A stretch of 32,000 nt of DNA from Thermodesulfobacteriota bacterium (GCA_026625185.1 CP113000.1:1455622-1487621), one strand, 5' to 3'; positions 1-32,000 are shown, counted from the stretch's first letter. Notes: generated from the letters alone by a model not told the origin. Numbers and translations are program-made.

Positions 1-2
1 GC

Positions 3-164
3 TTCGGCCATAAGAATTTTGGGGATAAAATACCTGCTGATTTTGAAGTCAAAAATCAGACAGGTTTTGTGTTGCCTGAAAAATACCCCTGGGAAATTGT
101 GCCCGATTTCATTAACGTGATTATATATTTAACAAACCCAATTAATAACCAACAAAGGAGATAG
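3..164 (+). CDS. 3' end of an unidentified protein-coding gene (5' part lies outside the window)
   Basis: Frame 3 is open from the window edge to TAG at 162-164 (53 codons, ...FGHKNFGDKIPADFEVKNQTGFVLPEKYPWEIVPDFINVIIYL...). It is absent from the ORF track because it has no start in the window. The next gene's RBS and ATG follow within 7 nt, which looks operonic. No recognisable domain. Confidence 0.35.
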   Translation, partial: FGHKNFGDKIPADFEVKNQTGFVLPEKYPWEIVPDFINVIIYLTNPINNQQRR

Positions 165-170
165 TAAAAA

Positions 171-374
171 ATGAATAAATTTCCAGAAACACCACCGCCC
201 GGAGATATGGAACGCAAACAAAGAATGCGTAGACTCCATAAAACACTTATCGAGCAAGGTCTTTATGTAAGACCTGTTTACTTGAATGAGTTGATGTCTG
301 AATACGGTTACTTTATCGTCTCGGTTGATGATCCATATTTACTATACGAGACTCAAGGGCAAGACCAAGGATAA
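171..374 (+). CDS. small hypothetical protein (67 aa)
   Basis: ATG at 171 is preceded by AGGAG (156-160). The sequence is basic and non-repetitive, with no recognisable motif. Its last 22 nt overlap the 3' end of the convergent HNH gene. Confidence 0.5.
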   Translation: MNKFPETPPPGDMERKQRMRRLHKTLIEQGLYVRPVYLNELMSEYGYFIVSVDDPYLLYETQGQDQG

Positions 375-655
375 TTATCACCCTTTGCCCTATTATTCTC
401 CCATTGGAGAGGTTGGAGATTATCAAGATTATCTGAACCTCCTTTGGCAGTTGGCTTTATGTGATCTATTTCCCATCCTACGTCTGAGTTTATATTTCCA
501 TGTTCTGAATACTTTATGGGCTTACCACAAATATCATATCGCCATTCTGCCGGACTCCAATGTTTCCCGTCCTTATCGGGAACTATTTTTCTTTTTGCCC
601 AGACAGCTCGCTTTGTTTGTTCATCGGCCGTCTTGAATGAATAAACGTAAGTCAT
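353..655 (-). CDS. stand-alone HNH endonuclease (100 aa)
   Basis: HNH signature ...WEIDHIKPTAKGGSDNLDNLQPLQWENNRAKG. ATG at 655-653 with AGGAG 9 nt upstream (complement of 665-669). Confidence 0.85.
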   Translation of the reverse strand: MTYVYSFKTADEQTKRAVWAKRKIVPDKDGKHWSPAEWRYDICGKPIKYSEHGNINSDVGWEIDHIKPTAKGGSDNLDNLQPLQWENNRAKGDNYPWSCP

Positions 656-810
656 GATTGATTTCTCCTTTCTGTGATTTAATTTTTCTCATCAATCAAA
701 GAAAGTTTTATTTTTTTGCTCTTTATTGGTTTCTTTTTTTAAGTGGTGGGGCAGATAAAATTGTTTCCATAATGGTTTTAAATTTATCGGCTGGGATTTT
801 TTTTAGAAGT

Positions 811-1314
811 TTATTTTTCGTCTTCCTCTGGTTCTTCTTCTGGCTCTTTTTCTTTTCCATCAAATAATCCTAATTGAATATCTGTTGGTTCTCTAACATC
901 TATTTTTGGAAAACCATCGTTTTTGCTTCTCTTAATTAAATCATCACCATCGTAAGTTTCAAGAATAGTTAGTTTTGCTTTCAATGCACTTGCAACATGA
1001 ATAGCATCCTTTGGTGGAACATTGTGATCCCATACCACCTCTTGTGCAAGACGAGCAACCCAACGATCGAGATTGATAATGGTTATGTAGTCGTTTTCAA
1101 AAAATTCAAAAACTTTTTCTTTTTTATCTTTTCCAATTGGTTTACTACCTCTATATCTTAGAACTTCGGCAATAGTTAGTGCAGATGTGAATAACTGAAT
1201 TTTACCCTCTTCGGCTGCATCTAAAATAGCTTTACATTTTGGGGCACGTCCATGCTCATCGTTTAGGTAGGCAATAATAACGCTACTTTCCCAATATCTT
1301 TTTTCGGGTTTCAA
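811..1314 (-). CDS. PIN-domain (VapC-like) ribonuclease with acidic C-terminal tail
   Basis: PIN-like layout: N-terminal YWESSVIIAYLNDE, TSALTIAEVLRY, and D..VASALKAKLTILETYDGD with conserved acidic positions. The ORF has no internal Met, so the start must be TTG at 1314-1312. That TTG overlaps the upstream gene's stop (TTGA), with GAGG 9 nt upstream. The C-terminus is EKEPEEEPEEDEK. Confidence 0.8.
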   Translation of the reverse strand: MKPEKRYWESSVIIAYLNDEHGRAPKCKAILDAAEEGKIQLFTSALTIAEVLRYRGSKPIGKDKKEKVFEFFENDYITIINLDRWVARLAQEVVWDHNVPPKDAIHVASALKAKLTILETYDGDDLIKRSKNDGFPKIDVREPTDIQLGLFDGKEKEPEEEPEEDEK

Positions 1315-2036
1315 TTAAAAATACCTCGAATATCGTCATGATGAGGAAGCTCACGATTAAATGGGAACCTAAAAATTTTTTCCACTTCTATAGAAATTGG
1401 CGTTCCGTCTTCCCTATAATGGATTAATCCAGTTATAGATACCCTTCTTTCAAATGCATCCTTTGCATCCTCAAGTTGTTCATAAGTAATAATACAATGT
1501 ATCAAACGATTAGATATTTCATCCCGAACTTCAACCTCATAGCGATTTCTTTTTGCTAAGACACGAAGCTCCCCCTCTATAGTTCCAATTCCAGAATGTG
1601 TCCATCTAAAAAGTGTTTCTATGTTTGTGCTTATTTTGGGGGAAATTTCTTGCTTTCTTTTTCCAAAAAAAATGGAAGTCGGAACCCCGTTATTTTTAGT
1701 TAAATCAGATAGCCCCTTAATTTTTTCAAGGGCTTTCTCAGAAAAATTTATAGGTTTTTCTGCTTTTTTTTGGATTACCCGCAATCCTTTTTTGAATGTA
1801 TTAGAAACCGCTAAAGGTTTTATTTTGGGGTCAGCGGGTGGCTCTGCAACTGCCATAATAACTTGACTCCCCTGCTTTACCATAGCAGACCAGACTATTG
1901 CCTTTTTATTTCCATAAAGACTATCTGTGATCTCTTCTAATGTTTCAAAAAAGGATTTAACTCCTTGGATAAACATAGCAGAAGGAATCTTGGAGGCATC
2001 AAATTTCATTTCAATGGAGACGAGTTTTTTATTCAT
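1311..2036 (-). CDS. orphan protein of unknown function (241 aa from ATG 2036; 249 aa if TTG 2060 is used), upstream partner of the PIN gene
   Basis: Long ORF on the same strand between the transposase and PIN genes. ATG at 2036-2034 has GGAG (complement of 2045-2048) 8 nt upstream. The track start at 2060 is a TTG overlapping the transposase stop. I recognise no motif. Lys-rich central linker with beta-rich flanks. Confidence 0.7.
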   Translation of the reverse strand: MNKKLVSIEMKFDASKIPSAMFIQGVKSFFETLEEITDSLYGNKKAIVWSAMVKQGSQVIMAVAEPPADPKIKPLAVSNTFKKGLRVIQKKAEKPINFSEKALEKIKGLSDLTKNNGVPTSIFFGKRKQEISPKISTNIETLFRWTHSGIGTIEGELRVLAKRNRYEVEVRDEISNRLIHCIITYEQLEDAKDAFERRVSITGLIHYREDGTPISIEVEKIFRFPFNRELPHHDDIRGIFN

Positions 2037-2056
2037 GTTAAATTCTCCCGTTTTTT

Positions 2057-2983
2057 TCAATTTGTAATAGCAACTATTGGTGAGTCCTTGTAAAGCAGTC
2101 TTTTCCCTTCAATACCACAAAGAGCCATTACACTCCGTTCAGCATCGTTGTTTTTTCTGCGGTTATATCTAAAGTTAAATTCAGATAGGTATCTATGAAG
2201 GTGATTTTTGCCAACATGGTGATAAACCCCAATTATGCCACGCTTTAAGATGCTAAAATAACCTTCAATAGTGTTGGTGTGAATATTTCCTCGGACGTAT
2301 TCCCTTTTACCATGATTTATTACCTCATGGGAAGCAAATTTTTTATCCAACCCACGATAAGACATAAAATCATCGGTCATAATTGTAGAAGATTTTTCAA
2401 CATTTTGGCTAATAATAAACTTTAAATTTTCGCCAGTTACCCTTTCAACTGGCATAGACATAACATTTCCATTTCTTTCAACCAAGGCAAAAACTGGAGT
2501 TTTATTTTCCGCGCCACGTCCTCTTTTTCCATGACCTTTACCACCTATGTAAGTTTCATCGGCTTCTATAGTTCCTTGAAATTTTGTTGTGGGTTTTTTA
2601 TCCATGGCGTATCGAATGCGGTGACTCATAAACCATGCTGTTTTATAAGTAACCTTGAGCATTCGATGGAGTTGGTGAGAACTCATTCCCTTTTTAGAAG
2701 AACAAATCAAAAAAGAAGCTAACAGCCATTTATGAAGTGGTATATGGCTTTTCTCAAAAACCGTCCCCACGGTTACACTAAATTGTTTTCGGCACTTTTT
2801 ACACTTCCAGACACCTTGACGGACAGGTGCTGTAGACTCCTTTTTGCCCTTTAAGGCATAGTGGTGATCAGCACTACCGCAATGAGGACAAATAGAACCA
2901 TGGGGCCATCTTATTCTTTCAAGATAAAGTCTCGCTTCATTTTCATCAGTAAAGTATGGTGCATCAAATCCTATATTTTTCAT
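2057..2983 (-). CDS. IS1595-family (ISXO2-like) DDE transposase with N-terminal zinc ribbon
   Basis: N-terminal CPHC...CKKC zinc ribbon (ERIRWPHGSICPHCGS...WKCKKCRKQFSVTVGTVFE). IS1595-type DDE core motifs EADETYIGGK, IMTDDFMSYRGL and HTNTIEGYFSILKRG...HLHRYLSEFNFRYNRR. GGAGG RBS 7 nt before ATG 2983. Confidence 0.9.
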   Translation of the reverse strand: MKNIGFDAPYFTDENEARLYLERIRWPHGSICPHCGSADHHYALKGKKESTAPVRQGVWKCKKCRKQFSVTVGTVFEKSHIPLHKWLLASFLICSSKKGMSSHQLHRMLKVTYKTAWFMSHRIRYAMDKKPTTKFQGTIEADETYIGGKGHGKRGRGAENKTPVFALVERNGNVMSMPVERVTGENLKFIISQNVEKSSTIMTDDFMSYRGLDKKFASHEVINHGKREYVRGNIHTNTIEGYFSILKRGIIGVYHHVGKNHLHRYLSEFNFRYNRRKNNDAERSVMALCGIEGKRLLYKDSPIVAITN

Positions 2984-2993
2984 AATATTACCT

Positions 2994-3034
2994 CCATTTG
3001 ACTAAAATATAACACCGTCAAATGGGTTTGTCAA
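2994..3034 (-). promoter_or_regulatory. near-consensus sigma70-type promoter with a palindromic operator-like site
   Basis: On the minus strand: TTGACA (3034-3029), 17-nt spacer, TATATT (3011-3006), then GGAGG RBS and ATG. A perfect 9-bp inverted repeat, ccatttgac (2994-3002) / gtcaaatgg (3017-3025), brackets the -10 box. Confidence 0.55.
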
Positions 3035-3053
3035 GTATATAATTGCGTTCATT

Positions 3054-3087
3054 AATTTGTCGCCGTTTTTGTTACAATTTGTCGCCG
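3054..3087. repeat. two 12-bp perfect direct repeats (aatttgtcgccg), start-to-start spacing 22 bp, upstream of the -35 box
   Basis: aatttgtcgccg occurs at 3054-3065 and again at 3076-3087. The spacing is about two helical turns. The repeats lie 20-55 bp upstream of the -35 hexamer of the transposase operon promoter. Confidence 0.6.
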
Positions 3088-3135
3088 ATTCTATTAAATC
3101 CGACACTTACTATGGAAGCAAAATGGTAGCAAGCC

Positions 3136-3168
3136 AATAAAAAAGGACTTAACAAAATAGCTAAGTCC
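3136..3168 (-). terminator. rho-independent terminator downstream of tRNA-Arg
   Basis: 7-bp stem ggactta (3145-3151) / taagtcc (3162-3168) with a 10-nt loop. On the minus strand it is followed by a T-rich run (complement of the A-run 3139-3144). Confidence 0.6.
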
Positions 3169-3181
3169 CTGAATTTATTTA

Positions 3182-3256
<75 letters not shown>

Positions 3257-3302
3257 TGAAAAAAATATTTTAGCTGTTTCCTCTGATTCTGTCAACTTAA
3301 AT

Positions 3303-3406
3303 TTTACCCCATTAGAAAAGTCTCAGTTACCCAGTTAGATATCAAATAGCTAACGGGGCAAGCGGGATGAATGCCCCGTGTGAAAGCTTCCTTCTAACAG
3401 GGTTTA
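3303..3406. repeat. nested palindromic intergenic element, copy 1
   Basis: Shares with 15421-15514 the outer arms (accccatta / taacagggt), the central hairpin gttagatatcaaatagctaac (3334-3354) and the flanking ttctaacagggttt. This copy has an extra 8-bp-stem hairpin, acggggca (3353-3360) / tgccccgt (3372-3379). Confidence 0.6.
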
Positions 3407-3523
3407 CTCTCCCTTGCCTCCAAATTTTTTTCCCTTTTGCGCATAGTCAAAAAACCTTTTTTGTGATAAAGTGTTATCCAGAATTTTTTTAACTGCAAAA
3501 ATATTTTTCGCCCAGAGGCCAGC

Positions 3524-5170
3524 ATGAACCTTCACCCGCTCGCGGGAAAACCCGCTCCACTGGAAATTCTCATTGATGTTTCCGCTCTTGAAAAAGCCTA
3601 CTATGAAGGCCAGCCGGATATGAGTGACCAAAATCAACAAGTAAGTTTCGGCACCAGTGGCCATCGAGGCAGTCCCTTAGAAGGCACCTTTACCGAAGCT
3701 CATATTCTGGCTATTACCCAAGCGATTTGTGACTACCGGAGCACCCAAGGCATCACCGGCCCTCTTTTTGTGGCCAAAGACACTCATGCGGTTTCTACCC
3801 CTGCCCAACGTACTGCGCTGGAAGTCTTAGCCGCCAATGGTGTTGAGACCATTATTCAGTCCGAGGATGGTTTCACTCCTACACCGGTTATATCGAGAGC
3901 TATCCTGGTTTATAATCGAGAACGAAAAAAAACAGTAGCAGATGGAATTGTTATCACTCCCTCGCACAACCCGCCGGCTGATGGAGGGATCAAATATAAC
4001 CCCCCCAACGGCGGCCCTGCTGACGCGGATATAACCGGCTGGATTCAAGACCACGCAAACGAGATACTCAGGGAGCATAACAAAAAGGTAAGGCGGATGC
4101 CTTATGCGTTAGCGCTTAAAGCTTCTACCACCCGCGAGGAAGATTTCGTCCTGCCCTACGTAAAAGATTTAGCGGCAGTCATTGATATGGATATCATTCG
4201 CTCCGCGGGAGTTAAAATCGGCATTGATCCCCTCGGCGGTTCTTCGGTTGCTTATTGGGAACCAGTCAAGCGTCACTTCGAGATTGACATTACTATGGTT
4301 AATCCCGCTATTGATCCGACCTTTCGTTTTATGACGGTTGACCACGACGGCAAAATTCGAATGGATTGTTCCAGCCCCTATGCCATGGAGAGTCTGGTAA
4401 GCTTAAAAGATCATTTTGATATCGCCTTTGGCACCGATACTGACGCGGACCGGCACGGCATTGTCACCCGTTCTATGGGCCTCATGAATCCCAATCACTA
4501 TCTGGCAGTGGCGATACATTATCTGCTTACTCATCGGCCTGAATGGCCCGCAAGGTCAGTTGTCGGAAAAACCCTGGTCAGCAGCAGTCTCATTGACCGG
4601 GTGGTTGAAGCCTTACGCCGAACTCTTTGGGAAGTGCCGGTCGGTTTTAAGTGGTTTGCTCCGGGATTGTATGACGGCTACTGTTGCTTTGGGGGTGAAG
4701 AAAGCGCGGGCGGTAGTTTTCTCCGCAAAAATGGTACGGTCTGGACCACTGACAAAGACGGCCTCATTTTCGGTTTGCTTGCTGCCGAGATTACCGCGCG
4801 TACCGGGAAAAATCCGAGCGAGCATTATCAGGAGCTTATCTCGCGGCTGGGAACTCCTTACTATTCCCGGATTGATGCCCCGGCCACGCCGGAACAAAAA
4901 AACGCCTTTAAACGCCTCACCCCCGACATTGTAGCCGCGAAAGAACTGGCGGGCGAACCTGTCCTTGCAAAGCTTACGCATGCTCCCGGCAACAAAGCGC
5001 CTATCGGTGGTTTGAAGGTGGCGACAAAAAACGGGTGGTTTGCAGCCCGCCCTTCGGGAACTGAAAATATTTACAAGCTCTACGCGGAAAGTTTTAAGAG
5101 CCAAGCTCACCTCAATGCTATTATTGAACAGGCTCAGCAGATTATAAAAAACGCTTTGGAAGGTAACTAA
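3524..5170 (+). CDS. pgm: phosphoglucomutase (alpha-D-glucose phosphate-specific)
   Basis: Collinear with enterobacterial Pgm as I recall it. Active-site TSGHRGS, metal loop [15 protein letters not shown], and C-terminal ARPSGTE. Confidence 0.95.
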
Positions 5171-5198
5171 AAAGGCTGAGAAAGAAAGGGGCGTCACG

Positions 5199-6854
5199 AT
5201 GTTAAAGAGAATGAATCCCACTAAAACCAAAACCTGGCAAAGCCTCTTATCCCATCTCGAAAAGATAAAAACCACTAACCTGCGAGATCTTTTCACTCAA
5301 GACCCGGCGCGGTTTCAAAAATTTTCTCTCCAATTTAATGATATTTTGGTGGATTATTCGAAGAATCGGATTACTGAAGAAACCATAGGTCTTTTAATTG
5401 CGTTAGCTCAAGAAATAGATTTATCGGATGCGGTCGAAAAAATGTTTGCGGGCGATAAAATCAATGAAACTGAAAATCGCGCGGTCTTGCACGTTGCCTT
5501 GAGAAACCGGAAAAACACACCGATTTACCTTGACGGCAAAGATGTGATGTTACAGGTCAATGAAGTCCTTCAAAAAATTAAAACCTTCTCAGAACAGATA
5601 ATTTCCGGTAAGTGGAAAGGATATACCGGCAAGAAGATCTCTGATCTGGTTAATGTCGGGATCGGAGGATCAAACCTTGGGCCTCTTATGGTGACTGAGT
5701 GTTTACGGCCTTATGCTCAGGAAGGTCTATCGGTCCATTTTGTTTCTAATGTGGATGGCACGCACCTTGCTGAGACTTTGAAGAAATTAAATCCTGAAAC
5801 CACCCTTTTTATGGTTGCCTCCAAAACCTTTACTACCCAGGAAACCATGACCAATGCCTTCTCCGCCCGAAACTGGTTTTTAAACCAGGCAAAAGACCCC
5901 CGGCAGGTCGCGAAACATTTTGTGGCGATTTCCACCAACACGGAAAAAGTAAAAGCCTTTGGGATTGACGCGGACAATATGTTTATTTTCTGGGACTGGG
6001 TGGGTGGTCGTTACTCCCTCTGGTCAGCGATTGGTTTATCCATCGCATGTTACCTGGGTTACGAAAACTTTGCAGAATTACTGGAAGGCGCTTTTGAGAT
6101 GGACTGCCATTTCAGGGAAGCGCCTTTTGAAAAAAATATTCCCGTGATCCTGGGATTGATCGGCATCTGGTACAACAACTTCTTTGGCGCAGAGACTGAA
6201 GTCATGGTGCCTTATGACCAGTATATGCGCCAGTTTCCCGCCTACTTCCAGCAGGGAGACATGGAGAGCAACGGCAAATCACGTGATCGAAACGGTGACC
6301 AGGTAACTTACCAGACCGGGCCCATTATCTGGGGTGAACCCGGAACCGATGGCCAGCATGCCTTTTTCCAGCTCATTCACCAGGGGACAAAACTGATTCC
6401 AGCTGATTTCTTGGCTCCCGCAATCAGTCATAATCCCTGGGGCGATCATCACCTGATATTACTATCAAACTTTTTTGCCCAGACCGAAGCCCTCATGAAA
6501 GGAAAAACCAAAGAGGAAGTAACCGAAGAATTAAAAAAAGAAGGCAAGACCGACCAAGAGATCCAAAGGCTCTATCCTTTTAGGGTGTTTAAGGGCAACA
6601 AGCCGACCAACTCAATCCTCTTTAAAAAACTTACCCCGCGCGTCCTGGGAAACCTCGTTGCCATGTATGAACACAAGATTTTTGTCCAGGGAGTAATCTG
6701 GAATATCTTCACCTTTGATCAGTGGGGCGTGGAGCTGGGCAAACTGCTTGCCCAAAAAATCCTGCCGGAATTACAAGATAATATACCGGTTTCTTCTCAC
6801 GACTCTTCTACCAATGGCTTGATCAATACGTTTAAGAAGATGAAAGCTGAATAG
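5199..6854 (+). CDS. pgi: glucose-6-phosphate isomerase
   Basis: Motifs [34 protein letters not shown] and WGVELGK. 551 aa. 28 nt downstream of pgm. Confidence 0.95.
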
Positions 6855-6881
6855 TAGGGGCACGGCACGCCGTGCCCCTAC
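6854..6881. terminator. bidirectional terminator hairpin between convergent pgi and gpmA
   Basis: Perfect 12-bp GC-rich stem gtaggggcacgg / ccgtgcccctac with a 4-nt loop. It starts at the last base of the pgi stop codon. A T-run follows on the + strand a few nt downstream. Confidence 0.7.
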
Positions 6882-6888
6882 TGGTTGG

Positions 6889-7635
6889 TTATTTTTTCTT
6901 CAACTGATTAGCAACTGCTTCGGTTGCTCTTTTTACCGCTTCCGGATCGCCGAGGTAATAACTTCGAATGGGAGTTAAATCGTCATTAAGCTCGTAGACC
7001 AGGGGTATCCCGGTAGGAATATTAAGTTCAACAATTTTGTCTTCAGGGACATTATCAAGATATTTTACTAAAGCCCGCAGGCTGTTCCCGTGAGCAGCGA
7101 TAACCACCCGCTTGCCCTCACGGACTGTAGGCGCGATAGTCTCGTGCCATAACGGCAGAAACCGCGCCACCGTGTCTTTTAAACATTCGGTAAGCGGAAA
7201 TTCTCCGGGCTTCATGTCAGCGAACCGGGGATCATTCCCGTTATAGCGGGGGTCATCTAGCGTGAGCGCCGGCGGAGGGACATCATAGCTTCGTCGCCAG
7301 ATCTGAACCTGTTCCATCCCGTGTAGTTCAACCATTTCGGTTTTATTTAAGCCCTGGAGTGCTCCGTAGTGACGCTCATTGAGGCGCCAGCTGTTGAAAA
7401 CCGGAACCCACATAAGGTCCATCTCCTCGAGAACAATCCAGAGGGTTTTTATCGCCCGTTTGAGAACGGACGTGAATGCTATATCAAAAACATATCCTTC
7501 CTTGGCTAAAATGCGCCCCGCCTGAAGAGCTTCATCAACACCTTTTTGGCTCAACCCGACATCGGTCCAGCCGGTAAAGCGGTTTTCCTTATTCCAAATA
7601 CTCTCTCCGTGACGAATCACCACTAATTTTTTCAT
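6889..7635 (-). CDS. gpmA: 2,3-bisphosphoglycerate-dependent phosphoglycerate mutase
   Basis: [19 protein letters not shown] catalytic His motif, the second His motif [10 protein letters not shown], and 248 aa. The start ATG overlaps the stop of the upstream GT39 gene (ATGA). Confidence 0.95.
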
Positions 7636-9314
7636 TGCCTTAACTCCTTTTCAACCTTTTTTTCTAAAAGGATAAAACTTCGATGCCCGATTTTGTTTTT
7701 CTCAACCATCTGGATGTTTGCCGGAATCAAAGTTTTTTCCTTTAACCTGATAAAACTGTTTTCCCCCAATAAAATGAGTCCAACCGATGGGGAATTAAAA
7801 GCCAGCATTAATTCCTCGTTGGTTTTAAGTTCTTCAATTTTATTTAATCCGGTGTAAAAGTTGAACGGTGCAAGCTTAAGCCCATAAGCAACGATTTCTT
7901 TATCTTTAGGCAAATGGCGAATAATGCTTTGACACATAGGTTTGGCTGACTTTAAAGGGTTAACGCCGGGTAAGACAACTTCGATCGCCCCCAAAAAACC
8001 AACCACCATAATAAGTACTATGGTCAAAAAACTCGCGGTTACCTTATTTTTGCGAATAAAAAAAAGTATCAGATATCCTCCCGCCAGGAAAAGCACCATA
8101 AAAATAATTAGGTGAGGAAAAAATCGAAGCAGTCCTGATACCGGAGTTTTAATAAAAGGGAATATACAAACCCCTATTCCTCCAAGAATAAAAATTCCTC
8201 CCAGAACATAAAAAGGAAATAGTAAAAGTTTTGAAACCATACCTTCCCGCTCCGGGGAAGAGATAAAAGAGCTTATAAAACCTCCGAGGAGCAAAGAAGC
8301 GGCCGGATAGAGCGGAAGAAGATAAAGTTCCCGTTTGCTGGTTGAGAGGCTAAAAAAAATAAAAATTGTTAAAAACCAGCACAGAGGGAAGTAGAAATTT
8401 AACCGATGCTCTCTCTGGTCTTTTGAAAATCCCCATAAAAGCGCCCCGGGTAACAAAACTATCCAGGGAATAAACCCCGCGGGGAACACCTCGAGATAAT
8501 AATAGAAAGGCTGTTGGTGTGTCCAGGTATCAGCGAACCGCTCAATATTTTGTCGGAAAAGTATTTTCTGAGTATACGCCTCTCCTCCTTGAACACACGC
8601 CGGTATAAGCCATGCTGAGATTATGAGGATAAAAATCACGAGACCCCACGGAATTTCAAGTTTTTTAAAATGCCTGAAGTTTTTGATTGCCGTTAAATAA
8701 ACTACCATCGTTAAAAATGGCAGCAGAAAACCTACCGGCCCCTTAGTCAAAACCCCTATCCCCATAACAACGTATGGTATAAGATAAAAAGACCGGGATC
8801 TTTTTTCTTCCTGCAATCCCAAAAGGAAAAAAGTAATAGTTAGCGTTACCCAAAAGCATAAAGCCATATCAATATTGGCCCGTCTGCCCAGCCAAAAAAA
8901 TTCAACACTCGTCAACAGCCCCAGGGCGGCAAAAAAACCTGCTTTCTGATCAAAGAGACGTTTTCCGATAAAAAACGTAAGCATAATACAACCCAGGGCC
9001 GCAAGCGCAGAAGGCAGCCGGGCGCTAATTTCATCCACCCCTCCCGTCAGAAAAGAAAAAGAAGCGATCAGCCAGAAGAATAAAGGTGGCTTTTCCGAAT
9101 AAATTTCACTATTGAGGTGAGGCAAAGTCCAGTCTCCGGTTGCGCGCATTTCCTGTGCCACCTGAGCGTATCGGGGTTCATCCGGGTTCCAGAGGTCCCA
9201 ACCATTGAGGTTAAGAAAAAAGATTAACGAAGCCACAATAATAAGAAATACCACATTACCTCTCGAAGAGCTTAAAAAAAACTGGGCAGCCTTCCCGGCC
9301 GTCTCCTTACCCAT
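7632..9314 (-). CDS. GT39-family (ArnT/PMT-like) polyprenyl-phosphate-dependent integral membrane glycosyltransferase
   Basis: 560 aa and highly hydrophobic, with many predicted TM segments. N-terminal loop motif [14 protein letters not shown] is typical of ArnT/PMT enzymes. Overlaps the upstream GT2 gene by 8 nt. Confidence 0.85.
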
Positions 9315-10044
9315 TCACGATCTCCTTTACCTCATAACTAAGGTGGCGCTTTTTCATCCACCGGACAGCCAAGAGGTCAATAAGCCCGCGAAAAGCCCGA
9401 TTGCCGATTCCATATTTTGCTTCACCGAACCTTCGGGGGCGGTGATTCACCTTAACCTCAGTCACTGAACATCCTTCAATTTTCATCAAGGTGGGGAAAA
9501 AGCGGTGCATTCCTTTAAAATAATAAAAATTCCGGAGACACTCCCGCCGAAAAGCCTTAAGCGAACAGCCAACATCTTTGATCTGTTCATCACTCAGCCA
9601 GTTTCTAATTTTGTTGGCAATCCGGGAAGAAATTTTTCTTACCAAAGAATCTTGCCGATGAACGCGCCAGCCACAGACCATATCATAGGAGGTGATTTTA
9701 TCGAGCAACAAGGGAATGTCATGCGGATCATTTTGAAGGTCAGCATCCATGGTCACCACAATCTCACCACGCGCGGAGCGAAACCCGGCGGCAAACGCCG
9801 CCGACTGGCCGAAATTTTTTTGAAAAAAAATGATTCTTACTCGTCCATCCTGAAGAGCGAACCCTCTCAAAATCGCTCCACTTCGGTCTTTGCTTCCATC
9901 ATCAATAAAAATGATTTCAAAAGAAACCGAGAGTTTTTCCAGTACCTCCGTAAGCTCCCTAAAAAGTTCAGGCAGGTTTCCTTCTTCATTGTAAACGGGA
10001 ATCACAACCGAAATTCTGGGAGTTTCCATCCTTTTTATTTCCAC
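9307..10044 (-). CDS. GT2-family polyprenyl-phosphate glycosyltransferase (ArnC/DPM1-like)
   Basis: ISVVIPVYNEEGNL, FIDDGSKD and TMDADLQNDP motifs. The track start is GTG 10044. An alternative ATG at 10029 would give METPRISVV.... Confidence 0.85.
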   Translation of the reverse strand: MEIKRMETPRISVVIPVYNEEGNLPELFRELTEVLEKLSVSFEIIFIDDGSKDRSGAILRGFALQDGRVRIIFFQKNFGQSAAFAAGFRSARGEIVVTMDADLQNDPHDIPLLLDKITSYDMVCGWRVHRQDSLVRKISSRIANKIRNWLSDEQIKDVGCSLKAFRRECLRNFYYFKGMHRFFPTLMKIEGCSVTEVKVNHRPRRFGEAKYGIGNRAFRGLIDLLAVRWMKKRHLSYEVKEIVNG

Positions 10045-10223
10045 TTTCTGATAATTGGTTATATAAAAAACTAAAGATGTTCATAACCCGACTAAGATTA
10101 ACTCCTGGTTAATTAAGGATTAATTTTTTTTAATAACTACCCAGAATATGACAATAAATTATAAAAATCTTTCCTAAAACTCGGTTGCTATTATAGGCAC
10201 TAAACCTCCGAAAAAGTCAATGC

Positions 10224-10255
10224 AAAAAAAGAACCCCGCCTTTTCCGGAGGGGTT
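10224..10255 (-). terminator. rho-independent terminator after the VOC-family gene
   Basis: Hairpin aaccccgcc / ggaggggtt (10232-10255, one mismatch, 6-nt loop). On the minus strand it is followed by T7 (complement of A-run 10224-10230). On the + strand it is also followed by TTTTT. Confidence 0.7.
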
Positions 10256-10277
10256 TTTATATGGAGTTTAGAATTCA

Positions 10278-10847
10278 TCACTTCTGGGACGAATACTTTC
10301 CATCAATCACTTCCCAGAGGGCGCCATGCATTCTTTTGGGATGAATAAAAGCATAGTTTCGGCCTTTATCCGGCCAGAACCGTACTTCCTTTCCTGTCCC
10401 GGACAACTTCTCCGGCACCAGTGCGCCACCATTAGCTTTAATCTTCGGTCCTTCTTGGTTGACATCATCCACATTGATGGAAATAAGCTGTACTCCCTCA
10501 CGCCCATTATTGACTTTGCTGATCCAGTAGCCAACATCCGCCATTTTGCCTTCGGGTTTGGGGTCTTTTCTCGGTACCCATTTGGTCGCATTTCCCATTC
10601 CGCTGATCACAACTTTGCCGCTTATGTCCTGAAGTTCATACCAGCCACCGGAATACTCATCTTCCATTACTTCAACCATGGTGGGGCCAACCTTGAAACA
10701 GGAAACATTGATGTGGGAATCCGGATCAAAATATCGTTCCACCACTTCCCAGCCAAAGATTTGCATATAATCTTGTTCCGCTTTCAGCACATCCAAACAG
10801 GCAATACTAATGTGGTCAATAAAATTAGCATTAACTTTTTCCGGCAT
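10278..10847 (-). CDS. VOC-superfamily (glyoxalase / methylmalonyl-CoA epimerase-like) protein with a central insertion
   Basis: N-terminal FIDHISIACLDVLKAEQDYMQIFGWEV and C-terminal FIHPKRMHGALWEV resemble VOC beta-alpha-beta-beta-beta modules. Strong AAGGAGG RBS. 189 aa is longer than a minimal epimerase. Confidence 0.65.
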   Translation of the reverse strand: MPEKVNANFIDHISIACLDVLKAEQDYMQIFGWEVVERYFDPDSHINVSCFKVGPTMVEVMEDEYSGGWYELQDISGKVVISGMGNATKWVPRKDPKPEGKMADVGYWISKVNNGREGVQLISINVDDVNQEGPKIKANGGALVPEKLSGTGKEVRFWPDKGRNYAFIHPKRMHGALWEVIDGKYSSQK

Positions 10848-11065
10848 TGCTAACCTCCTTTTTTATATTTTTGTATTGACCAGCTTTAAAGGTGCGGTGC
10901 TGCGGGAGGCCAACCTCTTCCATGCTTTTAACTTAGAACCTCACGACCTTGCCCAGGCTAAAACCCTTTATCACGCCAAGCTCGTTGAACCCATCCTGCA
11001 GGAAATACAAGAAAGGTATTCTCATCTGCTCAATAAACCGTAAGCTCAAAGGGATAGTCGTGAAA

Positions 11066-11551
11066 TCACCAGCGGCATCGTTGAATCTTTTTTATATAGT
11101 CACTGCTGGAATGGCCCTTGGGATCGCCTACAATGGCAATGCGGGCGTTCAGGGATAACGCGGTCTCGCGTTCCGGAACGTTTTCCGCGGTATAATCAGT
11201 TCCTTTAGCAAATACGTGGGGTCGGATTTTTCTTAGAATTTCATCAACGGTTGGCTCAGAAAAAAGGGTGAGGTAGTCAACATACACCAGAGCGGATAAA
11301 ATCTCGAGACGTTCATTTTCCGGCATGAGGGGCCGTCCTTCCTTTTTTGTTTTTCTCACTGATTCATCACTGTTTACTCCAACGACGAGTATATCTCCCT
11401 CTTTCTTAGCTCCTCGCAGACACCGTATATGGCCAACATGGATAAGATCAAAGCACCCATTGGTGAACACTATCTTTTGGCCTTCTTCCCGATGCTCATC
11501 AAGGACCGTTAAAAGCTTCTGGTGATCAAGAATAATCTTCGTTTTATTCAT
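11066..11551 (-). CDS. hldC: D-glycero-beta-D-manno-heptose 1-phosphate adenylyltransferase (RfaE domain II type)
   Basis: Cytidylyltransferase-fold motif FTNGCFDLIHVGHIRCL. 161 aa. Overlaps the upstream kinase gene by 8 nt. Confidence 0.85.
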   Translation of the reverse strand: MNKTKIILDHQKLLTVLDEHREEGQKIVFTNGCFDLIHVGHIRCLRGAKKEGDILVVGVNSDESVRKTKKEGRPLMPENERLEILSALVYVDYLTLFSEPTVDEILRKIRPHVFAKGTDYTAENVPERETALSLNARIAIVGDPKGHSSSDYIKKIQRCRW

Positions 11552-12629
11552 GGTATTTTTTCGCTGCCTCCAGTAGTTCTTCCCGGGTTAGCACCGCAGT
11601 ACCACTCTTCATCACCACAACCCCCGCGGCACAATTAGCCAAAAAAGCAGCATCATAAAATCCGGCTCTTGCGGCTAAGGAAAGGGTAAAAACAGCCGCC
11701 ACGGTGTCACCCGCGCCGGTTACATCCGTGATATCATCATGCCCCGATATGGGAAGATGGAATATTTTTGCAGGCTTTTCAAGAAGGGTCATCCCTCGAT
11801 TTCCACGGGTAATGAGCACTGCTTGCAATTTCAACTTTTCCATCAACACCTTTGCTGCCCGTTCGACATTGTGATCCTCAAACAACCTCATCCTGATTGC
11901 TTTTTCGGCCTCCGATTCATTCGGGGTAACTGCCGTAACTCCACGAAACCGCATTAATTGATACCGAGAGTCCACGACCACCATCTTCTGCTTAGCCAAC
12001 GTCTGGATTAAGGAGATAATCCGATCTGACACTACACCGTATCCATAGTCGGAAACCACAATCGCGTCCACCTCATTGGCTATTCGTTTGAACTGAGAAT
12101 AGATTTTCTCCAGCAGTCGAGCGGGAATTGGTTCCTGGTTAACCTTATCGATTCTGATGACTTGCTGTTTGGAGGTGTGGTCATCCCCGGCCATGATCCT
12201 GGTTTTGGAAATCGTATTAACAATATGGGAAAGAAGAAGACCGTCGACATTCACTCCCTTCTTCATAAATTGGTTAAGGATACTATTGCCTACCTCATCA
12301 TTGCCTAAAATTCCCACTGCGTAGACCTTGCAGCCAAGGCTCGCTAAGTTATGAGCGGCATTGCCCGCCCCACCAGGAACAACGTTTTCCCATTCATGAC
12401 GAATAACGACTACCGGAGCCTCACGCGAAAGTTTAAACGGCTTCCCATACACATACACGTCAGAAATGTAATCGCCCAGTACCATTATTTTCGACTGAGG
12501 GAATTTACCGATAATCCCCTCGAAGTATTTTCCTTTTTTCAACGGTTTTTCTTTTTTTTGCCATGAGGGCTTCACCCTTTGAATTTTATTTTTATCGCGA
12601 GACTTTTCTTTTTTTTCTTGATAGATCAT
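11544..12629 (-). CDS. hldA: D-glycero-beta-D-manno-heptose 7-phosphate kinase (RfaE domain I type, PfkB family) with a Lys-rich N-terminal extension
   Basis: SREAPVVV, GGAGNAAHNLASLG and the PfkB C-terminal GAGDTVAA motif. The start lies 2 nt after the waaF stop. Confidence 0.85.
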   Translation of the reverse strand: MIYQEKKEKSRDKNKIQRVKPSWQKKEKPLKKGKYFEGIIGKFPQSKIMVLGDYISDVYVYGKPFKLSREAPVVVIRHEWENVVPGGAGNAAHNLASLGCKVYAVGILGNDEVGNSILNQFMKKGVNVDGLLLSHIVNTISKTRIMAGDDHTSKQQVIRIDKVNQEPIPARLLEKIYSQFKRIANEVDAIVVSDYGYGVVSDRIISLIQTLAKQKMVVVDSRYQLMRFRGVTAVTPNESEAEKAIRMRLFEDHNVERAAKVLMEKLKLQAVLITRGNRGMTLLEKPAKIFHLPISGHDDITDVTGAGDTVAAVFTLSLAARAGFYDAAFLANCAAGVVVMKSGTAVLTREELLEAAKKYHE

Positions 12630-12631
12630 GG

Positions 12632-13714
12632 TTATTCCCTTTTTATAGACAGAAATTCTTCACAGGCCTTAAGCACGTTGTCCGCTGAGATATTCCTCAT
12701 GCAACGATGGTCTGAAGAACACACCTTAAGGTGGCACGGACTGCACTCCAGCTCTTCTCTTAATATTCGCGTTTTCTCCAGACCATAATTGGAATATCGG
12801 GGATCAGTAGGCCCTATAATGACCACTACCGGAATGTTAAGTGCAACGGCAAAGTGCCGGGGACCGGTATCATTTGTTACCACTAAAGCAGAATCCCCGA
12901 TTATAGCCTTGAGATATTCCAGGGAGATAATCTCTCTCTCGAAAGTGAAGGGGCGATGTCGCATTAATGATTTAATTCGATAAGCGATTTCCTGTTCACG
13001 AGGACCGGTGATAATCAATATTTGAGCGTCGTGTTTTTCTGTTAAGTAATCTCCTAACTGGGCAAAATATTCCGGTGGCCAGCACTTGGATTCGCCAAAA
13101 CTCGCTCCGGGAATAAAGGTGACCAGGGGCTTATTCCGATTAATTTCTCTTTGGTGATAAAGCTTATTTACGGCTTCCCGTGTATTAGAAGAAAAAGAAA
13201 GTATGGTCTTGTGAGAAGAGATCTTATAATGCAGCTCTTCACAAATCATTAAGTAACGATCTACCATAGAGATAGGGAGTTTTTTACCTTGGTCAGCAGG
13301 AGGAGGTATTGTGTGGGTCAACATAAAACCACGCGCGTTAGTATTAAAGCCAATCCGCGCGGGAATCCCGGCTAAAAAAGATACTGCTGCTGAACTAAAA
13401 GAATTAGGAAGGATTAAGGCAAGGCTGAATCGGGATTTTTTTAGCTTCCGGCTTAAAAAAAACTTCTTTTTCCATTTCCGGTGCAATGATTTTGAGTCGT
13501 AGTCAATGATTTCATCATAGTAAGGAAGCCCTTCGATAACCTCGCGAACTTGAGGGCGCACCAGCAACGCTATATGAGCGGCCGGATTGTTTTCCCGGAT
13601 TGCCCGTAAAGCGGGTGTGGCCATAACCAAGTCACCGACCCAGCTCGGACAATGCACCAAAATTTTTTCTGAGCCTTCATGTGTCATAACGTAAAGCGTA
13701 CAGTAAATAAACAA
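12632..13714 (-). CDS. waaF: ADP-heptose:LPS heptosyltransferase (GT9), WaaF-like
   Basis: PSWVGDLVMATPALRAI and LPNSFSSAAVSFLAGIPARIGF match the WaaF-type signature as I recall it. TTG start at 13714-13712, or alternatively ATG at 13687-13685 (M10). Confidence 0.75.
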   Translation of the reverse strand: MFIYCTLYVMTHEGSEKILVHCPSWVGDLVMATPALRAIRENNPAAHIALLVRPQVREVIEGLPYYDEIIDYDSKSLHRKWKKKFFLSRKLKKSRFSLALILPNSFSSAAVSFLAGIPARIGFNTNARGFMLTHTIPPPADQGKKLPISMVDRYLMICEELHYKISSHKTILSFSSNTREAVNKLYHQREINRNKPLVTFIPGASFGESKCWPPEYFAQLGDYLTEKHDAQILIITGPREQEIAYRIKSLMRHRPFTFEREIISLEYLKAIIGDSALVVTNDTGPRHFAVALNIPVVVIIGPTDPRYSNYGLEKTRILREELECSPCHLKVCSSDHRCMRNISADNVLKACEEFLSIKRE

Positions 13715-13729
13715 GTTAGTCAGGGGTCA

Positions 13730-13838
13730 GGAGACAGAAGAAAGAAGTCAGAACACAGAATAATGAGGAGAGGGGAACCCACCGGTTTTTTTCGGTGAGA
13801 ATTTCATTCTGAATTCTGTCTTCTGTCTCATTTTTTTT
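13730..13838. repeat. long imperfect palindrome built from cagaa/gtcagaa-like words, with a central hairpin and a T8 run
   Basis: Outer perfect 11-bp arms gagacagaaga (13731-13741) / tcttctgtctc (13819-13829). Inner arms are partly complementary. Central hairpin caccg-gttttttt-cggtg (13780-13797). T8 at 13831-13838. Confidence 0.5.
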
Positions 13839-13843
13839 GTCTC

Positions 13844-15379
13844 CTATTCCGCGATCCTGTTTTTCCCCTCATCCAGGAAATAGTCGCTCCTGACCCCCAT
13901 AAAAGGGTTATATTTAATAGCAAAATGAAGCATACCAGCGTTAACCATCCGGTCGGAAATTTTTTGATCGCGTTGGATCATCGTCTCTTTTATTTCGTTC
14001 CAGCGTTCAAAAGAAAGCCCTTCAACCTCTTGGACCAATTCATCATAAAGGGATGCGCAAGGCCATTCAGTATATCGGTTAACATACCACGGAAAGACCT
14101 TTTGCAGCTTATCTACCCGGAGATTTAATTCCGGACCGAGGTCTAAACAGGATTCTTCAAAAAAATTATCCACCTGCGATATTTTCGTATCATTGATAAA
14201 ACCACCCTGCTTGGCAATCAGGTAAGCATCAGTATTAACATAGGGAAAGAAGATAGACCAGCGAAACCGACCGGGTTTAATCCGGGCCAGAAGTTTTATG
14301 GTCATCACCATATCTTCTTTGGTCTCATAAGGAAATCCAAACATCACAAACGCCGAGGTATGAAGACCAGCCTGATGAGCCGCGTCAAAACTATTGACAA
14401 TATCTCGATTAGTCATCTTACGGTTAAGGATCTCCAGCCTGACTCGCTCACTCCCGCTTTCCAGACCAAACTTTACAATAATACAACCGGCTTCCTTTAG
14501 GGCGATAGCTTTCTCCAGATCAAAGTTTTTAACGTGGCCGTTGACCACAAAGGGAAGACCGATCTCCTGCTGGTATTGGGCGCAAAACTCAAGAAGATAG
14601 GGATTATTAAGGGTAAAGATGTCGTCGTCAAAAATAAAAGTTTTTATATTCCGATACCTATCGAGCAGGTATTTAAGTTCTTTTATCACCTCGGCAGTGG
14701 AGTGATAACGGATATAGTGGAGACGACCTTCGCTTACCCCTAAATCTTTTTTGTAAAGGTTAACCACCTGATGGTTAAAACAATAGGTACACCGGTAAGG
14801 GCATCCCCGCGAGGCCATCACTCCAACCCATCCGCCTTTAGCGTCAATCATTTTTTGAAAATCAAAGACTTCATAATCTTTAGGAGGAAGCGCCGCCAGG
14901 TCAAAAAAAGGAGCAACCTTATTTTTGACAATTTTTCCGTTAACCTTAACCCAGAGGTTGGGTATGTTTGAGCAATCTTTTCCTTTTTCTAATCTATCCG
15001 CAAGCTCGCGCAGGGCGTTTTCCCCTTCCCCCACACACAGAAAGTCAAAGGCCCCTGATGCCATCACTCCTTGAGGGTCGGCAGTAGCGTGGATACCTCC
15101 TCCTACGACCGGAACAGCAAACTCCTTTTTTATAGCCGAGGCAATCTCAAGGCAATAGTGATACTGATTGGTGACCATGGAGATGCCAATGAGCTGAGGA
15201 TCAAATAATACAATATCCTTTTTGATCCTTGACAAATCCAGGGGATATCCAAGCTTTTCATTGATATTGAGAAGCTTAGTCTTATGTCCGTGGGATTTTA
15301 AAATTCCGGAAAGAAAGGCCACCCCATAATTAAATCCGATTTGGGCATTGAGGTTGGGATAAATAAAAAGAATTCGCAT
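13844..15379 (-). CDS. B12-binding-domain radical SAM enzyme (class B type), substrate unknown
   Basis: N-terminal Rossmann-like B12-binding region (MRILFIYPNLN...GISMVT...VVGGGIHAT). Radical SAM cluster motif SRGCPYRCTYCFN. 511 aa. Confidence 0.9.
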   Translation of the reverse strand: MRILFIYPNLNAQIGFNYGVAFLSGILKSHGHKTKLLNINEKLGYPLDLSRIKKDIVLFDPQLIGISMVTNQYHYCLEIASAIKKEFAVPVVGGGIHATADPQGVMASGAFDFLCVGEGENALRELADRLEKGKDCSNIPNLWVKVNGKIVKNKVAPFFDLAALPPKDYEVFDFQKMIDAKGGWVGVMASRGCPYRCTYCFNHQVVNLYKKDLGVSEGRLHYIRYHSTAEVIKELKYLLDRYRNIKTFIFDDDIFTLNNPYLLEFCAQYQQEIGLPFVVNGHVKNFDLEKAIALKEAGCIIVKFGLESGSERVRLEILNRKMTNRDIVNSFDAAHQAGLHTSAFVMFGFPYETKEDMVMTIKLLARIKPGRFRWSIFFPYVNTDAYLIAKQGGFINDTKISQVDNFFEESCLDLGPELNLRVDKLQKVFPWYVNRYTEWPCASLYDELVQEVEGLSFERWNEIKETMIQRDQKISDRMVNAGMLHFAIKYNPFMGVRSDYFLDEGKNRIAE

Positions 15380-15420
15380 TTGCTCTTTTCACTATAGTAT
15401 AATGCTTGAAATTAATAATC

Positions 15421-15514
15421 GTTTTTTCATTTACCCCGTTAAAAATACCCTGCTTGCCATGTTAGCTATCAAATATCTAACATCTTTCTAACGGGGTTTC
15501 CGTTAATGAAAAAC
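15421..15514. repeat. nested palindromic intergenic element, copy 2
   Basis: Outer arms gttttttcat (15421-15430) / atgaaaaac (15506-15514). Inner arms accccgtta (15433-15441) / taacggggt (15489-15497). The central hairpin gttagctatcaaatatctaac (15461-15481) differs from copy 1 at 2 of 21 positions. Confidence 0.6.
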
Positions 15515-15616
15515 CTTTAATCTTTTGCAAGCCATTAATCTTTCTTACCTTAAATACAAAAATATATTATTATAACTTAATTGATAAGAAATCAACCATA
15601 GAAAAAAAGGATTTCC

Positions 15617-15645
15617 TTGACGGGGTTGAAAATATTGGCTAAAAA
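15617..15645 (+). promoter_or_regulatory. candidate sigma70-type promoter for rnc-der
   Basis: TTGACG (15617-15622), 17-nt spacer, TAAAAA (15640-15645). It would give a leader of about 190 nt before rnc. Hexamer match only. Confidence 0.3.
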
Positions 15646-15840
15646 AACATTATTAATGAAGAAACCTGCGGTAAGACCGCAGGGTATCAAATTTGAAATT
15701 AGAAAATATACCGACATTCGTCATTCGAAAGCAGGAATCCGGAGAAAAAGCCTGTGTTACGCATCAAGTGCGGAATGACACCCGGTAGCAAGACTTCATG
15801 GAATTATCAAGTTAATTTGTTAAATTAAAAAAGGCAGCGC

Positions 15841-16656
15841 ATGTCATCTGCGTATAAAAAGCCTCTTATCCGAAATCTTCGGTACTATCTCCGGAAAAGT
15901 TGCGGTAAGGTCTCGATAGACTGCAACCGGCTCCGAAAACTCTGGAAACTGGAAGATAAAATTTATTATCAGTTCTCCGACTGGGAGCTTTTAAACCAGG
16001 CCCTTACCCATAAATCCTACGCTTATGAGATCCTCAAAAATAATGGTAAACACTATGAGATGTTGGAGTTCCTGGGTGATGCAGTTCTGGATATGGTGAT
16101 TAGTCATCTCCTGATGAAAAAGTATCCCGAAGCCACTGAAGGAGAACTCTCGAAAAGCCGTTCTTCTTTGGTTAATACCAAAAGGCTTTCCATCCTCGCT
16201 CGTCAGTTTGATTTAGGAAAATATATCCTCTTGGGCAAAGGGGAAGATCAAAGTCAGGGCCGTTCCAAACCAACAATCCTTACGTGTGCTTATGAAGCAA
16301 TAATTGGAGCGATTTATTTGGATGGAGGCTTTAACAAGGTCGCCAAAGTAATCCATTCCCATTTTGCACAACTTATATCCCATAAATTATCAAAAGTAAT
16401 TTATCGGGATTTTAAAAGCCGGCTTCAAGAATATGTGCAAGGCACCTTGAAAACTATTCCTGAATACCAGGTGCTTAGTGAATCAGGCCCTCCGCATGCA
16501 AAAGAATTTGAGATACATATTAAAATAAACGGAAAATCTTATGGTAGCGGCCGTGGAAAAAGCAAGAAACAAGCCCAGCAGCGTGCGGCCATGGCAACAC
16601 TCAAACAACTTGGTCTTTCCGCCAACCCCCCTTCCGCTGAAAGACCAAGCCAATGA
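15841..16656 (+). CDS. rnc: ribonuclease III
   Basis: Catalytic signature EMLEFLGDAVLD, a second acidic motif (AYEAIIGAIYLD), and a C-terminal dsRBD (GPPHAKEFEIHIKINGKSYGSGRGKSKKQAQQRAA). About 35 aa of basic N-terminal extension before the conserved LLNQALTHKSY. Confidence 0.9.
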   Translation: MSSAYKKPLIRNLRYYLRKSCGKVSIDCNRLRKLWKLEDKIYYQFSDWELLNQALTHKSYAYEILKNNGKHYEMLEFLGDAVLDMVISHLLMKKYPEATEGELSKSRSSLVNTKRLSILARQFDLGKYILLGKGEDQSQGRSKPTILTCAYEAIIGAIYLDGGFNKVAKVIHSHFAQLISHKLSKVIYRDFKSRLQEYVQGTLKTIPEYQVLSESGPPHAKEFEIHIKINGKSYGSGRGKSKKQAQQRAAMATLKQLGLSANPPSAERPSQ

Positions 16657-17978
16657 AAAGTATCATCGCCATTGTGGGTAGGCCAAATGTCGGTAAATCT
16701 ACTCTGTTTAACCGGTTAGCCCGGACGCCAAAGGCAATTATTAATGATCTCCCTGGAGTAACCCGGGACCGCAATTATGCTGAGGTTAAATGGGGTGAGT
16801 CTTCTTTTACCCTCATTGATACCGGAGGATTCGAGTTCGAACCCCATCGAGAATTATCCCGTTTGGTCCAGGAACAAGCTCGCTTAGCCATTGAAGAGGC
16901 GGATATCATCCTTTTTCTCACTGATGGCCGTGAAGGGCTTACTCCGGTTGACCGAGATTTGATCAGCCTTCTCCGATCGATCCCTAAACCTATCTTCCAC
17001 TGTATCAATAAAATCGACGGACCCCGCCTTGAAGAAAACCTTTACGACTTTTTTCAGATGGGGATTGACCGGTGGTTCACCATCGCGGCTAAGCACAACC
17101 GCGGGGTAAGCGAATTAATGGATGAGGTAATCAAGTCCCTTCCCGAGAAAAAACCCTCTCCGGAAGAGGAAGCCGCCGTTAAGATCGCGGTGTTGGGTCG
17201 TCCCAACGTGGGAAAATCATCATTAGTCAATCGAATCCTCGGCTATAACCGTGTTATTGTCAGTGAACTCCCGGGGACTACCCGCGATGCGATTGATACT
17301 CCTTTTAAGTTTAAAGGCAACCGATACATCATCATTGACACTGCCGGGATCAGGAAAAAAAGCCGGATTGGCTACCAGCTTGAAAAGTATTGCGTGGTAG
17401 AAGCATTGCGGGCAATTGAACGGTGTGATGTGAGTTTAATCCTGATTGACGCCCAGGAAGGGATCACCGAACAGGATGTAAAGATTGCCGGCCTGATCTA
17501 TCAAAAAGGCAAGGGCTGCGTGGTGGTAGTCAATAAGTGGGATGTGATCCATAAAGATAACTTTACCATCGGACAGTATGTGGAGAAAATAAAAGATAAA
17601 ATGAAATTTCTTGACTTTGTCCCGCTTATCTTTGTTTCTGCCCTCTCCGGCCAGAGGGTGTCAAAAATATTAGATAAGGCTTACGACTGTTTTACCCAAT
17701 GCCAAAAAAGGATCGAAACCGCTGAACTAAACCGTTTCCTGGCTCAGGTGATCCGTGATAATCCTCCGTCCCACCATTGCGGAAAACAAATCAAATTTAA
17801 ATATCTCGCCCAGGTGGACATAAAACCGCCCACCTTTGTTTTTTTCACCAATTTTCCCAAAGCCATTCACTTTTCTTACCAGCGGTATCTTGCCAATCAG
17901 TTGCGGGCGACCTATGGTTTTGAAGGCGCTCCGCTTCAGCTTTTTTTCCGGGGAAGGGAAAGAAAAACAGCTCCCTAA
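16653..17978 (+). CDS. der: ribosome-associated GTPase Der (EngA)
   Basis: Two tandem G domains (GRPNVGKSTLFNR..DTGG..NKID and GRPNVGKSSLVNR..DTAG..NKWD) plus a KH-like C-terminus. ATGA overlap with rnc. Confidence 0.95.
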   Translation: MKSIIAIVGRPNVGKSTLFNRLARTPKAIINDLPGVTRDRNYAEVKWGESSFTLIDTGGFEFEPHRELSRLVQEQARLAIEEADIILFLTDGREGLTPVDRDLISLLRSIPKPIFHCINKIDGPRLEENLYDFFQMGIDRWFTIAAKHNRGVSELMDEVIKSLPEKKPSPEEEAAVKIAVLGRPNVGKSSLVNRILGYNRVIVSELPGTTRDAIDTPFKFKGNRYIIIDTAGIRKKSRIGYQLEKYCVVEALRAIERCDVSLILIDAQEGITEQDVKIAGLIYQKGKGCVVVVNKWDVIHKDNFTIGQYVEKIKDKMKFLDFVPLIFVSALSGQRVSKILDKAYDCFTQCQKRIETAELNRFLAQVIRDNPPSHHCGKQIKFKYLAQVDIKPPTFVFFTNFPKAIHFSYQRYLANQLRATYGFEGAPLQLFFRGRERKTAP

Positions 17979-18102
17979 GGTTTTTTATAATAGTGTCGTA
18001 CCGTAACCTCCTCTAAAAGAGACATTGCCTTATCAATTTTCATTCTCTTTATACGTAGGTATATTATTCCTAAATTGAGCGATTTTCATTACAAAACAAT
18101 TA

Positions 18103-18123
18103 GGACAGGCGTCTCGCCTGTCC
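18103..18123. terminator. GC-rich hairpin between convergent der and ABC-F genes (candidate bidirectional terminator)
   Basis: Perfect 9-bp stem ggacaggcg / cgcctgtcc with a 3-nt loop. It lacks a clean flanking U-tract. It is nested inside a 16-bp perfect inverted repeat (18069-18084 / 18154-18169). Confidence 0.5.
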
Positions 18124-18172
18124 TACCGTGGTTTGGGCACCTTAGCAAACAAGAATCGCTCAATTTAGGTTA

Positions 18173-20035
18173 TTATTGTTCGGTGAATTGCCGCAATTTC
18201 TCCTCAAATATCGCTTCTTGTCTCTTAAGTAGGTCGGTAAGTTTTTCGAGCTCGCCAAAAAGGGTGTCAACGGTTTTCTCGCTTTGGTGCGTTGCCTGGG
18301 CGAGTTCGGTGATTGCTGAACCGTGGTGTTTACTTAACGCCTCCTGAGTTGCGTTGGCAAGGCGGTTAAGCTCCTGCTCCTGAATTTCTATTTCCTGCTC
18401 AATCTGTTCTACGCGCCGTTTAACGGGATTCAAAACTTTAGCTCGTTCGGCAATAATAACCGAGCGTTTTCGCCGCATCTCTTTTTTATTCCGCTTTTCG
18501 CCCGATTCTTCATTGTGATTATCTTTGAGCGCGATTTTTCTCCTTTCTTCATCTTCGTGCCACCCCCCCTGCTCTAAAAACCGCTGATAGCTTCCTTCAA
18601 AAAAATACTGCCCTTCCTGATCAAAGACAATTAATCGTTCCGCCAGGGCGTGAAGAAACATCTCATTGTGGGTAACCAACAACACGGCGCCTTCGAAACT
18701 ATCTATGGCCTCGAGCAAAGCATCAGATGATTCCATATCAAGGTGGTTGGTAGGCTCATCAAGAAGCAGAAGATTAACAGGAGTAACAAGGAGTTTACCC
18801 AGCATCACCCTGCTTTTCTCACCTCCGGAGAGCACCTCTATTTTTTTTAGAGCAGCATCTCCCCCGAACATCATCGCGCCGCAGATGTTGCGGGCCATCT
18901 GCCGATCAACGCTCGCGTGCGAAGCAAGTAATTCCTCCTCGATGGTTCGGGATTCCATCAGGTTCTTGACGTTGGTTTGTTCAAAGGAGCCGACGGTGAC
19001 TCCCGGATGTTGAGCAATCTCACCGCCTTGCGGGACGAGCGTTCCCGCCAGAAGCTTTAAAAGGGTAGTTTTTCCCTTTCCATTGCTCCCCATAACGCAG
19101 ACCCGGTCTCCGGCTTTAATTGTAAAACTCAAATTTCTGATAAGGGGTTTCACAGCGTCATAGGCAAAAGAAATATTTTGAGCGCCCAACACATACTTTC
19201 CCTGAAATGGTTTGTTCCGAAAAGCAAACTCAAGATTTTTAAGCTGCTCAAGTTTTTCTTTTTTCCCCATTTTTTCGATAGTCTTAATGCGGGATTGGAC
19301 CATATTGGCGAGTCGCGCTTTTGCCCGGAAGCGGGTGATAAAAAGCTCCACCTCCTTCCGGCGCTGTTCATCTTTAATCCGCGTTTTTTCGTATATTTCC
19401 TCTTCTTGAGCGATCTGACGGTAGTATTTTTCCGTATCTCCTTCGGTTTTCTTGATTTTTTGCCGATGAATCCCCATGGTGTGGGTCACCAGCTTATCCA
19501 TCAGGCTCCGGTCATGGGTAATAAGCAAAAGCTCATGAGGCCAGTCAAGTAAAAAATGTTCCACCCAGCGGATGGAGGTTATGTCAAGATAATTGGTAGG
19601 CTCATCAAGCAGGAGCATGTCCGAATCTGAGACGAGCACTTTAGCCAGATTCAGCCGGACCTGAAACCCCCCGGAAAATTCCCGGGGCGGTCTTTTCATA
19701 TCCGCCGGTGAAAAACCCAGGCCCATAAGAACTTTTTCTACTTTCCAGTAGTGGTCCCGCTCCCCTTCGGGAAGCCCCTTCATGCCCTCCTGGAGTATGG
19801 TATCTTCCGTAAACTCTAAGGCTTGCCGGACATAACCAATTCGGTATCCTCGGGGAATGATGACACTGCCCTCATCAGACGGCTCTTCGCCCACAATGAT
19901 CCGGAAAAGGGTGGTCTTCCCATGGCCGTTACGGCCCACTAATCCAACTCGTTCGCGGGAGTTAATCTTAAAGTTCACCTGGTCAAAAAGAAGTTGATTA
20001 CCAAATCGCTTGGTAATATTTTGTATGCTGATCAT
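18173..20035 (-). CDS. ABC-F family ATPase (Uup/YheS-like, no TM domain) with a C-terminal coiled coil
   Basis: Two ABC cassettes: Walker A GRNGHGKTT and GSNGKGKTT, signatures FSGGFQ and LSGGEK, Walker B LLLDEPTNYLD and LLLDEPTNHLD. A charged inter-domain linker and a C-terminal helical tail. Confidence 0.9.
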   Translation of the reverse strand: MISIQNITKRFGNQLLFDQVNFKINSRERVGLVGRNGHGKTTLFRIIVGEEPSDEGSVIIPRGYRIGYVRQALEFTEDTILQEGMKGLPEGERDHYWKVEKVLMGLGFSPADMKRPPREFSGGFQVRLNLAKVLVSDSDMLLLDEPTNYLDITSIRWVEHFLLDWPHELLLITHDRSLMDKLVTHTMGIHRQKIKKTEGDTEKYYRQIAQEEEIYEKTRIKDEQRRKEVELFITRFRAKARLANMVQSRIKTIEKMGKKEKLEQLKNLEFAFRNKPFQGKYVLGAQNISFAYDAVKPLIRNLSFTIKAGDRVCVMGSNGKGKTTLLKLLAGTLVPQGGEIAQHPGVTVGSFEQTNVKNLMESRTIEEELLASHASVDRQMARNICGAMMFGGDAALKKIEVLSGGEKSRVMLGKLLVTPVNLLLLDEPTNHLDMESSDALLEAIDSFEGAVLLVTHNEMFLHALAERLIVFDQEGQYFFEGSYQRFLEQGGWHEDEERRKIALKDNHNEESGEKRNKKEMRRKRSVIIAERAKVLNPVKRRVEQIEQEIEIQEQELNRLANATQEALSKHHGSAITELAQATHQSEKTVDTLFGELEKLTDLLKRQEAIFEEKLRQFTEQ

Positions 20036-20175
20036 AGTTCATCGTGCCGCGTAATCGTTAGGTGTTTTCGCGCTCATTGGTTAAAAAGCATATCCTTTTT
20101 CTCACAATTAAGGGAGCGATTTCAAGAAAATATATTGGGGAAACCCTGTTTCCGGGAAAAAACTGATCGGGCGCT

Positions 20176-20411
20176 CTTAGCTCATGGCTCGGGGCAGGGG
20201 GCGAAGCTCATAGCTCGTAGCTCATGGGGAGTGACTGATAGTTCATTGTTATCATCTTGGCGCGAGGAAAGAAAGGTTGGGAAGATTGGAAGTTGAGAAA
20301 TTGGGAAATAGTTTTGCTTTTAAAAAATAATATCTGTTCTGCTTAACTTCCTACCCTCCTATCTTCTGTGACTCATGGAGCTATGAGCCATGAGCAATCA
20401 GCAATGAGCTA
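20176..20411. repeat. ~236-bp imperfect palindrome built from gctcat(a/g)gctc and ggaagtt words
   Basis: Outermost perfect 9-bp pair ttagctcat (20176-20184) / atgagctaa (20403-20411). The inner words gctcatggctc, gctcatagctc and ggaagttgag pair with reverse-complement counterparts on the right arm, with bulges. Confidence 0.5.
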
Positions 20412-20441
20412 ACAACTTAAATTTTAACTCTTAGTATTTCC

Positions 20442-21275
20442 TTACAGGAGTTTTTTCTCCAGGTAGCGAACCCCGTTCCGAAAGATTTTAATCCCTAACC
20501 CTTCTTCCGGCAAGGGGAGGCCCTGGCGCTTAAGGTCTTCTTTTTTCCGGGTCCAGTCAGGATGATTGGTGAAATGGTTATAACCTTCAGGGTGAGGCAT
20601 TAAGCCAAGGACGTGTCCGGTGGTGTCACAGATGCCGGCGATGTCCCGGAGAGAACCATTCGGGTTATAGGGGAATTTTCCCCGCGCCTTTTTGCCTTCA
20701 GGGGTGGCATATTGGAAGACAACGTGGTGATCAGCAAAAAGTTTTTCGATAACCTCTTGCGGTGCAAAAAACTTTCCTTCTCCGTGACGAATCGGCAGCT
20801 CAATGGTTTTAATCCCTTTGGCAAACACACACGGGGAGTGTAAGGTTTTGAGATAAACCCAGTCATCGCGAAAATTTCCGCTGTCATTAAAGGTAAGCGC
20901 GACCTCGCGGGACTTATAGCTGCCGTCAAAGCCAGGAAGGAGGCCCAGATTTACCAATGCCTGGAACCCATTGCAGATCCCGACAATCAGCTTTCCCTCA
21001 GCAATGAACTCCTCGATCTGAGCGCCGAGGTTAAATTTAAAACGGCTGGCTAAAAGCACACCCGCACCATGGTCATCACCCCAGCTAAACCCCCCGTCAA
21101 AAACCAAAAGGTGGTAACCTTTTAAAAACTCCTGATGCCCGATCGTCTCGCCCTTGATCAGCTCATTAATATGAATGCGGTGTGATTCAGCGCCGGCTAT
21201 TTTTAAGGCATAGTCAGTCTCATAGTCGCAGTTCAGCCCATAGCCGGTCAAAACCAGCGCTTTAACTTTTTTCAT
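20442..21275 (-). CDS. purQ: phosphoribosylformylglycinamidine synthase, glutaminase subunit (PurQ, long form)
   Basis: Class I amidotransferase nucleophile elbow GICNGFQ and a downstream MPHPE His motif. ATGA overlap with purL. Confidence 0.9.
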   Translation of the reverse strand: MKKVKALVLTGYGLNCDYETDYALKIAGAESHRIHINELIKGETIGHQEFLKGYHLLVFDGGFSWGDDHGAGVLLASRFKFNLGAQIEEFIAEGKLIVGICNGFQALVNLGLLPGFDGSYKSREVALTFNDSGNFRDDWVYLKTLHSPCVFAKGIKTIELPIRHGEGKFFAPQEVIEKLFADHHVVFQYATPEGKKARGKFPYNPNGSLRDIAGICDTTGHVLGLMPHPEGYNHFTNHPDWTRKKEDLKRQGLPLPEEGLGIKIFRNGVRYLEKKLL

Positions 21276-24200
21276 CTCAAGGCCCCAAAAGTCTTTTTCC
21301 AGGCGTGTTTTAATTCCGCGATATCAACGTCAATAGGTGTTCTTTTACCCTTCACTCCGTTAATTTTCAACCGCGGTTCTTCCGTCACCTCGCCAATGGC
21401 GGCAAAGCGACCTCCTTTTAACACCGCTTCAAACTTTTCTTTGTTCTCCGGAGCAATGGTGACCAGAAACCGCCCCTGGGTTTCCGAGTAAAGGAGACGG
21501 TCATTGGACAGATATTCTTCCACGGGAACCGCGCTGAGGTCAATCGTTAAACCCAGGCAACCGGCCATTGCCACTAAGGCGAGGTGAACGCCTAAGCCTC
21601 CCCGGTAAATCCCGTGCGCCGAAGCGACCAACTGTTCCTGAATAGCCGCGCTTAACGCTCGGTAGAGCGGAATGACGTCCTCAGTATTTACGTGCGGAGC
21701 ATTGAGCCCGATACAGCCAAAGCGGTCATAGTACTCTGATCCGCCCAGCTCATCGCGCGTTACCCCTAAAATATACACCACATCCCCCGGAATTTTAACA
21801 TCCATGGTTACGCACTTTCGGATATCATCAATCACCGCGGTGGCAGTAAACTGAATCGTCGGCAGGCCGGAAATCTTCCGGTTTTCGCCATATCGGCCTT
21901 TAAGATTGCCGTCGATATACATGCTGTCTTTTCCGGAAAGCAACGGGATATTAAAGGAACGGCAATAATCTTTTAACGCCCAGTTTGCTCTGACCAGCTG
22001 GGCAGCTTTCAGCTTGCCATCCGGATTGGAAACCGGATGATACTGGATGGTTGGCCAGCAAAAGTTATCCACCCCTCCAATATCGTCAAGTTTCGCGCCC
22101 ACGGCGATGAGCCGGCGCACGGCCTCGTCAATCGTGCACCCGATCATGTGGTAGGTATCGATCTGACTATACGTGGGATTGAGGGCCTGCGTGGCAGCCA
22201 GACCCCGATACGATCCCAAAAGAGGCCGAACCACAACTGCGTCGCTGGTAACATCCCGCTCCTTTCCCACCAAAGGCTTGATCACGCTTCCCCCTTGCAC
22301 CTCATGGTCATACTGGCGGATAACCCATTCCTTGCTGGCAAGGTTTGGCCGCGAAAGAATGTCTTTGAGAAGGCTCGCATGGTCCTCGGGTTCCGTGATG
22401 ACCGGTTCGCACAAACCACGGGATTCGGGAGGCATCCACTCGGCATCAAACTCCCACTGGGGAAAATCGGATTTTAAAAGCTCAGTATTGATATAAGCGC
22501 AGGTTTTACCATTATAAAGAATATGAATCTTGCCGGTATTGGTGTACTTCCCGATAACCGTGCTTTCAACATCATGTTTCCGGGAAAGTTCCATAAAGCG
22601 CTTTTCATGTTCGGGTGTTACGGCCACCGTCATCCGCTCCTGAGATTCCGAAATCCAGATCTCCCATTGGTCAAGCCCTGCGTATTTAAGCGGGACTTTA
22701 TCCAGATAAACCTCACACCCATTGCTGAACCGGGCGCTTTCCCCGATGGATGACGAAAGCCCCCCGCCGCCATTATCAGTGATAAAAGCGATCAGCCCTT
22801 CATCCCGCGCCTCAAGCAAAAAGTCATGCATCTTCTTCTGAGTATACGGATCCCCGATTTGGACGTGCCCTGCGGGAGTGTGTTCGCTAAAACCTTCGGA
22901 GGCGGCAGTTACCCCATGGATGCCGTCTTTCCCTACCCTGCCACCCGTCATAATAATAAGCTCACCGGGGGTCGTGGTTTTCACCTCACTCGGTTTTCCT
23001 TGAATAGAAGAGGGCATGATCCCCAGAGCGGTTACAAAAACCAGACACTTACCCAGGTAACTTTCATGAAAAAAGAGATGGCCGAAAGGCGTGGGCACGC
23101 CGCTTTTATTTCCTCCGTCCTTAACCCCGGTGATAACGCCGTCCAACAGCCTCCGGGGATGGAGCCGGGGCTTAAGCTCTCCCTGATAATCCCGAGGGGC
23201 AACGCAGTACCCGTACATCCCCAAAATAAGCTTTGACCCTAAGCCGGTCCCGAGCGGATCCCGGTAAACGCCTACAATGCCGGTGATGGAACCGCCATAG
23301 GCCTCCATGTTGGAAGGGCTGTTGTGAGTCTCTCCGGTGATAGTATAGTAATGAAGATCATCGAATCTCCCCACGCCCGCATTATCCCAGAGCACGGAAA
23401 CCACCCAAGGTTTTTTCTTCTGAATGTCCAGGGTGGGCTCCTCAATGCAGGTCTTAAACAAATTATCAACTACCGTCTCTTTTCCGGTCGAAAGATCCTT
23501 ATAGCGGAAAAGCCCTTTAAATGTATTGTGGTTGCAATGATCGGACCGGGCCTGGGCAATATATTCAAGCTCAATATCCGTGGGAAGGTCCAGGCCCACT
23601 TCTCTCCGCTCGTTCCTTACCTCTTCCCTGAGAAAATACTCCCGGATCGTCGGAACATCACGGGGATTAAGTGCGAGGTTTCTCGCGTCGCTTATCCGCA
23701 TCAGCTCCTCATCGCTATCAATCGAAAAAGCTTTTACCGTTGGGGTATGACTTAAATTAACCTTGGGAACCGTTAACCCGATATTTTTTCTTGCGTCGTG
23801 CTCCCCTTTTTCAAAAATTTTCCACTGCTGGATAAGATCATTAGCAAGTGATTCCCGGACAATAAGGTTAACTTTTCCCTCGTCCAGGCCCTTACCCCGA
23901 ATACAGAAAAGTTTTGAGGTATAGCATGCCTCTCCTTCTTTAAATGTAATTTTCAGTAGATCTTCAATCGCTTCTCTGGCGGTGCTCGCGGCCGTGTCCC
24001 GCACCCCGGGCCGGAACCCAACCCACACCGCCCAATCAAACTCAATCGGCAGGGCGTCAAGGCCGGAGATGTGAATGACCGGGTTAGTGAAAATCCTGGT
24101 TCTGATCTCTTCGAGTTGTGTTGCGGTAAACTCAGCATCAAGAGAGATAATGTTTATCAACCGCACTGAGTCCACGGCGATTCCAAAGTAATCCTGGGCT

Positions 24201-24283
24201 TGCGCTTTTAAGGACGCCCCTTCGGCGTCAAAAAGTTCGGGTTTAAGAGCTATTTCTATTTTTGCGACCATTCTTTGACTCAT
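21272..24283 (-). CDS. purL: phosphoribosylformylglycinamidine synthase subunit PurL with a fused N-terminal PurS-like domain
   Basis: The N-terminal ~80 aa (VAKIEIALKPELFDAEG...) resemble PurS. RSDHCNHNTFKG and duplicated AIRS-type domains are typical of PurL. 1003 aa. An alternative start at Met5 (24271) would match PurS N-termini better. Confidence 0.9.
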   Translation of the reverse strand: MSQRMVAKIEIALKPELFDAEGASLKAQAQDYFGIAVDSVRLINIISLDAEFTATQLEEIRTRIFTNPVIHISGLDALPIEFDWAVWVGFRPGVRDTAASTAREAIEDLLKITFKEGEACYTSKLFCIRGKGLDEGKVNLIVRESLANDLIQQWKIFEKGEHDARKNIGLTVPKVNLSHTPTVKAFSIDSDEELMRISDARNLALNPRDVPTIREYFLREEVRNERREVGLDLPTDIELEYIAQARSDHCNHNTFKGLFRYKDLSTGKETVVDNLFKTCIEEPTLDIQKKKPWVVSVLWDNAGVGRFDDLHYYTITGETHNSPSNMEAYGGSITGIVGVYRDPLGTGLGSKLILGMYGYCVAPRDYQGELKPRLHPRRLLDGVITGVKDGGNKSGVPTPFGHLFFHESYLGKCLVFVTALGIMPSSIQGKPSEVKTTTPGELIIMTGGRVGKDGIHGVTAASEGFSEHTPAGHVQIGDPYTQKKMHDFLLEARDEGLIAFITDNGGGGLSSSIGESARFSNGCEVYLDKVPLKYAGLDQWEIWISESQERMTVAVTPEHEKRFMELSRKHDVESTVIGKYTNTGKIHILYNGKTCAYINTELLKSDFPQWEFDAEWMPPESRGLCEPVITEPEDHASLLKDILSRPNLASKEWVIRQYDHEVQGGSVIKPLVGKERDVTSDAVVVRPLLGSYRGLAATQALNPTYSQIDTYHMIGCTIDEAVRRLIAVGAKLDDIGGVDNFCWPTIQYHPVSNPDGKLKAAQLVRANWALKDYCRSFNIPLLSGKDSMYIDGNLKGRYGENRKISGLPTIQFTATAVIDDIRKCVTMDVKIPGDVVYILGVTRDELGGSEYYDRFGCIGLNAPHVNTEDVIPLYRALSAAIQEQLVASAHGIYRGGLGVHLALVAMAGCLGLTIDLSAVPVEEYLSNDRLLYSETQGRFLVTIAPENKEKFEAVLKGGRFAAIGEVTEEPRLKINGVKGKRTPIDVDIAELKHAWKKTFGALR

Positions 24284-24347
24284 TCACAGATGAATAATCT
24301 AATACAAACGCCTTTAGTTTTTTGACCTGAGGCCCCCTCACCTTTTT

Positions 24348-24368
24348 CCTCTCCCCAGCGGGGAGAGG
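24348..24368. other. perfect 9-bp GC-rich hairpin in the divergent purL/purN intergenic region
   Basis: cctctcccc (24348-24356), agc loop, ggggagagg (24360-24368). No flanking U-tract. Function unknown. Confidence 0.6.
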
Positions 24369-24629
24369 GGATGTTTAGGGGAGAATACATCGAATGTAAT
24401 AAGGGTTAATACCGACACATTAAATACGGAAGGAATTTTCTTAAAATTCTAAAAAAGTTTAAGTGAAGATAAGAAAAATGTCAAGGCTAGTTCGAATTCA
24501 TTGAACTTCCGGAAAGGTTTTGTTAGGATAATTAGGAGTTAAGTTGTAAGATTTAAGGAAATAGGAACGAGGCACGAGAATTAAGCTTTAATCTTAGGCC
24601 TGGTTCCTTGGTCTTCGTATCTCGATCTT

Positions 24630-25421
24630 TTGAAGGAAAAGATGATTAAACCCATTCATAATCCTGAACAAGGCCCTTTGAAATTAGTTGGACTCATGTC
24701 CGGTTCAGGGACCAATATCCGAAAAATTTTGGAGCATCAGATAAAACTCGCAAAACAAGCCGGCACATCATTGTTTAAAATGGTTGTTCTTTTTACTGAC
24801 AACGGGAACAGCAATGCATCCAGAATCGGAATGGAATACGATATTCCGGTTATAACCCGGGACATTGCCGGGTTTTACACCCAGCGAGGGAAAAAACGGA
24901 GTGATTTAACTATCCGGCCGGAATTTGACGTTGAAACCGTAAAAGCCCTTTCCCCCTTTGAAGTCAAAGCAGGTATTTATGGCGGGTATATGAGTGTTGT
25001 CACCTCTCCCCTTATTCATGCCTTTCTGGGGGTAAATGTTCACCCGGCTGACCTTTCGATTGAGGAAGGAGGCAAACGAAAATTCACGGGTTCCCACGCG
25101 GTGCGGGATGCCATCGCCCACGGAGAAAAAACCATTGCCGCTACTACCCATATTGTTGAAGACGCGGTTGATCAGGGGCCGATTCTCATGATCTCTCCCC
25201 CTCTGCCCGTGATACTCAAAAAAGAGTGGGATCTTTCCAATCCCGGGCATCTCAAAGAAGCCGAGGCTTTTAACCAGGAGCGTCTTAAAGAAAACGGAGA
25301 CTGGCTGATTTTTCCGAAAACTATCGAATATCTGGCTCAAGGCCGCTATGGGAGAGATGAAACCGGATCCCTTTTTTTTGATGGCAAGCCGATTCCCCAC
25401 GGGTTCCGTTATAAAATTTAG
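24630..25421 (+). CDS. purN: formyltransferase-domain protein, PurN-like (phosphoribosylglycinamide formyltransferase), with a C-terminal extension
   Basis: GLMSGSGTN, NVHPADLS and HIVEDAVDQGPIL correspond to PurN-type motifs. The track start is TTG 24630, and ATG 24642 (AAGGA upstream) is an alternative. About 60 aa longer than a classical PurN. Confidence 0.75.
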   Translation: MKEKMIKPIHNPEQGPLKLVGLMSGSGTNIRKILEHQIKLAKQAGTSLFKMVVLFTDNGNSNASRIGMEYDIPVITRDIAGFYTQRGKKRSDLTIRPEFDVETVKALSPFEVKAGIYGGYMSVVTSPLIHAFLGVNVHPADLSIEEGGKRKFTGSHAVRDAIAHGEKTIAATTHIVEDAVDQGPILMISPPLPVILKKEWDLSNPGHLKEAEAFNQERLKENGDWLIFPKTIEYLAQGRYGRDETGSLFFDGKPIPHGFRYKI

Positions 25422-25480
25422 GTTTTAAGTTTTAAGCTTAACGCTTTAAACTTTATCCTTTATTTATTGAGAAACTTTTT

Positions 25481-26605
25481 ATGTCGCAGCATTACAAAAA
25501 AGCTGGTGTTGATATTCATCAGGGAGACAAAGCATCCCACATTCTTTATCAGGCCGCTCGCAAAACCTGGAAAAACCGCTCCCGTCACTTAGGAGAGGTG
25601 ATTACCCCGTTTGATGATTTTACAGGATTGCGGGTGATGGCAGTGGGGAAACTTCCAGCCGGAACGGTTTTGGGAGTGGGTTTTGATGGCGTGGGAACGA
25701 AAGTCGAGATCGGAGAACGGATCGCTCATCACCATACCATCGCCTTTGATTTATTCGCCATGGTCTGCGATGACGCAGTGGTCAGGGGGGGGGAACCGGT
25801 TTTAGTGGGAACTGTCTTGGATGTCAACACCCTGGGGAAAGAGGATGAATCGTATTTAAATTTTATTAAACAGCTGGCCGACGGTTATGTTAAAGCCGCC
25901 CGCGAAGCCGGAGTCGCGGTTATCAACGGAGAACTGGCGGAACTGGGCGTCCGGGTTACCGGGTATGGGCCTTTTAACTATAACTGGAGCGCCGGGGTTA
26001 TCTGGTTTGCCCGACAGGATCGGATGTTCACCGGTTTTGAAATCAAGCCCGGTGATGCCCTGGTGGGTTTACAAGAGGAAGGCTTTCGTTCAAATGGTTT
26101 ATCCCTGGCCCGGCAAATCTTACGTCAAAATTTTGGAGAAGAGTGGCATACCAAATCCGTGAACGGAAAAAAACTGGGTGAGCTGGCACTTAAACCCTCT
26201 CGCATTTATACGCGCGCCATCGTGGACATGATCGGCGGCGTGGAAGGCAAACCCCAGGCAAAGGTTCACGGCGTGGCCCACATTACCGGCGGAGGAATAC
26301 CCGGCAAGCTGGGAAGAATACTCAAACCCCGGAAATTAGGCGCTCAGATTGACAGCCCTTTTCCTCCCGGTGATATCGTTTCCTTTTGTCAGGCGCTGGG
26401 CAACGTCTCCGATCGGGAAGCTTATCGGGCCTGGAATATGGGCCAGGGGATGATCGTCGTCACTCCTGAGCCGGAACCGGTAATCAGGATTGCTCGCGAC
26501 CATGGAATCAAGGCAAAAATAAGCGGACGGGTGACCCAAACCCCAGGAATTACTATTGTGAGCCAAGGAGCTTTCAAAAAAGACAAGGTATTAAAATTTT
26601 CTTAA
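25481..26605 (+). CDS. purM: phosphoribosylformylglycinamidine cyclo-ligase (AIR synthetase)
   Basis: YKKAGVDI, the GFDGVGTK motif, HITGGGIPGKL, and 374 aa. Confidence 0.93.
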   Translation: MSQHYKKAGVDIHQGDKASHILYQAARKTWKNRSRHLGEVITPFDDFTGLRVMAVGKLPAGTVLGVGFDGVGTKVEIGERIAHHHTIAFDLFAMVCDDAVVRGGEPVLVGTVLDVNTLGKEDESYLNFIKQLADGYVKAAREAGVAVINGELAELGVRVTGYGPFNYNWSAGVIWFARQDRMFTGFEIKPGDALVGLQEEGFRSNGLSLARQILRQNFGEEWHTKSVNGKKLGELALKPSRIYTRAIVDMIGGVEGKPQAKVHGVAHITGGGIPGKLGRILKPRKLGAQIDSPFPPGDIVSFCQALGNVSDREAYRAWNMGQGMIVVTPEPEPVIRIARDHGIKAKISGRVTQTPGITIVSQGAFKKDKVLKFS

Positions 26606-26910
26606 CCACCCTTTATCAGATCACCAAGGGCTTTTAATTCCATAAAACGTAATTTTTTTAAAGACTAAAAAGATCGTTCATAATCCTTGATCTGTAATTT
26701 CCCCGACAGAAAAATAATTTAATTTTAGTTAGTTATTTGTTGCTGCGGGAAGTTATTCCCTCGAAGCCCGGGACAGAAATGATACCTTGAGAGGCAGTCC
26801 TAACTTTTTTACTGAAAAATCCTTTTGTTTTTTAAAAGAGTGTGGTATTTATTTAAATATAATAGTGAATTTACAAGTTTTTTTTGCAAGGAAAAAGGAG
26901 GTTTAACAAA

Positions 26911-27414
26911 ATGCCGGTTGCACAGTATCTCTGTGATAGTTGTGGCAAGGTTCTGGAAAAAATGATTTCCGAGAAATACCCGGCTAATATGACCTATGCT
27001 CCCCCAAACACGACCAGCCATTTCTTTCAGTGCACGAATACCTCGTGTAATGCAAAATTTATCGCTTACGAAGAAGGATCAGGCAAGCAAACCTGGGATA
27101 TTAAAGATGAAGAAAACTTCAAAAGTATTTTTAAAAGCGTAAATGAACGGCAAGAACGCACGGTCCTCAAAGAGGAAAAGGAAAAAATGGCCCAGGAAAA
27201 AACCCAGATTGAAAGAATGTTGAATGAAAATCCCCAAAAAATCTCGATCATTAAAAAAGATATGGAAAAAATCAAAATCCAGGTTAATAATCTGACGGAT
27301 GAATATGAAGAAAGAAGTGCGCAAGTGACCAATTTGGAGGAAGCCCTGAAAAAAGGGAGAATAAGGTTGGAGGAAATTGAAAAAAGGCTTAGAGAGTTAA
27401 TCCATATTAAATAA
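26911..27414 (+). CDS. zinc-ribbon plus coiled-coil protein of unknown function (167 aa)
   Basis: ATG 26911 is preceded by AGGAGG (26896-26901); the track start at TTG 26884 is less likely. CDSCGK ... CTNTSC Cys pairs, then about 100 aa of heptad-like, Glu/Lys-rich sequence. Confidence 0.7.
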   Translation: MPVAQYLCDSCGKVLEKMISEKYPANMTYAPPNTTSHFFQCTNTSCNAKFIAYEEGSGKQTWDIKDEENFKSIFKSVNERQERTVLKEEKEKMAQEKTQIERMLNENPQKISIIKKDMEKIKIQVNNLTDEYEERSAQVTNLEEALKKGRIRLEEIEKRLRELIHIK

Positions 27415-27426
27415 CTGATGTTGCAT

Positions 27427-27502
27427 CGGGGCGTAGCGCAGTCTGGTTTAGCGCACCTGAATGGGGTTCAGGGGGTCGGAGGTTCAAATCCTCTCGCCCC
27501 GA
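27427..27502 (+). tRNA. tRNA-Pro (anticodon GGG)
   Basis: Cloverleaf: acceptor CGGGGCG/CGCCCCG, D-arm GCGC..GCGC, anticodon stem CCTGA/TCAGG with loop ATGGGGT, T-arm GGAGG-TTCAAAT-CCTCT. 76 nt, no encoded CCA. Confidence 0.9.
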
Positions 27503-27794
27503 TTAATTCAATTTTTTTTATTTAGTAGTCCCATGTAAATTCAATTGCATGGGATTACTTGTTAAGTTTCTTTAAAGAGGAAGACCATAATAAGGGTTTA
27601 TTTTAGTGCAAAGCATTACCTTCCATGACGCAGTCATCATTTCCTGTCCCGCCTTGCAGTTCCCTTTCATTCCGAAGGCAATAAATGGTAAAATCTTATA
27701 ATTTTTGGATGTCCTCAAGCCCCCTATATTGGCTAGTTCGGAGCCCCTTTTTTGTTGCGCGTTTTATGAAAAAACATTATTATATAAAATAATC

Positions 27795-27833
27795 GGAGAG
27801 ATGACCGAGTGGTTTAAGGAGGCGGTCTTGAAA
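27795..27833 (+). pseudogene. 5' half of a tRNA-Ser(UGA) gene, truncated or decayed after the anticodon loop
   Basis: GGAGAGA-TG-ACC-GAGTGGTTTAA-GGA-G-GCGGT-CTTGAAA matches the class II tRNA-Ser acceptor, D-arm, anticodon stem and loop (anticodon TGA). The following bases (tttga...) cannot pair with GCGGT, and no T-arm or acceptor 3' strand follows. Confidence 0.6.
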
Positions 27834-28076
27834 TTTGATTTTGAGGGTTTTTGTAAGTGCAAAAAACGAATTTCTCAAAAAAGAAGATCACGGCTGAAAA
27901 TATAGTGGGGCAGTAATAATGTTATTTAATTTTTTAATCAATTAAAGAGTATAGAGAGTCCCTGCTTTTCGCAAAAAGAAAAGGCCATTTTGCCAAATAA
28001 AAAGGTAGAAGGCCTTTTTTGTTTTCCGGTAAGAAAAAACAGAGCGAGTGGTTAAAGCATGAATGATATTCCTACC

Positions 28077-28128
28077 TAACACGTATTTTGAATACCTGTT
28101 ATGTACCAATTAATTTGGTATTGATTTT
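28077..28128. repeat. 52-bp direct repeat, copy A (upstream of the PAS-LuxR gene)
   Basis: My manual alignment with 30534-30585 gives 47 of 52 identical positions. The repeat contains the near-palindrome taccaa-ttaat-ttggta followed by ttgatttt. Confidence 0.7.
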
Positions 28129-28409
28129 TATTGGTTTTTTTTTAACTATTAAAAAGAATTTAATTTTTGGGGGACTCACCTAATTCTCAGTTACAATTTT
28201 CTCACTTTAGATAAAAAGCATTGTGCAAACAGTGTGTTAGAAATATCACAAAATTTTTAATAATTGGGGATGTCCTTATTATTTTAAAGATCCCTATAAT
28301 TGCTCCTCTAAAAAAGACCATTACCATCGAAGGTAAAGATAATCCTGATTAATTTCCTAATGTTAACCAAGAGATAGAGAACCTATTTGCACAATTGAAA
28401 GGTTTCCTA

Positions 28410-30536
28410 ATGGAAAAGAAACCGACTCATGAAGAATGGGAACAGAGGATTAAAGAGTTAGAGAAAGAAGGAATCCAGCTAAGGTTGGAAAAAAATGAAC
28501 TAACGGACTTAAAGGACCGGCTCAAAATATTATTTGAAGTTGCTCCCGACGGATATTTTCTATGCGACCTAACCGGGCGATTCATTGATGTTAATAAAGC
28601 TGCTGAATTATTATCAGGTTATTACAGAGAGGAATTAATTGGTAAAAATTTTTTTCAAGAGCAATTATTGCCCCCAATACAACTAAAGAAAGCAGCTCTG
28701 TTATTTGCCGAAATTGTAAAAGGTCATGCTAACGGACCGGAAGAGTTTACTCTAAACCGGAAAGACGGCGGTCAAGTTGAATTGGAGCTAAGAGCATTTT
28801 CAGTAAAAATAAACGGGGAAACCAGGGTATTGGCCATTGCCCGCGACATCACAAAACACAAGTGCGCCGAGAAGGTACTCAAAGACCACGATGAAGAATT
28901 AACCGCAATCTACGATAATGCGCCGTTTATCATACTACTCGTCGACGAAAACTGGACGATTCGAAAAACAAATGTTTTTACGGCTAAGTTAGTGGGGGAG
29001 ACGGTTGATAATTTGGTAAACCGGCGCTGTGGGGAGGCGCTTCAGTGTGTTCATGCATTTGATACACCTGAAGGGTGTGGTTTTGGACCTTCCTGCAAGA
29101 AATGCGCATTGCGCCTTACTATCCTAAACACAATCGAAACCGGTCTCAACCACCGTGAGAAAGAAATAAAGATGTCTTTTTTTGACGGGAAAAACGAGCG
29201 AAATGCAACTTTTCTTATTTCAACAAAAAAACTGCTCATCCGGGAACAACCCTTGGCACTGGTCGGCATGCAGAACATTACCGAACGCAAGAAAAGTGAG
29301 AAGGAACTGCAGGAAAGCGAGAACCGATACCGGACTCTTTTTGAATCATCCAGAGACGCAATTATGTTAATAAACCAGGAAAGAAGAATTTTACAAGGTA
29401 ATCCGGCGGCAATACAAATGTTTGGTTGCATTGATAATGAAGAATTTACTTCTCTAAACGTAAGGGACATATCCCCTGAGTATCAACCCGATGGGACTCT
29501 GAGTTCAGTAAAAGCCGAACAAATGGTCAAAATTGCCATGGGAAAAAACTCCCATTTTTTCGAATGGAAGCACAAACGGAAAGATGGTAAGGAATTTTTT
29601 TCTACAGTTTTATTGACCAAAATGGAATTAGGTAATGAAATAATTTTCCAAGCTACTGTTCGCGATATAACTGAAAACAAGCTGACCGAAGAATCGCTCA
29701 AGCAATTCAAAACTATTACCGATAAACAAATCATTGGGAATGCGATAGGCGACGCCCAAGGTAATCTTACCTATTGCAACCACGCCTTTGCAGCGATGCA
29801 TGGTTATAAAACTAATGAGCTGATCGGCAAACACTTGTCAATTTTCTATTCTGAAGAGGAAATAAAAAAAATGTATCATGCGAACAACAAAAATAAATTG
29901 CAGGTGAAAAAAGACGGTATTTATAATAAAGAGGTGTGGCGTATAAGAAAAGACGGCAGCTCTTTCCCATCGCTCACCAATGTAATAGAACTCGAGAATG
30001 CCTGGAGAAGACCTTTGTTTTTCGCTGCTTCAGTAATTGATATCTCCCAACGAAAAAAGGCGGAGGAAGCACTGAAAAAAAGGGAGAAGGAATTGGGGAT
30101 TAAGACCAACAATCTTGAGAAAGCAAATAATGCATTGGAAGTCTTGCTGAAAAAAAGAGAGGAAGATAAAAAAAAGCTTGAAGAGGGGGTGTTGTTTAAT
30201 ATGAGACGAGTGGTCGAACCCTACTTAGAAAAATTAAAGGACAGTAATTTGGATGAAAAACAAATGCTCTATTTAAACATCCTTGAGAAAAATCTAAATG
30301 ATATTCTTTCAGCATTTCCACAAACATTATCTTCCAACCAAATAAAACTTACTCCCGCAGAGCTTGAGGTAGCAAATCTTGTTAAGCAGGGAAGAAGCAC
30401 AAAACAGATTGCACTGGCATTGAATATTTCTTACCGAACAGCCGAAGTGCACCGAAAGAATATTAGAAAAAAATTTAATCTTAAGGACAAAAAAATCAAC
30501 CTGAGAACCCACCTTTTATCTTCCATTTCTAATTAA
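28410..30536 (+). CDS. multi-PAS-domain one-component regulator with a C-terminal LuxR/GerE-type HTH
   Basis: At least four PAS-like modules (for example NRYRTLFESSRDAIMLI...EWKHKRKDGKEF...VRDITENK), coiled-coil linkers, and the C-terminal LTPAELEVANLVKQGRSTKQIALALNISYRTAEVHRKNIRKKF. ATG 28410 with GAAAGG upstream is preferred over the track's TTG 28395. Confidence 0.85.
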   Translation: MEKKPTHEEWEQRIKELEKEGIQLRLEKNELTDLKDRLKILFEVAPDGYFLCDLTGRFIDVNKAAELLSGYYREELIGKNFFQEQLLPPIQLKKAALLFAEIVKGHANGPEEFTLNRKDGGQVELELRAFSVKINGETRVLAIARDITKHKCAEKVLKDHDEELTAIYDNAPFIILLVDENWTIRKTNVFTAKLVGETVDNLVNRRCGEALQCVHAFDTPEGCGFGPSCKKCALRLTILNTIETGLNHREKEIKMSFFDGKNERNATFLISTKKLLIREQPLALVGMQNITERKKSEKELQESENRYRTLFESSRDAIMLINQERRILQGNPAAIQMFGCIDNEEFTSLNVRDISPEYQPDGTLSSVKAEQMVKIAMGKNSHFFEWKHKRKDGKEFFSTVLLTKMELGNEIIFQATVRDITENKLTEESLKQFKTITDKQIIGNAIGDAQGNLTYCNHAFAAMHGYKTNELIGKHLSIFYSEEEIKKMYHANNKNKLQVKKDGIYNKEVWRIRKDGSSFPSLTNVIELENAWRRPLFFAASVIDISQRKKAEEALKKREKELGIKTNNLEKANNALEVLLKKREEDKKKLEEGVLFNMRRVVEPYLEKLKDSNLDEKQMLYLNILEKNLNDILSAFPQTLSSNQIKLTPAELEVANLVKQGRSTKQIALALNISYRTAEVHRKNIRKKFNLKDKKINLRTHLLSSISN

Positions 30537-30585
30537 CACGTATTTTTAATACCCGTTAAGTAACCATTAATTTGGTATTGATTTT
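30534..30585. repeat. 52-bp direct repeat, copy B (starts at the PAS-LuxR stop codon)
   Basis: See copy A. The repeat begins with the TAA stop at 30534-30536. Confidence 0.7.
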
Positions 30586-30972
30586 AGCCCTAACCTCTTT
30601 ATAATTCAGAAAATTTTTTTGGTGTCGGTGCGGTTATATGTTTCGAGTAACCCACTTTCGATAAAGCATAATTCTTAAAGACTGGCTTAGAGAGCGCACC
30701 AGCAATATTAAACTGACCTCGATTATTGAAAATTTGGATACCAATTTGCACTAACGGGATAAAAGAGGATCGACTTAAAATGTCTTTTTCTTTGGAATTT
30801 GGTTACGAATGGTGAATCAAAAACAGCGCCGCGAAGGAGCTATGGGGATATGTTAAACCGTCCTTAGATGATCTTTATGAATAGTAATCAAAAAATAGAT
30901 CAGTTTTAAATTTACTTTTTAACAAAAAAATTTGCCGGCGGGATTTTACCTGCAAGCAAAGGAGGAAGGTAA

Positions 30973-31383
30973 ATGAAAAAGATATTAATAGCCTTATTGG
31001 TATTCACATTTGGTTTCTTTTTACTTGGTGGGTTTCAATACGCTTCTGCATCTTCAATCACCCAGGGTGAATACGCAATCAAGTTAGCTGAAAAATTAGG
31101 GCTGGGAAAAAACCTATCGGCTGATGCTGCTATTGCCGCCTTGACCAAAGTGGAAATAATGCCCGCGAATGGGTTTAAACCAGAGGATTCAATGAACCCG
31201 GTTATTGCTGATGAGATTGCTCAGGCCGCCGGAAAAGCTTGTGCGAAAGGATTACTTGCTCCGTTGTCCTGTAAGGAAGTTGATGCTATTGTTAGTTACT
31301 TAAACGAAGAACTGGAATTAACCCCACCTTCAGCACCAATACCTCCCCCCCCACCAAGGCATCCGGCAAGTCCCGCCTCGTGA
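30973..31383 (+). CDS. secreted protein of unknown function with a Pro-rich C-terminus (136 aa)
   Basis: AAAGGAGG RBS. Signal-peptide-like N-terminus MKKILIALLVFTFGFFLLGGFQYASA. C-terminal PPSAPIPPPPPRHPASPAS. Confidence 0.7.
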   Translation: MKKILIALLVFTFGFFLLGGFQYASASSITQGEYAIKLAEKLGLGKNLSADAAIAALTKVEIMPANGFKPEDSMNPVIADEIAQAAGKACAKGLLAPLSCKEVDAIVSYLNEELELTPPSAPIPPPPPRHPASPAS

Positions 31384-31454
31384 TGATAAAGGCCGGAAGT
31401 GTAGGGTTTTCTTTCCCACGGGGTGATTGACTGACAGAACAAGAAGAGGGAATA

Positions 31455-32000
31455 ATGAAGATGGGATTAAAAAAAGATTATAAGCAAGGGAAGAATTTTG
31501 CTTTTGTGTTTGTTTTTCTCCTAATGTTTTGCATGAAGCCTTATCAAGGCGAGGCCAAGCAAATGCCGACCTCGACCGATGTTCAAAAAATGCAAAATCT
31601 TCCGGGTAACATCCATGTGGGCCCGCTTAAAATTCATCCCGGAGTCAGTGTAACCGAGTCCTATTCCAGCAATATATTTAAAGAAGAGGACCATAAGAGG
31701 GGAGCGTGGATCACCACTGCTTCCCTGGGGATTATCCTCCAACTCCCGATCAGACGTCATTTCCTGCAGCTTGACTACCACGCGGATATTATAGAGGCCG
31801 AGCGGTTTCACAAACAATACGATACCGCCAGCCATTTTGTTAATGGAATTCTCAATCTGGATTTTAACCGGCTCACTATTTTGGCAGGAGACAACTGGCA
31901 AAGCAACTCCACTCCTCCGGACAATAAAACGATATCCGCCAGGACTATCTTCAAAACCGGGCTTTTTGCGATGTCAGTTACCGGCTTGCCAACCGGTATA
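31455..32000 (+). CDS. probable outer-membrane (beta-barrel-like) protein, N-terminal 182 codons (runs off the window)
   Basis: The frame is open from ATG 31455 (GAGGG 5 nt upstream) to the window end, so it is absent from the ORF track. Hydrophobic signal-like FAFVFVFLLMFCM. Alternating-pattern segments such as IHPGVSVTESYSSNIF are typical of OM barrels in polysaccharide loci. Confidence 0.6.
   Translation, partial: MKMGLKKDYKQGKNFAFVFVFLLMFCMKPYQGEAKQMPTSTDVQKMQNLPGNIHVGPLKIHPGVSVTESYSSNIFKEEDHKRGAWITTASLGIILQLPIRRHFLQLDYHADIIEAERFHKQYDTASHFVNGILNLDFNRLTILAGDNWQSNSTPPDNKTISARTIFKTGLFAMSVTGLPTGI

What the first reader, a model, noticed from the sequence alone, without database searches (positions are those of the whole stretch)
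811..3087. IS1595-type transposase, an orphan protein and a TTG-started PIN nuclease packed into one strongly promoted operon: passenger-carrying IS or a new toxin/defence module
Three minus-strand genes have almost no intergenic space. The transposase stop is TGA 2057-2059. The next gene starts either at TTG 2060 (overlapping) or, more convincingly, at ATG 2036 with GGAG 8 nt upstream. That gene's stop, TGA 1311-1313, overlaps the only possible PIN start, TTG 1314-1312, because the PIN ORF has no internal Met; GAGG lies 9 nt upstream. The operon sits behind a near-consensus TTGACA-17-TATATT promoter, which is unusual for IS transposases because they are normally weakly expressed. The transposase looks intact: it has the CPHC/CKKC zinc ribbon and candidate catalytic residues in ADETY, MTDDF and NTIEGY. 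A weak-start nuclease translationally coupled to an upstream protein is a toxin-antitoxin-like layout. However, the partner is about three times the size of a VapB-type antitoxin and has no recognisable DNA-binding motif. The IS1595 family is known to include members that carry passenger genes. Two readings remain open: (i) a transporter IS carrying an addiction or defence cargo, or (ii) a domesticated transposase working with a nuclease pair.
Basis: partly seen in the sequence, partly recalled or inferred. Interest (0 to 1): 0.75.

Follow-up and report, generated by a model that had tools for sequence, protein, structure and literature searches.

The report
Cargo-carrying IS1595 insertion sequence with PIN module
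The three genes belong to a complete 2.9-kb jumping gene of a known family (IS1595). Besides its transposase it carries a toxin-like PIN nuclease, a previously undescribed but widespread partner protein, a tiny overlapping gene and an HNH nuclease, so it is a known kind of element with a partly new cargo.

Summary
Imperfect 28-bp inverted repeats (116-143 and 3020-3047) flanked by a perfect 8-bp duplication, TTCATTAA, delimit a 2,932-bp IS1595-family transporter IS.

It holds an intact zinc-ribbon/DDE transposase, the 'orphan' (X), a VapC-like PIN, an overlooked small Lys-rich gene (723-860), an HNH gene and orf67.

X is not an orphan. A full HMM search finds 2,262 cluster representatives. Its model shows an N-terminal domain, a C-terminal OB fold and a conserved, low-confidence C-terminal tail. 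A PIN gene followed X in all 14 distinct contexts read, both inside IS1595 elements (Thermodesulfobacteriota, alphaproteobacterial plasmids, metagenomes) and alone in chromosomes.

Related transposases with the same ends carry other or extra cargo (a restriction-modification pair, DUF3892 and others). The pair is therefore passenger cargo, not a domesticated transposase complex.

The near-consensus promoter has its -35 inside the inverted repeat and is conserved in the close relatives.

Best reading: an active-looking tIS whose X-PIN pair is a toxin-antitoxin-like addiction or defence module with an unusual OB-fold antidote. The function is inferred, not shown.

The parts
108..115 (.). Left copy of the 8-bp target-site duplication, TTCATTAA
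   Evidence: Read directly from the sequence. It is identical to 3048-3055 and lies immediately outside the inverted repeat.
116..143 (+). Transposase-distal terminal inverted repeat, CGTGATTATATATTTAACAAACCCAATT
   Evidence: Repeat finder hit I1. The consensus ATTATATAYTTRACAAACCCA occurs only twice in the 32-kb window, against 0 expected. The same sequence forms the ends of related elements.
171..374 (+). orf67, a 67-aa passenger ORF of uncertain reality (AAAGGAG ribosome-binding site; overlaps the HNH 3' end by 22 nt)
   Evidence: Called as WAC08914.1, a single-member cluster with no family hit.
353..655 (-). HNH endonuclease passenger gene (100 aa, McrA-like)
   Evidence: Pfam HNH 1.3e-7. 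An 84-member cluster annotated as McrA. Elsewhere it follows a 420-aa ATPase-like gene, outside any IS.
723..860 (-). Small Lys-rich ORF (45 aa from ATG 860; the TTG at 863 gives 46 aa). It overlaps the last 50 nt of PIN in another frame and carries the conserved motif F-x-x-[AVI]-[LVM]-x-x-[ILF]-[LAV]...P.
   Evidence: Present after PIN in the IS-linked copies L004, L013, L014, L008, L025 and L027, and truncated in L001. Absent after the stand-alone pairs. L004 and L014 differ mainly at synonymous third positions. No family hit.
811..1314 (-). VapC-like PIN nuclease (167 aa, TTG start overlapping the X stop as TTGA). Acidic residues E9, E50, D103, D122. Disordered acidic C-terminal tail.
   Evidence: Pfam PIN 1.7e-13. 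AF2 model pLDDT 86.8. Best PDB fold matches are VapC toxins, with target-normalised TM-score 0.7-0.75. Residues from the alignments.
1311..2060 (-). X, the PIN partner. It is 241 aa from ATG 2036, or 249 aa from TTG 2060, which overlaps the transposase stop. N-terminal alpha/beta domain, C-terminal OB fold (about residues 147-223), conserved C-terminal tail.
   Evidence: Family of 2,262 representatives, no Pfam model. AF2 pLDDT 83.6. OB-fold matches to LysRS, SSB and Stn1. A PIN gene followed it in all 14 distinct contexts read (-28/33-35, 39, 41-43, 68, 72, 97).
2057..2983 (-). IS1595-family transposase (308 aa): zinc ribbon C32/C35/C61/C64 and D142, D204, E240, K247
3006..3034 (-). Sigma-70-type promoter TTGACA-17-TATATT (TG-extended -10), with the -35 inside the inverted repeat
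   Evidence: 11 of 12. The position is conserved in L002, L004, L013 and L014.
3020..3047 (-). Transposase-proximal terminal inverted repeat (reads CGCAATTATATACTTGACAAACCCATTT on the minus strand)
3048..3055 (.). Right copy of the 8-bp target-site duplication, TTCATTAA

Best explanation
SHOWN. Window 116-3047 is a complete 2,932-bp transporter insertion sequence (tIS) of the IS1595 family. It is inserted in the spacer beside tRNA-Arg(CCG) and made an 8-bp duplication.

INFERRED, transposition. The zinc-ribbon/DDE transposase binds the 28-bp terminal repeats and moves everything between them. Its promoter has the -35 hexamer inside the transposase-proximal repeat, so bound transposase probably represses it.

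SHOWN and INFERRED, operon. The same transcript probably continues through X, PIN and the small ORF, and possibly HNH. The short or overlapping junctions are shown; translational coupling is inferred from them.

INFERRED, cargo function. X-PIN is a type II-like toxin-antitoxin, addiction or abortive-defence pair.
- PIN is a VapC-like Mg-dependent RNase that arrests growth.
- X is its cognate antidote or regulator.
- X holds PIN inactive through its conserved, low-confidence C-terminal tail (ELP...RGI, residues about 224-241).
- The OB fold of X binds nucleic acid, either for autoregulation or as a trigger sensor.

SHOWN and INFERRED, benefit to the element. Such cargo would penalise loss of the IS or of its replicon, or would pay the host with defence. 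That would explain why the pair has stayed linked to this IS lineage. The slot between PIN and the distal repeat collects other selfish or defence genes: HNH here, and a restriction-modification pair in a sister element.
For: Element boundaries.
- Inverted repeats plus a perfect 8-bp duplication.
- Four relatives have perfect 8-bp duplications: L013, L025, L028, L037.
- The Logan contig L024 equals the IS plus exactly 30 bp (k-1) on each side.
- GC is about 0.35 inside the element and 0.45-0.5 in the flanks.

Transposase. It looks intact.

Cargo status.
- Related transposases with the same ends carry X-PIN-small plus a ThaI-like restriction enzyme and a methyltransferase (L004). Others carry DUF3892 plus a hypothetical protein (L028), or other DNA (L026, L036, L037).

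Autonomy of the pair.
- X-PIN occurs without a transposase in a Planctomycetota MAG, in a scaffold whose protein also occurs in an 8.8-Mb assembly, beside a serine recombinase, and elsewhere.
- Starting from the PIN side, P0273 is also preceded by an X.

PIN is VapC-like. Fold matches, four acidic residues and NCBI naming of relatives as VapC toxins.

X is antidote-like.
- It lies upstream and its stop overlaps the PIN start.
- P231 and G238 are invariant, and L230 and I239 nearly so, across 32 divergent members.
- The tail has low pLDDT, 60 then 36.

Precedent. TA pairs, including PIN toxins, sit within the transposition module of Tn3-family transposons (PMC7157771). The tIS concept was defined on the IS1595 family (cited in PMC3129680).
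Against: - No toxicity, neutralisation or RNase activity has been shown.
- X is three times the size of VapB antitoxins and has no AbrB, RHH, HTH or Phd domain.
- Neither protein matches any PADLOC defence model.
- The first catalytic residue of PIN is Glu here, where 117 of 120 relatives have Asp.
- The role of the small ORF is unknown, and it is specific to the IS-linked copies. This hints at a tie to the element that a plain TA model does not explain.
- Several pairs with no intact transposase still sit next to a remnant of the transposase C-terminus (L008-L011, L038-L040, L044 and L046). Autonomy of the pair therefore rests on fewer independent cases: L012, L016, L017, L018.
- Co-folding of X with PIN could not be run.
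Confidence: 0.6

Rival explanations
1. X-PIN (with or without the small protein) is mainly an anti-phage abortive-infection module. X is a sensor whose OB fold recognises phage single-stranded DNA, RNA or an SSB-like protein and then releases or activates the PIN nuclease. The IS is a vehicle that spreads small defence genes. This overlaps with the best explanation and differs mainly in the trigger.
For: - Co-cargo in the same slot is defence-type: an McrA-like HNH here and a restriction enzyme plus methyltransferase in L004.
- Stand-alone pairs sit in mobile or island contexts, namely Prim-Pol, serine recombinase and prophage regions.
- The OB fold resembles SSB and anticodon-binding domains.
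- Full-length structural relatives occur in phages.
Against: - No PADLOC model matches.
- No match of X in 50,697 phage or 72,556 plasmid records by tblastn.
- There is no phage-challenge data.
- Some copies are in ordinary chromosomal neighbourhoods.
Confidence: 0.22
2. X, PIN and the small basic protein are accessory transposition factors of this IS1595 lineage. For example, a structure-specific PIN nuclease and an OB-fold ssDNA binder could cut or process the non-transferred strand, as TnsA does for Tn7. The stand-alone pairs would then be relics of decayed elements.
For: - The transposase-X-PIN-small order is kept across transposases only 47-49% identical and across phyla.
- The junctions are short or overlapping.
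- The small ORF occurs only in IS-linked copies.
- Several pairs with no intact transposase carry transposase C-terminal remnants and a stray terminal repeat.
Against: - Elements with the same ends and perfect 8-bp duplications lack X-PIN altogether (L028, L037, L026). The transposase therefore does not need these proteins.
- Pairs in L012, L016, L017 and L018 show no transposase remnant or terminal repeat.
- The PIN fold matches VapC RNase toxins rather than FEN-type DNA nucleases.
Confidence: 0.08
3. The transposase is domesticated and now works with the nuclease pair as a fixed cellular system.
For: Only the tight operon layout and the strong promoter.
Against: - Intact terminal repeats and a perfect target duplication.
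- GC content is foreign to the flanks.
- The assembly graph breaks exactly at the element ends.
- Relatives sit at unrelated sites in plasmids, prophages and chromosomes, each with its own duplication.
Confidence: 0.03

Closest known systems
Transporter IS (tIS) of the IS1595 family, ISNwi1-like subgroup (Siguier, Gagnevin & Chandler 2009, cited in PMC3129680)
   Same: - Zinc-ribbon plus DDE(7)K transposase.
- Terminal inverted repeats of about 28 bp, with ends of the type GGnnATTAT.
- An 8-bp target duplication.
- Passenger genes between the transposase gene and the distal repeat.
   Different: - The subgroup assignment rests on an end consensus recalled from ISfinder, which I could not check here.
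- The window copy starts with CG rather than GG.
- The conserved X-PIN-small cargo was not found described in the literature library.
VapBC type II toxin-antitoxin systems
   Same: - A PIN toxin of about 150 aa with a VapC-like fold and four acidic residues.
- The partner gene lies upstream and its stop overlaps the toxin start.
- Occurs in mobile and chromosomal contexts.
- NCBI names relatives 'VapC family toxin'.
   Different: - The partner is about 245 aa, with an OB fold and no AbrB, RHH, HTH or Phd DNA-binding domain.
- The PIN profile is only marginally similar in sequence to solved VapCs (E = 0.034).
- The window's PIN has Glu at the first acidic site.
- An extra small downstream gene is present in the IS-linked copies.
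Toxin-antitoxin pairs embedded in the transposition module of Tn3-family transposons (Lima-Mendez et al. 2020, PMC7157771)
   Same: - A TA-type pair, including PIN toxins, sits next to the transposase gene of a DNA transposon.
- It behaves as a stable part of the element rather than as occasional cargo.
- It appears to have been acquired or retained repeatedly.
   Different: - A different transposon family: IS1595, with no resolvase or res site.
- A different antitoxin type.
- Here the pair is co-directional with the transposase gene and apparently co-transcribed downstream of it.

Membership tests
IS1595 family insertion sequence | Transposase with a DDE_Tnp_IS1595 catalytic domain | tested here: met
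   Pfam PF12762 9e-43; NCBIfam NF033547 1.5e-67, cut-off 75 bits.
IS1595 family insertion sequence | N-terminal zinc ribbon (CxxC...CxxC) | tested here: met
   PF12760 3e-15. C32, C35, C61 and C64 are invariant in 8 relatives.
IS1595 family insertion sequence | Conserved catalytic D, D, E (or N) with K/R seven residues after the third | tested here: met
   D142, D204, E240 and K247 are invariant.
IS1595 family insertion sequence | Terminal inverted repeats | tested here: met
   28 bp, 23 of 28 matching, at 116-143 and 3020-3047. The consensus is found twice in the window against 0 expected. The same ends occur in 9 other elements.
IS1595 family insertion sequence | 8-bp target-site duplication | tested here: met
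   TTCATTAA on both sides. Perfect 8-bp duplications in L013, L025, L028 and L037.
IS1595 family insertion sequence | Membership of the ISNwi1 subgroup (end consensus ggnnatTAT, DDEK) | tested here: inconclusive
   Relatives begin GGCGATTAT or GGTGATTAT; the window copy begins CGTGATTAT and CGCAATTAT. The subgroup consensus is recalled from ISfinder and could not be checked with these tools.
IS1595 family insertion sequence | Demonstrated mobility | not testable with these tools
   Indirect evidence only: a k=31 contig ends exactly 30 bp outside both ends. No empty site was found in IMG/VR. A possible second copy (WAC09102.1) could not be located.
Transporter IS (tIS) | Passenger genes unrelated to transposition inside the terminal repeats of an otherwise IS-like element | tested here: met
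   Five ORFs other than the transposase lie inside the repeats. Cargo varies among related elements.
VapBC-type type II toxin-antitoxin | Toxin has the PIN fold of VapC | tested here: met
   AF2 pLDDT 86.8. Foldseek top PDB hits are dominated by VapC and FitB toxins, with target-normalised TM-score 0.7-0.75.
VapBC-type type II toxin-antitoxin | Four conserved acidic active-site residues | tested here: met
   E9, E50, D103 and D122, all acidic. The first is Glu instead of the usual Asp (117 of 120 relatives have Asp). The Glu is shared with the nearest relative, 67% identical.
VapBC-type type II toxin-antitoxin | Small upstream antitoxin with an AbrB, RHH, HTH or Phd DNA-binding domain | tested here: not met
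   X is 241-249 aa with no such domain in Pfam or NCBIfam. Its fold is an N-terminal alpha/beta domain plus an OB fold.
VapBC-type type II toxin-antitoxin | Antitoxin and toxin genes adjacent or overlapping and co-occurring | tested here: met
   TTGA overlap in the window. A PIN gene followed X in all 14 distinct contexts read (-28/33-35, 39, 41-43, 68, 72, 97).
VapBC-type type II toxin-antitoxin | Toxin arrests growth and the antitoxin neutralises it by direct binding | not testable with these tools
   Needs expression experiments.
Catalogued anti-phage defence systems (PADLOC v2) | Match to a defence-system protein model | tested here: not met
   No hit for the transposase, X or PIN at E <= 1. 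HNH gave only weak hits to the Cas9 HNH domain.

The most novel reading that the evidence does not exclude
X defines a new, widespread class of antidote or regulator for VapC-like PIN nucleases. It is built on an OB fold with a toxin-binding C-terminal tail. In one ancient IS1595 lineage, X-PIN plus a small overlapping-frame protein has become an integral four-gene transposition and maintenance unit, analogous to TA pairs in Tn3 transposons and possibly coupling nuclease release to transposase expression or to excision.
Probability: 0.3. Interest if true: 0.6.

Novelty: new variant of a known kind. Interest (0 to 1): 0.4.

Why it matters
The IS itself is an ordinary kind of element; IS1595 members with passenger genes are documented. 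Three things are new.

- **A large uncharacterised PIN-partner family.** The PIN partner belongs to a family with no Pfam model and no solved relative, and 2,262 cluster representatives. It replaces the usual small DNA-binding antitoxin with an OB-fold protein.
- **Long linkage to one IS lineage.** The pair, plus a hidden small gene, has travelled with one IS1595 lineage across phyla.
- **A cargo slot.** The slot next to the pair collects restriction-type genes.

If the pair proves to be a TA or defence module, it adds a new antitoxin architecture. It would also extend to simple insertion sequences the idea, established for Tn3, that transposons carry addiction modules as part of their core.

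Tried and rejected
**Attempts that gave nothing**
- The empty-site junction GCCCGATTTCATTAATTTGTCGCC has no match in IMG/VR.
- tblastn of X, and of the Roseomonas X, against plasmids and phages found nothing beyond the query's own record.
- PADLOC, PHROGs and NCBIfam have no family for X. Pfam and NCBIfam have none for the small ORF.
- A PDB sequence search with the X profile gave only noise.
- Rfam finds only the two tRNAs.
- A locus search in viral contigs with the divergent X alignment failed because no block was conserved enough.
- Literature searches for IS1595 with PIN or TA cargo, and for OB-fold antitoxins, found nothing specific.

**Lead left unresolved**
- The look-up of the 305-aa transposase WAC09102.1, a possible second genomic copy, found no record. 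It is identical to the window protein from residue 5 (304/305 over the aligned 305 aa) and may simply be the same gene called with a different start.

**Ideas rejected**
- PIN is dead because of the D-to-E change. The same Glu occurs in the closest relative (67% identical) and the other three residues are invariant.
- The promoter is an anomaly. It is conserved in position across the close relatives, and its -35 is part of the repeat.
- The small ORF is an artefact of purine-rich DNA. The motif lies downstream of the PIN stop, is kept between low-GC and high-GC elements, and shows synonymous-site divergence.
- The neighbour-joining trees of X and PIN were too shallow to decide between single and repeated capture.
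Full report
**1.

Three minus-strand ORFs lie at 2057-2983, 1311-2060 and 811-1314.
- The first is an IS1595-family transposase: Pfam DDE_Tnp_IS1595 9e-43, Zn_ribbon_IS1595 3e-15, NCBIfam transpos_IS1595 1.5e-67.
- The last is a PIN domain protein: PF01850 1.7e-13.
- The middle protein hits nothing in Pfam, NCBIfam, PADLOC or PHROGs.

- The transposase stop overlaps TTG 2060 as TTGA.
- ATG 2036 follows a GGAG.
- The stop of the middle gene overlaps the PIN TTG start as TTGA, with GAGG 9 nt upstream.
- PIN has no internal Met.

The TTGACA-17-TATATT site at 3034-3006 scores 11 of 12.

In an alignment of eight related transposases, C32, C35, C61, C64, D142, D204, E240 and K247 are invariant.

**2. 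The element is larger than reported and has clean ends**

A repeat search found inverted arms at about 108-143 and 3020-3055. Read closely, these resolve into two parts.
- 28-bp imperfect inverted repeats, 23 of 28 matching. One is 116-143, CGTGATTATATATTTAACAAACCCAATT. The other is 3020-3047, which reads CGCAATTATATACTTGACAAACCCATTT on the minus strand.
- A perfect 8-bp direct repeat, TTCATTAA, immediately outside them at 108-115 and 3048-3055.

The core ATTATATAYTTRACAAACCCA occurs exactly twice in the 32-kb window, against 0 expected.

The element is therefore 116-3047, 2,932 bp. GC is about 0.35, against 0.45-0.5 in the neighbouring pgm and pgi genes. It lies between tRNA-Arg(CCG) (3181-3257) and DNA to the left of the window. 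In longer contigs that DNA holds a Dam-type methylase and phage-like or island-like genes.

Inside the repeats there are three further ORFs.
- An HNH endonuclease, 353-655 (PF01844 1.3e-7).
- orf67, 171-374, a singleton of doubtful reality.
- A small ORF, described in section 6.

**3. Independent support for the boundaries and for mobility**

Six public contigs carry the identical locus. One of them, the Logan contig L024 (2,992 bp), is exactly the IS plus 30 bp on each side. From my own knowledge, Logan assemblies use k = 31. A contig ending k-1 bases past both ends is then what a graph produces when filled and empty alleles coexist. This is suggestive, not proof. The predicted empty junction was not found in IMG/VR.

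**4. The 'orphan' (X) belongs to a large family with an OB fold**

- The word-indexed search found only 16 relatives.
- A full HMM search of 1.84 billion cluster representatives found 2,262 at E <= 1e-3 and 200 at E <= 1e-30, nearly all about 245 aa.
- An AlphaFold model built from the 16-sequence alignment has pLDDT 83.6. It shows an N-terminal alpha/beta domain and a C-terminal five-stranded barrel with the helix between strands 3 and 4.
- Foldseek matches that barrel to the anticodon-binding OB of lysyl-tRNA synthetases, and to SSB, Stn1/Ten1 and ExoVII.
- One family member hits Pfam tRNA_anti-codon directly, at 7e-4.
- Three uncharacterised phage proteins match over the full length, at E about 1e-9.
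- Among the most conserved columns across 32 divergent members are P231 and G238 (invariant) and L230 and I239 (nearly invariant). These lie in a C-terminal tail modelled with low confidence. Type II antitoxins use tails of this kind to plug their toxin; that comparison is my inference.

**5. X and PIN are a fixed pair, found with and without the transposase**

A PIN gene of 150-190 aa followed X, overlapping or within a few bases, in all 14 distinct contexts I read.

| Locus | Context |
|---|---|
| L001 | beside a Prim-Pol island |
| L002/L003 | prophage region |
| L004-L007 | metagenome contigs |
| L008-L011 | metagenome contigs |
| L012 | Planctomycetota MAG |
| L013, L014 | metagenome contigs |
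| L015 | short contig |
| L016 | ordinary chromosomal neighbours |
| L017 | metagenome contig |
| L018 | Woesebacteria, next to a serine recombinase |
| L025 | Roseomonas plasmid |
| L027 | Methylobacterium plasmid |
| L038-L047 | reached from the PIN side |

The PIN subfamily has 1,078 word-index hits at E <= 1e-8, and NCBI names members 'VapC family toxin'. Its model has pLDDT 86.8. The model is closest to solved VapC and FitB toxins, with target-normalised TM-score 0.7-0.75. Sequence similarity to those structures is marginal, E = 0.034.

The four acidic positions in the window protein are E9, E50, D103 and D122. The first is Asp in 117 of 120 relatives and Glu only in the window protein and its nearest relative, which is 67% identical. 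I read this as a tolerated variant, not a fresh lesion.

**6. The pair is passenger cargo of a tIS lineage, but a remarkably persistent one**

The same ends (GGCGATTATATAYTTGACAAACCC...) and the same order, transposase-X-PIN, recur widely.
- In metagenomic elements whose transposases are 54-58% identical: L002/L003, L004-L006, L014, and L013, which has a truncated transposase and a perfect duplication TAATGGAG.
- In alphaproteobacterial plasmids at 47-49% identity. Roseomonas marmotae p1318-1 (L025) has a perfect duplication TATCTTTA; its X matches the family profile at 2e-15 and its PIN at 5e-14. Methylobacterium oryzae pMOC1 (L027) has the same gene order.

Related elements with the same ends and perfect duplications carry other cargo.
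- DUF3892 plus a 256-aa protein (L028, duplication AATATAAT).
- About 1 kb of other DNA (L037, duplication TAACGTAT).
- 1.9 kb of other DNA (L036).
- 0.83 kb of other DNA (L026).

L004 has a ThaI-like restriction enzyme and an N6/N4 methyltransferase in the slot between PIN and the distal repeat. That is the slot occupied here by HNH and orf67.

Variable cargo within conserved ends is the definition of a transporter IS, a concept introduced for the IS1595 family (Siguier et al. 2009, as cited in PMC3129680). Because X-PIN-free elements transpose (they have duplications), the transposase does not need the pair.

A small Lys-rich ORF overlaps the PIN 3' end in another frame. In the window it runs 723-860, 45 aa from ATG 860 with AGGA upstream.
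- It is conserved in all IS-linked copies: L004, L013, L014, L008, L025, L027, and truncated in L001. The motif is F-E-E-A-L-x-x-L-L-K-x-K-P.
- It is absent after the stand-alone pairs L012, L016, L017 and L018.
- L004 and L014 differ there mostly at synonymous third positions, so it is coding.
- Its function is unknown.
- The acidic C-terminal tail of the PINs in the window's close clade is encoded by the same purine-rich stretch.

Some copies with no intact transposase still retain remnants.
- L008-L011 keep a remnant of the transposase C-terminus, and L008/L009 also keep a stray terminal repeat.
- The L038 locus has an 81-aa ORF directly upstream of X that ends in the transposase C-terminal motif RYLAEFDFRYNH. 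The same 81-aa ORF is called upstream of X in L039, L040, L044 and L046.

Part of the stand-alone population therefore descends from decayed IS copies. Small neighbour-joining trees could not settle single versus repeated capture.

**7. The promoter**

The -35 TTGACA is part of the transposase-proximal repeat. The -10 lies 17 bp downstream in the window and in L002, L004 and L014; L013 has TTGGCA-17-TATAAT. It is thus a conserved feature of the close relatives. It follows the classic IS arrangement in which transposase binding to its own end can repress transcription; that is established knowledge of IS biology, not tested here. Its strength is therefore not evidence for domestication.

**8. 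The start codon of X remains open**

ATG 2036 aligns with most homologue N-termini and is the start chosen by the gene callers. In L002 and L014, however, an ATG overlaps the transposase stop (ATGA) at the position equivalent to the window's TTG 2060. The encoded K-TGG extension is conserved, although this could equally reflect the Shine-Dalgarno sequence.

**9. Mechanism and verdict**

Shown:
- A complete IS1595-family tIS.
- An intact-looking transposase.
- A conserved X-PIN(-small) cargo.
- A variable defence-type slot.

Inferred:
- X-PIN works as a type II-like toxin-antitoxin, addiction or abortive-defence pair.
- The VapC-like RNase is held in check by the C-terminal tail of X.
- The OB fold of X binds nucleic acid.

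The nearest precedent is the TA pairs, including PIN toxins, embedded in Tn3-family transposition modules (PMC7157771).

The pair fails one defining VapBC feature, a small antitoxin with a DNA-binding domain. I describe it as working like a VapBC system, not as a member. No paper in the library describes an OB-fold antitoxin or this IS1595 cargo.

Overall this is a known kind of element with a new cargo variant. Interest is moderate.

Noticed in passing
window 3054-3096: A tandem-like direct repeat, AATTTGTCGCCGTTTTTGTTA / AATTTGTCGCCGATTCTATTA (22-nt spacing), lies just outside the IS, between it and tRNA-Arg. The right-hand target duplication overlaps its first bases. It may be an attachment or regulatory site of the neighbouring island.
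   Followed up: no
L019 9035-12927 (DNA to the left of window position 1): Beyond the IS the locus continues with a D12-class (Dam-like) methyltransferase, a Peptidase_C92 protein and a large Laminin_G_3 protein. The IS therefore sits at the edge of a phage-like or island-like region next to tRNA-Arg(CCG).
   Followed up: partly
L030-L034; window 353-655: The HNH protein's cluster-mates (at least 90% identical in protein, 77% in DNA) sit elsewhere directly downstream of a 420-aa AAA_16-like gene, with no IS. DNA similarity to the window is limited to the HNH gene plus 16 nt. HNH may normally be half of a two-gene ATPase-nuclease system and is carried here without its partner.
   Followed up: partly
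L016 6732-7187: One chromosomal stand-alone PIN has lost two of the four acidic residues (YWCS and TLAQL in place of YWDS and TIAEV), while its X partner is intact. It is probably a decayed toxin.
   Followed up: no
window 811-860 and the close-clade PIN relatives: The close-clade PINs end in a disordered, strongly acidic tail (EKEPEEEPEEDEK). Its purine-rich coding DNA also encodes, in another frame, the Lys-rich N-terminus of the small ORF. This is a short stretch of dual coding.
   Followed up: partly
protein clusters of the window's transposase: The 3.3-Mb Thermodesulfobacteriota genome lists the transposase as WAC09102.1 (305 aa). That number is out of sequence with its neighbours WAC08914-WAC08919. 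It could be a second copy elsewhere in the genome or an annotation quirk. The look-up failed.
   Followed up: partly
L004 880-4911; L028 about 3414-5924; L037 about 6834-8845; L036: Sister elements with the same ends carry, respectively, a ThaI-like restriction enzyme plus an N6/N4 methyltransferase, DUF3892 plus a 256-aa protein, and uncharacterised DNA. This IS group looks like a general shuttle for small selfish or defence genes.
   Followed up: partly
L004 versus L005, right flank: Two contigs share the same element and the same left flank but have different right flanks. This could reflect a second insertion context, recombination between copies, or an assembly chimera.
   Followed up: no
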